Source: Intestinibacillus massiliensis
GTDB lineage: Bacteria > Bacillota > Clostridia > Oscillospirales > Butyricicoccaceae
Length of the DNA stretch: 64,000 nucleotides
Direction of reading: 5' to 3'
Assembly (NCBI RefSeq): GCF_900155735.1
Contig: NZ_LT707059.1
Coordinates: 466,171 to 530,170, forward strand
Part shown: one piece after another, positions 1-64,000 of the stretch
How the letters are laid out: each line of letters begins with the position of its first letter
How positions within the stretch are numbered: the first letter of the stretch is position 1
Program-made: the position numbers and the translations under genes
Notes under the pieces: generated by a model
Told to the model about the DNA's origin: nothing
Databases searched by the model: none
What the model saw: the letters and a program-made list of their open reading frames with translations, nothing else

Positions 1-422
1 ATGTAGTGATAGGCATTTTCCGCCATTTTCGTCATAAGGCGCAAAAGCTCGGCGGCTTCTTCCGGTGAGAGGGATTCGGTCAGCACACGGTCCCAGCGCT
101 GCTTGCTCTGCCGCAGCGTTTGGATCACGGGTTCCGCGGCGGGCGTGGTGTAAAGACGGCGGATGCGGCGGTCGTCGCCGTCCGCGCAGCTTTGGATATA
201 GCCGAGTTCTTCCAGCTTTTGCACGGCTTTGGTCACGGTGCCTTTATCAAAATGCCCCGTTTTTGCCAGGTCGTACATGCTGATGCCGTTATGCTCGTAG
301 ATTTTTGCCAAAAAAAATTGCTGGCCGCATCCGACGTGGAACGAGGCGAGCGCGCGGTCGTAAAAGCGGTTGGTCTGGCGGTGGATAATGGAAGCGGACT
401 TGGTATAGGATAGTTGGTTCAT
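1..422 (-). CDS. MarR family transcriptional regulator (C-terminus beyond window edge)
   Basis: Minus-strand translation MNQLSYTKSASIIHRQTNRFYDRALASFHVGCGQQFFLAKIYEHNGISMYDLAKTGHFDKGTVTKAVQKLEELGYI... (winged-HTH MarR pattern). GAAGGGAGGG RBS lies 7 nt upstream of the ATG at 422. The frame stays open to position 1. Confidence 0.8.
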   Translation of the reverse strand, partial: MNQLSYTKSASIIHRQTNRFYDRALASFHVGCGQQFFLAKIYEHNGISMYDLAKTGHFDKGTVTKAVQKLEELGYIQSCADGDDRRIRRLYTTPAAEPVIQTLRQSKQRWDRVLTESLSPEEAAELLRLMTKMAENAYHY

Positions 423-443
423 GTCCATCCCTCCCTTCAATGG

Positions 444-455
444 TTGAGTGCTCAA
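444..455. promoter_or_regulatory. Inverted repeat TTGAGTGCTCAA in the marR 5' leader, putative autoregulatory operator
   Basis: Palindrome TTGAG-tg-CTCAA about 20 nt upstream of the marR start codon. Confidence 0.3.
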
Positions 456-562
456 TTATCATAACATAAATTGATTGGCCGCGCAACTAAAAAAGAAGAG
501 GTTTTTGAGAATAGCATGAAATAATATCTGAAAAATAGCAATATATTTTCAGCAATTGCAAC

Positions 563-600
563 AAAAATGGGATGGTGGTAAGCCCAGCCATCCCATTTTA
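563..600. terminator. Bidirectional intrinsic terminator hairpin
   Basis: AAATGGGATGG-loop-CCATCCCATTT stem flanked by A-run and T-run, immediately after the stop of the minus-strand gene ending at 604. Confidence 0.6.
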
Positions 601-603
601 GGG

Positions 604-972
604 TTACGATGCTTTGCCCTTTTTTGAAAAAATCCGCTGTAACAGGATGCGCAGCGCTTGCACATAACCAAGGCCTGCCAGGATGCCAGTCCATAGCCGG
701 CGCCGGTTGGTGGAGGCCTGCAGACCCGCAGCCTGGGTCAGCCCGTCCACCGCTGTTGGGGTGAGGAGGAGCAGGCAGCCCATCAACGATTTGGGAAGGG
801 ATTTCGCGGCCGGACGCGCAAGCGCCAGCAACTGCCCGAGGGCAATCCCGGTGCAGCGCGCACAAAGCGGGAACTGATAGCCGCGGAAGCGGAAGCTGCG
901 TTCATAGCGCTGATGGCAGCCGCAGGCCGCGCCCGCGCGCATGGCCAGCAGCCAAAGCTTTTGCGCCGTCAT
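604..972 (-). CDS. DUF2085-like small membrane protein
   Basis: ORF with CGCHQRYERSFRFRGYQFPLCARCTG motif typical of DUF2085. Start ATG at 972 overlaps the upstream stop (ATGA coupling). Confidence 0.55.
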   Translation of the reverse strand: MTAQKLWLLAMRAGAACGCHQRYERSFRFRGYQFPLCARCTGIALGQLLALARPAAKSLPKSLMGCLLLLTPTAVDGLTQAAGLQASTNRRRLWTGILAGLGYVQALRILLQRIFSKKGKAS

Positions 973-1181
973 GCCTGGAACTTGTTGCCGCAATTGTGGC
1001 AGATCCAATAGGTCTTGCTGCGCGTGCGGCCTTCCCCCATGCCGCACATGCCGCAAAGCAAGCCGAGGGGGCCGAAGCACAGGTAGCCGAGGCAGCCTTT
1101 CCCCGCGCCGTAGCCCTTATAGTGTGAAGAGGTCTCGGTGACGATCTGGCAGGCGTCTGCGCCGCATCTTGGACATTTCAT
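969..1181 (-). CDS. Small zinc-ribbon domain protein
   Basis: 70 aa: MKCPRCGADAC...CHNCGNKF with two CxxC pairs. Translationally coupled to the downstream DUF2085 gene. Confidence 0.5.
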   Translation of the reverse strand: MKCPRCGADACQIVTETSSHYKGYGAGKGCLGYLCFGPLGLLCGMCGMGEGRTRSKTYWICHNCGNKFQA

Positions 1182-1200
1182 AGTTTATCCTCCAAACGAT

Positions 1201-2598
1201 TCAGTTTATGGGGGGCGGCTGCGCGGCTTCCCGTTCCTTGCGGCGCAGCCCGCGCCATATTGTGAGAAGCATTGTGATATAACAGGCGCCGCCGCCGATG
1301 AAGTTGGACACCGGTTCCGCAAGGAATACGCCGCGCACGCCAAGCCCCCAAAGCCGTGGGAGCAGAAGGGTCAGCGGCACGACGATGATGATTTTGCGGA
1401 ACAGGGAAAAGAAGATGGACTGCGCGGAGCGCCCGAGCGACACGGCGGCGGTCTGCCCGGCAATTTGCAGAGACATCATAAAGAAGCCGAAAAAATACAG
1501 GTGCATCGACGGAACCGTAGCGGCCGCCAGCGCGGGGTCGTCGGTGAAGATACGGATAAAAGCCGTGGGGAAGAGCAGCAGGATGAGCCACACTACCGTC
1601 GTGTACGCCACGCACAGGATGGACATGAGGCCAATTCCCGTGCGCACGCGGCGATATTGCTGCGCGCCGTAATTGTAGCCAAGCACGGGCTGCGAGGCGC
1701 TTGTCAGGCCGTTGACCGGCGCGGTAACGACGTCTCGGGTGGAGTTGATAATCGTCATGACCCCGACATAGAGGTCGCCGCTATAATGCTGCAGGGTTGC
1801 GTTACATACTATTTGCACGGCGCTGTTGGTGATCGAAACGATGAAGCCCGACAGGCCGAGCGTCACGATACGCCGGATGCGCGCCAATTGCAGGCGCATA
1901 TCGCCCCGGCGCAACCGGACGACGGCTTTTGCGCCGGTCAGGAAGCGTACCGCCCAGACCGCGGATGCAAACTGCGAGATGACGGTTGCAATCGCCGCGC
2001 CGGCCACGCCGAGGTGCAGCCCGAAAATAAATAGCGGGTCGAGGACGATGTTCAGGATTGCGCCGAGGGCGACCGTGCCCATGGCCGTCCGGCCAAAGCC
2101 CTGCGCATTGATAAAGTTATTAAGCCCTAAGCCCACCATGACGAACACGCTGCCGCATAAGTAAATCGTTAGGTAGCTGCTTGCATAGGGATAGGTAATA
2201 TCGCTTGCGCCGAATAGGTACAGCAGCGGCTTTTGGCACAGCAGGATGACGGCGGTCAGCACCACGCCGGTTGACAGCAGCATGGCAAAGGTATTGCCCA
2301 GGATTTTCCCGGCGTCCTCCGTATCCCCACGGCCGCGCGCCATGGAAAAAAGCGGCGCGCCGCCCGTGCCGAATAGGTTGGCAAAGGCCAGGACGATGGA
2401 CAGGATGGGGAAGGTCAGCCCTACGCCGGTCAGCGCGTTGACGGCGTCCTGCGCCATGTGGCCGATATACATGCGGTCGATGATATTATAGAGCACGTTG
2501 ATGAGCTGCGCGAGCGTCATAGGGCCTGCGAGGCGCAGGATGTTCTGATATACAGGACCCTGCGAAAAATCGCTTACGGATGCTTTCGTTTCAATCAC
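1201..2598 (-). CDS. MATE family efflux transporter
   Basis: 465 aa, 12-TM-like hydrophobic profile with MATE-type repeats (LAGPMTLAQLINVLYNIIDRMYIGH...). Confidence 0.9.
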   Translation of the reverse strand: MIETKASVSDFSQGPVYQNILRLAGPMTLAQLINVLYNIIDRMYIGHMAQDAVNALTGVGLTFPILSIVLAFANLFGTGGAPLFSMARGRGDTEDAGKILGNTFAMLLSTGVVLTAVILLCQKPLLYLFGASDITYPYASSYLTIYLCGSVFVMVGLGLNNFINAQGFGRTAMGTVALGAILNIVLDPLFIFGLHLGVAGAAIATVISQFASAVWAVRFLTGAKAVVRLRRGDMRLQLARIRRIVTLGLSGFIVSITNSAVQIVCNATLQHYSGDLYVGVMTIINSTRDVVTAPVNGLTSASQPVLGYNYGAQQYRRVRTGIGLMSILCVAYTTVVWLILLLFPTAFIRIFTDDPALAAATVPSMHLYFFGFFMMSLQIAGQTAAVSLGRSAQSIFFSLFRKIIIVVPLTLLLPRLWGLGVRGVFLAEPVSNFIGGGACYITMLLTIWRGLRRKEREAAQPPPIN

Positions 2599-2729
2599 CT
2601 GCGGTTATGTTGGGATTTTATTATTATACCACGCGGGCACAGGATCGGCAATGCCGTGCGCCGGGCATAACGGGCGGGCGCGCGGCATAGGCATAGAACA
2701 AGACGATAAAACGGAAAGGGTTTGATAAC

Positions 2730-3749
2730 ATGGTCTATCATTACTACTTAAGCGCCAATAGCTCGCGCGGATATATTGATTTTACAGCCGGCCGCGCAGC
2801 GGGGCTGCAGCACGTGCAGCGCACGGTCGGGTACCCGTCGGCGGTGATGCGCGACCTGTCCGGCGCGGCGATTGAGTTGGCGCGCGAACAGGGGCTGCGG
2901 CTGGACATCGTACACCAGCCGTTGGACGGCAGCGTAACCGGGCTGATCCTGCCGGAACGCTCGGCCGCGGTGCTCAATACGCCGTATTGGCTCGACCGGA
3001 GCCGCCATGTGGACAATTTGCTGGAGGACGAGGCGCGCGATGAAGCGCGGGCGTTGCTGCAAAAGGCGTATGACGCCTATGCCGCCGCGCTGAAAATCCA
3101 CGATGAGTGGGAAAAAATTTATATTTCGCAAATGGATTTCAAGGTGCTCAATGAAATGGCGGAGGCGTTTGCCAAAAAGGTGCTCGCAGACGGAAAGGCC
3201 GGGAAGCCGGGCAAGCGTACGGACGCGGTGTTCGGCGCCTCCACGCCGGAAGGGCCGGTCGACTATATTGCAAACTTGACCATGGATTTGCCACAGCGCT
3301 ACTTTATGAAGGGCAGGCCGGGCACCGGCAAATCCACATTCCTCAAAAAGGTGGCGGACGCCGCGGTGCAGGCGGGGGTCGACACCGAGGTCTATCACTG
3401 TGCGTTCGACCCGGAGAGCCTTGATATGCTCGTTATGCGCGCAAAGGGCGTCTGCATCTTTGACAGCACCGCGCCGCACGAGTATTTCCCGACCCGGTCG
3501 GGGGACGAAATCGTCGATATTTATACCGCGGCCGTCCGTCCCGGCACTGACGAGCGGTATGCCGCACAGATTGGCGTAACGGCTAAACAGTATAAGGCGC
3601 AGACTGCGGAGGGGGCAAAGCTGCTCGGCGAGGCGCGCGCCATTACGGACGATATGGATCAGCGCCTGCGCGAGTGCCTGGACAGCAGCCGCACGGCGCT
3701 TGCAATGGAGCAAATCCTCAACACGCTATTCGCACCGGAGCACGAGTAA
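2730..3749 (+). CDS. P-loop NTPase of unknown function (PRK06851-like hypothetical ATPase)
   Basis: 339 aa with Walker A GRPGTGKST and a downstream acidic Walker B-like stretch. Divergently arranged with the MATE gene. Confidence 0.75.
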   Translation: MVYHYYLSANSSRGYIDFTAGRAAGLQHVQRTVGYPSAVMRDLSGAAIELAREQGLRLDIVHQPLDGSVTGLILPERSAAVLNTPYWLDRSRHVDNLLEDEARDEARALLQKAYDAYAAALKIHDEWEKIYISQMDFKVLNEMAEAFAKKVLADGKAGKPGKRTDAVFGASTPEGPVDYIANLTMDLPQRYFMKGRPGTGKSTFLKKVADAAVQAGVDTEVYHCAFDPESLDMLVMRAKGVCIFDSTAPHEYFPTRSGDEIVDIYTAAVRPGTDERYAAQIGVTAKQYKAQTAEGAKLLGEARAITDDMDQRLRECLDSSRTALAMEQILNTLFAPEHE

Positions 3750-3835
3750 GCGCTCCCGGCACGTAAACCATCCGGCAAGCGGGATAAAACGGTTTTATTT
3801 ATCCCGCAGGGCTTCCTTCATAAAGCAGGGACACT

Positions 3836-3870
3836 AAAAAGGGGTCTGGGCATGTTGCCCAGACCCCTTT
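3836..3870. terminator. Bidirectional intrinsic terminator between convergent genes
   Basis: AAAAA-GGGGTCTGGGCA-tgt-TGCCCAGACCCC-TTT perfect 12-bp stem. A second hairpin (GCGGGATAAA...TTTATCCCGC) lies just upstream at about 3785-3807. Confidence 0.6.
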
Positions 3871-3880
3871 AGAATTGGTT

Positions 3881-4762
3881 TTACTTCATGCCGACGCTTG
3901 CGAGGAACGCACGGGTACGCTTGGCAATCGGGAACGGCTGGTCGAACGGGCAGGGGAACATATCCTGCTCTACGACGACCCAACCATCATAATCGACTTC
4001 CTGAAGGGCTTTGTACATATCCGAAAAGTCCACCGCGCCCGAACCGGGCTCGCACATCAGGCCCATGGAAACCGCCTTGACAAAGGACAGGCCTTCGTGC
4101 TTGATCTGGTCGCGCAGCTTCTGGTTGCAGTCCTTCAGATGTAGATAGGGGATGCGGTCGTGGTGCTTGCGGAAAAACGCAACCGGGTCGCCGCCGCCGT
4201 AGACATGGTGGCCAGTATCGAAGCAGAGCTGCACGGTCGTGTCATTTAGCAGGCGCTCAATCTGCTCCTCGCTCTCGCAGTAGGTCTGCGCATGCGGATG
4301 GTAAACGACGGTCAGGCCGAACTTTTCCTTGGCGTAGTCCGAGACCTTCTGGATATTTGCGCAAAACTGTTTCCAGCCCTCGCCGTCGATCGAAGCGGGA
4401 TGGATCAGCTCACCGGTTTCGAGGTCGGTGTAGACGTCGGTAAAGAGCACCATATAACGCGCGTCCGGGAATTTGACCTGGATCGGCCCGAGTAGGTCGA
4501 CCGTATCCATGACGGCCTTCACGCCTTCGTCCGAACACATATCGCCGGACAGCGTCGCGCCGATCAGGTCGAGGCCTCGGGAATCCAGCGCAGTGCGCAG
4601 CGTATCATAATCGGTGGGCAGATAGCCGGTGGGGCCAAGCTCGGTGCCGGCGTAACCGGCGGCGGCCATCTCATCCAGGCATCTTGTCCACGGGGTCTGC
4701 TTTTCATGGGAAGGGAACCATACGCCCCAGGAATCGGGGCAGCTGCCAACACGGATCTTCAT
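3881..4762 (-). CDS. Sugar phosphate isomerase/epimerase (xylose isomerase-like TIM barrel; inosose dehydratase-like)
   Basis: 293 aa from MKIRVGSCPDSWGVW..., preceded by a GGAGGA RBS. TIM-barrel metal-site motifs HLKD and FDTGH. Confidence 0.85.
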   Translation of the reverse strand: MKIRVGSCPDSWGVWFPSHEKQTPWTRCLDEMAAAGYAGTELGPTGYLPTDYDTLRTALDSRGLDLIGATLSGDMCSDEGVKAVMDTVDLLGPIQVKFPDARYMVLFTDVYTDLETGELIHPASIDGEGWKQFCANIQKVSDYAKEKFGLTVVYHPHAQTYCESEEQIERLLNDTTVQLCFDTGHHVYGGGDPVAFFRKHHDRIPYLHLKDCNQKLRDQIKHEGLSFVKAVSMGLMCEPGSGAVDFSDMYKALQEVDYDGWVVVEQDMFPCPFDQPFPIAKRTRAFLASVGMK

Positions 4763-4802
4763 TTTTCTTCCTCCTGTCAATCGTGGGTTTGAACGGCGGC
4801 GG

Positions 4803-5933
4803 TCAGTCCGCAACCTTGGTCCACTGCTCGCTCTCCGCAGACTGAAGCACCGCGTCGATGACACAGTCGATCTTGTGGCCAAAGGCAAAGTCGCACATGT
4901 AGGGCGCGCCCTGGGTGATGGCGGCCAGCAGCTTGTGGACTTCGAGGATCTTCATATCGGTGAACGCGATCGCGATGCCGGCCTGCGGCTCGAATACGCC
5001 GTAGCCCTCGTGCTCTGGGTTCAGCAGGACGGTGCGGAAGCCGCCGTCACGGCCGTCGTCCGAGCGGAAGTAGACCTGTACCTCGCCCATGCGCTCGAGG
5101 CTATAATAAACGCTGCCTTCGGTACCCTGGATTTCATAGGAGAAAAAGTTCTTGCGGCCGGTCGCGACGCGGGAGGTGCCGATCGTGCCCAGGCAGCCGT
5201 TCTTGTACTTGGCCATAAAGGTCATGATGTCGTCGTTCTCCACCTTCGCCATTTCGGAGGAGCCGCGAGCCTTGGGACGTTCGGGGATGATGATCTGGGA
5301 AACCGCGTTTACGCTGTCAATATCGCCAAGGATCATCTGGGAAACCGCGATCATGTGGGACGCTAGGTCGCCCAGCGCGCCGGAGCCTGCGAATTTGTTG
5401 ATGTGGCGCCAGGTGATCGGGGATTCCGGGTCGAGCAGCGCGTCCTGGTCGTATGTCGCAATGAAGCGCATGATCTTGCCGAGCTTGCCTTCCTTGACCA
5501 GGTCGCGGACGTAGGCGTTTGCCGGGTTGTTGACGTTCTGCGTGCCGACATAGTTGACAACGCCCTTTTCCTTGGCCAGGTCGGCCAGCTCCTTGGACTC
5601 CGCCGGGGTAAAGCAGAGCGGCTTCTCGCAGTATACATGCTTGCCGGCCAGCAGGGCGGCCTTTGCCATTTCATAGTGCAGGAAGTTCGGGGTGGCAATG
5701 TCTACAAGGTCGATTGCGGGGTCGTTGATGATATCCATCCAATTGGTGGTCCAGCGGTTGAAGCCGAGCTTTTCAGCGGCAGCCTTCACAACGTCTTCCT
5801 GGGTATCGGATACGCATTCAAAAACGGGGCGGCCGAACTCCGGCCCGAAAAGCATCTGTGCGTTCAGAAAAGCGTTTGTATGCGCCTTGCCCATCCAACC
5901 CGAGCCGATCAAACCGATTTTGATTTCCTTCAT
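4803..5933 (-). CDS. Gfo/Idh/MocA family NAD(P)-dependent oxidoreductase
   Basis: 376 aa, MKEIKIGLIGSGWMGKAHTNAF Rossmann N-terminus, EKP motif. Confidence 0.9.
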   Translation of the reverse strand: MKEIKIGLIGSGWMGKAHTNAFLNAQMLFGPEFGRPVFECVSDTQEDVVKAAAEKLGFNRWTTNWMDIINDPAIDLVDIATPNFLHYEMAKAALLAGKHVYCEKPLCFTPAESKELADLAKEKGVVNYVGTQNVNNPANAYVRDLVKEGKLGKIMRFIATYDQDALLDPESPITWRHINKFAGSGALGDLASHMIAVSQMILGDIDSVNAVSQIIIPERPKARGSSEMAKVENDDIMTFMAKYKNGCLGTIGTSRVATGRKNFFSYEIQGTEGSVYYSLERMGEVQVYFRSDDGRDGGFRTVLLNPEHEGYGVFEPQAGIAIAFTDMKILEVHKLLAAITQGAPYMCDFAFGHKIDCVIDAVLQSAESEQWTKVAD

Positions 5934-6108
5934 GACAGTTTCCTCCTAAAATGTAAGTGCTGTATTTTGTGCGGCAAATGGCTTAAACCGCCTTGGCTTG
6001 CCTTTTCTTTGTACTTATAGTATACTGAAAAAACGATACCGTCACTGCAAACACTTGCTAAGACATATACAAAAATTGCTTTTTCAAAAAGGGGAGGGGG
6101 ACTGCCAC

Positions 6109-6948
6109 ATGGCCGTCAACAGGGAACCGGGGATCCTGCCGGAATCCAGCATCAGCTTCCATGTGCCGTCAGCATTCGCGCGGGACACGCTGTATTATGC
6201 GGAGATGGGCGGCGACTACGTCTGCGACGAACGGTTCGTGATTGAACGGGAAACGTTCCACACGTTTATCATGTTCTGGGTCAAAGCCGGCAGCCTGCAT
6301 GTTTCGTATCAGGGGAAGGATTTTTCGCTGCTGGAGGGGCAACTCCTGCTGATAGACGCAAAATTGCCGCATTTTTATCAGGCGACCCCAGGCGTGGCCT
6401 TCGAATGGTTCCATTTCGCAGGCGCAGGTACGCAGCATTATTTTGACCTGCTGGCGGAGGATGGCGACCTTGTCTTTGACAGCGCTGACGTCCCGGCCGC
6501 GCTGACGGCGTTCCGCCAGGTCATGAACATGCTCCGGGAGGACGCAATGAACGAGCACCGTATGTCCGTATGCCTGCACAGTATGCTGGGGGAATTTGCC
6601 AGCCCTGGGCTTGCGACGGCGCGCAATTGCGACAGCAGCGTGCGCGACGCGATCCGGTACATCAACGCCCACTTCGCCGAAGACCTCACGCTGGAGCGGA
6701 TCGCGTCGCGCGTCAACCTCAGCCCGTTCCACTTTGCGCGGCTGTTTAAAAAGAACACGAACAGCACGCCGCATGAGTTTGTGCTCAACACCCGGATTAA
6801 GCATGCAAAGCAAATGCTGCTGGAGTCCGCGCACTCCATTGAGTATATCGCGTCGGAATGCGGGTTTAACAGCCCGTCGCACTTTATCCGCGCCTTTAAA
6901 AAGGAAACGCTGTTTACACCGAAGCAATTCCGCACCACGCAGTTTTAA
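6109..6948 (+). CDS. AraC family transcriptional regulator
   Basis: Cupin-like N-terminal domain plus C-terminal double HTH (IASRVNLSPFHFARLFKK...FNSPSHFIRAFKK). Start ATG at 6109 with GGGGAGGGGG RBS. Divergent from the oxidoreductase/isomerase pair. Confidence 0.85.
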   Translation: MAVNREPGILPESSISFHVPSAFARDTLYYAEMGGDYVCDERFVIERETFHTFIMFWVKAGSLHVSYQGKDFSLLEGQLLLIDAKLPHFYQATPGVAFEWFHFAGAGTQHYFDLLAEDGDLVFDSADVPAALTAFRQVMNMLREDAMNEHRMSVCLHSMLGEFASPGLATARNCDSSVRDAIRYINAHFAEDLTLERIASRVNLSPFHFARLFKKNTNSTPHEFVLNTRIKHAKQMLLESAHSIEYIASECGFNSPSHFIRAFKKETLFTPKQFRTTQF

Positions 6949-6992
6949 ATACAAAACAGGGGCCTGCATCGATGCAGGCCCCTGTTTTGTAT
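6949..6992. terminator. Bidirectional intrinsic terminator (perfect 44-nt palindrome)
   Basis: ATACAAAACAGGGGCCTGCATCGATGCAGGCCCCTGTTTTGTAT between the convergent araC-family and nspC genes. Confidence 0.7.
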
Positions 6993-6994
6993 CT

Positions 6995-8125
6995 TTAGGA
7001 AAGGCGGGTTTTAAAATCCCCATATCCGAAAGTGCGGACGATCTCGTCCGTGCCGTCGGTATGGCGGATGGCGATGGACGGCAGGTTCATACCGTTAAAG
7101 GTGTTGGTTTTCACCATGGTATAAAGCGCCATGTCGCCGAAGACGACGCGGCTGCCCTCGCGGAGCGGCTGGTCGAAGGAATAATCGCCGACCACGTCGC
7201 CCGCCAGGCAGGTGCCGCCCGTCAGGCGGTATGTGTGCGCCTTTTCACCCGGCTCCCCGGCGTCCAGCACGGGCGGGCGGTAGGGCATTTCCAGCACGTC
7301 CGGCATATGGCATGCGGCTGAAGCGTCCAGGATTGCAATATTTATGCCGTTTTGCATGGTTTCCAGCACAGAGGACACAAGGAAGCCGGTGTTTAGCACC
7401 ACCGCTTCGCCAGGCTCCAGATATACTTCAACGCCATAGGTTTCGCGCAGGCGGCGCACGCAGGCCACCAGCCCCTCGCGGTCGTACCCTTCCTTGGTGA
7501 TATGGTGGCCACCGCCAAGGTTCAGCCACTGCATCCCGTGCAAGTATTTGCCGAATTTGGCTTCAAATACGGCAAGCGTCTCCGAGAGCGCGTCAAAGCC
7601 CTGTTCGCACAGCGTATGCATGTGCAGCCCGTCGACTCCGCCGAGCAGGTCGGGGCGGAACGCCCGCTCCGTGACGCCGAGGCGTGAACCGGGGGCGCAG
7701 GGGTCGTAAATCGCGTGCCCATCCTCCTGCGTGGAGCATTCCGGGTTGATCCGGATACCGCAGGATTTGCCCGCTGCGCGCGCCGCTGCGCCGTACTTTT
7801 CCCATTGCGCAAAGGAGTTGAACACGAAATGGTCGGCAATGGGGAGCAGCGCCTTAAATTCCTGCGGGGGGTAGGCGGGGGAAAATACATGAACCTCGCC
7901 GGGGAATTCCTCACGGCCGAGCCGCGCCTCATGCAGGCCGCTGGCCGTAGTGCCGGATAGGTAACGGGAGATCAGGGGATATAGCGAAAACATGGAGAAC
8001 GCCTTTTGCGCAAGCAGGATTTTTGCGCCGGAACGGTCGGCGACGTCCTTCAGGATTGCAAGGTTCCGGGTCAGCAACGTCTCATCCACGACGAAGCAAG
8101 GGGTTGGAAGGGAAGAAAAGTCCAT
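6995..8125 (-). CDS. nspC: Carboxynorspermidine/carboxyspermidine decarboxylase
   Basis: 376 aa, PLP-dependent ornithine-decarboxylase fold pattern. Sits downstream of the saccharopine-dehydrogenase-family gene. Confidence 0.85.
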   Translation of the reverse strand: MDFSSLPTPCFVVDETLLTRNLAILKDVADRSGAKILLAQKAFSMFSLYPLISRYLSGTTASGLHEARLGREEFPGEVHVFSPAYPPQEFKALLPIADHFVFNSFAQWEKYGAAARAAGKSCGIRINPECSTQEDGHAIYDPCAPGSRLGVTERAFRPDLLGGVDGLHMHTLCEQGFDALSETLAVFEAKFGKYLHGMQWLNLGGGHHITKEGYDREGLVACVRRLRETYGVEVYLEPGEAVVLNTGFLVSSVLETMQNGINIAILDASAACHMPDVLEMPYRPPVLDAGEPGEKAHTYRLTGGTCLAGDVVGDYSFDQPLREGSRVVFGDMALYTMVKTNTFNGMNLPSIAIRHTDGTDEIVRTFGYGDFKTRLS

Positions 8126-8227
8126 AGGTTGCGTCCTTTCCAGTACAGGTTTCAGTAGGATAAAGGCCAGCCTTTCGGCTGGCCTGAAGCTGTCACAAAT
8201 TATATGCCCGCGAGGGGCACAGGGGGA

Positions 8228-9430
8228 TCAGTCGACCAGAACCGGGTTAAAGTCCTCGTGCCACGGCAGGCCGAACTTGTTCAGCAGTTCCATAAACGGG
8301 TCGGGATCGAACTCCTCGACATTATAGACGCCGGGCTTGCACCATTTGCCGGTGATGACGAGCGCCGCACCGATCATGGCGGGCACGCCGGTCGTATAGG
8401 AAATGGCCTGCGAGCCGACCTCGCGGTAGCATTCCTGATGGTCGCAGATGTTGTAGAGGTAATAGGTCTTGTCCTTGCCGTCCTTCTTGCCCTGGAAGAT
8501 GCAGCCGATGTTGGTCTTGCCGACCGTGCGCGGGCCGAGCGAGGCGGGATCCGGCAGGACGGCCTTGAGGAATTGCAGCGGCACAATCTGCTTACCTTCA
8601 AACGCAATCGGCTCGATCGAGGTCATGCCTACGTTTTGCAGGCAGCGCAGGTGGGTCAGGTAGCTCTGGCCGAAGGTCATAAAGAAACGGATGCGCTTGA
8701 TGCCGGGGATGTTGAGGCCGAGGGACTCCAGCTCCTCGTGGTGTAGCAGGTACATGTCCTTCGGGCCAACGCCCTTAAAATCGTATTCGCGCTTGATCTC
8801 CATGGGCGCGGTCTCGACCCAATGCCCGTCTTCCCAGTAGGAGCCGTTGGCCGTGACCTCGCGAATGTTGATCTCCGGGTTAAAGTTGGTCGCAAACGGG
8901 TAGCCATGGTCGCCGCCGTTGCAGTCCAGGATATCAATATAATTGATTTCGTCAAATTGGTGCTTGAGCGCGTAGGCGGAAAATACGCCGGTCACGCCGG
9001 GGTCGAACCCGGAGCCGAGCACCGCGCAGATACCAGCCTGTTCAAAGCGCTCGCGGTAGGCCCACTGCCAGGAATATTCAAACTTTGCCGTGTCCTCCGG
9101 CTCGTAATTCGCCGTGTCGACATAGTGCGTCCGCGTCGCGAGGCATGCGTCCATAATCGTCAGGTCCTGATAGGGAAGCGCAAGGTTCAGCACGACGTCG
9201 GGCTTGAACTCCTCGATCAGCGCGATAAGCTCGTCCACGTTGTTCGCATCGACCTTGGCGGTGCGGATCTTCGTCTTGGTCGTGCCAGCGAGCTTTTCCG
9301 CGAAGGCGTCGCATTTTGCCTTTGTACGGCTCGCGATCATGATTTCCTCAAAGACTTCGGAATACTGGCAACATTTATGGATGGCAACGCCGGCGACGCC
9401 GCCCGCGCCAATGATCAGGGCTTTTCCCAT
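8228..9430 (-). CDS. Carboxynorspermidine/carboxyspermidine dehydrogenase (saccharopine dehydrogenase family)
   Basis: 400 aa, MGKALIIGAGGVAGVAIHK N-terminal NAD(P)-binding motif. AGGAGG RBS. Confidence 0.85.
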   Translation of the reverse strand: MGKALIIGAGGVAGVAIHKCCQYSEVFEEIMIASRTKAKCDAFAEKLAGTTKTKIRTAKVDANNVDELIALIEEFKPDVVLNLALPYQDLTIMDACLATRTHYVDTANYEPEDTAKFEYSWQWAYRERFEQAGICAVLGSGFDPGVTGVFSAYALKHQFDEINYIDILDCNGGDHGYPFATNFNPEINIREVTANGSYWEDGHWVETAPMEIKREYDFKGVGPKDMYLLHHEELESLGLNIPGIKRIRFFMTFGQSYLTHLRCLQNVGMTSIEPIAFEGKQIVPLQFLKAVLPDPASLGPRTVGKTNIGCIFQGKKDGKDKTYYLYNICDHQECYREVGSQAISYTTGVPAMIGAALVITGKWCKPGVYNVEEFDPDPFMELLNKFGLPWHEDFNPVLVD

Positions 9431-9475
9431 GATGATGACCTCCTGAAAATATTTGTCGTTTCATAGTACATACAC

Positions 9476-9504
9476 ATTATACAGAAAACTGCCGGGAGGT
9501 GCAA
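9476..9504 (-). promoter_or_regulatory. Sigma70-type promoter for the polyamine operon (minus strand)
   Basis: Minus-strand TTGCAC, 17-nt spacer, TGnTATAAT extended -10, about 45 nt upstream of the start at 9430. Confidence 0.5.
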
Positions 9505-9656
9505 GCGCAAAGCGTTCCGGCAAAAAAACCATTTTTAACGCACGCCGGTCAGGGATATCTGTCAGATAGTCTATCCGCAGACCCGCCATGGCATGCATGG
9601 CAACGGCGCGCTGCATGGGAACTCATGAATGAACTGTTAAATTTTTAGAAGGGCTC

Positions 9657-9685
9657 TTGCAATTTACGGAAGGAGGTATTAATAT
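9657..9685 (+). promoter_or_regulatory. Sigma70-type promoter for htpG
   Basis: TTGCAA, 17 nt, TAATAT. Confidence 0.5.
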
Positions 9686-9692
9686 AGTAGCG

Positions 9693-9719
9693 TTGGCACT
9701 CCTATAGACTGAGTGCTAA
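9693..9719 (+). promoter_or_regulatory. CIRCE-like inverted repeat (HrcA operator) in htpG leader
   Basis: TTGGCACTC-N9-GAGTGCTAA, one mismatch from the CIRCE consensus TTAGCACTC-N9-GAGTGCTAA. Starts 8 nt after the -10. Confidence 0.65.
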
Positions 9720-9755
9720 ATCCATTTTAAAACTTACATCAAGAGGTGTTTTGCG

Positions 9756-11657
9756 ATGGCAAAGAAACAATTCAAGGCGGAATCCAAGCGGCTGCTGGAT
9801 TTAATGATCAATTCGATCTACACGCACAAGGAGATTTTCCTGCGCGAGCTGATTTCCAATGCGTCCGACGCGACGGACAAGCTGTATTACAATGCGATGC
9901 AGAACGGGGAAACCGGCTTTAACCGCGACGACCTGGCGATTGTGCTGACCATCGACAAGGAAAACCGGAGGCTGACCCTTTCCGACAAAGGCTGCGGCAT
10001 GACGCGCGACGAGCTGGAAAGCAACCTCGGTACGATTGCACGCAGCGGCTCGCTGGCGTTTAAGCAGGGGGTCGAGAGCACGGCGGACGTCGATATCATC
10101 GGCCAGTTCGGCGTCGGCTTCTATGCCGCATTTATGGTTGCAAGCACGGTGGAGGTGCTGAGCCGCGCGGAGGGCAGTGACGAGGCGTTCCTCTGGAAGT
10201 CCAACGGCGCGGACGGGTACACGGTTGAGCCTGCGGCCCGTGCGGAGCGCGGCACGGACATTATCCTGACGATCAAGGAAAACACGGAAACGGAGAATTA
10301 CGACGAATACCTGGAGCAGTACCGTATCCAGGGGATCGTCAAGAAGTATTCCGACTATATCCGCTACCCGATCCGCATGGAGATGACCAAGAGCCGCGTC
10401 AAGGAGGGCACTGGCACCGAAGACACGCCCGCCGAATACGAGGACTACCAGGAGCTTGAAACGCTCAACTCCATGATCCCGATTTGGAAAAAGGCGAAAA
10501 ATGAACTGACGGACGACGATTACAACCACTTCTATAAGACGAAGTTCTTCGATTACGAAGACCCGCTCTGCCATATCCATACGAGCACCGAGGGCGCGGC
10601 GACCTACAACGCCCTGCTGTTTGTCCCTGCGCGTGCGCCGTTCGATTACTATACCAAGGATTTTGAAAAGGGGTTGCAGCTCTATTCCAACGGCGTTTTA
10701 ATCATGGATAAATGCGCCGACCTGCTGCCCGACCATTTCAGCTTCGTCCGTGGCCTTGTGGATAGCGCCGACCTTTCCCTCAATATCTCCCGGGAAATGC
10801 TGCAGCACGACCGCCGCCTCAAGGTAATTGCGGGCAGCCTGGAAAAGAAGATCAAGTCGGAGCTGCAGAACCTGCTGAAAAACCGCCGCGAGGATTATGA
10901 AGCGTTCTTTAAGTCCTTTGGCCGCCAGCTTAAATACGGCGCGTATGTCGATTACGGCGCGCACAAGGAGCTGCTGATGGACCTGCTGCTCTACCATTCC
11001 TCCACGGAAAACAAGCTGGTCACGCTCGAGGAATATGTTTCCCGCATGAAGGAAGGGCAGAAGCATATTTATTATGCGACGGGCGAAACCGTCGCCAAGA
11101 TCGAACTGCTGCCGCAGCTTGAAATGCTCCGCGACAAGGGCTACGAGGTGCTGTGCCTGACCGAGGACATCGACGAGTTCTGCATCAAAATGATGCACGG
11201 CTACAAGGATATGGACTTCAAGTCGATCGCAGACAACGACCTTGACCTCGAAACCGACGAGGAAAAGGAGCAAATTAAAAAGCTGTCCGAAGAAAACCAG
11301 CCGGTGCTGGATGCGGTCAAGGAGGCGCTCGGCGACAAGGTCTCCAAGGTGCAGCTTACCGGCCGCCTGAAAAGCCATCCGTGCTGCCTGACGACTAAGG
11401 GCGGCGTTTCACTCGAGATGGAAAAGGTACTGGCGGCGCAGAACGGCGAAAGCAGCCCCGTCCACGCGGAGCGCGTCCTGGAACTCAACGCAGGCCATGC
11501 GATCTTTGAAAAGGTCAAGGCGCTCCAGGCCGCGGGCGAGGGCGAAAAGCTAAAGGCCTTTGCGGACGTCCTGTATACGCAGGCGCTCCTGATCGAAGGC
11601 ATGCCGATCGACGACCCGGTTGCATACGCCAACGAGGTGTGCAGCCTGCTGGTATAA
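9756..11657 (+). CDS. htpG: Molecular chaperone HtpG (Hsp90)
   Basis: 633 aa: MAKKQFKAESKRLLDLMINSIYTHKEIFLRELISNASDA, GHKL ATPase motifs. Confidence 0.95.
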   Translation: MAKKQFKAESKRLLDLMINSIYTHKEIFLRELISNASDATDKLYYNAMQNGETGFNRDDLAIVLTIDKENRRLTLSDKGCGMTRDELESNLGTIARSGSLAFKQGVESTADVDIIGQFGVGFYAAFMVASTVEVLSRAEGSDEAFLWKSNGADGYTVEPAARAERGTDIILTIKENTETENYDEYLEQYRIQGIVKKYSDYIRYPIRMEMTKSRVKEGTGTEDTPAEYEDYQELETLNSMIPIWKKAKNELTDDDYNHFYKTKFFDYEDPLCHIHTSTEGAATYNALLFVPARAPFDYYTKDFEKGLQLYSNGVLIMDKCADLLPDHFSFVRGLVDSADLSLNISREMLQHDRRLKVIAGSLEKKIKSELQNLLKNRREDYEAFFKSFGRQLKYGAYVDYGAHKELLMDLLLYHSSTENKLVTLEEYVSRMKEGQKHIYYATGETVAKIELLPQLEMLRDKGYEVLCLTEDIDEFCIKMMHGYKDMDFKSIADNDLDLETDEEKEQIKKLSEENQPVLDAVKEALGDKVSKVQLTGRLKSHPCCLTTKGGVSLEMEKVLAAQNGESSPVHAERVLELNAGHAIFEKVKALQAAGEGEKLKAFADVLYTQALLIEGMPIDDPVAYANEVCSLLV

Positions 11658-11705
11658 GCATCACCCCGGATATTTTTCCGGCCCGACGCAAGGGGGAGGC
11701 GTGCC

Positions 11706-12602
11706 GTGGATAAACTATTATGGATTGTTAACCCACATTCCGGCAGCGGGGCGATCCGCGAGGACATGATGGACTGTATTGATATCTTTTGCAAGGCGGG
11801 CTATGAGCCCACGGTCTATCTGACGCAGGGGCCGCAGGACGCTTGCCGGATCGCGCGAGAGGAGTCGCACCGCTTCGACCGCATCGTATGCTGCGGCGGC
11901 GACGGTACGCTCGACGAGGTGGTAAACGGGCTGATGGCCTGTGAAAACCCGCCGCCGCTCGGATACATCCCAGGCGGCACCACAAACGACATGGCGAACA
12001 GCCTGGGCATCCCGAAATATCCGGAAGACGCGGCGAAGATTGCGGCGCACGGCAGGCCGTTCCCTATGGATGTAGGGCGCTTTAACGACCGCTACTTCAC
12101 CTATATTGCAGCGTTCGGTGCGTTTACCGGCGTTTCCTATTCCACGCCGCAGCCGTACAAAAGCCTGTTTGGGCATGCGGCATATGTGCTGGAAGGCATC
12201 CGCACGCTGCCGACGATCAAGGCGTACCCGATTGAAGTGGAAGCGAAACAGGCTGGGATTTCCCTGGCGGGGGATTTTATTTACGGCATGGTGACAAATA
12301 CTACTTCGGTAGGCGGCATCATCGGCGTCGCGCCGGAGGATGTCGAGATGGACGACGGCCTGTTTGAAGTGCTGCTCGTGCGCCAGCCGGAAAACCCCAT
12401 GCAGCTCCAGGGCATCATCAGCATGCTGCTGGCGCAGGATATGCGCTCGGAACTCATCGTGCACTTTAAAGCGGACCGCGTGTGCTTTAAGGCACAAGGC
12501 GAAATGCCGTGGACGCTGGATGGCGAGTACGGGGGCGCCCCGCAGCAGGTGGAGATTGAAAACTGTAAACGCGCGTTGACACTTTTGGTGGAAGACGTAT
12601 AA
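11706..12602 (+). CDS. Diacylglycerol kinase family lipid kinase (YegS/DagK-like)
   Basis: GTG start with GGGGGAGG RBS. CCGGDGTLDEV and GGTTND motifs. Confidence 0.85.
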   Translation: MDKLLWIVNPHSGSGAIREDMMDCIDIFCKAGYEPTVYLTQGPQDACRIAREESHRFDRIVCCGGDGTLDEVVNGLMACENPPPLGYIPGGTTNDMANSLGIPKYPEDAAKIAAHGRPFPMDVGRFNDRYFTYIAAFGAFTGVSYSTPQPYKSLFGHAAYVLEGIRTLPTIKAYPIEVEAKQAGISLAGDFIYGMVTNTTSVGGIIGVAPEDVEMDDGLFEVLLVRQPENPMQLQGIISMLLAQDMRSELIVHFKADRVCFKAQGEMPWTLDGEYGGAPQQVEIENCKRALTLLVEDV

Positions 12603-12663
12603 GGCACAGCCGCCGGGCGCTTTAGCCTCGGCGGCTTGCTGCCTTTTATAAGGAGGATTGCAT

Positions 12664-14397
12664 TTGAAGAAAATATTAAGCTGTTTAAAGCCATATCGCA
12701 GGGCGGCCATCCTGGCGGTCTGCTTTATGGTGCTGGACGTGTTGGCCGAAGTGATCCAGCCGACCCTGATGGCCGATATTATCGGGCAGGGCATCCAGAG
12801 CGGGGACGTGGGCTATATTGTCCGCACCGGGCTGTTAATGATCCTGGTAGCGGCCATCGGCCTGCTGTCCGGGTTTGGAAACGCGAAATACTCCGCCAAA
12901 GCGGGCGTGGGCTTTGCAGCGAACCTGCGCGACAGGCTGTTCCGCAAGGTGCAGACCTTTTCCTTCCGCAATATCGACTCCTTTTCTACCGCATCGCTCA
13001 GCATCCGTTTGACGAACGACGTGACGCAGATGCAGAACCTTGCCACGATGGGGATGCGCATGATGATCCGCGCGCCCCTCATGCTGCCGTTCGCACTGGT
13101 GATGGCGATCCGCATCAACAGCAGCTTGGCGCTGATCCTCGGCGTATCGGTGCCGGTGCTGCTGGTACTGCTCACCCTGCTCGTGCGCCGCGCGATGCCG
13201 ATGTTTGAAAAAATGCAGCGTTCGGTAGACCGGCTAAACCGGACGGTGCAGGAAAACGTGACGAACATGCGCGTGGTAAAATCGTTTGTGCGGGAAGAGC
13301 ATGAAAAGCGCAAGTTTGCAGAGGCCAGCGACGGGCAGATGAACACTGCGATGCGCGCGATGTACGCGGTCATCGTCAACATGCCGCTGATGATGCTGGT
13401 CATGAACTGCACGATTGTCGCGGTCGTATTCTTTGGCGGCCGCCAGATCATCGGCAATACGCTGACAGTCGCCGAAATGACCAAGTTCATCAACTATATC
13501 ATGCAAATCCTGATGTCGCTGATGATGCTGGCCATGATGTTCATTTTGCTCACCCGCGCAAGCGCGTCTTACCGCCGTATCCGCGAGGTGCTGGATACGG
13601 AATCGGATATGCAGGATGCGGAGGGCGCGCGGAAGGCGCAAGGCCTGCGCGGCCGCGTCGAATTCCGGGACGTTTCCTTCCACTACCATGCGGAGGACGA
13701 CGGCGACCCGGTGCTGTCGCATGTCAGCTTTACGGCGGAGCCCGGTGAAGTCGTGGCCATCATTGGCGGCACCGGCGCGGGCAAAAGCTCTATGGTACAG
13801 CTCATCCCGCGCCTGTATGACGTCACGCAAGGCGCGGTGCTGCTGGACGGGGTAGACGTGCGCGAATATCATCTGGCGTCCCTACACGACGAGGTAGCCA
13901 TGGTGCTTCAGAAAAACACGCTGTTTTCCGGCACCATCCGCGATAACCTGCGGTGGGGCAACCAGGACGCGACGGACGAGCAGATTTATGCCGCCGCGAA
14001 GGCCGCACAGGCGCACGATTTTATCATGTCGTTCCCCAAGGGGTACGACACCTGGATCGAACAGGGCGGCGTAAATGTCTCGGGCGGGCAAAAACAGCGC
14101 CTTTGCATCGCACGCGCGCTGCTTAAGGCGCCCAAGGTGCTGATCCTGGACGACTCCACGAGCGCGGTCGACACCGCGACGGAACAGCGCCTGCGGGAGT
14201 CCTTCCGGAATGAGCTTGCGGGGACGACCATCTTCCTGATCGCGCAGCGCATCAGTTCGGTGCAGGATGCGGATAAGATCGTTGTCATGGACGACGGGAG
14301 CATTGTCGGCATTGGCCGGCACGATGAGCTGCTGGCCTCCTGTGAAGCTTACCAGGAGATTTATGCGTCGCAGCAGGGAGAGGAGGCGAGCGCCTGA
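12664..14397 (+). CDS. ABC transporter ATP-binding/permease fusion (exporter half 1)
   Basis: 6-TM domain plus NBD (GGTGAGKSS, LSGGQKQR, ILDDSTSAVD). Start TTG at 12664 with AGGAGG RBS 7 nt upstream. Confidence 0.9.
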   Translation: MKKILSCLKPYRRAAILAVCFMVLDVLAEVIQPTLMADIIGQGIQSGDVGYIVRTGLLMILVAAIGLLSGFGNAKYSAKAGVGFAANLRDRLFRKVQTFSFRNIDSFSTASLSIRLTNDVTQMQNLATMGMRMMIRAPLMLPFALVMAIRINSSLALILGVSVPVLLVLLTLLVRRAMPMFEKMQRSVDRLNRTVQENVTNMRVVKSFVREEHEKRKFAEASDGQMNTAMRAMYAVIVNMPLMMLVMNCTIVAVVFFGGRQIIGNTLTVAEMTKFINYIMQILMSLMMLAMMFILLTRASASYRRIREVLDTESDMQDAEGARKAQGLRGRVEFRDVSFHYHAEDDGDPVLSHVSFTAEPGEVVAIIGGTGAGKSSMVQLIPRLYDVTQGAVLLDGVDVREYHLASLHDEVAMVLQKNTLFSGTIRDNLRWGNQDATDEQIYAAAKAAQAHDFIMSFPKGYDTWIEQGGVNVSGGQKQRLCIARALLKAPKVLILDDSTSAVDTATEQRLRESFRNELAGTTIFLIAQRISSVQDADKIVVMDDGSIVGIGRHDELLASCEAYQEIYASQQGEEASA

Positions 14398-16244
14398 TGC
14401 CGGGACCGGGTCACAGAAAGGGCGTCCGTATCGAGAAGCCCAAGAATACAAAAAAGACATTAAAATCGCTTTGGGGATATTTATCCCGTTACAAACTGCT
14501 GCTCGTCATAGCTTTTGCCATGGTACTGCTCAATATCGGCGCTTCGCTAGCAGCAACCAGCTATTTGCAGCCGATTATCGATAATTTCCTGCAACCGGTA
14601 AACGGGGATCCGACTGTGGCCGCGCGCCTGGCCGGGCTGACGCACGGTGCGGCCGTGCTGTTTTCCATTTTCCTGGTTTCCTGTGCGGCGGCCTATTTCC
14701 AGTCGCGCCTGATGGTGCATATCGCGCAGCACACGATCAACGACGTGCGCCAGGACCTTTTCTGCCATTTGCAGACGCTGTCCATCCGGTATTTTGATAC
14801 CCGGACGCACGGCGAGGTGATGAGCCGGTTCACAAATGACGTGGATACGCTGAACGACGCGCTGCAAAACGGCCTGACAACGCTGTTTTCCAGCGTTATC
14901 ACGCTGGCGGGCATTCTCGGCCTGATGCTTTACCGCAGCATCCCGCTGACGGTTTTGACGCTGCTTTTCACACCTATCCTGCTGTTTGCCGTGACACGCC
15001 TGATGAAGGCCAGCAGCAAATATTTTGCGGCACAGCAGAAAAACCTTGGCGACGTAAACGGCTATATCGAGGAAATGATGACCGGGCAGAAGGTCGTCAA
15101 GGTGTTTGGCTACGAGGACCGCGCGGTAGAGCGCTTCGACAACCTCAACGAGACGCTGCGCAGTTCTGCGGCTTCCGCGCAGGCATATGCGGGCATGATG
15201 ATGCCGCTCAGCAAAAATATCAACAGCATCAATTTTGCGCTGATCGCCATGGTTGGCGGTGTGCTTGCCGTGTTCGGGTACCTGAGCGTCGGCGGGCTGG
15301 TGGTATTCTTACAGCTCGTGCAACAGTTTAACCGTCCTATTACCGAAGCGTCCAACCAATATAACGCCGTGGTCACGGCAATGGCTGGCGCAGAACGTAT
15401 TTTTGAGGTCATTGCGGAGTCGCCCGAGCAGGCGGCGGATACGCCGGACTACACGCTGGAGCGTGCGGAAGGGCAGTGGTACTGGAAGGGGAAGGCGGAC
15501 AACGTCCCTGTGCGCGGCGACGTGCGGTTCCACGACGTCACCTTCGGGTATGCGCCGGATAAAACCGTGCTCAAAAACGTATCGCTTTATGCAAAGCCCG
15601 GGCAAAAGATTGCCTTCGTCGGTTCGACCGGCGCGGGCAAGACCACCGTCATGAACCTGCTGACGCGGTTCTACGACATCGGCCAGGGCAGCATCACGAT
15701 CGACGGGATTGATATCAAGCATATCGCCCGCGACAGCCTGCGCAGGGCGATGTCGGTCGTGCTGCAGGATACGCACCTGTTTACCGGCACCGTGATGGAG
15801 AACATCCGTTACGGCCGCCCGGACGCCACGGATGACGAGGTCATCGCGGCGGCCAAAACGGCCAGCGCGCATTCCTTTATCATGCGCTTGCCCCAGGGCT
15901 ATCAGACCGTGATTGAGGGCGACGGCGCAAACCTGTCGCAGGGGCAGCGGCAGCTGCTCAACATTGCGCGCGCGACCGTGGCGGATACGCCGATCCTGGT
16001 GCTCGATGAAGCGACCAGCTCGGTCGATACCAGGACGGAGCGCCATATCGAGCACGGGCTTGACCGCCTGATGCGAGACCGCACCACCTTTATCATCGCG
16101 CACCGCCTGTCCACTGTCCGCGGCTCGAACGCCATTATGGTCATGGAACAGGGGCAGATCGAGGAGCGCGGCACGCACGAGGAGTTGCTCGCGCAGCATG
16201 GCCGGTACTACCAGCTCTATACAGGCGCGCTCGAACTGGATTAA
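14397..16244 (+). CDS. ABC transporter ATP-binding/permease fusion (exporter half 2)
   Basis: 615 aa, start overlaps the upstream stop (ATG/TGA). NBD motifs GSTGAGKTT, LSQGQRQL, LVLDEATSSVD. Confidence 0.9.
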   Translation: MPGPGHRKGVRIEKPKNTKKTLKSLWGYLSRYKLLLVIAFAMVLLNIGASLAATSYLQPIIDNFLQPVNGDPTVAARLAGLTHGAAVLFSIFLVSCAAAYFQSRLMVHIAQHTINDVRQDLFCHLQTLSIRYFDTRTHGEVMSRFTNDVDTLNDALQNGLTTLFSSVITLAGILGLMLYRSIPLTVLTLLFTPILLFAVTRLMKASSKYFAAQQKNLGDVNGYIEEMMTGQKVVKVFGYEDRAVERFDNLNETLRSSAASAQAYAGMMMPLSKNINSINFALIAMVGGVLAVFGYLSVGGLVVFLQLVQQFNRPITEASNQYNAVVTAMAGAERIFEVIAESPEQAADTPDYTLERAEGQWYWKGKADNVPVRGDVRFHDVTFGYAPDKTVLKNVSLYAKPGQKIAFVGSTGAGKTTVMNLLTRFYDIGQGSITIDGIDIKHIARDSLRRAMSVVLQDTHLFTGTVMENIRYGRPDATDDEVIAAAKTASAHSFIMRLPQGYQTVIEGDGANLSQGQRQLLNIARATVADTPILVLDEATSSVDTRTERHIEHGLDRLMRDRTTFIIAHRLSTVRGSNAIMVMEQGQIEERGTHEELLAQHGRYYQLYTGALELD

Positions 16245-16271
16245 TTGCCCAAAAATTAAATAAGTAAATAG

Positions 16272-16313
16272 AAAAAGAGGATGACCGTTTGCAAAATCGG
16301 TCATCCTCTTTTT
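16272..16313. terminator. Bidirectional intrinsic terminator
   Basis: AAAAAGAGGATGACCG-tttgcaaaat-CGGTCATCCTCTTTTT. Confidence 0.7.
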
Positions 16314-16329
16314 GGCTGCAGGCCTTAGC

Positions 16330-16491
16330 TTACTTGCGCTTGAAGGACATGCAGTCGGTGCACTGGTCTACCGTCGGGTTCGCTTCATGCGTACCAACAG
16401 TGATGCAGTCCAGTGCGCAGTAGTCGTCACAGTTGCAGTGGTTTGCACACTGCTGCACCGTACAACGGATGCTCTTATTTGCCTTATCCAT
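16330..16491 (-). CDS. DUF1540 domain small Cys-rich protein
   Basis: Minus-strand 53 aa: MDKANKSIRCTVQQCANHCNCDDYCALDCITVGTHEANPTVDQCTDCMSFKRK. AAGGAGG RBS. Confidence 0.6.
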   Translation of the reverse strand: MDKANKSIRCTVQQCANHCNCDDYCALDCITVGTHEANPTVDQCTDCMSFKRK

Positions 16492-16683
16492 TTTAAAGAC
16501 CTCCTTTGTGGTTTTACAAAGCTAGTATGCCTTTGTTACGGCAAAGTATACAGGCAGAAATTCAAAAAAATTTGAGCGGGATTGGACAAAGTGTGTTACA
16601 ATAGAACTGTAAATTTGCACTTCGTTTGTAATATTTGCATAAAAGCGTATCGTACGCAGGGAATATTGGAAGGAGGCGGCTGA

Positions 16684-18456
16684 TTGGCAAGGCAAGAGAT
16701 TTTGGAATACCTGCAGGGCGCATCGACGACGGGATATGAAGTGTTCGGCGCGCATTTTACGCACGAGTATGGGCAGGACGGCGTCCGGTTTACCGTCTAT
16801 GCGCCGGCTGCCGCCGGCATGCAGCTCATTGGGGAGTGCAACGACTGGCAGGGCTGGCGGATGGAGCGTACCCCGGAGGGCGTCTGGAGTATATTTGTAC
16901 GCGATATCCCGGAAGGGATGAAATATAAATACCGCGTCACGACTTCGGCGGGCGAGGTGTATGACCGCGCCGACCCTTTTGCGTTTTATAGCGAAGTGCG
17001 GCCGGATACCGCGTCGGTCGTTTACGACGTCACGCGGTATGAGTGGCACGATGGGGCATTCCTGGCAGCGCGTGACAAAAACTTCAGCCGTCCGCTCAAT
17101 ATTTATGAAATGCATGCAGGCTCATGGAAGCGGCCGGACGGGCAGGGCATGCCGTCCTATACCGCGCTGGCAGACAGCCTGATCCCTTATCTGAAAGCGG
17201 GCGGCTATACCCATGTGGAGCTGCTGCCGCTGACAGAGCACCCCTTTGACGGTTCCTGGGGGTACCAGTGCACGGGCTATTTTGCCGCGACCAGCCGGTA
17301 TGGCGGGTCGCGGGAGCTGATGCAGTTTGTCGACCGCTGCCATCAGGCCGGGATCGGCGTGATTTTGGATTTTGTCCCGCTGCACTTTGTAACGGATTTT
17401 TACGCACTGCATCAATTTGACGGCAGCTTCCTATATGAGAGCGAGGATGAGGCGCGCCGGTTTTCCGAATGGGGGACGGCGTTATTCGACTATACAAAGC
17501 CGCATGTGCTCAGCTTCATGAAATCCGCCCTGGATTTCTGGATGGCCTATTACCACATTGACGGCGTCCGGTATGACGCGGTATCCTGCCTGATTTACCA
17601 TGGCGGCCGGCCGGAAAACGGCGTGAATGAAGCGGGCGTCTGGTTCCTCAAAAACGCAAATTACGCCCTTGGGCAGAAATGGCCGGACGTCATGCTGATT
17701 GCGGAAGATTCCTCCATGTACCTGAAGGTGACTGCGCCGGTGCCTTATGGCGGGCTGGGCTTCGACTATAAATGGGATCTCGGCTTCATGAACGATACGT
17801 TCCGCTACTTGGCGGGCAGCAATCGGCGGCAGGAGCGGATTTCCGCGTCTACGGAGTATTTCTATCAGGAGAAGTACATCCTGCCGTTTTCCCATGACGA
17901 GGTCGTGCACTGTAAAAATACGATTGTGAATAAGCTGCCCGGCACGCTGGAACAAAGGCTCGCGCAGGCGCGCGCCCTGTACCTGTATTTTTTCACGCAT
18001 CCCGGGAAGAAGCTGAACTTCATGGGCAACGAGTTTGCGGCGGTCCGCGAGTGGGACGAGGCGCGCCAGCTTGATTGGGATTTGCTGGATAACCTGGGGC
18101 ACGCGCAGTTTAACCGGTTCTTCTGTGCTGTCAGCAGGTGGTACGGCACGGAACCCGCGCTATACGAAACCGACCTGCATCCGGAGGGGTTCTGCTGGCT
18201 GCATACGGACGGCGGCGTCTTCGTCTATGAACGCCGGAGCCTGCAGGGGGAGCCGGTCGTGGTCGCGCTGAATTTCAGCGGGCAGCCTTGCCTGCACCTC
18301 TCCGTCAGGGTGCGTGACGGCCTGTGGCGGGAAGCCCTGTCCACAGAGGATAAGGCGTTCGGCGGGGCTGGCCTGACGAACGGGGAAAAGCAGGTGGCAG
18401 GGGGCTGTTTGACGCTCCGTTTGCCCGGATACGGCGGGTGCGCGTTCAAACGGTGA
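16684..18456 (+). CDS. glgB: 1,4-alpha-glucan branching enzyme
   Basis: 590 aa, CBM48 plus GH13 catalytic domain. TTG start after GGAAGGAGG. Confidence 0.9.
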   Translation: MARQEILEYLQGASTTGYEVFGAHFTHEYGQDGVRFTVYAPAAAGMQLIGECNDWQGWRMERTPEGVWSIFVRDIPEGMKYKYRVTTSAGEVYDRADPFAFYSEVRPDTASVVYDVTRYEWHDGAFLAARDKNFSRPLNIYEMHAGSWKRPDGQGMPSYTALADSLIPYLKAGGYTHVELLPLTEHPFDGSWGYQCTGYFAATSRYGGSRELMQFVDRCHQAGIGVILDFVPLHFVTDFYALHQFDGSFLYESEDEARRFSEWGTALFDYTKPHVLSFMKSALDFWMAYYHIDGVRYDAVSCLIYHGGRPENGVNEAGVWFLKNANYALGQKWPDVMLIAEDSSMYLKVTAPVPYGGLGFDYKWDLGFMNDTFRYLAGSNRRQERISASTEYFYQEKYILPFSHDEVVHCKNTIVNKLPGTLEQRLAQARALYLYFFTHPGKKLNFMGNEFAAVREWDEARQLDWDLLDNLGHAQFNRFFCAVSRWYGTEPALYETDLHPEGFCWLHTDGGVFVYERRSLQGEPVVVALNFSGQPCLHLSVRVRDGLWREALSTEDKAFGGAGLTNGEKQVAGGCLTLRLPGYGGCAFKR

Positions 18457-18485
18457 TTTATTTTCGAAAAGTTGGTAAAATGTGC

Positions 18486-18514
18486 TTGACAAATGGGGAG
18501 CGGAAAGGTATTAT
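18486..18514 (+). promoter_or_regulatory. Sigma70 promoter of rubrerythrin gene
   Basis: TTGACA, 17 nt, TATTAT(AAT), followed by inverted repeat ATAAT-N7-ATTAT (18514-18530). Confidence 0.55.
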
Positions 18515-18573
18515 AATAACAAGAATTATTCCTGAATTTATCCGAAATCTTAAATGTGAAGGGAGTCTTTATC

Positions 18574-19113
18574 ATGGCAGAATTAAAGGGTAGCAAGACG
18601 GAAGCCAATTTGCTGGCAGCATTTGCAGGTGAATCCCAGGCACGCAATAAGTATACGTATTACGCAAGCAAGGCACGCAAGGACGGCTTTGTACAGATTG
18701 CAAATATTTTTGAAGAGACCGCCGCAAACGAAAAGGAACACGCGGAAATCTGGTTCAAGCTGCTGCACGACGGCATGCCCGATACCAAGGCCAACCTGCT
18801 TGACGCGGCAGAGGGCGAAAATTACGAGTGGACCGATATGTACGCCACCTTTGCGAAGGAAGCGGAGGCAGAGGGCTTCGACCATATCGCTTTCCTGTTC
18901 TCTGAGGTCGCCAAGATCGAGAAGGAGCACGAGGAGCGCTACCGCAAGCTGCTCGCCAACGTAGAGGGCGGCCTGGTATTCTCCCGTGACGGCGAGATGA
19001 TCTGGCAGTGCTCCAACTGTGGCCATATCCATGTCGGCAAGCAGGCGCCGCAGGTTTGCCCGGTTTGCGCGCATCCGCAGTCCTACTTCCAGCTCCGCGC
19101 GCAGAACTATTGA
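18574..19113 (+). CDS. rbr: Rubrerythrin
   Basis: [27 protein letters not shown] ferritin-like diiron domain plus C-terminal rubredoxin-like CxxC...CxxC (CSNCGH...CPVCAH). Confidence 0.9.
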
Positions 19114-19227
19114 TTTTTTCCGAGCCTAAGGATTTCCCCGCGGGTGAGGTTTACAACGTATTTGCAAATCTGATATCAAAGGCTGTGCCTGCGAGGGAAG
19201 ACGACTAAATCCTGAAAGAAACGGTTA

Positions 19228-19272
19228 AAATGCGTCTTGTACCCTAATGGGTGCAGGACGCATTTTCTTTTG
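19228..19272 (+). terminator. Intrinsic terminator after rubrerythrin
   Basis: AAATGCGTC...GACGCATTT imperfect long hairpin followed by TCTTTTG. Confidence 0.5.
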
Positions 19273-19289
19273 TGGAGGAACGGTTATCG

Positions 19290-19538
19290 ATGGAATCTCG
19301 GATTGCTTTTATCGGGATCGTGGTGGACGACCGCGATTGCAGCGCTACGGTCAACACGCTGCTGCATGAATATGGGGACTATATTGTCGGACGGCTCGGC
19401 GTGCCGTACCGCGGTAAGGGGCTGTCCCTGATCAGCATTATTATCGACGCGCCGGGCGACCTGATCAGCGCGCTCAGCGGCAAGCTGGGGCGGATCGCGG
19501 GCGTGCAGGTCAAAACACAGTATGTAAAGGAGAAATGA
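19290..19538 (+). CDS. TM1266-like small regulator (family annotated as putative iron-only hydrogenase system regulator)
   Basis: MESRIAFIGIVVDDRD...LLHEYGDYIVGRLGVPYRGKGLSLISIIIDAP, 82 aa. GGAGGAA RBS. Stop overlaps the next gene region. Confidence 0.7.
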   Translation: MESRIAFIGIVVDDRDCSATVNTLLHEYGDYIVGRLGVPYRGKGLSLISIIIDAPGDLISALSGKLGRIAGVQVKTQYVKEK

Positions 19539-19543
19539 CCTTG

Positions 19544-20533
19544 ATGAAGAAGTTTATGGCGGCGTTGCTGCTGCTTTCCATGGCACTGGCGGGTTGCGGC
19601 GCGGAAAAGCAGCCTGAGGCAGCCGCCGCGCCGGCCGGCCCGACCCGTGTGGCGGCGCTCAAGGGGCCGACCGCGATCGGCATGGTCAAAATGATGGATA
19701 CTTATAAGGGACAGCCGGGGATCTATACGTTTGACCTGTATACAGGCGCGGACGAAATCGTGCCGCTGCTCGTCAAGGGCGAGGTCGATATTGCGCTCGT
19801 GCCCGCCAATGTCGCCGCGACGCTATATCAGAAGACCGAAGGCCAGGTGCGCGTAATCGGCGTGAACACGCTCAGCGTACTGGAGTTTGTGACCGCCGAC
19901 ACGGCCGTGCAGTCGGTTGCCGGCCTGAAGGGCAAAAAGGTTTATATGACCGGCAAGGGCACCACGCCGGAATATGCGCTCCGTTATGTGCTGGAAAAGA
20001 ACGGCCTTTCGATGGACGACATGCAGATTGATTTTAAAAGCGAGGCCGCGGAAGTTGTTGCCGCGCTGACACAGGACGCGAGCGCGGTCGGCCTGCTGCC
20101 GCAGCCGTTTGCCACGGTTGCCACCACGCAAAACGATACGCTCCAAATTGTGATGCATCTGGGCGACGAGTGGGACAAGGTCGCGCAGGACGGCAGCCAC
20201 CTGGTCACGGGCGTCACGGTTTCGCGTATGGGATTCGAGCCGATGGCGATGGACGCCTTCCTGAGCGACCACGCGGAATCCGCGCAGTTTGTGAAGGAAC
20301 ATCCCGACGAAGCCGCGCCGCTCGTAGAGGAAAGCGGTATCGTCAAGGCGCCAGTCGCGCAGAAGGCGATCCCCAATTGCGGCATCGTATCGCTGAAGGG
20401 CGAGGAGATGAAGCAGGCGCTGCAGGGCTATTTGGAGGCGTTGTATGAAATATCGCCCGAAGCGGTGGGCGGCGCGCTGCCGGACGACAACTTTTATGCG
20501 GTCGACACAATGGACTTCGTAAATAAGAAATGA
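19544..20533 (+). CDS. ABC transporter substrate-binding lipoprotein (NMT1/THI5-like, nitrate/sulfonate/bicarbonate family)
   Basis: MKKFMAALLLLSMALAGCG lipobox signal. AGGAGA RBS 10 nt upstream. Confidence 0.85.
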   Translation: MKKFMAALLLLSMALAGCGAEKQPEAAAAPAGPTRVAALKGPTAIGMVKMMDTYKGQPGIYTFDLYTGADEIVPLLVKGEVDIALVPANVAATLYQKTEGQVRVIGVNTLSVLEFVTADTAVQSVAGLKGKKVYMTGKGTTPEYALRYVLEKNGLSMDDMQIDFKSEAAEVVAALTQDASAVGLLPQPFATVATTQNDTLQIVMHLGDEWDKVAQDGSHLVTGVTVSRMGFEPMAMDAFLSDHAESAQFVKEHPDEAAPLVEESGIVKAPVAQKAIPNCGIVSLKGEEMKQALQGYLEALYEISPEAVGGALPDDNFYAVDTMDFVNKK

Positions 20534-21312
20534 GCCGGTTTCGTAGTTTATTAGGGACAAAGGCGGCGCGGGGCACGCTCGCTGCAATATTTTGGCTGGC
20601 GGCCTGGCAGGCCGTCAGCTTTTGCGCGCCCAAAATCCTTTTTGCTTCCCCGCGCCGTACCGTTGCCGCGCTGGCACGCCTGGCAGGGCAGGGCGGGTTC
20701 TGGCTGTCCGTTGCACACACTCTTGGCAAGTCCGCGCTGGGCTTTTTGCTCGCGTTTGTGTCGGCGGTGCTGCTCGCGGCCGTTGCGCACCGTTTCCGGG
20801 TGGCCAAGACGCTGCTGGAGCCGGCGGTCCAACTGATGAAAAGCCTGCCGGTGGCCTGTTTTGTGGTCGTCGCGCTGATATGGATGCCGTCCGCCTGGAT
20901 TTCCGTACTTGTGGCTGGGTTTGTCGTATTTCCGGTGACCTATATCAATTTACAGGATGGGTTGTCACGGCTTGACCGCCAGCTTGACGAGATGGCGCAG
21001 GTGTTCCGGGTGCCGTTTGCCGCACGTTTGCGGTACCTATACTTGCCGCAGGTTTTACCCGGCGTGCTGTCGGGGTGCCGGGTGTCGGTCGGCATGTGCT
21101 GGAAGGCGGGGATCGCGGGCGAAATCATCGGCCTGCCGCTGCATTCGATCGGCGAACAGCTCTACCTTTCCAAGTTTTACATGGCGGTGGACGAGCTGTT
21201 TGCATGGTCGCTCGTGATTATCGCGATCAGCCTGGTTTTGGAGAAGCTGATCGCAAGGGCGCTGCGTTACTTAAGGCGGAAGATGGAGGGCGGCTATGGA
21301 GATCCGGTTTGA
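20530..21312 (+). CDS. ABC transporter permease (binding-protein-dependent, SsuC/TauC-like)
   Basis: 260 aa, 6 TM. Start overlaps upstream stop. Confidence 0.85.
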   Translation: MSRFRSLLGTKAARGTLAAIFWLAAWQAVSFCAPKILFASPRRTVAALARLAGQGGFWLSVAHTLGKSALGFLLAFVSAVLLAAVAHRFRVAKTLLEPAVQLMKSLPVACFVVVALIWMPSAWISVLVAGFVVFPVTYINLQDGLSRLDRQLDEMAQVFRVPFAARLRYLYLPQVLPGVLSGCRVSVGMCWKAGIAGEIIGLPLHSIGEQLYLSKFYMAVDELFAWSLVIIAISLVLEKLIARALRYLRRKMEGGYGDPV

Positions 21313-21865
21313 AAACGTCTGTAAATCATATGATGGCCGTCCGGTCTTGCAGGATTTTAACTGGGCGGTGCGGGACGGTGAAATTTGGCGGCTGGAGGGC
21401 GCGTCCGGGATCGGGAAGACGACAGTACTGCGGCTGCTGCTTGGGCTGGAGCAGCCGGATGCAGGGCAAATTACAGGCCGCCCGGGCATCCAGATGACGG
21501 CGGCGTTCCAGGAACACCGGTTGTGCCCGTGGCTGGACGCGCGCGATAACCTGCGGATGGTGTGCACGCGCAAAATCGGGGACAGGCAGATTGCGGAGGC
21601 ACTCGGCGCGCTGCTGCCTGCGGACAGCCTGGATCAGCCTGTGCGGACGCTATCGGGCGGCATGCAGCGGCGGGTCGCGGTTGTCCGGGCGTTGCTGCCG
21701 GACAGCGCACTTGTGGTACTTGACGAACCCTTTGCCGGGCTTGACCGTTTGAACGTCGAACATATGCTGGGATTTATCACCCGGGAACGGCGGGGCAGGG
21801 CGATGGTGATCGTTTCGCACGAAGGTTACAATTTGCCTGAGCCATTCCAGACGCAAATTCTATAA
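21296..21865 (+). CDS. ABC transporter ATP-binding protein (short form)
   Basis: 189 aa with GASGIGKTT, LSGGMQRR, VVLDEPFAGLD, VSHE. Confidence 0.85.
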   Translation: MEIRFENVCKSYDGRPVLQDFNWAVRDGEIWRLEGASGIGKTTVLRLLLGLEQPDAGQITGRPGIQMTAAFQEHRLCPWLDARDNLRMVCTRKIGDRQIAEALGALLPADSLDQPVRTLSGGMQRRVAVVRALLPDSALVVLDEPFAGLDRLNVEHMLGFITRERRGRAMVIVSHEGYNLPEPFQTQIL

Positions 21866-21934
21866 AATAACGCTGTCCTTTTTGCGCAGGAATTGCTATA
21901 CTGGTAACGGAAAGCTGAAAAAGGAGTACCTGCT

Positions 21935-23149
21935 ATGCAAAAGGGAGAACAGAACAAACTTAGGCTGCTGCTGATGGGGATCAGCGCGCGGCTGGAGCAG
22001 AATAAAGATTATTTCGTATCGCTCGCCATGGAATTTCGCGCGGGCGGGAAGAAATTTACGGCGTCGGTCAAACGCGCGGAGGGTGATCCCGGCTGGCGGC
22101 TGCGCTTCCAGGGTGCCGAGCAGGACGTATCGGCGCAGGGGGCCGCGGATTTTTTTGCGGCGCATGCGGCCGAATATGGGGAGTCCGTGCTGACCTATAC
22201 CGAACGCGGGAAAGCCACCGTGATTACCTGTACGCCGCGCGGCGTCAATATGAAGCAGACCGAGCAGCCGGTGACGGAGGAAAAATCATCCGCCGCCGCG
22301 AACCCGTTGCTGGACAGTGGCCGGCAATACCTGATCCGGGTGGACAAGGCCGCGCTGCTGCTGCGGGAGATCGGTATCCTGACCGAAAGCGGCAAGATCC
22401 GCAACGATATGATCCGGAAATATAACCAGATCGACCATTATGTCGAGCTCGTTGCGCCGATGTTTGAAAAGGACGACAGCCAGGAGATATTGCTGCTTGA
22501 CTGTGCCTGCGGCAAATCCTATTTAAGCTTCGTCATGAATTACTATTTATGCGAGGTACTGGGGCGGCGATGCAGGATTATCGGGATTGATATCAACGCG
22601 CATGTTGTGGAAGAAAGCCGCCGTATGGCGCAGCGGCTCGGTTACCATAATATGACGTTCCAGCAGGCCGACCTGCGGCAGTATGTGCCGCCTGAAAATG
22701 TGACGGCGGTCATTTCGCTGCATGCATGCGACATCGCAACAGACCTCGCGCTCGGGACCGCGATCCGCGCGCAGGCCAAATATATTGCCTGCGTGCCCTG
22801 CTGCCATAAGGAGCTGCTGGAGCAATACCAGTTGCCGGGGCTGGAGCCGCTGACAAAGCACGGCGTGTTTAAGGCGCGTTTCAACGATGTGCTGACGGAC
22901 AGCATGCGCGCGCTGAAGCTGGAGGCGGAAGGGTATAAGGTTTCGGTCGTCGAATATATTTCGCCTCTGGATACGCCGAAGAACCTCCTGATCCGTGCAG
23001 TGCGTACCGGGCATGGGAATGGGCGCGCAAAGCAGGAGTACGAGGCGGTCCGCCGCATCCTGGGGACGACCTCGGAACTCGACCGCCGCTGCGCCGCCAT
23101 GGAGGAAGATTGCTTTTTTATTTCTGACAGTGATTTGACCGGCAGGTGA
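21935..23149 (+). CDS. SAM-dependent methyltransferase (class I fold), function unknown
   Basis: 404 aa, LLDCACGKSYLSF glycine-rich SAM motif region, conserved Cys cluster (CVPCCH). Confidence 0.7.
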   Translation: MQKGEQNKLRLLLMGISARLEQNKDYFVSLAMEFRAGGKKFTASVKRAEGDPGWRLRFQGAEQDVSAQGAADFFAAHAAEYGESVLTYTERGKATVITCTPRGVNMKQTEQPVTEEKSSAAANPLLDSGRQYLIRVDKAALLLREIGILTESGKIRNDMIRKYNQIDHYVELVAPMFEKDDSQEILLLDCACGKSYLSFVMNYYLCEVLGRRCRIIGIDINAHVVEESRRMAQRLGYHNMTFQQADLRQYVPPENVTAVISLHACDIATDLALGTAIRAQAKYIACVPCCHKELLEQYQLPGLEPLTKHGVFKARFNDVLTDSMRALKLEAEGYKVSVVEYISPLDTPKNLLIRAVRTGHGNGRAKQEYEAVRRILGTTSELDRRCAAMEEDCFFISDSDLTGR

Positions 23150-23224
23150 CAGGCACCACCGCGCGCCCCCCGCATAGTCTGTTAATGAAGTGATACTTCA
23201 AAATACTATGTGGAGGTAGTATAC

Positions 23225-23710
23225 ATGGCTGAAAAAATTACCCCGGGTCCCGTAAGTGGAAACGCTTGCATCCGGGAGGCCGTTTGTATTCACACCAACA
23301 AGGTCTATGACTCCTGCAAAAGCAAGGAATGCATCCGCGACCTGCGCGTGTACCTGACGGCGGATTCCCAGGAGTTTATCGACCACGGTGCGATCAGTGC
23401 AAAGGCACGGCAGGCGGAGCTGCTTTGCGTGTGTATCGATGTGGAGAAGGTTCCGTTTAACCGCGGTTTCTACACGGTTGACGTGCGGTTTTTCTATCGC
23501 GTCGTCGTCGAGGCGTCGTGCCCGGTCGGCCGTCCCCAGATCATCGACGGCCTTGCCGTTTTTGACAAGCGCGTGATCCTGTTTGGCAGCGAGGGCGGTG
23601 CAAGGATTTTCTCGTCGAAATATGTGGGCAACAGCCCGGATATCCAGTTGACGCAGAGGACCAATATGCCTATTGCGGTCGTTGATGCCGCGGACATAAA
23701 AAAGGAATAA
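23225..23710 (+). CDS. Hypothetical Cys-rich protein
   Basis: 161 aa from MAEKITPG with GGAGG RBS. N-terminal C-x5-C-x8-C-x4-C. Confidence 0.5.
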   Translation: MAEKITPGPVSGNACIREAVCIHTNKVYDSCKSKECIRDLRVYLTADSQEFIDHGAISAKARQAELLCVCIDVEKVPFNRGFYTVDVRFFYRVVVEASCPVGRPQIIDGLAVFDKRVILFGSEGGARIFSSKYVGNSPDIQLTQRTNMPIAVVDAADIKKE

Positions 23711-23821
23711 AAAAACTGTTGCGCCGGCGAACTTTTGACGGCGCTCATACGTTTATAAAATAGGGAGTATTGCCCAATTGGGATAGGATAGGTATGGCTG
23801 ATAGAGAGGAAGGACGATAAA

Positions 23822-25507
23822 TTGACACGGAGACAAAAAATCAGGCGGCGCAGGGCGGTTCAGCTGGGGACGCTGGCGGTCATCGTGGTTGCGGCGTTGC
23901 TGATCGTACCGCCGCTGCTGGGTAAGGTCGCGGCGCATGCGCCGACGGAGGAAGTTGTACTGCAGTTTGATAACAGTATGGTTTTACATAACGGCGAACT
24001 GGCGCGCATTACGGAAAACGACGGGACTGCGCTCGCCCCTTACCGGGACAACGGGGTGGCCATGCTCCCCATGCGCTGGCTTGCGGAAACAGCTGGGCTG
24101 TCGGTGGCATGGGAACCGGAAAGCAAAGCCATAACGCTGGCCCAGCCGGAAGGGGGGCTTTCGGTAGTGATGACGGCCGGCAGCACGGAAATGCGCGTTG
24201 GGGATGAGACCGTCGCGCTGGATGCGCCGCCGATCCTAAAGGACGGGGTGGCTTATGTGCCGGCCCGCGCGGTAAGCGAAGCGTTTGGATGGAATATTGC
24301 AAGCCCTGCGGAGGCAGGTTCCTATATTTTCCTCGATAACGGCAGCAAACCCGCAGAGCCTACGGAGCAGCAAATCGCCGCGGCAAAAGAAAAACTCGGT
24401 CCATCGCGCGATGAACTGCGCAGCCAGAGCCTGGTTGCGCGTTCCGGTTCCGGGACGATCCTGTGGAACGGCACGGAGGTGGAGCTGAAGACCGATGAAA
24501 ACCATTATTTGGGTGCTGTCAGCCAGGACGGCGTTGATTACCTGCCTGTGGAAGCCACGTTTGCGGCGATCGGCGGCGCGGCGGAGGCGGCAGATAATGG
24601 GTATACGGTGACGTTTGACGGTAAACCCGTTTCGCTGCAGGGCAATAAGGTCGATGGCAAGGCCATTGCCGAAGACGGCGCGGCGCTGTTTACGGATGAG
24701 GACGGGGTGGCATATCTCCCGGGCGAAATGCTGGCTGCCGTGACCGGTATGCAGTACGACAGCCTGTCCGGCGGCGTGTTTGTGCTTACCGCCGCAAAGC
24801 TGGACGGGTTCACGGATCAGGAAACCTACATGACTTCCCTGGGCGCGCAGCTGCCGGACAAGCGGCCGGATATCCCGGACGCGAAGGGCTATATCGCGCT
24901 TACATTCGACGACGGCCCGACGGGCGGTGCGACCGGCCTTACGGCCAAGCTGCTCGACGGCCTGAAGGAACGCGGGGCGCATGCCACTTTCTTTATGTGC
25001 GGCTACCGGATCAAGGATTTCCACACGCATATGAAACGTTACCTCGAAGAAGGCCATGAGCTTGGCAACCATACGATGGATCATCCTTTGAAGTTTTCCA
25101 AGCTTGCCCCGGAGGAGATTTACAACCAGGTAGACAGCAACAGCGCGCTGATCGAGTCCTACACCGGCCAGCGGCCGACGGCGATACGCCCGGTCGGCGG
25201 CGCCGTGACGGATAATGTTAAGGAGCAAATGAAGAAGCTCGGCCTCCCGATCATCAACTGGAGTGTTGATACGCTGGACTGGAAATACCGGGACGCTGCA
25301 CGTATCAAAAAGGTGATTGTCAATGAAGCAAGGGACGGCGATATCGTCCTGATGCACGATTTGCACCAGCCGACAGTGGACGGCGTGCTTGCGGCCATCG
25401 ACGAGTTGCAGGCGCAGGGCTACGCATTCGTAACGGTGCATGAGCTCGCGCAGATCAAGGGCGTTACCCTGGAGCCTGGCACGGTATATACCGACATCAA
25501 GGGCTAA
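23822..25507 (+). CDS. Polysaccharide deacetylase (NodB family) with N-terminal copper-amine-oxidase-like stalk repeats
   Basis: N-terminal TM anchor and three Cu_amine_oxidN1-like repeats. C-terminal NodB motifs TFDDGP, HTMDHP. Confidence 0.85.
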   Translation: MTRRQKIRRRRAVQLGTLAVIVVAALLIVPPLLGKVAAHAPTEEVVLQFDNSMVLHNGELARITENDGTALAPYRDNGVAMLPMRWLAETAGLSVAWEPESKAITLAQPEGGLSVVMTAGSTEMRVGDETVALDAPPILKDGVAYVPARAVSEAFGWNIASPAEAGSYIFLDNGSKPAEPTEQQIAAAKEKLGPSRDELRSQSLVARSGSGTILWNGTEVELKTDENHYLGAVSQDGVDYLPVEATFAAIGGAAEAADNGYTVTFDGKPVSLQGNKVDGKAIAEDGAALFTDEDGVAYLPGEMLAAVTGMQYDSLSGGVFVLTAAKLDGFTDQETYMTSLGAQLPDKRPDIPDAKGYIALTFDDGPTGGATGLTAKLLDGLKERGAHATFFMCGYRIKDFHTHMKRYLEEGHELGNHTMDHPLKFSKLAPEEIYNQVDSNSALIESYTGQRPTAIRPVGGAVTDNVKEQMKKLGLPIINWSVDTLDWKYRDAARIKKVIVNEARDGDIVLMHDLHQPTVDGVLAAIDELQAQGYAFVTVHELAQIKGVTLEPGTVYTDIKG

Positions 25508-25532
25508 AACAGTTTACGCAAAGAGCGGATAC

Positions 25533-25570
25533 AAAAGGGCAGGTACGGATTTTTCCGTACCTGCCCTTTT
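25533..25570. terminator. Bidirectional intrinsic terminator
   Basis: AAAAGGGCAGGTACGGA-ttttt-CCGTACCTGCCCTTTT between the convergent deacetylase and hydA genes. Confidence 0.7.
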
Positions 25571-25613
25571 CAGCCGTGTAAAGATGATCTGCGGGATACC
25601 GGCCGTCCCCATA

Positions 25614-27377
25614 TTAGTCAAGATCGGGGCGTATGGGCGCAGCTGGCATCTCCCAGCCCTCGTGATCCGTATGGAGGAAGTGCTCCGCCATCTCCGACAG
25701 CGGCGCATTGAGATAATCGCGGTAAAGCGTCAGCACCTCGGGGTTTTCATGGGAGAAGCGAAGGGGCGCCCGGCGGTCGATGCCGTATAGGACGGCGGCG
25801 CGGTCTGCGGCGCGCTCCTGGTCGTCCCCCAGGATGGGCTGCCCGCCGCCGCCGACACAGCCGCCTGGGCAGGCCATGACTTCCACGAAGTCATAGTGTA
25901 CGTCGCCCGTCCGGAGCGCCTCCAGCAAGCGGCGTGCATTGCCAAGGCCGTGCGCAACCGCACAGCGGACGGTATCCCCGGCGAGGTCAAACTCCGCTTC
26001 GCGCCAGCCGTCCATACCGCGCACGTTCTGGAACGCGTCCGGCGCGGGGTTCTTGCCGGTCGCCAAGAAGTAGGCGGAGCGCAGGGCGGCTTCCATTACG
26101 CCGCCGGTCGCGCCGAAGATCGCACCTGCACCGGTGCCGGTCCCCAGCGGGCTGTCGGGCGGCGTGGGGGGCATACGGTCAATCGGCAAATGCTCTGCAC
26201 GGAGCAGCCGGTCAAGTTCGCGGGTGGTGAGGACAAGATCCACATCCGCGCCGTACGCAGGGTCGTGCATGGTGGGCAGGGAGCATTCCGCCTTTTTCGC
26301 AAGGCAGGGCATGATGGAAATACTATAAACCGAGCGCGGGTCTACGCCGGCCTTTTGCGCAAAGTAGCTTTTGGAGACTGCGCCGAACATCTGCTGCGGT
26401 GATTTCGCGGTGGACAGGCACGGCGTATACTCCGGGAACTGGGACTTCAGGAACCGCACCCAGCCCGGGCAGCAGGAGGTAAACAGCGGCATAATGCGCG
26501 TTTTGCCTTCGCGGAAATGCCGTAAAAACTCGCTGCCTTCTTCCATAATCGTGAGGTCTGCGGAAAAAACCGTATCAAAAATATAGTCAAAGCCCACTTG
26601 GCGAAGCGCCGTGACGAGCCGCCCGACATCGGCCTGTTCCGGCGGAAGCCCGAACGGTTCGCCCCAGGCGGTGCGCACGGCAGGGGCGATCTGTACGACG
26701 GTCGTCACATGCGGGTTGGCAAGCGCGTCAAAGGCATGCTGCGTATCATCCCGTTCACGCAGCGCGCCGGTGGGGCAATGGGTGATGCACTGGCCGCACA
26801 GCGAACAGTCCGCGTCGGTAATCCGGCGGTTGAGCGAGACGTCCACGGTTGTGCGCCCGCCGGAGCCGGTCAGTTCCCAGATATTCAGCGATTGGATCTT
26901 ATCGCATACCTGCACGCAGCGCACGCACTTGATGCATTTACGCGGATCGCGCTGCAGCGGGAACATCGCAGGCCAAGGATGCCTGTCTGTGCGCGGCAGA
27001 TCGGGCGCATAGGGCGTATCGAGGATGCCGAGGTCGTTTGCCAGACGCTGCAGCTTGCAGGTGCCCGAGCGCACGCAGGTTGCGCAGCGGCAATCATGCT
27101 GCGACAGGATCAGCCCAACGTTGACCCGCCGTGTCGCGCGGGCGCGCGGGGAGTTGGTGAGCACCTCCATGCCCTCCTTGACCGGGTTGTTGCAGGAGGG
27201 GACCATGTGCGCCTCCCCCTTGACCTCGACACAGCAGACGCGGCACGCCCCAATTTCATTTATACCTTTTAAATAGCAGAGTGAAGGGATGGAAATGCCC
27301 ACCGAGGCGGCGGCGTCCATAATGGTCGTGCCTTCCGGCACGCGGACGTTCTTCCCGTTGATCGTTAAATTTACCAT
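25614..27377 (-). CDS. hydA: [FeFe] hydrogenase catalytic subunit
   Basis: 587 aa from MVNLTINGK. 2Fe-2S ferredoxin-like N-terminus, two 4Fe-4S motifs, H-cluster motifs TSCCPGW, MPCLAKKAE, EVMACPGGCVGGGGQP. AGGAGGGAG RBS inside the upstream gene. Confidence 0.9.
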   Translation of the reverse strand: MVNLTINGKNVRVPEGTTIMDAAASVGISIPSLCYLKGINEIGACRVCCVEVKGEAHMVPSCNNPVKEGMEVLTNSPRARATRRVNVGLILSQHDCRCATCVRSGTCKLQRLANDLGILDTPYAPDLPRTDRHPWPAMFPLQRDPRKCIKCVRCVQVCDKIQSLNIWELTGSGGRTTVDVSLNRRITDADCSLCGQCITHCPTGALRERDDTQHAFDALANPHVTTVVQIAPAVRTAWGEPFGLPPEQADVGRLVTALRQVGFDYIFDTVFSADLTIMEEGSEFLRHFREGKTRIMPLFTSCCPGWVRFLKSQFPEYTPCLSTAKSPQQMFGAVSKSYFAQKAGVDPRSVYSISIMPCLAKKAECSLPTMHDPAYGADVDLVLTTRELDRLLRAEHLPIDRMPPTPPDSPLGTGTGAGAIFGATGGVMEAALRSAYFLATGKNPAPDAFQNVRGMDGWREAEFDLAGDTVRCAVAHGLGNARRLLEALRTGDVHYDFVEVMACPGGCVGGGGQPILGDDQERAADRAAVLYGIDRRAPLRFSHENPEVLTLYRDYLNAPLSEMAEHFLHTDHEGWEMPAAPIRPDLD

Positions 27378-29224
27378 TGCGCCTGTCTCCCTCCTTTGAA
27401 AATCCCGTAGCCGTAGTGGTCGCAGCGCAGGCAGCGGGAGGATTCCTGCATCGCCTCTTCGTGGGTCATGCATATCGCGACCTGCTCGAAGTCCTGGCGG
27501 CTCTCGTTAAAGTCCCGGCTGCCGAGGTTGACGCGGCCGCAGGCCGGGACGGAGGTCAGGCGTGCGGGGGGGATGGATACGCCGGTGTCAATGACATGGC
27601 GGAAGCCCAAATAGGAATCAATGTTGGCGGCGGCCACTTTGCCGGCCGCAATGGCGCGGATGACGGTCGAGGGGCCTGTCACGGCATCGCCGCCGGCAAA
27701 GACATGCGGATGGCCTTTGACCAGGCTGTCAGGCAGCGCGCTGATTGCGCCGCGCACCGTCGGCACGCCGGCTTCTGCAAATGCGGAGGAATCGATGCCC
27801 TGCCCGATCGCGACGATAACGAGGTCGCAGGGGATGCGCCGATCCTCTTCGCCCGCGTTGACTGGCCGCGGGCGGCCGTCCGCGCCGACCGGGCCGATCA
27901 TCTGTGGACGTGTCCACAGCGCGCAGACCTTGCCGGAACCGTCCAGTTCAATGCGGACGGGCGCTTGCAGCGGGATAATGTTGCAGCCTTCCGCGGCGGC
28001 TTCCTCGATCTCCTCGTTGAGCGCGGTCATATCCTCCACGCGGCGGCGGTATACGCAGGAAACGGAGTCCGCGCCCATGCGGATCGCCGAGCGCGCCGCA
28101 TCCATCGAGACGTTGCCGCCGCCGATGACGCAGACGCGCTTGCCGGAGAGGTCGCGCGTCTGGCCGTCGCCGTTTTCGCGGAGCATTTCCATGGCCGACA
28201 GGACACCCTCGCCCTCTTCGCCCTCAATCCCGATCTTTTTGTCGATATGGGCGCCGATGCAAATAAAGACCGCGTCGAACGCGCCCTCAATTTCGCTGAA
28301 GCTGCGGTCGCGCCCGATGGAGATATTGGTATGTACGGTGACGCCGGTGGAAAGGATGGCGCGGATATCACGGTCGAGCATCTCGCGCGGCAGGCGGTAG
28401 CTTGGGATGCCGTACCGCAGCATGCCGCCAAGCTGGGCGCGTTGTTCAAAGACCTCGACGTGGTGCCCCATCAGGGACAGGAAATACGCGGCGGTCAGCC
28501 CGCCGGGGCCGCCGCCAATCACCGCGACGCGTTTGCCGGTTGGCTTGGCGCAGGCCGGGACGGGGACTTCGCCGGCCTGTTCGACGGCATAGCGCTTCAG
28601 GCCGCAGATGTTGATTGCGTCGTCTACCATATTGCGGCGGCAGCGCGCCTCGCAGGGATGTTCACACACGAGGGCGCAGGCCGTCGGGAAGGGGTTGTCC
28701 TTGCGGATCAGCCGCACCGCGTCCGCGTAGCGCTTTTCATGGATCAGGGCGATATAGCCCGGGATATCGACATTGGCCGGGCACATCGAAACGCAGGGTA
28801 CGGGCTGCGTCAGCCCGGAATTGCAGCGGTTATTGGTGACATGCTCGATATAATCGTCCCGGAACCCGCGCACGCCGCGTAAAACCATGTTTGCCGCCTC
28901 GAAGCCGATGGCACAGTCCGCGGAATCCGCAATGACCTGCGCGGTCTGCTCGATGCGCTGGATCGTCTCCATGGTCGCGTTGCCGTCGAGCACCTCCTCG
29001 AGCATGTGCGCAAGCTGGCCAAGGCCGATGCGGCAGGGGACGCACTTGCCGCAGGTTTGCGCATGGCACAGCTTTAAAAAGGAGGCTGCCATATCCACAG
29101 GGCATAGGCCGGGCGGGCTTGCGATAATCCGCCGTTCCAGATCGCGATATAGGCCTTCTACGACCATTTGCGCGCGATTTGGGGTTTCGATAATCAGTCT
29201 GCTCAAGTTTTCTCCCCATTTCAT
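27371..29224 (-). CDS. NuoF-like 4Fe-4S / glutamate synthase small subunit (GltD)-like NAD(P)H flavoprotein partner of hydrogenase
   Basis: N-terminal CGKCVPCRIG (NuoF C-terminal 4Fe-4S). Two dinucleotide motifs VAVIGGGPGG and VCVIGGGNVSMD. Stop 1 nt before the hydA start. Start assigned to ATG 29224 because the upstream TTG lies inside the -35 box. Confidence 0.8.
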   Translation of the reverse strand: MKWGENLSRLIIETPNRAQMVVEGLYRDLERRIIASPPGLCPVDMAASFLKLCHAQTCGKCVPCRIGLGQLAHMLEEVLDGNATMETIQRIEQTAQVIADSADCAIGFEAANMVLRGVRGFRDDYIEHVTNNRCNSGLTQPVPCVSMCPANVDIPGYIALIHEKRYADAVRLIRKDNPFPTACALVCEHPCEARCRRNMVDDAINICGLKRYAVEQAGEVPVPACAKPTGKRVAVIGGGPGGLTAAYFLSLMGHHVEVFEQRAQLGGMLRYGIPSYRLPREMLDRDIRAILSTGVTVHTNISIGRDRSFSEIEGAFDAVFICIGAHIDKKIGIEGEEGEGVLSAMEMLRENGDGQTRDLSGKRVCVIGGGNVSMDAARSAIRMGADSVSCVYRRRVEDMTALNEEIEEAAAEGCNIIPLQAPVRIELDGSGKVCALWTRPQMIGPVGADGRPRPVNAGEEDRRIPCDLVIVAIGQGIDSSAFAEAGVPTVRGAISALPDSLVKGHPHVFAGGDAVTGPSTVIRAIAAGKVAAANIDSYLGFRHVIDTGVSIPPARLTSVPACGRVNLGSRDFNESRQDFEQVAICMTHEEAMQESSRCLRCDHYGYGIFKGGRQAQW

Positions 29225-29251
29225 AATGTTGTATGCATTATATCTATTTTT

Positions 29252-29280
29252 TATTTTACGGTACAGGCACAGAAAGGTCA
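29252..29280 (-). promoter_or_regulatory. Sigma70 promoter of hydrogenase operon (minus strand)
   Basis: Minus-strand TTGACC, 17 nt, TAAAAT, with a second TATAAT further downstream. Confidence 0.5.
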
Positions 29281-29298
29281 AGCGTTAACCGGGTCGGG

Positions 29299-29339
29299 AA
29301 AAACATATAATAAAACCCGCGCAGCGAAAGCTGCGCGGG
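29299..29339 (-). terminator. Intrinsic terminator of DedA-family gene
   Basis: ACCCGCGCAGC-gaaa-GCTGCGCGGGT followed on the minus strand by TTTTATTATATGTTTTT. Confidence 0.6.
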
Positions 29340-29347
29340 TAAGGCCG

Positions 29348-30010
29348 CTATGTTTGTTTTTTTAAGGCGCGGCGGTAAATTAGGGCGGAAGCCAGCGCCA
29401 CGCCGGCCAGGAAAGCCAAGGCGCACCAGAAAAGGGGGGAACCCGGGCGTGTGGCCGTGCGGCCAAGCACGGTCGCCGCAACCATCCCCGGGAGCATGCC
29501 GGCGACGGAACCGGCGAGGTATTTCCGATAGGAAAGCCCCATTGCGCCAAGCAGGAGGCTGACTGCATCCAGCGGAAGGCAGGAAATTGCGCGGATAAAG
29601 AAGGAGAAAAACAGTTCCCGCCCCTGATAGAATTGCGTAACGCGCTGCGCCTTGGGGTATTTTTGGAGCAGCGCGGTCACGGACTGCGCGCCGGTAAAAC
29701 GCCCGATCCAATAGGGCAGGGTCGCTTCGAGCGCCGCGCCTGCAAGGTTCACCCCCAGGGCGAGCGGCAGCGGGAAGACAAGGCCGGCGCAGACCTGCAG
29801 TACCACGATGGGGAAGAGGACGGACAGCGCCTTGAGTGCGTAAAGCATCAGCAGGACAAGCGCAGCCGCCAAATAGCTATGGGGGATCACCGCCTGGAGT
29901 TCCTCGACCGTCATACCGCGGGCGCGTACACCGATAAACAGGATACAGGAAAGCATCATGAGTAGGGGAACAGCGCGCAGCAGCCGGAGGCCCCAATGTT
30001 TCCGTTTCAT
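29348..30010 (-). CDS. DedA / TVP38-TMEM64 family membrane protein
   Basis: 220 aa multi-TM protein with DedA-like core. Confidence 0.8.
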   Translation of the reverse strand: MKRKHWGLRLLRAVPLLMMLSCILFIGVRARGMTVEELQAVIPHSYLAAALVLLMLYALKALSVLFPIVVLQVCAGLVFPLPLALGVNLAGAALEATLPYWIGRFTGAQSVTALLQKYPKAQRVTQFYQGRELFFSFFIRAISCLPLDAVSLLLGAMGLSYRKYLAGSVAGMLPGMVAATVLGRTATRPGSPLFWCALAFLAGVALASALIYRRALKKQT

Positions 30011-30102
30011 GGGCTGTCACCTCCCTTATATCTCCATTATAAATCGATTCCTCCCGCTTGCAAAGTGGCGATGTGACGAAAAATACAGCATGGGGACAGT
30101 GA

Positions 30103-30131
30103 TTTGCGTTTTCCGTATCGGGCTGTTATAA
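30103..30131 (+). promoter_or_regulatory. Sigma70-like promoter of crp/fnr-family gene
   Basis: TTGCGT, 17 nt, TATAAT. TGTGA half-site at 30072-30076 upstream. Confidence 0.45.
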
Positions 30132-30175
30132 TAGCATGGTCTACCGAAGTATTTCGCCGGAAGGGGACAGGGTAC

Positions 30176-30838
30176 ATGAAGGAATATTTCCCGTTTTGGA
30201 ACAAACTTACCGCCGTGCAGCAGGCCTTGCTGCGCAATGCCGTGACCGAGCGCCACGCGAAAAAGGGCGAGGTGCTGCATAACGGCTCTGAGGATTGCGT
30301 CGGCCTGCTGCTGGTCAAAGAGGGGCAGCTCCGCGCCTATATGCTGTCCGAGGAAGGGCGCGAAATAACGCTTTACCGCCTGCTCGACCGGGATATATGC
30401 CTGTTTTCCGCCTCCTGTGTCCTGCACAGCATCGCGTTCGACGTTTCCGTCCAGGCGGAACGCGATACGGTATTCCTGCATATCCCCTCTTCGGTTTATC
30501 AGGAACTGATGCAGCAGTCCGCCGCGGTCGCCAATTATACCAACGAGGTCATGGCGTCGCGCTTTTCCGACGTCATGTGGCTGATGGATCAGGTTTTATA
30601 CAAAAGGATGGATGCACGGGTCGCGGCGTTCCTACTTGAGGAGAGCGCGCTCGCCGGCACGGCGGAACTGAAAATCACGCACGAGGCCATTGCGCGCCAT
30701 CTCGGCAGCGCCCGAGAAGTCGTGACGCGCATGCTCAAGTACCTGCAGAACGAGGGGGCGGTCGCCGTTTCCCGCGGAGGCGTCACCATTACAGACGCGG
30801 AGGCGCTCGGGCAAATTGCGGGGGACAGCCTTCGGTGA
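30176..30838 (+). CDS. Crp/Fnr family transcriptional regulator
   Basis: cNMP-binding-like beta-roll plus C-terminal HTH (ITHEAIARHLGSAREVVTRMLKYL). Start MKEYFPFW. Confidence 0.85.
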   Translation: MKEYFPFWNKLTAVQQALLRNAVTERHAKKGEVLHNGSEDCVGLLLVKEGQLRAYMLSEEGREITLYRLLDRDICLFSASCVLHSIAFDVSVQAERDTVFLHIPSSVYQELMQQSAAVANYTNEVMASRFSDVMWLMDQVLYKRMDARVAAFLLEESALAGTAELKITHEAIARHLGSAREVVTRMLKYLQNEGAVAVSRGGVTITDAEALGQIAGDSLR

Positions 30839-30922
30839 AATCACTGTGATTTCGTCACAGTCAGCGGGCTAAATTTGCAGTATCCTATAGTCAACAAGAA
30901 AGAACCGAAAGGAGCATGCAAA

Positions 30923-31237
30923 ATGTCTGCAATTTCTATTACGAAAAACAATTTCCAAGAGGTAATTTCCTCGAAACAGCCTGTACTGATCGATTTCTGG
31001 GCGCCGTGGTGCATGCCGTGCAAAATGTTTGCGCCGGTCGTGGAAGAGGTCGCGCAGGAAAACGCAGGCCAGGTGGCTGTCGGTAAAATCAACATCGACG
31101 AAGAGCCTGAGCTTGCCGCGCAGTTCGGGGTTATGAGCATCCCGACGCTGATCCTGATGAAATCCGGCCGGCCGGTGGCGTCTACCGTTGGCGCACAGCC
31201 CAAGGCCGCCGTCCAGCGCATGATTGATTCCCTATAA
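30923..31237 (+). CDS. trxA: Thioredoxin (atypical WCMPC active site)
   Basis: 104 aa, MSAISITKNNFQEVI...LIDFWAPWCMPCKMFAP. AGGAG RBS. Confidence 0.9.
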   Translation: MSAISITKNNFQEVISSKQPVLIDFWAPWCMPCKMFAPVVEEVAQENAGQVAVGKINIDEEPELAAQFGVMSIPTLILMKSGRPVASTVGAQPKAAVQRMIDSL

Positions 31238-31246
31238 AACAGTGAT

Positions 31247-31285
31247 AAAAAAGCCCGCAACCCATCTGGGGTCGCGGGCTTTTTT
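31247..31285. terminator. Bidirectional intrinsic terminator
   Basis: AAAAAA-GCCCGCAACCC-atct-GGGGTCGCGGGC-TTTTTT between trx and the convergent flotillin gene. Confidence 0.7.
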
Positions 31286-31292
31286 GGCCTGT

Positions 31293-32708
31293 TTATGGCT
31301 GCGGCGCTTCCGAAGGCGGCGCGGCCTCGGTTACGGTCGGGGGCGCAGGTTCGCCCTTGCCGACAAGGAAGTCCGGCAGGTTGACCCCTGCCATCCGGAA
31401 CGTATCTTGAAGGGGTGGGATGGATTTTAGCATACCGGAAAGGAAGTTGGCGGTCGTTGGGGAACCGTCCTTGCCGCCCATGGAATCCCAGACCGTGACC
31501 TTATCGATCTGCAGGTTCTTGATGGCTTCCACCTGGATTTTGACAAGGTCTTCGATCTTGTCCACCAGCATGAGCTGGATAGCTGCGTTGACGTCCCCGC
31601 CGGCGGCCTCGACGACCTTGGAGAAGCCTTCGGCCTGTTTTTCCAGGATGGCCTGGATACCGCGCGCCTGCGCTTCCTGCGTCGCGAAGATTGCGTCCGC
31701 ATCGCCGCGCGCCTTGCGGCGCACCTGTTCGGCCTGCGCTTCGGCCTCGAGTTCCAGGCGCTGCTTTTCAATTTCGGCGTTTACGATGATGTTTGCCTGC
31801 TGGGTCGCCATTTCACGCGCGGCGCGCGCATCCTCGGCGATTTTTTCAGCCGCATAGGCCTCCTCGAGCGCCTTGGCTTCGGCGATTTTTTCAGCCGCCG
31901 TCGCCCGGCGCAGCGCCTCCGCCTGCTTTTCGCGCAGGGTGGCGTCGGACTCGGCGATGGACGCCTTGGATTCGTTCTCGCCGCCGACCGCGCTGGCGTT
32001 CGCTTCCGCGACGCTGATACGCTGGTCGCGCACGGCCTGCGCTTCACCGACCGCGCCGTCGCGGTTTTTCTCCGCGACGGATTTCTTTGCGTCGTTGATG
32101 GCCTTTGCGGCGGCTTCCTTGCCAAGCGCCTCGATGTAGCCGGATTCATCGGTGATATCCGTGATGTTCACGTTGATCAGGCGCAGGCCGATCTTTTTCA
32201 GTTCGGTTTCCACGTTGTGGGAGACCGCGGCGAGCAGCTTGTCACGGTCGGTGTTGATCTCCTCGATGTCCATGGTTGCGATGACCAGACGGAGCTGGCC
32301 GAAGATGATATCCTTTGCAAGCTCCTGGATTTCATTGAGCTTCAGGCCGAGCAGGCGCTCCGCGGCATTTTGCATCACACCGGGTTCTGTCGATACGCCG
32401 ACCGTGAAGCGGGAGGGCACGTCCACGCGGATGTTCTGATGGGACAGCGCGTTGGTCAGGTCTACATTGATGGAAATGGGCGTGAGGTCTAGGTATTGGT
32501 ATGCCTGGATGACCGGCCAGACAAACGCCGCACCGCCGTGGATACAGCGCGAAGAACGGTTTGAGCCGTCGTTGTCTGTGCCGACCTTGCCGTAGATCAC
32601 CATCACTTTGTCGGAAGGGCAGCGGTGGTACCGGGTCAGGATGACGAGCAACATGGAGAACAGCAGCACGGCAACGACCGCAATCAGGATAATGGTGCTA
32701 GGTTGCAT
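31293..32708 (-). CDS. Flotillin-like SPFH/Band 7 protein (FloT/YuaG-like)
   Basis: 471 aa, N-terminal TM, SPFH domain, A/E/K-rich coiled-coil repeats (EA repeats). Confidence 0.9.
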   Translation of the reverse strand: MQPSTIILIAVVAVLLFSMLLVILTRYHRCPSDKVMVIYGKVGTDNDGSNRSSRCIHGGAAFVWPVIQAYQYLDLTPISINVDLTNALSHQNIRVDVPSRFTVGVSTEPGVMQNAAERLLGLKLNEIQELAKDIIFGQLRLVIATMDIEEINTDRDKLLAAVSHNVETELKKIGLRLINVNITDITDESGYIEALGKEAAAKAINDAKKSVAEKNRDGAVGEAQAVRDQRISVAEANASAVGGENESKASIAESDATLREKQAEALRRATAAEKIAEAKALEEAYAAEKIAEDARAAREMATQQANIIVNAEIEKQRLELEAEAQAEQVRRKARGDADAIFATQEAQARGIQAILEKQAEGFSKVVEAAGGDVNAAIQLMLVDKIEDLVKIQVEAIKNLQIDKVTVWDSMGGKDGSPTTANFLSGMLKSIPPLQDTFRMAGVNLPDFLVGKGEPAPPTVTEAAPPSEAPQP

Positions 32709-32738
32709 AGGAAAGCCTCCTTTAATAAATTAATGTTT

Positions 32739-33449
32739 TTATAAGGACAGTGGGCGGACAAGCAGGATGTTGCCGGAAAACAGCCCGACGACCTGCACGG
32801 CCGCGCCGGTGGGCAGGGCGGTTTCATTGTCTGTCATCGCGTCCAGTTCAAGGAACTGGCTTTGCAGCGTGAGGGTGACCTTGCCGGTGCCCGTGCGCGC
32901 AGGGGGGATCGGGATATAGACCGTCCCGGTATGCGCGATCGCTTCCCGGAGCTGCAGGGTGCCGTTTTCCTGCAATTTAAGCGACCATTTCAGCAGGAAG
33001 GCGACGGCGACGAGCGCAGCGGCGCCGCCCGCAAACGCAAGCAGTACGGCAAGCGGCGCCGGGGCTCCGGCGTCGAGCACCGCGACGCCCAACCAGCCGC
33101 CGACGGCAAAGAACGCCACAAAGCCGCGTACGGTAAACAGCCGCACGCCCGATACGTCATGCTCGGCCGGCATATCACCGTCCGGCGCGTCGCTTGCAAG
33201 GCCGGTACCAGGATCGAGCGAAAAATCCTCCGGCACGTCCGGGTCGTAGGGGAGGGAAATATCCAGATCGGGGCTGTCGCCGGGCAGGTCCGGCTGGTCA
33301 AATTCTGTGGCGTCCCCGCCCCCGCCCGCCAGCCCGAACAGCAGCAATACGGTTTGCAGCAGCAGGAGCACGGTTGCAGGGATTGCAACGCACAGGAACG
33401 CCTGTTCAATGCCGGAAATCCCTTGCCACCAAAGCGCGAGTGCCTCCAT
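32739..33449 (-). CDS. NfeD family membrane protein (YuaF-like), flotillin partner
   Basis: 236 aa, TM helices plus C-terminal OB-fold-like segment. Directly upstream of the flotillin gene. Confidence 0.75.
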   Translation of the reverse strand: MEALALWWQGISGIEQAFLCVAIPATVLLLLQTVLLLFGLAGGGGDATEFDQPDLPGDSPDLDISLPYDPDVPEDFSLDPGTGLASDAPDGDMPAEHDVSGVRLFTVRGFVAFFAVGGWLGVAVLDAGAPAPLAVLLAFAGGAAALVAVAFLLKWSLKLQENGTLQLREAIAHTGTVYIPIPPARTGTGKVTLTLQSQFLELDAMTDNETALPTGAAVQVVGLFSGNILLVRPLSL

Positions 33450-33462
33450 AGTAAAGCCTCCT

Positions 33463-34008
33463 TTATAGAAATTGGTTTATCTGATCGAGTGCGCGCCGTT
33501 TGATCACGCCCGCGATATAGAGCATGGACATGGCGGACAACGTCTCCTCCAGACGTTTTTGCAGCATGCCGTCGTTCCCGCAGCGCGCCTGCGCCAGTGC
33601 GCGCACGCGCGCGTCCAGGATACCGTCGCCGGATAAGGGCAAGCCGCGTACAGCCGCGCAAAGGCAGTCGTACAGGCCGGCCTCGGTCATCGCAACCGTA
33701 CCGGTTCCCACAGGGGCGGTCGCGTAGGAGATCAGCGCGACAATTTGCTCAATCTGCAGGTTATCGCGCAGCGCCCCAATGAGCAGGATACGCGGCAGGT
33801 GTGCAAGGCCGTACTTTTTATCGACCGGCTTCGGAACCCAGCGGCGTTTTACCCAGTTTTGTACCGTCGAGCCTTCCAGGCCGGTAATCGCGCTGACTTG
33901 GGACAAGCTCAGCCCGCCGGCTGCCGTAATCAGCGGAAGGATCACGGAAAACGCGCTTTCAGCCCCTCGGGGGTAGGGCAGGGTCGTACCCGGGATGTAT
34001 GTAACCAC
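33463..34008 (-). CDS. DUF1836-like putative HTH protein
   Basis: LSLSQVSAITGLEGSTVQNWVKRRWV HTH-like segment. Probable GTG start at 34008 after GGGAGG. Confidence 0.55.
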   Translation of the reverse strand: MVTYIPGTTLPYPRGAESAFSVILPLITAAGGLSLSQVSAITGLEGSTVQNWVKRRWVPKPVDKKYGLAHLPRILLIGALRDNLQIEQIVALISYATAPVGTGTVAMTEAGLYDCLCAAVRGLPLSGDGILDARVRALAQARCGNDGMLQKRLEETLSAMSMLYIAGVIKRRALDQINQFL

Positions 34009-34051
34009 AACACCGCCTCCCACAATCTGAATTTTACATCTGATGGTAACT

Positions 34052-34080
34052 AAACCTTATCATAGGTTCATGTGAACCGC
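34052..34080. promoter_or_regulatory. Overlapping palindromes AACCTtatcatAGGTTCAtgTGAACC, putative operator
   Basis: Perfect 14-bp palindrome GGTTCATGTGAACC fused to AACCT-N6-AGGTT, 44-70 nt upstream of the DUF1836 gene start. Confidence 0.3.
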
Positions 34081-34405
34081 AAGCAGCAGGAATGCAGAAT
34101 TACTGCGCTAAAATTTGTATATTTTTGTCGAACCTCGAAATACCTTTTTGGGCGCATTGTAAAAAGCTATTAAAAACGTGCTTTAATTAATATTTTATGC
34201 TTTCACATTGAACTTGCTGAAGATGAGACAACACAAAAGCGTAAAATATAAATTCAAAGCGTTGTTTTATGATTGTGTTTCAAAATGTAAAAGAATAATA
34301 TATAAATACAAGATGATTGCAGAGTATAAAGCGGGATATGGGGAGAAATATTACACATCGGTAAAAGTGATATTTATTAATTACATGAAAAGGAGAGGAA
34401 GCGCT

Positions 34406-35782
34406 ATGATACGGGAAAAGACTTTTTACAAAGGATTTATGATTTTGACCTTATCCCTTGCGTTGCAAAACCTGCTTACTTACAGTGTAAACCTCGCAGA
34501 CAACCTGATGCTCGGCGCTTACAGTGAAACTGCGCTTTCTGGCTCCGCCCTTTGCAATCAGATCCACTTCCTGCTGCAGATGCTGGTAGTCGGCGCGGGC
34601 GAAGGCGCGGTGGTGCTGGGCTCGCAATATTGGGGCAAAAAGGACTTGCAGCCGATCCCTCACATAATCGGCGCGGCGATCCGGTTTGGCGGCGCAATGG
34701 CGGCGGTTATGTTCCTCGTGGTGCTGCTGTTCCCGGCGCAGGTGCTCGGGCTGCTGACGAACGACCAGGCGGTCATCGCTGAGGGCGTTAAGTATTTGCA
34801 AATCATTTGCTTCACCTATGTGATTTTTACCGTAACGAATATCCTGACCGCTTCGCTTCGCTCTATCGGCATTGTGAAAATCGGTTATATGATTTCGTTC
34901 TCCACCCTTTGCATCAATATTTGCCTGAACTATTGCCTGATTTACGGGCATTTTGGATTCCCGCGTCTCGGCATCCGCGGCGCGGCGGTTGCGACGCTGA
35001 TTTCGCGCTGCGTTGAACTGGGGATTGTTGTCTGGTACCTCAAATATCGCGAGCACCTGCTGAACCTGTCCTTTAAAAAGCTGCTGCATATCGATACCTC
35101 CTACATCCGGGATTATAAAAAAGTGTCCCTGCCGGTTTTGTTTAACCAGGCGCAGTGGGGCGTGGCGCAGATGGTGCAAACCGGTATCCTGGGGCACATG
35201 GGCGCGGCGGCGATTGCCGCAAACTCCATAGCAACTATTGTATTCCAGATCCTTTCGGTTGTCGCATATGGCGCGGCCAGCGCCTCGGGTATCACGGTCG
35301 GCCGCACGATCGGGGAGGGGAACAGCCACAAACTCCGCGAGCTTGTACATACCCTCCAGGTGCTGTTTCTCGCGATTGGTGTTGCGTCGGGCGCTTTGAT
35401 TTTCCTGGCGCGCACACCGATCCTATCGCTGTACAATATCTCCGCAGAAGCCCATAACCTGGCGATGCAGTTTATGCTGATACTGGCCATTACCACGGTC
35501 GGCACATCCTATCAGATGGCATGCGATAACGGCATCATCCGCGGCGGCGGCGACACTAAATTCAGTATGAAACTGAACGCGGTCAGCATGTGGTGTATCG
35601 TCGTACCGCTGTCCGCAATCGCGGCGTTTGCACTGCATTGGCCGCCGGTTGCAGTTTTCTTCCTGCTCAAATGGGATCAGCTTTACAAGGCAATTCCGGT
35701 GATTATCCGATTGAGAAGCTGGAAATGGGTCAAAAAGGTTACCCGTCCGGATGCGCCGCCCGCGCCGGTGCAGGCCACATAA
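34406..35782 (+). CDS. MATE family efflux transporter (lower-GC gene with AT-rich leader)
   Basis: Start MIREKTFYKGF with AAAAGGAGAGGAAG RBS. 12-TM MATE architecture. Confidence 0.85.
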   Translation: MIREKTFYKGFMILTLSLALQNLLTYSVNLADNLMLGAYSETALSGSALCNQIHFLLQMLVVGAGEGAVVLGSQYWGKKDLQPIPHIIGAAIRFGGAMAAVMFLVVLLFPAQVLGLLTNDQAVIAEGVKYLQIICFTYVIFTVTNILTASLRSIGIVKIGYMISFSTLCINICLNYCLIYGHFGFPRLGIRGAAVATLISRCVELGIVVWYLKYREHLLNLSFKKLLHIDTSYIRDYKKVSLPVLFNQAQWGVAQMVQTGILGHMGAAAIAANSIATIVFQILSVVAYGAASASGITVGRTIGEGNSHKLRELVHTLQVLFLAIGVASGALIFLARTPILSLYNISAEAHNLAMQFMLILAITTVGTSYQMACDNGIIRGGGDTKFSMKLNAVSMWCIVVPLSAIAAFALHWPPVAVFFLLKWDQLYKAIPVIIRLRSWKWVKKVTRPDAPPAPVQAT

Positions 35783-35854
35783 TGTTGGAACCATCCGCCT
35801 CGCCCGGCCGCCCTTCCCCTGGGGCGGCCGGTGGCTTGGATTGACATACCGTGT

Positions 35855-35892
35855 GTACGAAGCCCCCAGGCAATTGCCTGGGGGCTTCGTAC
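35855..35892. repeat. Perfect 38-nt palindrome (17-bp stem, AATT loop) within a hairpin cluster 3' of the MATE gene
   Basis: GTACGAAGCCCCCAGGCAATTGCCTGGGGGCTTCGTAC. Flanked by hairpin CCGGCCGCCC-ttcccct-GGGCGGCCGG (35805-35832) and a weaker CCCC-aggaaaa-GGGG-CTTTTT hairpin. Confidence 0.6.
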
Positions 35893-36104
35893 GCTGTAAC
35901 CCGGGCTGCACCCCAGGAAAAGGGGCTTTTTGCCACGGATATAAACGCAGAATCCCCGGCGGCACGCCCAAATGTATGGCTGCGGCAGTACATCAGTTCA
36001 ATCGTGCCCAGCCGGTTCTGAGCCGGATCATAAACGGCACAATTGCAATTGTATGCGGTTTATGCTAAGGTAAAAGAAAATTGGGGACAAGAGGGGAAAG
36101 CGCA

Positions 36105-37787
36105 ATGCAAAATAAGGGGAAAACGCGCACGCTGCGGCACCGGCTGCTGCGGTATTTCGTTTTGGTTGCGCTGCTGCCGGCGTTGCTGATCATGCTGCTT
36201 TATTTCGGGTTTACCCAGCATGAGACGCGCAGGCAGATGGAAAACGACAGCCGCAGCCTGCTGACGCATGCGATGGACAAGATTGAAAACAAGGCCGGCC
36301 AGGCCAACGAACTGGTCAGCTGGATCCTGCAAAACGACGACGTGAACGCCATCCTTTCGCGCAGCGGCCAGGCGCAGTATGGGGAGGACGATTACCGCCT
36401 GATGCAGTCCATACGGTCGCAGTTCTACTATCGCCCGATTTCCCGGTATATCCTATCGCTGTTCATATTGGGGGATAACGGCGCAGATATCCGCGGGGGG
36501 ACGGAAGCGTCCCTGATATCCCCGCAGCAGGCACGCGCGCTGACGGTACAAACGCAGGGGGCGGACGAGTACTGGGGGCAGGAAATCCCGAACCTGACCT
36601 CGCTGACAGAAGACAGCCGGGTCATTTATTACAGGCACCCTATTTATGACCGCCAGAGTGGGGAGCACCTGGGGGAACTTGTAATCTTATTCTCCGGCAC
36701 GCTCTTTTCGGAGGAGTTTGCCGACCTGCTTGTCGGGACGGAGAACAAAATCGTACTATATAACCGGTCGGGCGGCATGCTGCTGTCCATAGGCGAACCC
36801 CCTAAGGACGACGCGCTGCGTTTTGCGGCGGATTCCTTGTCGACAGGATGGCGGCTGGAACAGGAAGCGTCCGCGGCAATGCTGGACGCCCAGCGGCGTA
36901 CCGCCGCCGTATCGACCGTGCTGCTTGCAGTCGTGGTATGCGCGATGATGGTGTCCCTGGCGGCATTCTTATCGCGCAACCTGGCGGCGCCCGTGGAGCG
37001 GATTTCACGGCATGTCGAGCGGATTTCACAAGGGGATTTCCGTCACGAACCGATGCCGCAGGAGGATGGCGAATTGGGGCGGCTCAGCCGGGAAATCCAG
37101 CGGATGGGCGACGATATCGAAGGGCTGCTGCGCCAGCAGGAGGAAAAGCAGAGGCTGGAACTGCGCATGCTGCAATCGCAGATGAACCCGCATTTCCTGT
37201 ATAATACCTTAAGCTCCATTAAACTGATGGCGGCAATGCAGGGGAAGACCGGCATCAGCAGCATGATAGAGGCGCTGGGGAAGCTCCTGCGCGCCAATTT
37301 GGCAGGCAGCCGGGAGGTTGTCACCCTGGCGGAGGAGTTAGAGCTGCTTGATAGTTATCTGTACATCCAGAATACGCGCTTAAAGGGCAAGCTGCGCTAC
37401 GAAACAGTGGTTCCGGAGGGGCTGCTTTGCTGTGAAACGCCCAAGTTTATCTTGCAGCCGGTGGTCGAAAACGCGATTTTGCACGGCCTTGAGGGTTTGC
37501 CGCAGGGCGGCACGGTGCGCGTAATCGCGGAACGCCAGGGCGGGACCTTACGCATCACTGTCCGCGACGACGGCGTGGGGATGGCGGCGGGCACGCTGGG
37601 CAAGCTGCGCCGCGCGCTGGACCGCATGGCAGACGCCGATACGCTGGAGCGCAGCCACAGCATCGGCTTATACAATGTGCAGGCGCGGTTGCGGCTGCGC
37701 TACGGACAGGGGTACGGCGTGCAGATTTGGTCAGAATCCGGTGCAGGGACGGCGGTTTGCCTGTCCTTGCCGTACCGGGCGCAATAA
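36105..37787 (+). CDS. Sensor histidine kinase (YesM/LytS-type His_kinase plus HATPase)
   Basis: Two TM helices flanking a sensor domain, HAMP, MNPHFLYNTLSSI His-kinase motif, GxGxG ATPase motifs. Confidence 0.85.
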   Translation: MQNKGKTRTLRHRLLRYFVLVALLPALLIMLLYFGFTQHETRRQMENDSRSLLTHAMDKIENKAGQANELVSWILQNDDVNAILSRSGQAQYGEDDYRLMQSIRSQFYYRPISRYILSLFILGDNGADIRGGTEASLISPQQARALTVQTQGADEYWGQEIPNLTSLTEDSRVIYYRHPIYDRQSGEHLGELVILFSGTLFSEEFADLLVGTENKIVLYNRSGGMLLSIGEPPKDDALRFAADSLSTGWRLEQEASAAMLDAQRRTAAVSTVLLAVVVCAMMVSLAAFLSRNLAAPVERISRHVERISQGDFRHEPMPQEDGELGRLSREIQRMGDDIEGLLRQQEEKQRLELRMLQSQMNPHFLYNTLSSIKLMAAMQGKTGISSMIEALGKLLRANLAGSREVVTLAEELELLDSYLYIQNTRLKGKLRYETVVPEGLLCCETPKFILQPVVENAILHGLEGLPQGGTVRVIAERQGGTLRITVRDDGVGMAAGTLGKLRRALDRMADADTLERSHSIGLYNVQARLRLRYGQGYGVQIWSESGAGTAVCLSLPYRAQ

Positions 37788-37798
37788 GGGGGGATATT

Positions 37799-39394
37799 GT
37801 GGATTTGCTTCGTGTGCTGGTGGTAGACGACGACGCGGTGCTCCGCATCGCGCTGAAAAGCCTGGTGGCTTGGCAGGAGCACGGTTACCAGATGGTCGGG
37901 GAGGCGCAGGACGGTGCGCAGGCGCTTGCGTTATGCCAGGCGCTGCAACCGGATATCGTCATTACGGATATGAAAATGCCGGGGATGGATGGGATCGCCC
38001 TGATCCACCGCCTCCAGGCCATGCCGCAGCCGCCCTATATCGTGGCGCTGAGCGGATACGACGATTTTGCGCTGGTGCGCGAGGCGATGCGGCTTGGGGC
38101 GGCGGACTACCTGCTGAAGCTTGAGCTTGAGCCTGCACAGCTATTACAGAGCCTTGCGGGCGCACGGTCGCGCGGCCATGGGGGCGCAGCGCAAAACCTG
38201 CCAGGCAAGGAGGAACGCACCCGCGTGCTGCGCGGCCTCGTAAGCCGGTTTTATCTAGATGAGCAGGAAATGAAAACACAGCTGCAAGCGGTGGGGGTTG
38301 CCTTCCCGACCGAGCCGGTCTGGTGCCTGCTTATCAAAGCGGGGGAGATGTACCGGTTTGAGGAAACGACCGAAGAGGAATACCAGACCTTGCAATTTTC
38401 CATTTTCAGTATAGTGGAAGAAATTGCCGGGGATTGCCTGCATGCGTATGCCGTCGAGGGCAAAACCGGCGAGTTTTATCTATTCGCGGCGCTCAAGCCA
38501 GCGCTGCAGGGGCAAACCGGGCTGGTGCACCAAACCGCGGAACGCATGCACGAAATGCTGTTGCGGTATCTGGATCTTTTCTGCGTCATCGGGATCGGGC
38601 AAGGCGATGCGTCGCCTGCGGGGCTGACTGCCGCCTGCCGACAAGCCGCAGGCGCTGTCCGTGCGCGGTTCTATGCCGTAAACCAGGCGGTGATCGAATG
38701 GGATGGCGATAGGATGCCTGACGGGGGCGGCAGCAGCTATTCCATAGCGCCCCAGCGGGCGCGCCTGACGGCTGGGATTGTTGCCATCCAGGAGGACGCC
38801 GTGCGCATGGCGCTCGGGCAGGTGAAACACGATTTGGCTACGCTGCATCTGCCGCGAAACGCCCTGCTGGCGTCCCTGCTCGACCTGTACAGCGGCGTGC
38901 GGGAGGGGCTGCAGCAAAGCGGGCGCGCGGTCGGGCAGGTGTTAAGGGCAAGCGGGCGCAGCCTGCCAGAGTTATTGTCCATTTCCGGCATGGGGGAGGT
39001 ACAGGATTGGCTGGATGCGCTAGAGGATGACCTTTGCGCCTTTATCCGCCTTGAAAACGCCGAGGGGTACCAAAAGGCCGTGCAAAAAGCCAAGCGGCTG
39101 ATTGAAGAACGGTACGATGGGGAACTCACCTTACAGGAACTGGCGGAGGAATTGCAGCTCACCCCCGGTTACCTAAGCGCGTTGATGAAGAAATACGCGG
39201 GGATGAATTTTTCTGAATACTTAGTACATGTGCGGATTGGCCATGCCAAAAAGCTGCTGCTGGGGACTACGGACAAGGTGTATGCGGTCGCGTCTCAAGT
39301 CGGATATGCCGACCAGTTTTATTTCAGCCGCGTGTTCAAGCGGGTGGTTGGCCTGACGCCGGGGGAGTTTAGGAAACGGGGGGATGTTCGTTGA
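37799..39394 (+). CDS. Response regulator with REC plus AraC-type HTH output (YesN-like)
   Basis: GTG start after AAGGGGGG. VLVVDDD...DIVITDMKMPGMDG receiver. C-terminal AraC HTH. Confidence 0.85.
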   Translation: MDLLRVLVVDDDAVLRIALKSLVAWQEHGYQMVGEAQDGAQALALCQALQPDIVITDMKMPGMDGIALIHRLQAMPQPPYIVALSGYDDFALVREAMRLGAADYLLKLELEPAQLLQSLAGARSRGHGGAAQNLPGKEERTRVLRGLVSRFYLDEQEMKTQLQAVGVAFPTEPVWCLLIKAGEMYRFEETTEEEYQTLQFSIFSIVEEIAGDCLHAYAVEGKTGEFYLFAALKPALQGQTGLVHQTAERMHEMLLRYLDLFCVIGIGQGDASPAGLTAACRQAAGAVRARFYAVNQAVIEWDGDRMPDGGGSSYSIAPQRARLTAGIVAIQEDAVRMALGQVKHDLATLHLPRNALLASLLDLYSGVREGLQQSGRAVGQVLRASGRSLPELLSISGMGEVQDWLDALEDDLCAFIRLENAEGYQKAVQKAKRLIEERYDGELTLQELAEELQLTPGYLSALMKKYAGMNFSEYLVHVRIGHAKKLLLGTTDKVYAVASQVGYADQFYFSRVFKRVVGLTPGEFRKRGDVR

Positions 39395-40659
39395 AACGGT
39401 GGAAGGCGCTGCTGCTGTGCGGCGTAATGCTGTGTCTGGGCACAGCCGGCTATGCATGGCATTCCCGCCAAACGGACGCGCCGTCGGCGCCCCAGCATGT
39501 CATACGGGTCGTGCTGTGGGATTACGGCACGGTCACGTATGATAAACGCATGGTTGAGGCATTTGAGCAGGAAAACCCGGATGTCCGGGTCGAAGTGATC
39601 AGTTATCCGCCGACCTATTACAATTCCAGCCTGGAAGCGCTGCTGGATAGCGGCGAGCGTGTCGATGTCATCTATGTGAACCAGCTTCCGGAACTCGTGG
39701 GGCTGTATGCGCGCGATATCCCGTTGCCGCTCGACGAATTGGTGAAGCGGGATGGGATAGACCTTTCGGCCTACCCGGATACCGGCGTCCTGCGGCAGGA
39801 CGGGCGGCTAATGGCGCTGCCGTACCGGCAGGATAAATTTGTGCTGTACTATAACATCGACCTGTTTGACGAGGCGGGCATCCCATATCCGGAGGAGGGG
39901 ATGACCTGGGATGCCTTCCGGGAGGCTGGCAAGCAGCTGACGGATCGGCTGGGGAAGGGACGTTTCGGCGTCAGCCTGCTCAAAAAAGAGGAGCATATGT
40001 GCCGGTATATGCTGGATGCGCCACCCGACTGGTCAAAGGATGATTTTAGTAAGCTGCGCCCGGGGCTGGAACTGTGGAGGGCGCTGGAACAGGACGGCTC
40101 CATCCCGCGCCTTACGGACAGCGATACGCAGCAGTTTTCACAGCGGATGTTTGAGACCGGCGCGTTTGGCATGTTTGTCCATGGCAGCTGGTATATGAAT
40201 TTTCTGATGGCTGACCGCAAAGCGGGCAGGTTTGATTTCCGATGGGGCGTCGTATCCAAGCCGCGTTGGGCGGACGGCGCAACACCTGTCAACGACGCGT
40301 GGGTCACGCCCGTCTGCATCAACCGGAATTCGGGGGAGCAGGAGGCGGCTTGGCGGTTTATCAAGTTTGTTTCCGGGCCGGAAGGGGCGCGGATCCTCGC
40401 GGAGGAGCTGGTGATTCCGGCCTATCACAGTGCGGGGACGGATGCGGCGCTCGCCCGTACCGCGCGGCAAAACGGGATTGACCCGGCGGTTTGCCTGGAG
40501 GGATTCGCGCCGCCGCAAGCCCCGCCCGACGCGCAGGGGCGGCAGATCCTCGATGCGCTTTGCACCGGTTATGGCCGCGCGCTGCTCGGCCTGGACGGGA
40601 TCGGGGAAAGCATAGACGCCATGTCGCGCGAACGCGCGCGTATCCTGCACAGCCCTTAA
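39391..40659 (+). CDS. Extracellular solute-binding protein (family 1 sugar SBP), likely co-sensor of the two-component system
   Basis: TTG start overlapping the RR stop. Signal/TM segment KALLLCGVMLCLG. Confidence 0.8.
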   Translation: MKRWKALLLCGVMLCLGTAGYAWHSRQTDAPSAPQHVIRVVLWDYGTVTYDKRMVEAFEQENPDVRVEVISYPPTYYNSSLEALLDSGERVDVIYVNQLPELVGLYARDIPLPLDELVKRDGIDLSAYPDTGVLRQDGRLMALPYRQDKFVLYYNIDLFDEAGIPYPEEGMTWDAFREAGKQLTDRLGKGRFGVSLLKKEEHMCRYMLDAPPDWSKDDFSKLRPGLELWRALEQDGSIPRLTDSDTQQFSQRMFETGAFGMFVHGSWYMNFLMADRKAGRFDFRWGVVSKPRWADGATPVNDAWVTPVCINRNSGEQEAAWRFIKFVSGPEGARILAEELVIPAYHSAGTDAALARTARQNGIDPAVCLEGFAPPQAPPDAQGRQILDALCTGYGRALLGLDGIGESIDAMSRERARILHSP

Positions 40660-40821
40660 AAGCCCTGCCTCCTCGCAGGGCTTTTTTGTTGTGGGATTGT
40701 ACAAAAGATTGTGGCTGTGTCCATGTTGGCGAAACGGGTTTTATGGTAGGATTAACCCATAGGCAATGGGAGCCGGCAAGACAGGGTTTGCCGGGACAGG
40801 AATGACGAAGGAGGATTTGGC

Positions 40822-43233
40822 ATGAAAAAACTGTTAAAACAGGCGTTGGCGTTCGGCCTAGCCGCCGCGTGCCTGGCGTCCGGCAGCGCGTTTGCCGCAG
40901 CCAAACAAAATCCGGTAAATCCGGACAAGCCGTACCTATCCGCGGTGATGGGTACATTCCATGAACAAAAGGTGGAAGAAGAAGCGTTCCGCGGGCAATA
41001 CAGCGTTTACCTTCCGGAGACGCTGGAGCAGTGCGCGACCGGCGTTATGGTCGTGGTGCCGGACAATACGACGGCAAAGGTTTTTATGGAAGGCAGTACC
41101 GGTAGCGCATGGCGCAAGGTATGCGACCAGAACGGCGTGGCCGCGGTTTTCGTAGAGGCCGAAGGCGGCAAAGCCTGGAACGTCAGCGGCGCGGCGGATG
41201 GACGCGACGAGGCGGCTTTCCTGAAAAAGGTGTCGGATAATTTCCACAGCAAGAGCAAGGAGCGGGACGCGGCATTCAACTTAAACGAGCGGGCATTTTA
41301 CGTTGTCGGCTATGAGGCGGGCGGCGTGGCTGCGCAGGAATTCGTGATGACGTGGCCGGCGCTGATTTGCGGCGCGGCGGCGGTCGGCAGCGATGCCGTC
41401 CCAGATGCGCTGATCGGTAAAATTGGGGATGCATATGGCTATCCGTTCGTGCAGGCCGGCAACCTTGAGGGCGTGGAAGACAACAAGCTCGCCAACAAGG
41501 ACATCCCGGTACCGGTGTGGCTGGTCAATCAAGCAGACGGCAACGATACCATGGAGAAGTACTGGGCGGCGGCCAACGGGGCGTCTGCGGGCGCGGCCAA
41601 CGATTGGGCGGCGCGCACATATGCCAACCGGGATAAGGGTCAGCAGCGCGTTTGGGTGACGGACAGCGGTTCGGCGTCCAAGGTAACGCCGGAAGTGTTG
41701 TATACGGAGTTCCTGTCCGGTGTGCAGCGCTTTGTGGGCGACCCGGGCGGCCGCCTGGAATGGCGCATCCAGCATACGAATAATGGGAAGACAGGCTTTT
41801 TCTATTCCGAGGAAAAGGTGGACGGCAAACTGCGCCGCTGGTATACCTATGTCCCATCTTCCTATGAAAAGGGCAAGGATGTGCCGCTGGTCATGGCGAT
41901 CCACGGTTATTCCAGCGCGATCCATGCGTTTACGGGCGACTCCCGCTGGCAGGACGTTGCAGAGAAAAACGGTTTTATCGTGGTGTTCCCACAGGCATAT
42001 GTCAACGATTTCCCCACGAGGGGCGAGGTGCTCGCACCGGTTTGGCATACCTATTCCTACCCGCTGACGGAAACAGCGACGGACGACGTTTCCTTCCTGC
42101 AGCAGCTGGTGGAAAAGACCGAAAAGGATTACAGTATTGATAGCAGCCGTGTCTACGCGACCGGACACTCCAACGGCGCGACCATGACCTGGGCGCTCGG
42201 CATCGACGCGGCGGGGCTGTTTGCGGCCATCGCCCCGGTCGGGCACAATTCGGGCGCATACCGCGGCGCGCCGGCAAACAATAATATGGAGCCGACCGAT
42301 GTCCTGAGCGATACCACGCCGGAAAAAGAATCTGACCTGCTCCTGCCGACCTGGATGTTCAAGGGCGACCATGATGTGGACGGCGGCGCGGGCTTTGATA
42401 ACGCAAACCTCGGCGGCGTGAATACCAATAAGATGGCGCTGCAGCACTGGAATACCCGCAACGGTACCGACGCTACCGCGCCGAAGACCGAAAAGGACGG
42501 CAGCGGGCGCTATACCACCACGACTTATACGAACACGGCGGGCGATGCGCCGCTGGTGCGTTATACCGTAGTGGAGAATTCCCCGCATGCGTACATCCCG
42601 TATGAAGCGGACATGATCTGGGACGACTTTTTCTCCAAGTATTCCCGCGGCGAGGACGGGGCGCTCTATTATGAGGGCAAGCCGGTAGAAAAGACGGCGG
42701 CCGTACAGCAGGGCTTCACCGACATCACAAACCATTGGGCGAAGGATGCCATCCAGAAGGCGGTGGATGCGGGCCTGTTCACCGGGACGTCCGCAACGAC
42801 GTTCAGCCCTGAAGGCACGGTGACCCGCGGCATGGCGGTGACCGTGCTCGGCCGTATGGCCGGGGCGGATGCGTCCGGTACGGCGGCGTTTGCCGATGTG
42901 GCAAAGGACGCGTACTATAATGGGTATATCGCTTGGGCGGTCAAAGAGGGCGTCGTGAAGGGTACCTCCGCCACAACGTTTGAGCCGGAGGCCGATGTCA
43001 CCCGCGAACAGCTTGCCGTGATGCTTGCCAGCTATGCCAAGGCGGGCGCGGCAGACCGGGCGGCGCTCTCCGGGTTTACCGATGCAAACCGGGTGTCCGA
43101 CTGGGCGGCGGACGGCATGTCCTACTGTGTGGGACAGAAGCTGATCACCGGCAAGGACGCCGCCACACTGGATCCGCAGGGCCTGTTGACCCGCGCGGAA
43201 CTGGCAACCATCCTGTTGCGCGTCAGCAAATAG
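40822..43233 (+). CDS. Secreted tandem esterase (PHB-depolymerase/feruloyl esterase-like alpha/beta hydrolase) with three C-terminal SLH domains
   Basis: Signal peptide. Second domain has the nucleophile elbow GHSNG. First domain shows GYEAG at the equivalent position. C-terminal SLH repeats (FTD...HWA, FADV, FTDANRVSDWAADGM). Confidence 0.85.
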   Translation: MKKLLKQALAFGLAAACLASGSAFAAAKQNPVNPDKPYLSAVMGTFHEQKVEEEAFRGQYSVYLPETLEQCATGVMVVVPDNTTAKVFMEGSTGSAWRKVCDQNGVAAVFVEAEGGKAWNVSGAADGRDEAAFLKKVSDNFHSKSKERDAAFNLNERAFYVVGYEAGGVAAQEFVMTWPALICGAAAVGSDAVPDALIGKIGDAYGYPFVQAGNLEGVEDNKLANKDIPVPVWLVNQADGNDTMEKYWAAANGASAGAANDWAARTYANRDKGQQRVWVTDSGSASKVTPEVLYTEFLSGVQRFVGDPGGRLEWRIQHTNNGKTGFFYSEEKVDGKLRRWYTYVPSSYEKGKDVPLVMAIHGYSSAIHAFTGDSRWQDVAEKNGFIVVFPQAYVNDFPTRGEVLAPVWHTYSYPLTETATDDVSFLQQLVEKTEKDYSIDSSRVYATGHSNGATMTWALGIDAAGLFAAIAPVGHNSGAYRGAPANNNMEPTDVLSDTTPEKESDLLLPTWMFKGDHDVDGGAGFDNANLGGVNTNKMALQHWNTRNGTDATAPKTEKDGSGRYTTTTYTNTAGDAPLVRYTVVENSPHAYIPYEADMIWDDFFSKYSRGEDGALYYEGKPVEKTAAVQQGFTDITNHWAKDAIQKAVDAGLFTGTSATTFSPEGTVTRGMAVTVLGRMAGADASGTAAFADVAKDAYYNGYIAWAVKEGVVKGTSATTFEPEADVTREQLAVMLASYAKAGAADRAALSGFTDANRVSDWAADGMSYCVGQKLITGKDAATLDPQGLLTRAELATILLRVSK

Positions 43234-43257
43234 CCCCGCGCAAACTCCCATCCCTTG

Positions 43258-43293
43258 AAAGCCCCCGCACGGAACATTCCGTGCGGGGGCTTT
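43258..43293 (+). terminator. Intrinsic terminator after the esterase gene
   Basis: AAAGCCCCCGCACGGAAC-att-CCGTGCGGGGGCTTT. Confidence 0.7.
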
Positions 43294-43427
43294 CCCATGC
43301 CTGCGGGCCTGGTTCCCAGCCCCGCTGTCAAATGCGGGGGAAAAGGGGCGCATGGAAAAAGAGCCGACTTGTCCGGCGGACGGTCTAAAGCCCGTCCGCT
43401 TTTCATAGGATGGGACAGGTGATGAAC

Positions 43428-44339
43428 ATGGAAGAAAAACGGCTATCCAACTTTGCGCAGGCAATCACGGCGCTGCCGATCCGGCTGCAGCGGGAAGCGC
43501 TGGCGCTCCCGCCGGAAATACGGTGCGCCTGTGAGGAGCTTCGGCTGCGTGCGGGCAAGCCTATGGCGTACAGCCGTACAGGCATGGAAACCGCGTTCGG
43601 CAAAGACCCGATCAGCGCGGACGACTTACAGGAGACCCTGGGACGCGCCACACGGTATTCGGTACATAGCTATGGGGAAAGCCTGCAAAACGGCTTCGTA
43701 ACCCTGGAGGGCGGGCACCGGCTCGGCCTGTGCGGCACGGCCGTGCTGCGGGAGGGGACGGTATCCGGCGTGCGCGCCCTGTCCTCGATCAATTTGCGGA
43801 TCGCGTCCCAGGTACCGGGCGCGGCGGATGCGGTGCTGCCGTCCCTTCTGCGGGATGGCCGTCCGGTGAGCACCCTTGTCATATCGCCGCCTGCGTGGGG
43901 CAAGACCACGCTGCTGCGCGACTGCATCCGGCAATTGTCCGAAGCCGGCGTGCGGGTTTCCGTAGCGGACGAGCGCTGCGAAATCGCAGGCTCCTCCGGC
44001 GGCGCGCCGCAGTTTGATCTGGGGCCGCAGACCGATGTGATGGACGGCGCGCCGAAGGCGGACGCGGCGCTGATCCTGATTAAAACCATGTCCCCCGCGC
44101 TGCTGGCGCTCGATGAGATCACGGCGCCGCGCGATGTGGAAGCGGTGTCCTATGCCGCGCATTGCGGCGCAGCCGTGCTCGCAACGGCGCACGCCCTGGA
44201 TTTTGCGGATTTTAAACGGCGGCCGCTGTACCGTCAATTATTGCGGAGCCAAATTTTTGAACAGGCCGTCGAGATTTCCCTCCACGAGGGCGTACGGCGG
44301 TACACGGTGCGGGCGTTGGGGGGCGAACAGGGATGCTGA
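43428..44339 (+). CDS. spoIIIAA: Stage III sporulation protein AA (ATPase)
   Basis: Walker A PPAWGKTT. AGGTGA RBS 5 nt before ATG 43428. Alternative in-frame ATGs at 43410 and 43422. Confidence 0.85.
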   Translation: MEEKRLSNFAQAITALPIRLQREALALPPEIRCACEELRLRAGKPMAYSRTGMETAFGKDPISADDLQETLGRATRYSVHSYGESLQNGFVTLEGGHRLGLCGTAVLREGTVSGVRALSSINLRIASQVPGAADAVLPSLLRDGRPVSTLVISPPAWGKTTLLRDCIRQLSEAGVRVSVADERCEIAGSSGGAPQFDLGPQTDVMDGAPKADAALILIKTMSPALLALDEITAPRDVEAVSYAAHCGAAVLATAHALDFADFKRRPLYRQLLRSQIFEQAVEISLHEGVRRYTVRALGGEQGC

Positions 44340-44851
44340 AGCTTTTAGGGACGGTGATGATTTTGGGCGCCTGCTCTGCGCTCGGGCTTTCGGCAAAGCA
44401 GCGCCTGCGCCAGCGGCTGCGCGCGCTGGAAGCGATGATTGCCGCGCTACAGTTTATTTCTTCCGAGCTAACCTGCCGGATGACGCCCCTGCCCGAGCTG
44501 ATCGCGGCGCTTGCGCAGTCCGAAAACGGTATCACGCGGAAGATTTTCGGCGTCATGTGCAAAAAGATGGGGCAGGACGACGGGCTGTCCCTGCCGTACA
44601 AGTGGTGCCGCGCATTCCAGGAATGCCGCGAGCAGGCCGGGCTGGGGGAGGAGGAAACGCACTTGCTCTGCGACGCTGCGGGGTTCCTGGGGCGGTACGA
44701 CGCGGCGCAGCAGGTAAAGAGCCTGGAGTATGTCAGGCGGCGCTTGGGTGACCTGCGCCTTGCCGCCGTGGAGGAACTGAGAAGCAAAGGGAACCTGTAC
44801 CGCACCTGCGGCATCGCCATGGGCATTGTAACCGTACTGGTCCTGCTGTGA
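44333..44851 (+). CDS. spoIIIAB: Stage III sporulation protein AB
   Basis: 172 aa. Overlaps the spoIIIAA stop. Typical AB sequence (AMIAALQFISSEL). Confidence 0.85.
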   Translation: MLKLLGTVMILGACSALGLSAKQRLRQRLRALEAMIAALQFISSELTCRMTPLPELIAALAQSENGITRKIFGVMCKKMGQDDGLSLPYKWCRAFQECREQAGLGEEETHLLCDAAGFLGRYDAAQQVKSLEYVRRRLGDLRLAAVEELRSKGNLYRTCGIAMGIVTVLVLL

Positions 44852-44882
44852 ACGGAAGTACGAAAAACGGGAGGAAGGCAAC

Positions 44883-45080
44883 ATGCAAATAGACCTGATT
44901 TTTAAGATCGCCGCAATCGGTATCATCGTCGCGGTGCTGAACCAGCTCCTTGTCCGTTCCGGACGGGAGGAACAGGCGATGATGACGACGCTGGCCGGCC
45001 TGATCGTCGTGCTGATGATGATCATCCAGGAGATCAGCCAGTTGTTCTCGCTCATCAAATCGGTATTCGGGTTTTACTAA
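44883..45080 (+). CDS. spoIIIAC: Stage III sporulation protein AC
   Basis: 65 aa two-TM protein MQIDLIFKIAAIGIIVAVL. Confidence 0.85.
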   Translation: MQIDLIFKIAAIGIIVAVLNQLLVRSGREEQAMMTTLAGLIVVLMMIIQEISQLFSLIKSVFGFY

Positions 45081-45081
45081 A

Positions 45082-45471
45082 ATGGGCGGGATATTATCGG
45101 TCGTCGGCATCGCGCTGACTGCGGCAATTTTTGCGCTTGTGCTGCAGAAGGACGCGCCGGGACCGGCGTTCCTCTTGACGCTTGCGGCGGGGATTCTGAT
45201 CTTCGGGTTTGCGGTGCGCGGCGTCGGGCAGATCGCGCAGACGCTGGACGGCGTGCTGTCCGCCGCGGGGATTGAGGACGGGCTGTACCTGCCCGTGGTC
45301 AAGGCGGTCGGGATTGCCGCCGTAGTGCGCGTGGCCGCCGCGTTCTGCCGGGATGCGGGACAATCCTCGCTCGCGGCAAAGGTCGAACTGACCGGTGCGG
45401 TCGCGGCGATGGCGGTGTGCCTGCCGCTCTTCCAGCGCGTGCTTGAAATGGTGTCCACGCTGATACGCTGA
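45082..45471 (+). CDS. spoIIIAD: Stage III sporulation protein AD
   Basis: 129 aa hydrophobic protein immediately after AC. Confidence 0.85.
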   Translation: MGGILSVVGIALTAAIFALVLQKDAPGPAFLLTLAAGILIFGFAVRGVGQIAQTLDGVLSAAGIEDGLYLPVVKAVGIAAVVRVAAAFCRDAGQSSLAAKVELTGAVAAMAVCLPLFQRVLEMVSTLIR

Positions 45472-45484
45472 AAGGACAGGATGT

Positions 45485-46600
45485 ATGAAAAAGAGACTGC
45501 TTTTGGGCATTTTGCTTGCATTTGCCCTGCTGCTGCCCGCAGGCGCTTACGACGAGGGGCTGTATCAGCAGCAGCTCTCCGCAATCGGCGGGGACGCGCT
45601 CCGCAGCGCGGCGGGCGGGCAGGGTGGCGCTTACCTATCGGGGCTTTCGCCATCGCCGGATGCGGATATCGGCACGTCGCTCGCAACGCTGGTCGAGCGC
45701 ACCGCAGGGGAAAACGGCAAGGCGTTCCACGCCGCGCTGCGCAGCCTGACGCGCGTCATGATGGTGGTCGTCCTGTGCGGGTGCGCGGCGGGGTTCCACA
45801 CGGCGGCGGGCGGCGCCACCCCGGCGGCAATCAATATGGCGGGCGCGCTCGGCGTGACGGCGGTACTGCTCGGCGATATGCGGGGGCTTCTGGCGCTGTG
45901 CAGCGGCACGCTTGAGCAGGTCAGCGTCTTTTCCAAAACCATGCTCCCCGTCATGGCGGCCGCCATCTCGCTCACAGGCGCGCCCACGACCGCAACCGTG
46001 ATGCAGGCTGCGACAATGTTCGCGTTCGATTTGCTGGTGCGCTTCATCACGGCGGTTCTCGTCCCGGCAGTCTGCGCATATATCGTACTGATCACGGTGA
46101 ACGCCGCAATGGGCAATGATATGCTTGAACGGCTCGCGGCTTTTGTCAAGTGGGCGACTACAACCAGCCTCAAGCTTATCCTGACGCTGTTTATCGCGTA
46201 TATCACGATTTCAGGCTCGCTCGGGGGCAGCGTGGACGGCATTGCGGTCAAAGCGGCCAAGTTTGCCGTATCCGGCTCGGTACCCGTGGTGGGCGGTATC
46301 ATTTCCGACGCGGCGGAAACCATGCTGTCCGGCGCGCTGCTGCTGAAAAACACGGTTGGGATTTTCGGCATGGTGTGCATCGCGGCGATCTGCATTGTAC
46401 CGTTTTTCAAGGTCGGCATCAGCTATCTGCTGTTTAAAGCGGGTTCGGCGGCGCTTTCCCCGGTGTGTAGCGCAAGCCTGTCCAAGCTGATCGGCGGTAT
46501 CAGCGACAGCTTCGGGCTGCTGCTCGGCATGCTGGGCACATGCAGCGCAGTGCTGTTTTTCGAGCTGGTGTTCTCGGTCGCATTGGTGAAACCCGCATGA
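45485..46600 (+). CDS. spoIIIAE: Stage III sporulation protein AE
   Basis: 371 aa, signal peptide plus polytopic membrane domain. Confidence 0.85.
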   Translation: MKKRLLLGILLAFALLLPAGAYDEGLYQQQLSAIGGDALRSAAGGQGGAYLSGLSPSPDADIGTSLATLVERTAGENGKAFHAALRSLTRVMMVVVLCGCAAGFHTAAGGATPAAINMAGALGVTAVLLGDMRGLLALCSGTLEQVSVFSKTMLPVMAAAISLTGAPTTATVMQAATMFAFDLLVRFITAVLVPAVCAYIVLITVNAAMGNDMLERLAAFVKWATTTSLKLILTLFIAYITISGSLGGSVDGIAVKAAKFAVSGSVPVVGGIISDAAETMLSGALLLKNTVGIFGMVCIAAICIVPFFKVGISYLLFKAGSAALSPVCSASLSKLIGGISDSFGLLLGMLGTCSAVLFFELVFSVALVKPA

Positions 46601-47085
46601 TCGAGATGGTACGGCAGATGATCGTCAGTGTAACGGCCGCCGCGGTTTTTTCGACCGTTATGTTGCTGATCGTGCAGAAGAGCGCGCTGCACGAGGTGAT
46701 CCGGCTCGCCACCGGTATGCTTATGATCCTGGCGCTGCTGCTGCCGCTGTCGCGTCTGACGCTGCCTTCCTTCAGCCGCGCGTTTGCGGCGGAGCGCGCG
46801 CAGGCCGAGCGGCAGACGGAAGAAGCAAAACAGAAAAACGAACAGATCGCCTATTCCAGCATTGGCGGCGCGGTGTCGCAATATATCGAGAAGCAGGCTG
46901 GGGAACTCGGGATCAAATGTACGGTGCGTACCGAAATGGAGCAGGGCACGGACGGCACATGGGTGATCGGCCGGGTGCGCATCCGGGGAAAAGGGCTGAC
47001 GGGCGTACAGCGGCAGCAGCTCGCTGCGCTGGTGGAAAAGGAATGTGGCGTGCCCCCGGCACGGCAAGACTTGGTAGAGGGCTGA
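46597..47085 (+). CDS. spoIIIAF: Stage III sporulation protein AF
   Basis: Start ATG overlapping the AE stop (ATGA). MIEMVRQMIVSVTAAAVF. Confidence 0.8.
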   Translation: MIEMVRQMIVSVTAAAVFSTVMLLIVQKSALHEVIRLATGMLMILALLLPLSRLTLPSFSRAFAAERAQAERQTEEAKQKNEQIAYSSIGGAVSQYIEKQAGELGIKCTVRTEMEQGTDGTWVIGRVRIRGKGLTGVQRQQLAALVEKECGVPPARQDLVEG

Positions 47086-47090
47086 AAGTT

Positions 47091-47648
47091 ATGGAAAAGG
47101 AAAAGCTTTTAAACATTATGCGCAAGGCGGAACCGGTCCTGAAACGCTACCGGTATCCGATCCTCGTGCTGTTTGCCGGGCTGCTGATCCTGGCGCTCGG
47201 CGCGCCGAAGAAGGAAGCTGCGCCTGCAAGCGCGCAGGATACGCAGGAAGCCGCGTCGGCGGATGGTACGGCGCAGGACGGGGGGTTCGACCTCGCGGCC
47301 TTTGAGGAAAAGCTGCAGCAGGACGTCAGCCGGATCAGCGGCGTGGGGCGGGTCAGCCTTTCCCTGTCGCTCAAATCCACGGAGGAAGCGGTATATGCCG
47401 CCGATATCCGACAGAGCAGCCAGAATACGGAGACCACGTCCTACGAAAGCGCGCTTTCCATCGTGTCGGACGGCAGCTATGGGCAGCAGCCGATTTTAGT
47501 CAAAAAGCAGTATCCCACCTTCCGGGGGGCGCTTGTCCTGTGCGACGGTGCGGACAACGACACGGTGCGCCTCGCGGTGACCGACGCCGTCAGCACCATG
47601 TGCGGCATCGGCGCAGACAAGGTTTCAGTGCTCAAAATGCAGAGCTGA
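47091..47648 (+). CDS. spoIIIAG: Stage III sporulation protein AG
   Basis: Start MEKEKLLN after GAGGG. N-terminal TM, C-terminal YscJ-like ring domain. Confidence 0.8.
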   Translation: MEKEKLLNIMRKAEPVLKRYRYPILVLFAGLLILALGAPKKEAAPASAQDTQEAASADGTAQDGGFDLAAFEEKLQQDVSRISGVGRVSLSLSLKSTEEAVYAADIRQSSQNTETTSYESALSIVSDGSYGQQPILVKKQYPTFRGALVLCDGADNDTVRLAVTDAVSTMCGIGADKVSVLKMQS

Positions 47649-47687
47649 ACATAGAGTAATAAAAACTGACAGGCAGGAGGAAGGAAT

Positions 47688-48290
47688 ATGGTATCCATTC
47701 GTAAAAGAGGGGCGGTATACGGCGTTATTGCGCTGATGCTGTGCGTAGCGGTGTACTTAAACTGGAGCTACGTCAAAACGCCGGATGACCTGGTCGTCGC
47801 TCAGCAGGCCGACGAGGAGGCGCAGGCCGGGAAGAATTACGGCGAGGCGGAACAGGTCGACAGCCTGACAACGGACGGCACGGACGCGGAAACGGCGGCC
47901 GGGACGGCTCCGGAAGAAGCGGCGGTCGTTTCCAAGGAGGACTACTTCGCGCAGTCGCGGCTGTCGCGGGAAAAGGCGCGCGACGAGGCGATCAGCATCC
48001 TGAAGGAGACCGTGGAGAGCGATAAGGCGGATGAAAAGGCCAAGAACGAAGCCAGCCAGAAGATCTCCGCCCTTGCGGAAAACTCCGTGCAGGAAGCGCG
48101 GGTGGAGAGCCTCATCAAGGCCAAGGGCTACGCGGAAGCGGTCGTGTTTATCGGGGAGGACAGCGTCAACGTCATCGTACAGCCGCCCCAGGCGGGCTTT
48201 GAGGCGTCGGACGCTTCGAAAATCAAAGATATTGTGGTCACGGAGACCGGCGCGGCGGCGGACAAAATTAAAATTGTGGAAGCCGCCTGA
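47688..48290 (+). CDS. spoIIIAH: Stage III sporulation protein AH
   Basis: 200 aa, N-terminal TM, acidic linker, C-terminal YscJ/FliF-like domain. Confidence 0.8.
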   Translation: MVSIRKRGAVYGVIALMLCVAVYLNWSYVKTPDDLVVAQQADEEAQAGKNYGEAEQVDSLTTDGTDAETAAGTAPEEAAVVSKEDYFAQSRLSREKARDEAISILKETVESDKADEKAKNEASQKISALAENSVQEARVESLIKAKGYAEAVVFIGEDSVNVIVQPPQAGFEASDASKIKDIVVTETGAAADKIKIVEAA

Positions 48291-48426
48291 TCGCGGATTG
48301 CAGCTTTCCTTTTGGTCAAGACTATGGTATAATGTCTGAAAAGTAAAACCATGAAGGCGGCCATAGCAGGCGCCGGAGTGGCATGTGGCGCGCAGCGCCA
48401 TAACATGCAAAAGGAGAGTGAGCAGT

Positions 48427-48837
48427 ATGGCGGAAAACAACTACTGGTCCACAACGGGAGATCAGGGCACGATAAAAATCTCGGAAGACGTGGTTGCATC
48501 CATAGCGGCGCTTGCAGCGGCTGAAACCGACGGGGTCAGCGCCCTTTATTCCAGCCTTACCTCGGATATTGTGAGCTTCCTCGGGAAAAAGAACCTGTCG
48601 AAGGGCGTGAAAGTGTCCTTTGAAGGGGATTCGGTTGCGGTTGAGATCGGCTTCCTCGCTTCTTTCGGGTGCAACATCCGCGAGGTGGCGAAAAACGTGC
48701 AGGAAGCGGTCAAATCGTCCATCGAATCCATGACCGGCCTGGCCGTATCGGGCGTCAACATCTATGTCGGCGGTATTGCCTTTGCGCCTGCCGCGGAAGA
48801 GGAACCCGGGGCTGCACCCGCCGTACCGGAGGAATAA
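48427..48837 (+). CDS. Asp23/Gls24 family alkaline-shock protein (YqhY-like)
   Basis: MAENNYW...GTIKISEDVVASIAALAA. AGGAGAG RBS. TGnTATAAT extended -10 at about 48326-48334. Confidence 0.85.
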   Translation: MAENNYWSTTGDQGTIKISEDVVASIAALAAAETDGVSALYSSLTSDIVSFLGKKNLSKGVKVSFEGDSVAVEIGFLASFGCNIREVAKNVQEAVKSSIESMTGLAVSGVNIYVGGIAFAPAAEEEPGAAPAVPEE

Positions 48838-48849
48838 CTGCATACTGCC

Positions 48850-48881
48850 AAGCGGCCGGCTTTAATAGCGGCCGCTTTTTT
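48850..48881 (+). terminator. Intrinsic terminator after asp23-family gene
   Basis: AAGCGGCCG-gctttaatag-CGGCCGCTT followed by TTTT. Confidence 0.6.
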
Positions 48882-48968
48882 GTGTTTAAAACCTTGCGTT
48901 TCCTGGGGCTTTGGGGTAAAATAGCTTTATTATGGATGATTATGCAGTTAGATTTGCGGAGGATTGCT

Positions 48969-49421
48969 GTGAGCAGAAAAAAAGCGAGAGAAATTGCCCT
49001 GCATCTGATTTTTGAGATGGGCTTTAAAGAATTTCAGGCGGAAGAGGTTCTGGCCGACCGTTTGGATGAGAGTATTATGTCCTCCATCAGCGGGGATATT
49101 GCGCTGTATGCGGGCAAACTGTCCGAAGCGCAGACGGCGTACATCGTAGCGGTGGTGAAGGGCGTCGCCTCCCACTTGCAGGAACTGGACGCCGTGATCG
49201 AGGAGAACGCGCATGGCTGGAATATGTCGCGCCTGTCGAAAATGACGGTGGCGGTGCTCCGCCTGGCGCTTTACGAAATGCGGTATGTCGAAGACGTGCC
49301 GACAGGCGCGGCGATCAACGAGGCCGTCGAGCTGGCCAAGACCTATGAAACGGAAGAGGCGGGCGCGTTTGTCAACGGCATCCTCGGCACAGTCAGCCGG
49401 GCGCAGGAAGCGGTAGAATGA
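48969..49421 (+). CDS. nusB: Transcription antitermination factor NusB
   Basis: GTG start after GGAGGA. SRKKAREIALHLIFEM NusB N-terminal signature. Own promoter TTGCGT-17-TAAAAT upstream. Confidence 0.85.
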   Translation: MSRKKAREIALHLIFEMGFKEFQAEEVLADRLDESIMSSISGDIALYAGKLSEAQTAYIVAVVKGVASHLQELDAVIEENAHGWNMSRLSKMTVAVLRLALYEMRYVEDVPTGAAINEAVELAKTYETEEAGAFVNGILGTVSRAQEAVE

Positions 49422-50359
49422 ACACGTACCTGGGGATTGATACCAGCAATTACCGCACGTCCGCCGCTATATTTGACGCGGGGACGGGGCAGTGGCGTAA
49501 TGAGGGGCGGCTGCTTGACGTGCCGCAGGGCAAGATCGGCCTGCGGCAGTCCGAAGCGTTGTTCCAGCACACCGTACGCTTGCATGAAATGGTTGCACGC
49601 TTACCCGCCGGCGCGGGTAAGAGCGTCCGCGCGGTTGGCGTGAGCACCAGGCCGCGCGCCGTGGAGGGTTCTTATATGCCTTGCTTCCTCGCGGGGGAAA
49701 ATGTAGCACGCAGCGCGGCGCATCTGTTGGATGTGCCGCTTGTCGTTTGTTCCCATCAGCAGGGGCATTTGGCGGCGGCAGCCCTGTCGGCCGGCGCGCT
49801 CCATTTGCTGCATACGCCTTTCCTGGCATGGCACCTATCCGGCGGCACGACGGAGTTGCTGCTTGTGCGGCCGGGGGCAGACGGGATGCCGGATGCGGCC
49901 TGTATCGGCGGCACCAGCGACCTGTCGGCCGGGCAACTGGTCGACCGGGCGGGGAACTTGCTGGGGCTTGGCTTCCCAGCGGGCGCAGCCCTGGATGATT
50001 TGGCGCAGGCGGCGGAAAATCCGGTAAAACCGTTTGCGCCCAAGGTGCGGGACGGCATATTTTCCCTTTCCGGTGTCGAGAATAAGCTACAGGAGCTATT
50101 GGACCGCCACACACCCGCGCCGGAGCTTGCCCGGTTTACGGTGGAGACCATTGGGCGCGCGGTTTGCACGGCAACCGCACAGGCGCTCGCGCGTTACCCC
50201 CTGCCCGTGCTGTGCGCGGGCGGCGTGATGGCGAATACGATCCTGCGGGAAATGCTCAGCAGGCAGTTTGATGCGCACTTTGCCGCGCCGCAGCTATCCG
50301 GGGATAACGCGGTAGGCGTTGCGGTGCTGGCTGCGGTTAGAAATGGGGAACCATTATGA
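49418..50359 (+). CDS. Kae1/TsaD-like ASKHA-fold protein (glycoprotease family)
   Basis: GIDTSNYRTSAAIF N-terminus and CSHQQGHL motif resembling the TsaD HxxGH site. Overlaps the nusB stop. Confidence 0.6.
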   Translation: MNTYLGIDTSNYRTSAAIFDAGTGQWRNEGRLLDVPQGKIGLRQSEALFQHTVRLHEMVARLPAGAGKSVRAVGVSTRPRAVEGSYMPCFLAGENVARSAAHLLDVPLVVCSHQQGHLAAAALSAGALHLLHTPFLAWHLSGGTTELLLVRPGADGMPDAACIGGTSDLSAGQLVDRAGNLLGLGFPAGAALDDLAQAAENPVKPFAPKVRDGIFSLSGVENKLQELLDRHTPAPELARFTVETIGRAVCTATAQALARYPLPVLCAGGVMANTILREMLSRQFDAHFAAPQLSGDNAVGVAVLAAVRNGEPL

Positions 50360-51651
50360 GGGACGGGCTATATACCGTTACACAACTGAATAACGAGATC
50401 AAGTCGATGCTGGAGGGGAACCCCTCTTTCCGAAACATTTTTGTACAAGGGGAGATATCCAACTACAAGGCGCACTCCTCCGGCCACCATTATATGACGC
50501 TAAAGGATGAAGGCGCGGCGATTAGCGCGGTGCTTTTCCGTTCGGACGCGGCGCGGCTGCGGTTCCGTTTGCAGAACGGCATGCATGTGGTGGCGCGCGG
50601 GCGGATCAGCTCCTTCCCGCGCACCGGCCAGGTGCAGATGTATCTCGCCGACCTGATGCCGGACGGTACAGGCGCACTGCACATGGCGTTCGAGCAGCTT
50701 AAAACAAAGCTTTACGCTGAAGGGATGTTTTCGGAAGCACGCAAACGTGCGCTGCCCGCGTTCCCAGGCACCGTGGCGCTGATCACTTCACCAACCGGTG
50801 CGGCGGTGCGCGACATGGTGCGCATCCTGGGACGGCGGTGGCCGCTGGCGGAGGTGCGGGTATATCCCGCGCTTGTCCAAGGGGCGGACGCGCCGGCAGA
50901 CCTGTGCCGCGCCCTCTCAGAGGTCAATGCGCAGGGGGAGGCCGACCTGATTATCATAGGCCGGGGCGGCGGCTCGATGGAAGACCTGTGGGCGTTCAAT
51001 GAAGAATGCGTCGCTAGGGCAATCGCCGCGTCGCAAATCCCGGTCGTCTCGGCAGTCGGCCACGAGCCGGATGTCACCATCGCGGATTTTGTCGGGGATA
51101 TGCGCGCGCCGACACCGTCGGGCGCGGCGGAACTCACCGTGCCCGACAAGGAAGAAGTCGCCCTTGCGCTTGCTCGGCTCGAGACGTCTCTCCGCAGCGC
51201 CATGCTGGGGAAGGTAAAGCAAAGCAGGCAATGGGTTACGCATCTTGACGAGCGGTTTTCCCTGCGCACCCCCGCACGGAAAATTGCAGACCAGAGGGCG
51301 GCGCTGGGACAATTAACGGAGCGCTTGCAGCTCCGCACACCGAAAAATATAGTTGACGAAAAACGTCTTATTTTAGAGCATATTGCGGATAAAATACAGA
51401 TATATTTGAAAGAAAAGATTGATGTAAAGCGAAAAGGCTTGTCAGAAGCGACGGTTGCGCTCGACGCGCTTAGCCCCCTGAAGGTGCTTGCCAGGGGGTA
51501 TGCGGTCGCTTTTAACCCGCAGGGGAAGCCGGTGATGGACAGCCGGAGCCTGGCGGCCGGGGACACATTGGAGATGCGTTTTGCGCGCGGCGCGGCAAAA
51601 TGCAGCGTATTGGAAACGAGGAATACAGATGAAAAAGAAACAGGGCTTTGA
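50356..51651 (+). CDS. xseA: Exodeoxyribonuclease VII large subunit
   Basis: 431 aa, OB-fold N-terminus plus catalytic domain. Confidence 0.9.
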   Translation: MRDGLYTVTQLNNEIKSMLEGNPSFRNIFVQGEISNYKAHSSGHHYMTLKDEGAAISAVLFRSDAARLRFRLQNGMHVVARGRISSFPRTGQVQMYLADLMPDGTGALHMAFEQLKTKLYAEGMFSEARKRALPAFPGTVALITSPTGAAVRDMVRILGRRWPLAEVRVYPALVQGADAPADLCRALSEVNAQGEADLIIIGRGGGSMEDLWAFNEECVARAIAASQIPVVSAVGHEPDVTIADFVGDMRAPTPSGAAELTVPDKEEVALALARLETSLRSAMLGKVKQSRQWVTHLDERFSLRTPARKIADQRAALGQLTERLQLRTPKNIVDEKRLILEHIADKIQIYLKEKIDVKRKGLSEATVALDALSPLKVLARGYAVAFNPQGKPVMDSRSLAAGDTLEMRFARGAAKCSVLETRNTDEKETGL

Positions 51652-51874
51652 AGAGGCCATGCAGCGTTTGGAGCAAATCGTCCGCCAATTGGAGCATGGC
51701 GATACGACCTTGGAAGAGAGCATGAAGCTGTTTGAAGAAGGGATGAAGCTGTCGGCCGCCTTGGGCAAGCAGCTGGATACCGCAGAACAGAAGGTCACGC
51801 TCATGCTTAAGGATGAAGCTGGCGAACCGGTAGGGCAGGCGTTCTCGCCGGAGGGGAATGACAATGAAATTTGA
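51629..51874 (+). CDS. xseB: Exodeoxyribonuclease VII small subunit
   Basis: MKKKQGFEEAMQRLEQIVRQLEHGDTTLEESMKLFEEGMKL. Overlaps the xseA 3' end. Confidence 0.85.
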   Translation: MKKKQGFEEAMQRLEQIVRQLEHGDTTLEESMKLFEEGMKLSAALGKQLDTAEQKVTLMLKDEAGEPVGQAFSPEGNDNEI

Positions 51875-52748
51875 TGAACAACTGTCAGAAGACATTAAGG
51901 TTGTCGAAGAAACGCTGAAAAAGCATCTTTCGTGCGAAGAAGCGCGTGGACAGGAAAATATTTATGATGCTGTAAAGTATTCTGCCTTTGCGGGCGGGAA
52001 ACGGCTCAGGCCGGTGCTGACCATCGAATTTTGCCGCGCCTGTGGGGCGGATATCCAATCCGCACTGCCCTTTGCCGCGGCAATCGAAATGGTGCACACC
52101 TATTCGCTGATCCACGACGACCTGCCCTGCATGGACGACGACGACCTGCGCCGCGGGCGGCCGACGAACCATAAAGTTTATGGCGAGGCCATGGCGGTTT
52201 TGGCGGGCGATGGGCTGCTGAACCGCGCGTTTGAAACGGCGCTGCAGCCGGGGGTACCCCTTCCCGCGGAAACGGTGCTGCGCGCGGCCACCGCTTTGGC
52301 GCGCGCCTCCGGTATGGACGGGATGATCGGCGGGCAGGTCATCGACATGGAGGCCGAAGGCCATATGCTGAGCGCTGAGGAACTGCAAAACCTGCAGGAT
52401 CTTAAAACTGGCGCGCTGATCCGCGCGGCGGTACAGATGGGCTGCATCGTCGGCGGCGCAGACGAAAAGCAGATGGCCGCGGCGGACGTCTATGCGTCCC
52501 GCCTGGGGCTGGCGTTCCAAATCCAGGATGACATCCTGGATATCGAGGGCAGCACCGAAACGTTTGGCAAGCCGGTCGGCAGCGATGCGGAAAACCGGAA
52601 ATGCACCTACCCGTCCCTGCTTGGGCTGGAAAAGTGCCATACCCTGGTACGTAACCTAACGCAGGAGGCAGTTGAGGCGCTTTCGGCCTTTGGCGACACC
52701 GCGTTTTTGCGCGCGCTGGCGGAAAGCCTGGCCACGCGCGACCATTGA
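51858..52748 (+). CDS. ispA: Polyprenyl (farnesyl/geranylgeranyl) diphosphate synthase
   Basis: DDLPCMDDDDLRRG first Asp-rich motif and DDILD second motif. Confidence 0.85.
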   Translation: MTMKFDEQLSEDIKVVEETLKKHLSCEEARGQENIYDAVKYSAFAGGKRLRPVLTIEFCRACGADIQSALPFAAAIEMVHTYSLIHDDLPCMDDDDLRRGRPTNHKVYGEAMAVLAGDGLLNRAFETALQPGVPLPAETVLRAATALARASGMDGMIGGQVIDMEAEGHMLSAEELQNLQDLKTGALIRAAVQMGCIVGGADEKQMAAADVYASRLGLAFQIQDDILDIEGSTETFGKPVGSDAENRKCTYPSLLGLEKCHTLVRNLTQEAVEALSAFGDTAFLRALAESLATRDH

Positions 52749-52784
52749 GGTTTGCCGGGCTGAGAGAATTCACAGACGGTTCAC

Positions 52785-52813
52785 TTGAAATATCGCGCGT
52801 GTTATGGTAATAT
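52785..52813 (+). promoter_or_regulatory. Sigma70 promoter driving the non-coding interval
   Basis: TTGAAA, 17 nt, TAATAT, 37 nt after the ispA stop. Confidence 0.5.
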
Positions 52814-52819
52814 TTCTAA

Positions 52820-53495
52820 CGAGTGGTGCAGTATCCTAGTCAGTGCATACGATTCCCAGGACGGGCCTAAAAATCCGTAGAAGGGCACATCGATGAAGTC
52901 TCTGGTGCTTGCTTCTTACGCCCAGTTTGGGGTGAGTGCTGGAGGTTAAGGCTTTAGGGCGCGCTTCAATGGCATGAAGTACCGACCCTATTGCCGTGGA
53001 GACCTGTATTCGTGGGACACCTATAGCATCGGTCCGCCGGTTGATGGATGTCCTACGGTACAGGGTGGAACCTGCATTGCGGTATGGAGCGTTTCCTCCC
53101 GGAGGCGCGAAGTGCTGTGTGCAGTGTAGCCTGCCTTGCGTGGTTATGGTGGATGGCGTATCCGCCCGTGGTTTCCCGGCCAGGAACGCCGCGGGAATTG
53201 ACGCTTGAAACCATAGCTGCAAAAGAGGCTAAGAATCGTGTTGGCTGCAGTGGAAATCACCTAGGCTGTCCGAGAGGGGCAGGCGTTGGGATTGCAGTAC
53301 GGACTAAGTGGCAATTCGGTCCCGGTGATGGTAACATCCCGGCTCGGGCTTTAAAGGGAAACCGCCATGACGGCGACGCGTGGCAGCCCCCGGGGAAATC
53401 CAACCGAACCTCAAGCCGTAAGATTAACCTCGCCTGCCGCCACTCATTTTACGAATGCATTGGCCTGAAATGCAAATTTCGGGCATTTTATATTT
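52820..53495 (+). ncRNA. ole: Candidate OLE (ornate large extremophilic) RNA
   Basis: About 675 nt with no plausible ORF (frames are W/C/R-rich and lack an RBS). GC content resembles coding DNA, unlike the AT-rich true intergenic spacers in this window. It has its own promoter and a GNRA-capped terminator hairpin, and lies between ispA and a 4-TM protein followed by dxs-tlyA-nadK-argR-recN. Confidence 0.6.
53463..53495 (+). terminator. Intrinsic terminator at the 3' end of the candidate OLE RNA
   Basis: GCCTGAAAT-GCAA-ATTTCGGGC (GNRA tetraloop) followed by ATTTTATATTT. Confidence 0.6.
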
Positions 53496-53511
53496 AAAGG
53501 GGCGAACTTTT

Positions 53512-54099
53512 TTGGACGGGACGGACAAACGGAAGCGGAAACCAAGGCAGGGGATTTGGCGGCTGGTGAATTTCCGCTGGGTCATCACGATCACGGTGCT
53601 CAGCCTGCTGATCTCCATGTCGCTTTCCTATCTTTCCACGGAGGCGCTTGCCAATGTAGGGAACCTTGCCGCGTTCCTTATCTTGTTTATCTTTATTGCG
53701 CTTGGTATTTTGTTTGACATCATCGGCGTCGCGGCCACCTCGGCGACGGAAAAAGAGTTCCATTCCATGGCCGCAAAGAAAGTCAAGGGCGCGAAAGAGG
53801 CCGTTTGGCTCACGCGCAACGCGGAAAAGGTGTCCAGCTTCTGCAACGACGTGGTCGGCGACATCTCGGGCATCATTTCGGGTGCGACGGGCGCGGTCAT
53901 CATCGCGCGCGTGACGGGCGGCCTGGGGCCTGCGCCCGCCGTGGTCGTATCGCTCACGGTGACCGGGTGCATCGCAGCCATGACAATCGGCGGCAAGGCT
54001 GCGGGCAAAGCGCTCGGCATCGGCTTTAACGGCACAATTTTGTTTGCTGTAGGCAGGCTTTTATCTATTTTGCCATTTTCTTTTGATAAAAAGAAGTAG
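53512..54099 (+). CDS. oapA: OapA-like (OLE-associated) four-TM membrane protein
   Basis: TTG start after AAAGGGG. K/R-rich N-terminus (DGTDKRKRKPRQG) then 4 predicted TM helices. Sits between the non-coding interval and dxs. Confidence 0.6.
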   Translation: MDGTDKRKRKPRQGIWRLVNFRWVITITVLSLLISMSLSYLSTEALANVGNLAAFLILFIFIALGILFDIIGVAATSATEKEFHSMAAKKVKGAKEAVWLTRNAEKVSSFCNDVVGDISGIISGATGAVIIARVTGGLGPAPAVVVSLTVTGCIAAMTIGGKAAGKALGIGFNGTILFAVGRLLSILPFSFDKKK

Positions 54100-54120
54100 G
54101 CGTTATTTTCGGGAGTCAGT

Positions 54121-55998
54121 ATGAAACGTTATGGCGTACTTGACAGGATTAATAAGACGGCGGATTTGCGCGAGCTGCCGTACAGCGTGCTATATGAGCT
54201 GTGCGGCAGCCTGCGCGAATTTATCATAGACCATGTTTCACAGACGGGGGGGCACCTTTCGTCAAACCTGGGCATCGTCGAGCTTGCGGTTGCGCTTGAG
54301 CGTGTGTTCGACTCAAACCGCGACCGCATTATTTATGATGTGGGGCACCAGTGTTACGTCCACAAAATCCTCACCGGGCGCAAAGAAGCCTTCACGTCGC
54401 TGCGGCAGTATGGCGGGCTTTCGGGATTCCTCAAGCCGGAGGAGAGCCAGACAGACCCCTGCATCACCGGGCACGCTTCCAGTTCGGTATCGGTGGCGCT
54501 CGGCATGGCGCATGCGCGCACGCTCAAGAACCAGAAGTATCATGTCGTTGCCGTGATTGGCGACGGCGCGCTGACCGGTGGCATGGCGTATGAAGCGCTC
54601 AATAACGCGGGCGGCAGCGGGGAACCGCTGATCGTCGTTTTAAATGACAATAATATGTCGATTACACAGAATGTCGGCGCGATGAGCCGCCATTTGGCGC
54701 ATTTGCGCGTCAGTCCGCGGTATCAGCGCGCCAAGGCGAAGGTCAAGGGCGCGCTTTCCCACGTACCGGGGGGGCGCACGCTGACAAACGGGATTTCCCG
54801 GGTCAAAAGCGGCATTAAAAGCGTCGTACTGCCGACCACGCTGTTTGAACAGATGGGGTTTGCCTATCTCGGCCCGGTGGACGGGCATGACCTCAAGGCC
54901 GTGTGCGAGATTTTGACACGGGCGAAGGCGATGAAGCAGCCGGTGCTGCTCCATGTCATGACGCGCAAAGGCAAGGGCTACCGGTTCGCGGAGGAGCACC
55001 CGGGCAGTTTCCACGGCGTTTCGCCCTTCGATGTTTTGACAGGCAAGCCGCTGAAACCAGCCGGTATGAATTTTTCCGCTTGCTTCGGGGAGGCGCTATC
55101 GGCGCTCGCCTCACAGGACGAGCGCATCTGCGCCGTCACGGCCGCGATGTCCTCCGGCACCGGCCTGACGGGGTTTGCCGAAAAATACCCGTCCCGGTTT
55201 TTTGACGTCGGTATCGCGGAGGAACATGCGGTGGCGATGTGCGCCGGCATGGCCAAGCAAGGCCTGAAGCCGGTCTGCGCGCTCTATTCAACTTTTTTGC
55301 AGCGCGCATATGATCAAATTATCCACGACGTCGCGATCGAAGGGATCGGCGTGGTGTTTGCCATCGACCGCGCCGGCGTAGTCGGCGAGGACGGCGCGAC
55401 GCATAACGGCGTTTTTGACGTCGGATTCCTGCAGCAGATCCCCGGCGTCACGATCCTGTGCCCGTCCAATTTTGACGAGTTGCGCAGCATGCTGGCGCAG
55501 GCCATCTATAAACGCGGCGGGCCGGTCGCGATCCGTTACCCGCGCGGCGGCGAAGGCGCTTTTACGACGGACACGTCGTCAGAATGGGCGGCCTGCCTGA
55601 CGGGGACGGATAGCCCGGATGTTTCCATTGTCACCTATGGGATCATGGTAAACCAGGCGCTGCAGGCTGCGTCCCTGCTCGAAGGCCAGGGCGTCCGCGT
55701 GCAGGTCTGGAAAATCAACGAGATCAGCGAACAGACCCGGCGCCTGCCGGAAGGATGGGTGCAGTCCTTGGGCGGCAGGGTGCTGGTACTGGAAGACGCG
55801 GTGCACAATGGCTGCTATGGCAAAAGCATAGAGGAAGCGCTGCAGGGCACCGGTATCGAAGTTTGCCTGTGCAACCTGGGCAACCGTTTCCTGCCGCATG
55901 GCAGTGTTGCACAGCTTTATAAAGAATGCGGGATAGACGGGGAAAGCGTCGCCCTGCGCATACAGGAATGGGCGGCATGCCAGCATATGGACGGCTGA
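54121..55998 (+). CDS. dxs: 1-deoxy-D-xylulose-5-phosphate synthase
   Basis: 625 aa, TPP-binding GDG...N motif and transketolase-like domains. Confidence 0.95.
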   Translation: MKRYGVLDRINKTADLRELPYSVLYELCGSLREFIIDHVSQTGGHLSSNLGIVELAVALERVFDSNRDRIIYDVGHQCYVHKILTGRKEAFTSLRQYGGLSGFLKPEESQTDPCITGHASSSVSVALGMAHARTLKNQKYHVVAVIGDGALTGGMAYEALNNAGGSGEPLIVVLNDNNMSITQNVGAMSRHLAHLRVSPRYQRAKAKVKGALSHVPGGRTLTNGISRVKSGIKSVVLPTTLFEQMGFAYLGPVDGHDLKAVCEILTRAKAMKQPVLLHVMTRKGKGYRFAEEHPGSFHGVSPFDVLTGKPLKPAGMNFSACFGEALSALASQDERICAVTAAMSSGTGLTGFAEKYPSRFFDVGIAEEHAVAMCAGMAKQGLKPVCALYSTFLQRAYDQIIHDVAIEGIGVVFAIDRAGVVGEDGATHNGVFDVGFLQQIPGVTILCPSNFDELRSMLAQAIYKRGGPVAIRYPRGGEGAFTTDTSSEWAACLTGTDSPDVSIVTYGIMVNQALQAASLLEGQGVRVQVWKINEISEQTRRLPEGWVQSLGGRVLVLEDAVHNGCYGKSIEEALQGTGIEVCLCNLGNRFLPHGSVAQLYKECGIDGESVALRIQEWAACQHMDG

Positions 55999-56012
55999 CG
56001 GGAAGGGGAAAC

Positions 56013-56810
56013 ATGAGCAAAAAGAGATTGGACGTACTGCTGTTTGAAAAAGGGCTGTGCCCTTCTCGCGAACGGGCAAAAATTGCGATTATGGAGGGCA
56101 TCGTCTATATCGACGGGCAAAAGGCGGGCAAAGCCGGGGACCAGGTGGAAGAGACCGCGTCGGTTGAGGTGCGGGACAACGGGAAAAGCTTTGTCAGCCG
56201 CGGCGGCCATAAAATTGAAAAAGCCCTCGATTATTTTGCCATAGACCCTGCAGGCCTCGTGGTGATGGATGTGGGCGCGTCGACCGGCGGCTTTACGGAC
56301 TGCCTGCTGCGGCGCGGCGCAAGCAAGGTCTACTCTATTGACGTTGGGTACGGCCAGCTCGCGTGGAGCCTGCGGACGGACCCGCGCGTCGTATGCATGG
56401 AGCGTACAAATATCCGCCACGTCACGCCGGATATGCTGGATGGGACGCCGTCCCTCGCGGTGATCGACGTTTCCTTTATTTCACTCAAACTTGTGCTGCC
56501 GGTGGTCGCAAACCTGCTGTCGGGGGATGGGCGGGTCGCCTGCCTGATCAAGCCACAGTTTGAGGCCGGCAAGGGGCGCGTCGGGAAAAAAGGCGTGGTG
56601 CGCGAACCTGAAATCCATGCGGACGTGCTGCATGCCTTTCTAGAGAATGCGCATGCTGCCGGTTTCCAGGTTATGAACCTGACCTTTTCCCCAATCAAAG
56701 GGCCGGAGGGCAACATAGAGTTTTTAGGGTATCTGGGCAAGGGTGCGGAAGAATCCGTCCCGGATATCGACGAAGTCGTAAGGCAGGCGCACGAGGCGCT
56801 GGACAGGTAG
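56013..56810 (+). CDS. tlyA: TlyA family rRNA 2'-O-methyltransferase (S4 plus FtsJ-like)
   Basis: MSKKRLDVLLFEKGL S4 domain, GASTGGFTD SAM motif. Confidence 0.85.
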   Translation: MSKKRLDVLLFEKGLCPSRERAKIAIMEGIVYIDGQKAGKAGDQVEETASVEVRDNGKSFVSRGGHKIEKALDYFAIDPAGLVVMDVGASTGGFTDCLLRRGASKVYSIDVGYGQLAWSLRTDPRVVCMERTNIRHVTPDMLDGTPSLAVIDVSFISLKLVLPVVANLLSGDGRVACLIKPQFEAGKGRVGKKGVVREPEIHADVLHAFLENAHAAGFQVMNLTFSPIKGPEGNIEFLGYLGKGAEESVPDIDEVVRQAHEALDR

Positions 56811-56823
56811 GGTTTTAAACACT

Positions 56824-57693
56824 ATGGATACAGTTTTTATCTGGCCGAACACCGGCAAAGACAATATCTGTGCAGCGATCGCAGAGTGCTATACCCTCCT
56901 GCATGGGGTGGGCGTGGCCGTAATCCTTCCCGAGGAGTGCCGCGCGTTGGGGCTGGAAGCGCCCTCCGCGCAGTACGCGACGCAGGAGCAGGGGATCGCG
57001 GCGTGCGATTTTATCGTGTCGCTGGGCGGCGATGGGACGATCCTGCGGATTGCGGATTTGGCCGCGCGGTACGGTAAGCCCCTGATCGGCGTAAACTTCG
57101 GCCATGTCGGTTTTATGACGGAACTGGAAGCCGGGGAAGCCTGCAAAATCGCAAAGATACTGGCGGGCAAGTACAGTATTGACAGCCGTATGATGCTGGA
57201 ACTGCGGGTGGTGCGCGACGGCGCGGTGCTGTTCTCGCAGACCGCCCTCAACGATGTGACCGTGACGAAAAGCAACCCGTTCCGCGTTATCCGGGTGGAT
57301 ATCCGCGCGGACGGCGTACCGGTCTCCTCCTTTTTGGGGGACGGTGTGATTATCGCAACGCCGACGGGCACGACCGCCTATTCGCTTTCGGCCGGCGGGC
57401 CGATCGTCGAACCTACGGCGGAAAATATTGTGGTTACACCGGTATGCGCGCACGATTTACAGGCAAAGTCCTTCGTATTCGCACCGGAACGGGAAATCTG
57501 CATTGCAGCCGTGGGGCCGGACCATTCCGGCGTGTGCGTGTCTGCGGACGGCCGCGGGGGCGTCGACCTGAAGCAGGGCGACCAGGTGATCGTGCGGAAA
57601 TCCAAACTTGCGACGCAGCTTATCCGCGTCAAGGGCAAGAGCTTTTATCATATTTTAAAGCATAAACTGTCCGATGGAGGGAACGTTTTATGA
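56824..57693 (+). CDS. nadK: NAD kinase
   Basis: GGDGT and NDVTV/TPTGTTAYSLSAGGP motifs. Confidence 0.9.
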   Translation: MDTVFIWPNTGKDNICAAIAECYTLLHGVGVAVILPEECRALGLEAPSAQYATQEQGIAACDFIVSLGGDGTILRIADLAARYGKPLIGVNFGHVGFMTELEAGEACKIAKILAGKYSIDSRMMLELRVVRDGAVLFSQTALNDVTVTKSNPFRVIRVDIRADGVPVSSFLGDGVIIATPTGTTAYSLSAGGPIVEPTAENIVVTPVCAHDLQAKSFVFAPEREICIAAVGPDHSGVCVSADGRGGVDLKQGDQVIVRKSKLATQLIRVKGKSFYHILKHKLSDGGNVL

Positions 57694-58145
57694 AATTCCA
57701 GCGGCAGGCACGCATTTTGGATTTAATCGAACAGCAGGAGATTGAAACGCAGGAGGAGCTATCCGAGCAGCTCCGCGCGCTTGGCTATAACACCACGCAG
57801 GCGACCGTTTCGCGGGATATCAAGGAACTGCGCCTCATTAAGATCCTGTCGGCGGAGACTGGGAAATATAAGTACGCGGCGGCTTCCACCGAGGTGGAAA
57901 ACAGCTTTACCACGCGCCTGCGGAACATCTTCCGCGAATGCGTCACTTCGATCGACGCGGCGCAGAATATGGTGGTGATCAAGACGTTGCCCGGGCTTGG
58001 GCAAGCGGCCGCAATGGCGATCGATGCCATGCGCGATTTGCGCGTCGTCGGCACGCTGGGCGGCGACGATACGGTGTTTGTCGTCATGCGGGACAGCGAG
58101 AGCGCGGCGCAGTTCTGCGCGGACGCTGGGGAACTGTTGCAGTAA
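57690..58145 (+). CDS. argR: Arginine repressor
   Basis: MKFQRQARILDLIEQQEIETQEELSEQL...ATVSRDIKEL wHTH and C-terminal oligomerisation domain. Confidence 0.9.
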   Translation: MKFQRQARILDLIEQQEIETQEELSEQLRALGYNTTQATVSRDIKELRLIKILSAETGKYKYAAASTEVENSFTTRLRNIFRECVTSIDAAQNMVVIKTLPGLGQAAAMAIDAMRDLRVVGTLGGDDTVFVVMRDSESAAQFCADAGELLQ

Positions 58146-58170
58146 ACCCGTCTGAAAGGGGGAAACGTAA

Positions 58171-59880
58171 ATGCTGAGCCTTTTGCATATTGAAAATATC
58201 GCGGTCATCGAGCAGGCGGACATCGAGCTTGGCGAAGGCCTTACCGTTTTGAGCGGCGAGACCGGCGCGGGCAAGTCCATCGTCATCGACGCAATCAGCG
58301 CGATCCTTGGGCAGCGGACAAGCCGTGAGCTGATACGCAGCGGCGCGCAAAAGGGGTTTGTAAGCGCGGTATTTACGGGCATCCCCACAGAGCTTATAAA
58401 AAAATTGCAGGAAATGGAGTTAAACGGCGATGAGGTTGACACGGTGCACGTCCAGCGTCAAATCTCCGCGGACGGAAAAAGCATCTGCCGGGTTAATATG
58501 CGCCCGGTCTCAGCTTCTGTTTTAAAGAGTCTCAGCCCGTATTTTATCAACATCCACGGGCAGCACGACGGGCAGAAGCTGATGGATGAACAATACCACA
58601 TTGAATTTTTAGACAATTTTGGCAATGCCGCGGCATTGCTCGCAGAATATACACCGCTTTACCAGCGCTTATTTGCCCTTAAGCGGCAAATTACCGAGCT
58701 GGATAAGAGCGAGCAGGAGCGGCTGCAGCGCATCGATATGCTGCGGTACCATGCGGAAGAAATCGAGGCCGCGGCGCTTGTGCCGGGCGAAGACGAGGCG
58801 CTGGCAGAAAAAAAGGCCGTGTTTGATAACGCGGGCAAGCTGCTGGGCGCGCTGGACGCCGCGTACCGCGCGCTCGACGGAGGCGACGAGGATACGCCCG
58901 GCGCGTGCGCGCTGCTGACGGTCGCATCCAACGAGATCTCGCAAATCAGCGGGGTTTCCGGCGAACTGCAAAGCCTATATGAGCGCGCGGAGGAGCTTAA
59001 ATACCTGGCGCTCGACCTGCGCGACAGCGTAAGCGCGCAGCAGTCCAAAATAGACTTTTCCCCGGAGGAAAGCGCGGCGGCCGAGGAACGGCTCGATACG
59101 ATTTATCGCCTCAAGCAAAAATACGGCGCGACGACGGAGGAAATCCTGGCGTACTATCAGGAAATCCAGCAGGAACTGGAAAAGCTGTCCTGCGCGGATG
59201 AAACGCGCGAACGCCTGCATGAGGAGTACAAAGCGGGCGTGGTGCAGGCCAAGGCGGTCGCCGCCCGCCTGACGGCATTGCGCAGGGAGGCGGCCGCCAA
59301 GCTGGAGAAGCGCATTGTGGCGGAACTTGCCGACCTGGATATGGCGCGTACGCGGTTTGAGATCCGCATTGAAACCGGTACCAGGCTGACGGCGCACGGA
59401 ATGGACACGGTCGCCTTCCTGATTTCGGTCAACCCGGGCGAGCCGGTAAAGCCGCTCTCAAAGGTGGCCTCAGGCGGCGAATTGTCCCGCGTTATGCTGG
59501 CCATGAAAAATGTGTTGACGGCGGGCGAAGCGGTCGGCACATTGATTTTTGACGAAATCGATACCGGCGTGAGCGGACGGGCGGCGCAGAAGATCGCGCG
59601 TAAGCTGGCGTCCATCGCGCAGAAAAAGCAGACGCTTTGCGTCACCCACCTGCCGCAGATCGCGGCAATGGGGGACAGCCACCTGCTGATTGCGAAATCT
59701 GTGCGTGAAGGGCGGAGCTATACCGATGTCACGCCGCTGGCACAGGACGCGCGGGTAAATGAGGTCGCGCGCATGATTTCAGGGGATAACATTACGGAAA
59801 CGACGCGCAGCAGCGCCAAGGAACTATTGGACGCGGCTGCCGCAAGCAAAAAGAGGAGAATAAATGATGTTGGTTTTTGA
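58171..59880 (+). CDS. recN: DNA repair protein RecN
   Basis: 569 aa SMC-like, GETGAGKS Walker A, coiled coil, LSGGE signature. Confidence 0.9.
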
Positions 59881-61099
59881 AGAGCTAAAACAGAGAGGGC
59901 TGATCGCCCAGTGCACGAATGAGGAAAAGGTCCGCGACCTGCTGGATAACCACACGGGCGTACCGTTCTATATCGGGTTTGACGCGACGGCGGACAGCCT
60001 GCATGTCGGCCACTTCCTGCAGCTTGTCGTCATGAGCCGCATGCAGAAAGCCGGCCACAAGCCGATCGCCCTGATCGGCGGCGCGACGACGATGATCGGC
60101 GACCCGACGGGCAAGACCGATATGCGAAAGATGCTGACGCGTGAGGAAATCGACCACAACGCCGAGTGTTTCCGCAGGCAGATGCGCCGCCTGGTTGATT
60201 TTTCTGAGGGCAAGGCCGTGATGGTCAACAACGCGGACTGGATATTGCCGTTTAACTACATGGAGTTCCTGCGCGAGGTCGGCGTGCATTTCTCGGTAAA
60301 CCGCATGCTGACGGCCGAGTGCTTCAAGTCCCGCCTGGAAGGCAAGGGGCTTAGCTTCCTGGAATTCAACTACATGCTGCTGCAGTCCTACGATTTCCTG
60401 CACCTGTACCGTACGATGGGCTGTAAGCTTGAGCTAGGCGGCGACGACCAATGGTCAAACATCATCAACGGCGCCGACCTTATCCGCCGCGTGGACGGCA
60501 AGGACGACGCTTACGGCATGACGTTCACCCTGCTCACCACCTCTGAGGGCAAAAAGATGGGCAAGACCGAGAAGGGCGCGGTCTGGCTCGACCCGGAAAA
60601 GACCACGCCGTATGAGTTTTTCCAGTACTGGCGCAATATTGACGACGCCGACGTGATCAAGGTCATGAAGCTGCTGACCTTTATGCCGCTTGAGGAAATC
60701 GCGGCCTACGAAAAGCTGGAGGGCAGCCAGCTTAACAGCGCGAAGGAGAAGCTTGCGCACGAGCTGACCGCGATGGTGCACGGCCAGGAAGAGGCCGACA
60801 AGGCGCTGGAGGCGGCAAAGGCGGTATTTGGCGGCGGCGTATCCAGCGAGAATATGCCGACGACCGAGCTTACGCCCGACGATTTTGAAGATGGCGTGAT
60901 TGGCATCCTCAGCCTGCTGGTCAAGTGCGGCCTGGCCGCGTCGAACGGTGAAGCGCGCAAGCTCGTCCAGGGCGGCGGCGTTTCGATCGACGGCGAAAAG
61001 GTCGCTGATCCCAAGGCCACGGTTGCAAAGGGCAGCTTTAATGGGGAAAAGATCATTAAGAAGGGCAAAAAGACCTTCCATAAGGTCGTCCTGAGGTAA
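59864..61099 (+). CDS. tyrS: Tyrosine--tRNA ligase
   Basis: HVGH (HIGH) and KMGKT (KMSKS) motifs, C-terminal S4 domain. Start overlaps the recN 3' end by 17 nt. AAGAGGAG RBS inside recN. Confidence 0.9.
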
Positions 61100-61107
61100 A
61101 TACGGAT

Positions 61108-61140
61108 GGGGCGGAACGTTGTTCCGCCCCGTTTTTTTTA
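61108..61140 (+). terminator. Intrinsic terminator after tyrS
   Basis: GGGGCGGAAC-gtt-GTTCCGCCCC followed by GTTTTTTTT. Confidence 0.75.
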
Positions 61141-61194
61141 TGTCGCGGATGTGGCCGGTTTGTGAAGTGTTTGCAAACAATCCTTCCTGGAGAT

Positions 61195-61223
61195 TGACAA
61201 AAGATGCATTAGCATATAATATC
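61195..61223 (+). promoter_or_regulatory. Sigma70-like promoter of marR-ftsH unit
   Basis: TTGACA, 17 nt, TAATAT. Confidence 0.45.
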
Positions 61224-61253
61224 TCTATCATAAAGGAAAGAAGGTGCCGCCTT

Positions 61254-61739
61254 GTGACGGGAGTATTGCTAAAAGACCGGCTGTATCATTTCCGGAATGA
61301 CATGGAGGACGCGTTTGACAGTATTTTTGCCCCCATCGCCGAAACGGAGGGGCTAACCCAGGCGCAGGCGCAGCTCCTGTTTGAGTTGTCCGGCCATGAC
61401 GGCGAGCTGACCGTCGGCCGGATCCGCTGCCTGCGCGGCCAAAGCAGCGGCAACCGCTCCACGCTGTGCAAGCGGATGGAGCAGCGCGGCTACCTGGCTA
61501 GGCAACGGAGCTGCGCGGACGAGCGCTGTGTGGTGCTGCATCTGACGGCGCAGGGCTGGGAAACGGTGCGGCGTATGGAAGCGCACCTTGAGAAACGGTG
61601 TGCGCCGTTCCTGGGCAGCATGACGGAGGCCGACGCGCAAAAGCTCCAGGAAAGTATAGATATCCTATCCGGCTGGATTGGGACGCTGGTGGCATGTATG
61701 TCGGAAAGGATCGATCAAAATGATAAAGAAAAACAATAA
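61254..61739 (+). CDS. MarR family transcriptional regulator
   Basis: GTG start after AAGGAAAGAAGG. wHTH pattern (LTQAQAQLLFELSGHDGELTVGRI...RSTLCKRMEQRGYLAR). 3' end overlaps the ftsH start. Confidence 0.7.
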   Translation: MTGVLLKDRLYHFRNDMEDAFDSIFAPIAETEGLTQAQAQLLFELSGHDGELTVGRIRCLRGQSSGNRSTLCKRMEQRGYLARQRSCADERCVVLHLTAQGWETVRRMEAHLEKRCAPFLGSMTEADAQKLQESIDILSGWIGTLVACMSERIDQNDKEKQ

Positions 61740-63570
61740 GAATCCCAAGCGCTCGCTGTTTTATTATTACGGGGTTGCGCTGCTGATTATTTTTGCGCTC
61801 AACTTCTTGGTTTTGCCGATGTTTACGACGCCAGAGACAGAATCGGTGCCGTATAACGAGTTTGTCGATATGATCGCAAACGGCGAGGTTTCACAGGTCG
61901 AAATCCAGAATGAGAAAAACCAGATCGTATTCCTAACCAAGGAAGACGGGAAGGAAACGCCGAAAAAGCCTTCGCTGTTTGATAAGCCGCAGAAAGTCTA
62001 TGTGACCAGCAGCGTAGGCGACCCCGACCTGGTGCAGCGGCTGCTGGACAGCAAAGTGAAATTCAGCGCAATTTGGCCGGAGCCGCCGTCCCTGCTCTGG
62101 ACGACCATTGTGCCAATTGCCGCCATGCTCCTGCTCGGCTGGCTGCTGACGCGCTCCATGCAGAAAAAGATGGCGGGCAACGTCATGAGCTTTGGCAAAT
62201 CGAACGCCAAGGTATATGTCGAGGCACAGACGGGCAAGACGTTTGCCGATGTGGCGGGACAGGATGAGGCCAAAGAAGCCCTGACCGAAATTGTCGACTT
62301 CCTGCACAACCCGGATAAATATGCTTCCATCGGCGCCAAGCTGCCGAAGGGCGCGCTTTTGGTCGGCCCTCCGGGTACCGGTAAAACCCTGCTGGCAAAG
62401 GCCGTTGCAGGTGAGGCGCATGTGCCGTTTTTCTCGATTTCAGGTTCTGAATTTGTGGAAATGTTCGTCGGTATGGGCGCGGCTAAAGTGCGCGACCTCT
62501 TCAAACAGGCGAACGAGAAGGCGCCCTGCATCGTGTTTATCGACGAGATCGACACGATCGGCAAAAAACGCGAGACCGGCGGCATGGGCGGCAACGACGA
62601 ACGTGAGCAGACGCTCAATCAGCTGCTCGCCGAAATGGACGGCTTCGACGGGCGCAAGGGCGTCGTAATCCTCGCGGCCACCAACCGTCCGGAATCCCTC
62701 GACCCAGCGCTCCTGCGCCCGGGACGGTTCGATCGCCGCATCCCGGTGGAACTGCCAGACCTCAAGGGGCGCGAAGCAATCCTGAAGGTGCATGCAAAGG
62801 CCGTAATCATGCAGCAGCCGATCGACTTTAACGCAATTGCCTGCGCAACCGCCGGGGCTTCTGGCGCGGAGCTGGAAAATATCATTAATGAGGCCGCGCT
62901 CCGCGCCGTGCGGCTCGGCCGCAGCGCGCTGAACCAAAGCGACCTGGAGGAAAGCGTAGAAACGGTGATTGCAGGCGCGCAGCGCAAGAATGCGGTCATT
63001 TCGCAGAAGGAAAAAGAAATCGTGGCATACCACGAGATCGGCCATGCGCTGGTGGCGGCCAAACAGTCGGATTCCGCACCGGTGCATAAGATCACGATCA
63101 TCCCGCGCACGTCAGGCGCCCTCGGCTACACGATGCAGGTGGAAGAGGGGGAACACATGCTGATGAGCCGGGACGAGGCCTTCAATAAGATCGCGACCTT
63201 TACCGGCGGGCGCGCCGCGGAGGAACTGATCTTCGGCTCGGTTACGACTGGCGCGGCCAATGATATCGAGCAGGCCACAAAGTTGGCGCGCGCCATGGTT
63301 ACGCGCTACGGCATGAGCCGCGAGTTTGACATGGTAGCGCTCGAAACCGTGCAAAACGCCTACCTCGGCGGGGACGCCTCGCTCACGTGCTCCGCGGAGA
63401 CGGCGGCGCAAATCGACCGCGAGGTCGTTTCCCTTGTCAAGGAGGCGCATACCAAGGCGGTTTCCATCCTCAAGGAAAACTTGGATCTGCTGCACAAGCT
63501 GTCCCACCACTTATTGGAGCAGGAAACCATCACCGGCGAGCAGTTTATGGCAATCTTGCGCGAAGGATAA
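61720..63570 (+). CDS. ftsH: ATP-dependent zinc metalloprotease FtsH
   Basis: Two N-terminal TM helices, AAA module [20 protein letters not shown] zinc motif. Confidence 0.9.
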
Positions 63571-63578
63571 AGCGAAGC

Positions 63579-63618
63579 AAAAAGCCTGCTGCCTGTATAA
63601 CAGGCAGCAGGCTTTTGT
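63579..63618. terminator. Bidirectional intrinsic terminator
   Basis: AAAAGCCTGCTGCCTG-tataa-CAGGCAGCAGGCTTTT between ftsH and the convergent permease gene. Confidence 0.75.
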
Positions 63619-63632
63619 ATTCGCCGGAAAGC

Positions 63633-64000
63633 TTAAACGATGGTCCAGAAATACAGGATGCAGACGGCGATCAGCGCGTACATGGCCTTCGGCACTTCGC
63701 GGACGCGGCCGGAAGCCAGCTTCAGGATCAGGTAAACCGGCAGCGCGACACAGATGCCGTTGGCGATATTGTTTGCAAAAATCGTGAACGCAACACAGAT
63801 GAAAGCGGGGAAGCTTTCGGTAAAATCATCAAAATGGATGTTGCGCAGGGAACTCATCATGCCGACGCCGATGATGATGAGCGCCGGGGCGGTGGCCGCG
63901 GACGGGATCATCAGCGCGATCGGGGTCAGCAGCAGCATAAACGCAAAACATACCGAGGTCGAAACGGCGGTCAGGCCGGTTTTGCCGCCTGCTTCCACGC
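63633..64000 (-). CDS. NCS2 family nucleobase permease (AzgA/xanthine-uracil permease-like), C-terminal part; N-terminus beyond window
   Basis: Minus-strand ORF of hydrophobic TM segments ending ...ILYFWTIV. Continues past position 64000. Confidence 0.7.
   Translation of the reverse strand, partial: VEAGGKTGLTAVSTSVCFAFMLLLTPIALMIPSAATAPALIIIGVGMMSSLRNIHFDDFTESFPAFICVAFTIFANNIANGICVALPVYLILKLASGRVREVPKAMYALIAVCILYFWTIV

What the first reader, a model, noticed from the sequence alone, without database searches (positions are those of the whole stretch)
52749..54099. Unannotated large structured ncRNA candidate (OLE RNA) plus OapA-like membrane protein inserted between ispA and dxs
About 760 bp separate ispA from the next protein gene.
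- Seen in sequence: the interval is GC-balanced like coding DNA, whereas real intergenic spacers here (34040-34405, 18457-18555, 61141-61250) are AT-rich.
- Seen in sequence: no frame gives a believable protein; the longest ORFs are Trp/Cys/Arg-rich and lack an RBS.
- Seen in sequence: a clean TTGAAA-17-TAATAT promoter sits 37 nt after the ispA stop.
- Seen in sequence: the region ends in a GNRA-capped hairpin plus U-tract, and several internal hairpins are present.
- Established knowledge: the flanking order xseA-xseB-ispA-[RNA]-[4-TM protein]-dxs-tlyA-nadK-argR-recN is the described context of the OLE ribonucleoprotein locus (ole-oapA) in anaerobic and extremophilic Firmicutes. The B. subtilis equivalent (ispA-dxs-yqxC-...-ahrC-recN) lacks the insert.
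- Established knowledge: OLE RNA is one of the largest conserved bacterial ncRNAs of still-unclear biochemical function and is usually missing from automated annotation.
Basis: partly seen in the sequence, partly recalled or inferred. Interest (0 to 1): 0.75.

Follow-up and report, generated by a model that had tools for sequence, protein, structure and literature searches.

The report
Ordinary OLE RNA gene with oapA

The parts
52785..52813 (+). Sigma-A-type promoter-like site, TTGAAA-17-TAATAT with an upstream TG. It implies a transcription start near 52820.
   Evidence: Found by the consensus scan. A site scoring at least 9/12 lies within 70 nt upstream of OLE in 37 of 62 related loci, against 4 of 246 coding controls, and the -10 box ends 7-16 nt before the conserved GUGG in 30 of those 37. 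A proximal ole promoter is experimentally active in B. halodurans (PMC3413148). Use of the promoter in this organism is inferred.
52807..53459 (+). The ole gene for full-length OLE RNA (extent of the Rfam RF01071 match). The mature RNA probably runs from about 52820 to about 53445-53495.
   Evidence: 466 bits, E 1.3e-133, model 1-616/616. 142 of 156 model pairs are canonical in the window. Covariation on 18 loci is strong. No variable site occurs across 5 strains. The first ~7 model positions align to the -10 box, and transcription probably starts ~7 nt after it, so the hit overshoots the RNA 5' end by about 13 nt.
52860..52879 (+). Hairpin with the conserved A-rich loop CCUAAAAAUCC. By my reading of the published description this is P4, one of the RNA-RNA dimer contacts.
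   Evidence: Rfam structure mapping. The loop is conserved in 15 of 18 aligned sequences. Role from PMC12265935. The stem name is my inference.
52899..52995 (+). Two hairpins with the loops ACGCCCAGU (52918-52926) and CAAUGGCAUG (52967-52976). I read these as P5/P5.1 and P6/P6.1, the kissing-loop partners in the dimer.
   Evidence: The loop cores GCCCA and GGCAU are invariant in alignment A2. Role from PMC12265935.
53003..53124 (+). Two variable hairpins (P7-like at 53003-53063, P8-like at 53072-53124). Each carries a lineage-specific tip extension relative to the Rfam model, at 53028-53045 and 53087-53110.
   Evidence: The insertions are visible in the cmscan alignment. Both fold as stem extensions, at -28.4 and -28.1 kcal/mol with z = -3.7 and -4.4. 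Their presence places this RNA in the full-length class rather than variant 1 or 2 (PMC11332333).
53133..53229 (+). Long P9-like arm with the palindromic tip GGCC at 53178-53181, the symmetric kissing loop of the dimer.
   Evidence: Folds at -48.7 kcal/mol, z = -4.7. The tip is GGCC in 15 of 18 sequences and is replaced by the palindromes GUAC or AGCU in the other three. This matches the covariation reported in PMC12286853.
53270..53438 (+). The 3' domain ('domain 2'). It includes a GNRA-capped, bulged hairpin CCGG-U-GAUG-GUAA-CAUC-CCGG at 53322-53339 (P13-like, the OapB site) and a second GNRA hairpin with GCGA at 53373-53376.
   Evidence: The helices here are 86-100% paired across loci, apart from the second GNRA hairpin at 79%. 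OapB's requirement for a GNRA loop plus a single-nucleotide bulge is from PMC7936274.
53463..53494 (+). GNRA-capped hairpin plus an interrupted U-tract. It is probably a partial terminator or a 3'-end stabiliser between ole and oapA.
   Evidence: A hairpin at the same offset, with compensatory changes, occurs in the close relatives L005, L006 and L008, but in only 14 of 67 loci overall. Function is inferred.
53512..54099 (+). The oapA gene: 195 aa, TTG start, ribosome-binding site AAAGGGG at 53497-53503, 20.5 kDa, pI 10.1.
51858..52748 (+). Upstream neighbour ispA (farnesyl diphosphate synthase).
   Evidence: Pfam PF00348 at 1.8e-61. NCBIfam FPPsyn at 351.7 bits.
54121..55998 (+). Downstream neighbour dxs (DXP synthase).
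   Evidence: Pfam DXP_synthase_N at 2.2e-115.

Best explanation
The interval is the ole gene, and the gene after it is oapA.

Shown here:
- A full-length OLE RNA is encoded at about 52820-53450 on the + strand.
- It keeps the family's base-paired architecture and all of its conserved loops.
- It is under very strong purifying selection.
- It is followed 50-70 nt later by a four-helix, CNNM-like, basic membrane protein carrying the OapA signature DxxxD.

Inferred from position and from experiments in Halalkalibacterium halodurans:
- The RNA is made from its own promoter just upstream (52785-52813).
- A hairpin and weak U-tract at 53463-53494 let only part of transcription continue into oapA-dxs. 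The RNA therefore accumulates well above the oapA mRNA.

Inferred from the literature, not tested here:
- Two OLE RNAs dimerise through the A-rich loop, the GCCCA/UGGC kissing loops and the GGCC tip.
- OapA dimers anchor this dimer in the cell membrane.
- The complex behaves like an RNA-regulated counterpart of MpfA/CorB-type Mg2+ exporters. The RNA stands in for the cytoplasmic CBS and CorC domains that OapA lacks.
- The complex helps the cell cope with alcohol, cold, excess Mg2+ and poor carbon sources.

The exact biochemical activity of the family remains unknown.
For: - Rfam OLE hit: 466 bits against a cut-off of 50, full length, and the only Rfam hit in the window.
- 142 of 156 model pairs are canonical in the window.
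- On a MAFFT alignment of 18 loci that was not fitted to the structure, 86.9% of cells are paired against 38.7-47.9% when partners are slid. 107 pairs change on both sides against 48-68 in slid controls. The covariation score is 0.519 against at most 0.145, and 0 of 500 shuffles reach the observed values.
- The 626-nt RNA has 0 variable sites among 5 strains, against 8.5-56 per kb in the neighbouring genes.
- OLE lies immediately upstream of the OapA homologue in 18 of 18 loci by cmscan and in 82 of 84 by nhmmer. These include a Bacillaceae species, Sporobacter and Anaerosolibacter. Synteny is conserved.
- Promoter position is conserved across lineages, and the equivalent promoter is active in B. 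halodurans (PMC3413148).
- The conserved loops and GNRA hairpins are present.
Against: - There is no expression, localisation or binding data for this organism.
- The U-tract after the hairpin is interrupted, and most relatives have no such hairpin (14 of 67 loci). The attenuation step is therefore the weakest inference.
- OapB, OapC and MpfA genes were not found among about 58 ORFs in this window, but the rest of the genome is unseen.
- The bulge in the P13-like hairpin sits 4 bp from the GNRA loop in the best pairing, against 3 bp in the Rfam consensus register.
- The membrane-spanning and ion-transport model is a literature hypothesis, not an established mechanism.
Confidence: 0.95

Rival explanations
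1. The structured RNA is a cis-acting 5' leader of the oapA-dxs mRNA, a very large regulatory element, and not a stand-alone RNA that acts as part of a ribonucleoprotein.
For: It is on the same strand and ends only about 50-70 nt before oapA. The terminator is weak. 53 of 67 related loci show no terminator-like hairpin between OLE and oapA, so a joint ole-oapA transcript is likely in many species.
Against: The sequence is a full-length member of OLE. In B. halodurans, OLE accumulates as a single, very stable RNA, rises about 7-fold with ethanol while oapA mRNA barely changes, and partially rescues the deletion phenotypes when ole and oap together are supplied at a distal locus (PMC3413148). 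The family binds OapA, OapB and OapC as a particle (PMC9723947, PMC7936274). About 29 loci keep OLE-oapA with a different upstream gene.
Confidence: 0.03
2. The interval encodes one or more small proteins, for example the 149-aa ORF at 53048-53497 or the 128-aa ORF on the minus strand.
For: ORFs of 149, 128 and 70 aa exist, and the composition is close to that of coding DNA.
Against: These ORFs have no Pfam match at E<1 and no ribosome-binding site upstream. Gene callers leave the gap empty on independent contigs. Changes between species are compensatory in RNA helices. There is no variation even at positions that would be synonymous.
Confidence: 0.01
3. The locus is a decaying, non-functional OLE remnant.
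For: 14 of 156 model pairs are non-canonical in the window. There are two insertions relative to the model. Defective ole genes have been reported in organisms that lack OapA (PMC11332333).
Against: oapA is intact and conserved. Both insertions fold as clean stem extensions at hairpin tips. All conserved loops are kept. The bit score lies in the middle of the range for other loci, 356-547. No polymorphism occurs in the RNA across strains that differ by about 2% elsewhere.
Confidence: 0.01

Closest known systems
OLE RNA (Rfam RF01071), e.g. ole of Halalkalibacterium halodurans C-125 and the Clostridium acetobutylicum OLE solved by cryo-EM
   Same: Full-length match to the family model, with the same helices and the same conserved single-stranded blocks. 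The A-rich loop, the GCCCA/UGGC loops, the GGCC tip and two GNRA hairpins are all present. A proximal promoter sits at the same relative position. The neighbours are the same: ispA upstream, oapA-dxs-tlyA-nadK-argR-recN downstream.
   Different: There are 18-nt and 24-nt stem extensions at the tips of the two variable hairpins. The host has higher G+C (59%). A terminator-like hairpin between ole and oapA appears in this small clade and in only 14 of the 67 related loci scanned. The bulge in the P13-like hairpin is one base pair further from the loop than in the consensus register.
OapA (OLE-associated protein A)
   Same: It lies immediately downstream of ole, has four transmembrane helices, a DxxxD motif and basic cytoplasmic segments, and is about 20 kDa. 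It shows weak CNNM similarity, and CorB 7M1U is the best structural match.
   Different: None of substance. Direct comparison with the H. halodurans protein sequence was not possible. The most distant relative compared directly was from Pseudalkalibacillus salsuginis, a member of the Bacillaceae, at 46% identity.
MpfA / CorB / CorC (CNNM-family Mg2+ exporters)
   Different: OapA scores below the Pfam CNNM cut-off, has four membrane helices where CorB has three, carries DxxxD, and lacks the CBS pair and the CorC_HlyC domain. It is always paired with an RNA gene.

Membership tests
OLE RNA (RF01071) | Covariance-model score above Rfam's gathering threshold over the whole model | tested here: met
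   466 bits against 50, E 1.3e-133, model positions 1-616 of 616.
OLE RNA (RF01071) | Ornate secondary structure supported by covariation | tested here: met
   142 of 156 pairs are canonical in the window. On 18 loci, 86.9% of cells are paired against 39-48% in slid controls, and 107 pairs change on both sides.
OLE RNA (RF01071) | Full-length class, with the P7, P8 and P9 stems present (not variant 1 or 2) | tested here: met
   Hairpins lie at 53003-53063, 53072-53124 and 53133-53229 and are longer than the model. Class definitions are from PMC11332333.
OLE RNA (RF01071) | Blocks of near-invariant nucleotides (about 25% of positions) | tested here: met
   GGGCACAUCGAUGAAG, GUGUAGCCUGCCUUG, GGACUAAGUGGCAAU, UUUAAAGGGAAACC and GGGGAAAUCC are all present. 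Alignment A2 has 120 invariant columns.
OLE RNA (RF01071) | Loops that form the RNA dimer: the A-rich loop, the two kissing loops and the palindromic P9 tip | tested here: met
   The sequences are present at 52866, 52918, 52967 and 53178. Dimerisation itself cannot be tested here.
OLE RNA (RF01071) | OapB site: a P13 hairpin with a GNRA loop and a single-nucleotide bulge | tested here: met
   CCGG-U-GAUG-GUAA-CAUC-CCGG at 53322-53339. The bulge sits 4 bp from the loop, against 3 bp in the consensus register, and the effect of this on binding is unknown.
OLE RNA (RF01071) | Kink-turn near P5 that is bound by OapC | not tested
   The flanking conserved sequence (CGAUGAAG ... GUGGAGA) is present, but I did not model the k-turn.
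OLE RNA (RF01071) | The oapA gene immediately downstream | tested here: met
   oapA lies at 53512-54099. The same pairing is seen in 82 of 84 loci.
OLE RNA (RF01071) | Host is an anaerobic or extremophilic member of the Bacillota | tested here: met
   The closest named OapA relatives are Intestinibacillus, Butyricicoccus and Agathobaculum, all Butyricicoccaceae in the Clostridia. The window carries [FeFe]-hydrogenase, rubrerythrin and spoIIIA genes.
OLE RNA (RF01071) | Abundant, stable RNA of about 600 nt that localises to the membrane | not testable with these tools
   This needs RNA-seq, a Northern blot or imaging.
OapA | Four transmembrane helices | tested here: met
   AF2 helices span 21-48, 51-77, 104-134 and 140-171, mean pLDDT 77.9. 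Hydropathy peaks fall at 24-42, 55-73, 114-132 and 141-159.
OapA | DxxxD motif | tested here: met
   D113-V-V-G-D117, invariant in 22 homologues.
OapA | Cluster of positively charged residues | tested here: met
   8 Lys/Arg in residues 1-22 and 7 in the loop 78-112; pI 10.1. Which side of the membrane these face was not determined.
OapA | Weak similarity to the CNNM domain, with CorB as the best structural match | tested here: met
OapA | Lacks the conserved proline of CNNM domains | not tested
   I made no residue-level alignment to CNNM.
OapA | Binds OLE RNA (2:1) and brings it to the membrane | not testable with these tools
   This needs a biochemical assay.
MpfA/CorB/CorC CNNM transporters | Passes the Pfam CNNM threshold and carries CBS-pair and CorC_HlyC domains | tested here: not met
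   17.5 bits is below the 28.4 cut-off. The protein is only 195 aa and has no other domain.

The most novel reading that the evidence does not exclude
In this Butyricicoccaceae-like clade the OLE particle may be built or expressed differently from the H. halodurans model. ole would be a separate transcription unit closed by a clade-specific terminator. The OapB site has a shifted bulge. Two related metagenome-assembled genomes (loci L016 and L019) keep an intact oapA with no ole beside it, which would mean OapA can work without an adjacent OLE RNA, or perhaps without any.
Probability: 0.1. Interest if true: 0.35.

Novelty: already known. Interest (0 to 1): 0.12.

Why it matters
OLE is one of the largest conserved bacterial RNAs whose biochemical function is still unknown, so correct annotation of ole-oapA in gut anaerobes is useful. 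This locus adds no new kind of element and opens no new test. Its practical value is modest. It shows that the RNA is the most strongly conserved stretch of the region within a species. It also adds one more sequence, with two extended hairpin tips, to alignments used for structure work.

Tried and rejected
- OapA has no match above threshold in Pfam at default settings, NCBIfam or PDB sequences, whether searched as a single sequence or as a profile. Membership therefore had to rest on motif, fold, weak CNNM similarity and synteny.
- The genome scan did not find the source species. The exact protein occurs only on metagenome contigs.
- I could not obtain the H. halodurans OapA sequence for a direct comparison.
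- I tested whether the terminator after OLE is a family-wide feature. It is not: 14 of 67 loci have one, against 19 of 262 control windows.
- I looked for OLE remnants beside the two orphan oapA genes and found none.
- I looked for OapB, OapC and MpfA in the window and found none.
- The protein-coding reading of the gap is rejected.

Full report
**Observation.**
- ispA ends at 52748. The next supported gene starts at a TTG at 53512, preceded by AAAGGGG, which leaves 763 bp.
- The ORFs inside the gap (149 aa on +, 128 aa on -, and shorter ones) have no Pfam match even at E<1 and no ribosome-binding site upstream.
- Gene callers working on four independent metagenome contigs of the same species leave the gap empty. 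They call the downstream gene with exactly the 195-aa TTG-start product.
- The promoter-like TTGAAA-17-TAATAT with an upstream TG lies at 52785-52813. The hairpin GCCUGAAAU-GCAA-AUUUCGGGC lies at 53463-53484 and is followed by an interrupted U-tract.
- Pfam and NCBIfam confirm xseA, xseB, ispA, dxs, tlyA, nadK, argR and recN in the stated order.
- Further upstream lie the spoIIIA operon, an Asp23/yqhY-like gene, nusB and a TsaD-like gene.

**Identity of the RNA.**
- A scan of the whole window against Rfam 15 returns one hit: OLE (RF01071) at 52807-53459 on the + strand. It scores 466 bits against a gathering score of 50, E 1.3e-133, and covers model positions 1-616 of 616.
- Mapping the model's structure onto the window sequence gives 156 pairs, of which 142 are canonical.
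- The two stretches that the model treats as insertions (53028-53045 and 53087-53110) sit at the tips of two variable hairpins. Both fold as clean stem extensions. With the long third arm also present, the RNA belongs to the 'full-length' class, not the shortened variants 1 and 2 described by Fernando and Breaker (PMC11332333).

**Comparative evidence.**
- A scan of one genome per species with an alignment of the downstream protein returned 80 loci.
- cmscan found a full-length OLE immediately upstream, on the same strand, in 18 of 18 diverse loci, at 356-547 bits. These include Pseudalkalibacillus salsuginis (Bacillaceae), Sporobacter termitidis and an Anaerosolibacter genome.
- nhmmer found OLE in 82 of 84 loci.
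- I aligned 18 of these RNAs with MAFFT, so the alignment is not fitted to the structure, and counted the Rfam pairs. 86.9% of cells are paired against 38.7-47.9% when the 3' partners are slid by 1-3 columns. 107 of 156 pairs change on both sides against 48-68 in slid controls. The covariation score is 0.519 against at most 0.145, and no shuffle out of 500 reaches the observed values.
- Four metagenome contigs of the same species are 98.0-98.6% identical to the window over 4-6.6 kb. Across these five strains the 626-nt RNA has no variable site. xseA, ispA, dxs, tlyA, nadK and oapA have 8.5-56 variable sites per kb.

**Known functional elements.** The stem names below are my reading of the published descriptions and should be taken as inference. 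All of these elements are present:
- The hairpin with the A-rich loop CCUAAAAAUCC (52860-52879).
- The loops ACGCCCAGU and CAAUGGCAUG (52918 and 52967).
- The palindromic GGCC at the tip of the long arm (53178).
- A bulged hairpin capped by GUAA (53322-53339).
- A second hairpin capped by GCGA (53373).

According to PMC12265935, PMC12286853 and PMC7936274, these are the dimer contacts and the OapB sites. In my alignment the tip palindrome is GGCC in 15 of 18 sequences, GUAC in two and AGCU in one. Palindrome-to-palindrome switching of this kind (GGCC to GAUC or AGCU) is what Kretsch et al. reported.

**The protein.** The 195-aa product has no match above threshold in Pfam, NCBIfam or PDB sequences. 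It does meet the published OapA criteria:
- D113xxxD117 is invariant in 22 homologues.
- An AlphaFold2 model (mean pLDDT 77.9) has four long helices that coincide with the four hydropathy peaks.
- The N-terminus has 8 Lys/Arg in 22 residues, and the pI is 10.1.
- All 22 homologues scanned give a weak hit to the CNNM domain. The window protein scores 17.5 bits, below the 28.4 cut-off.

**How it most likely works.**
- Shown here: the RNA, its structure, its constraint, and its pairing with OapA.
- Inferred, transcription start: the RNA has its own promoter. A promoter-like site of at least 9/12 lies within 70 nt upstream in 37 of 62 loci, against 4 of 246 coding controls. In 30 of those 37 the -10 box ends 7-16 nt before the conserved GUGG. 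The equivalent promoter raises expression more than 100-fold in B. halodurans (PMC3413148).
- Inferred, more weakly: the hairpin at 53463-53494 terminates or stabilises the RNA, so that it exceeds the oapA mRNA in amount. The hairpin is conserved with compensatory changes in the three closest genera but occurs in only 14 of 67 loci overall.
- From the literature only: two RNAs dimerise, OapA anchors the dimer in the membrane, and the particle acts like an RNA-equipped relative of MpfA/CorB Mg2+ exporters in tolerance of alcohol, cold, Mg2+ and poor carbon sources (PMC12265935, PMC11332333, PMC10898510).

**Verdict.** The element is a standard member of a family that is in Rfam, has 2,822 catalogued representatives in Bacillota, and has partial cryo-EM structures. 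The differences seen here are small and lineage-specific: the tip extensions, a clade-specific 3' hairpin, and a one-base-pair shift of the P13 bulge. I rate it already known and of low interest.

Noticed in passing
L016 1-1083 and L019 3212-4522: Two related metagenome-assembled genomes carry an intact oapA (62-63% identical to the window's, DxxxD kept, same dxs-tlyA-nadK-argR downstream) with no OLE beside it. nhmmer finds nothing even at E<100 and cmscan nothing at E<0.01. In L019, oapA has its own promoter-like site.
   Followed up: partly
window 52820-53445 compared with L001-L004: Among five strains of this species that differ by about 1.5-2%, the OLE RNA has no variable site at all. It is the most conserved stretch of the 6.6-kb region.
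   Followed up: yes
window 53507: The strains differ by one T in the T-run between the oapA ribosome-binding site and its TTG start, which changes the spacing by one base.
   Followed up: no
window 48385-49421: An Asp23/yqhY-like gene (48385-48837, 106 bits) overlaps the longest reading of the nusB ORF (48669-49421, NusB domain only at residues 105-244). The real nusB start is therefore probably downstream of 48837. yqhY is listed in the literature as a frequent neighbour of ole.
   Followed up: partly
window 49418-50359: A 313-aa protein with only a moderate TsaD-family match (74.5 bits) sits between nusB and xseA. It is syntenic in at least 15 related loci.
   Followed up: no
L080 3321-3869; L073 3300-3920: The OLE of the Eubacterium sp. 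MAG (L080) lacks the two variable hairpins, like variant 2, and its 3' end diverges. The first ~95 nt of the Anaerosolibacter (L073) hit do not align with other OLE RNAs.
   Followed up: no
alignment A2 columns 144-162 (L021, L030, L036): The two Sporobacter sequences and one Oscillospiraceae sequence carry an extra insert of about 19 nt (GAAGCGCGGUUUUCCGCGC) after the long hairpin. It looks like an additional small hairpin.
   Followed up: no
window 52807-52820: The first positions of the Rfam OLE model align to the -10 box of the promoter. Rfam hit boundaries therefore probably overshoot the true 5' end of the RNA by about 13 nt.
   Followed up: partly
window 43410-48290: A spoIIIAA-AH sporulation operon lies just upstream of the ole cluster. 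This fits the published correlation between OLE and sporulation genes.
   Followed up: no
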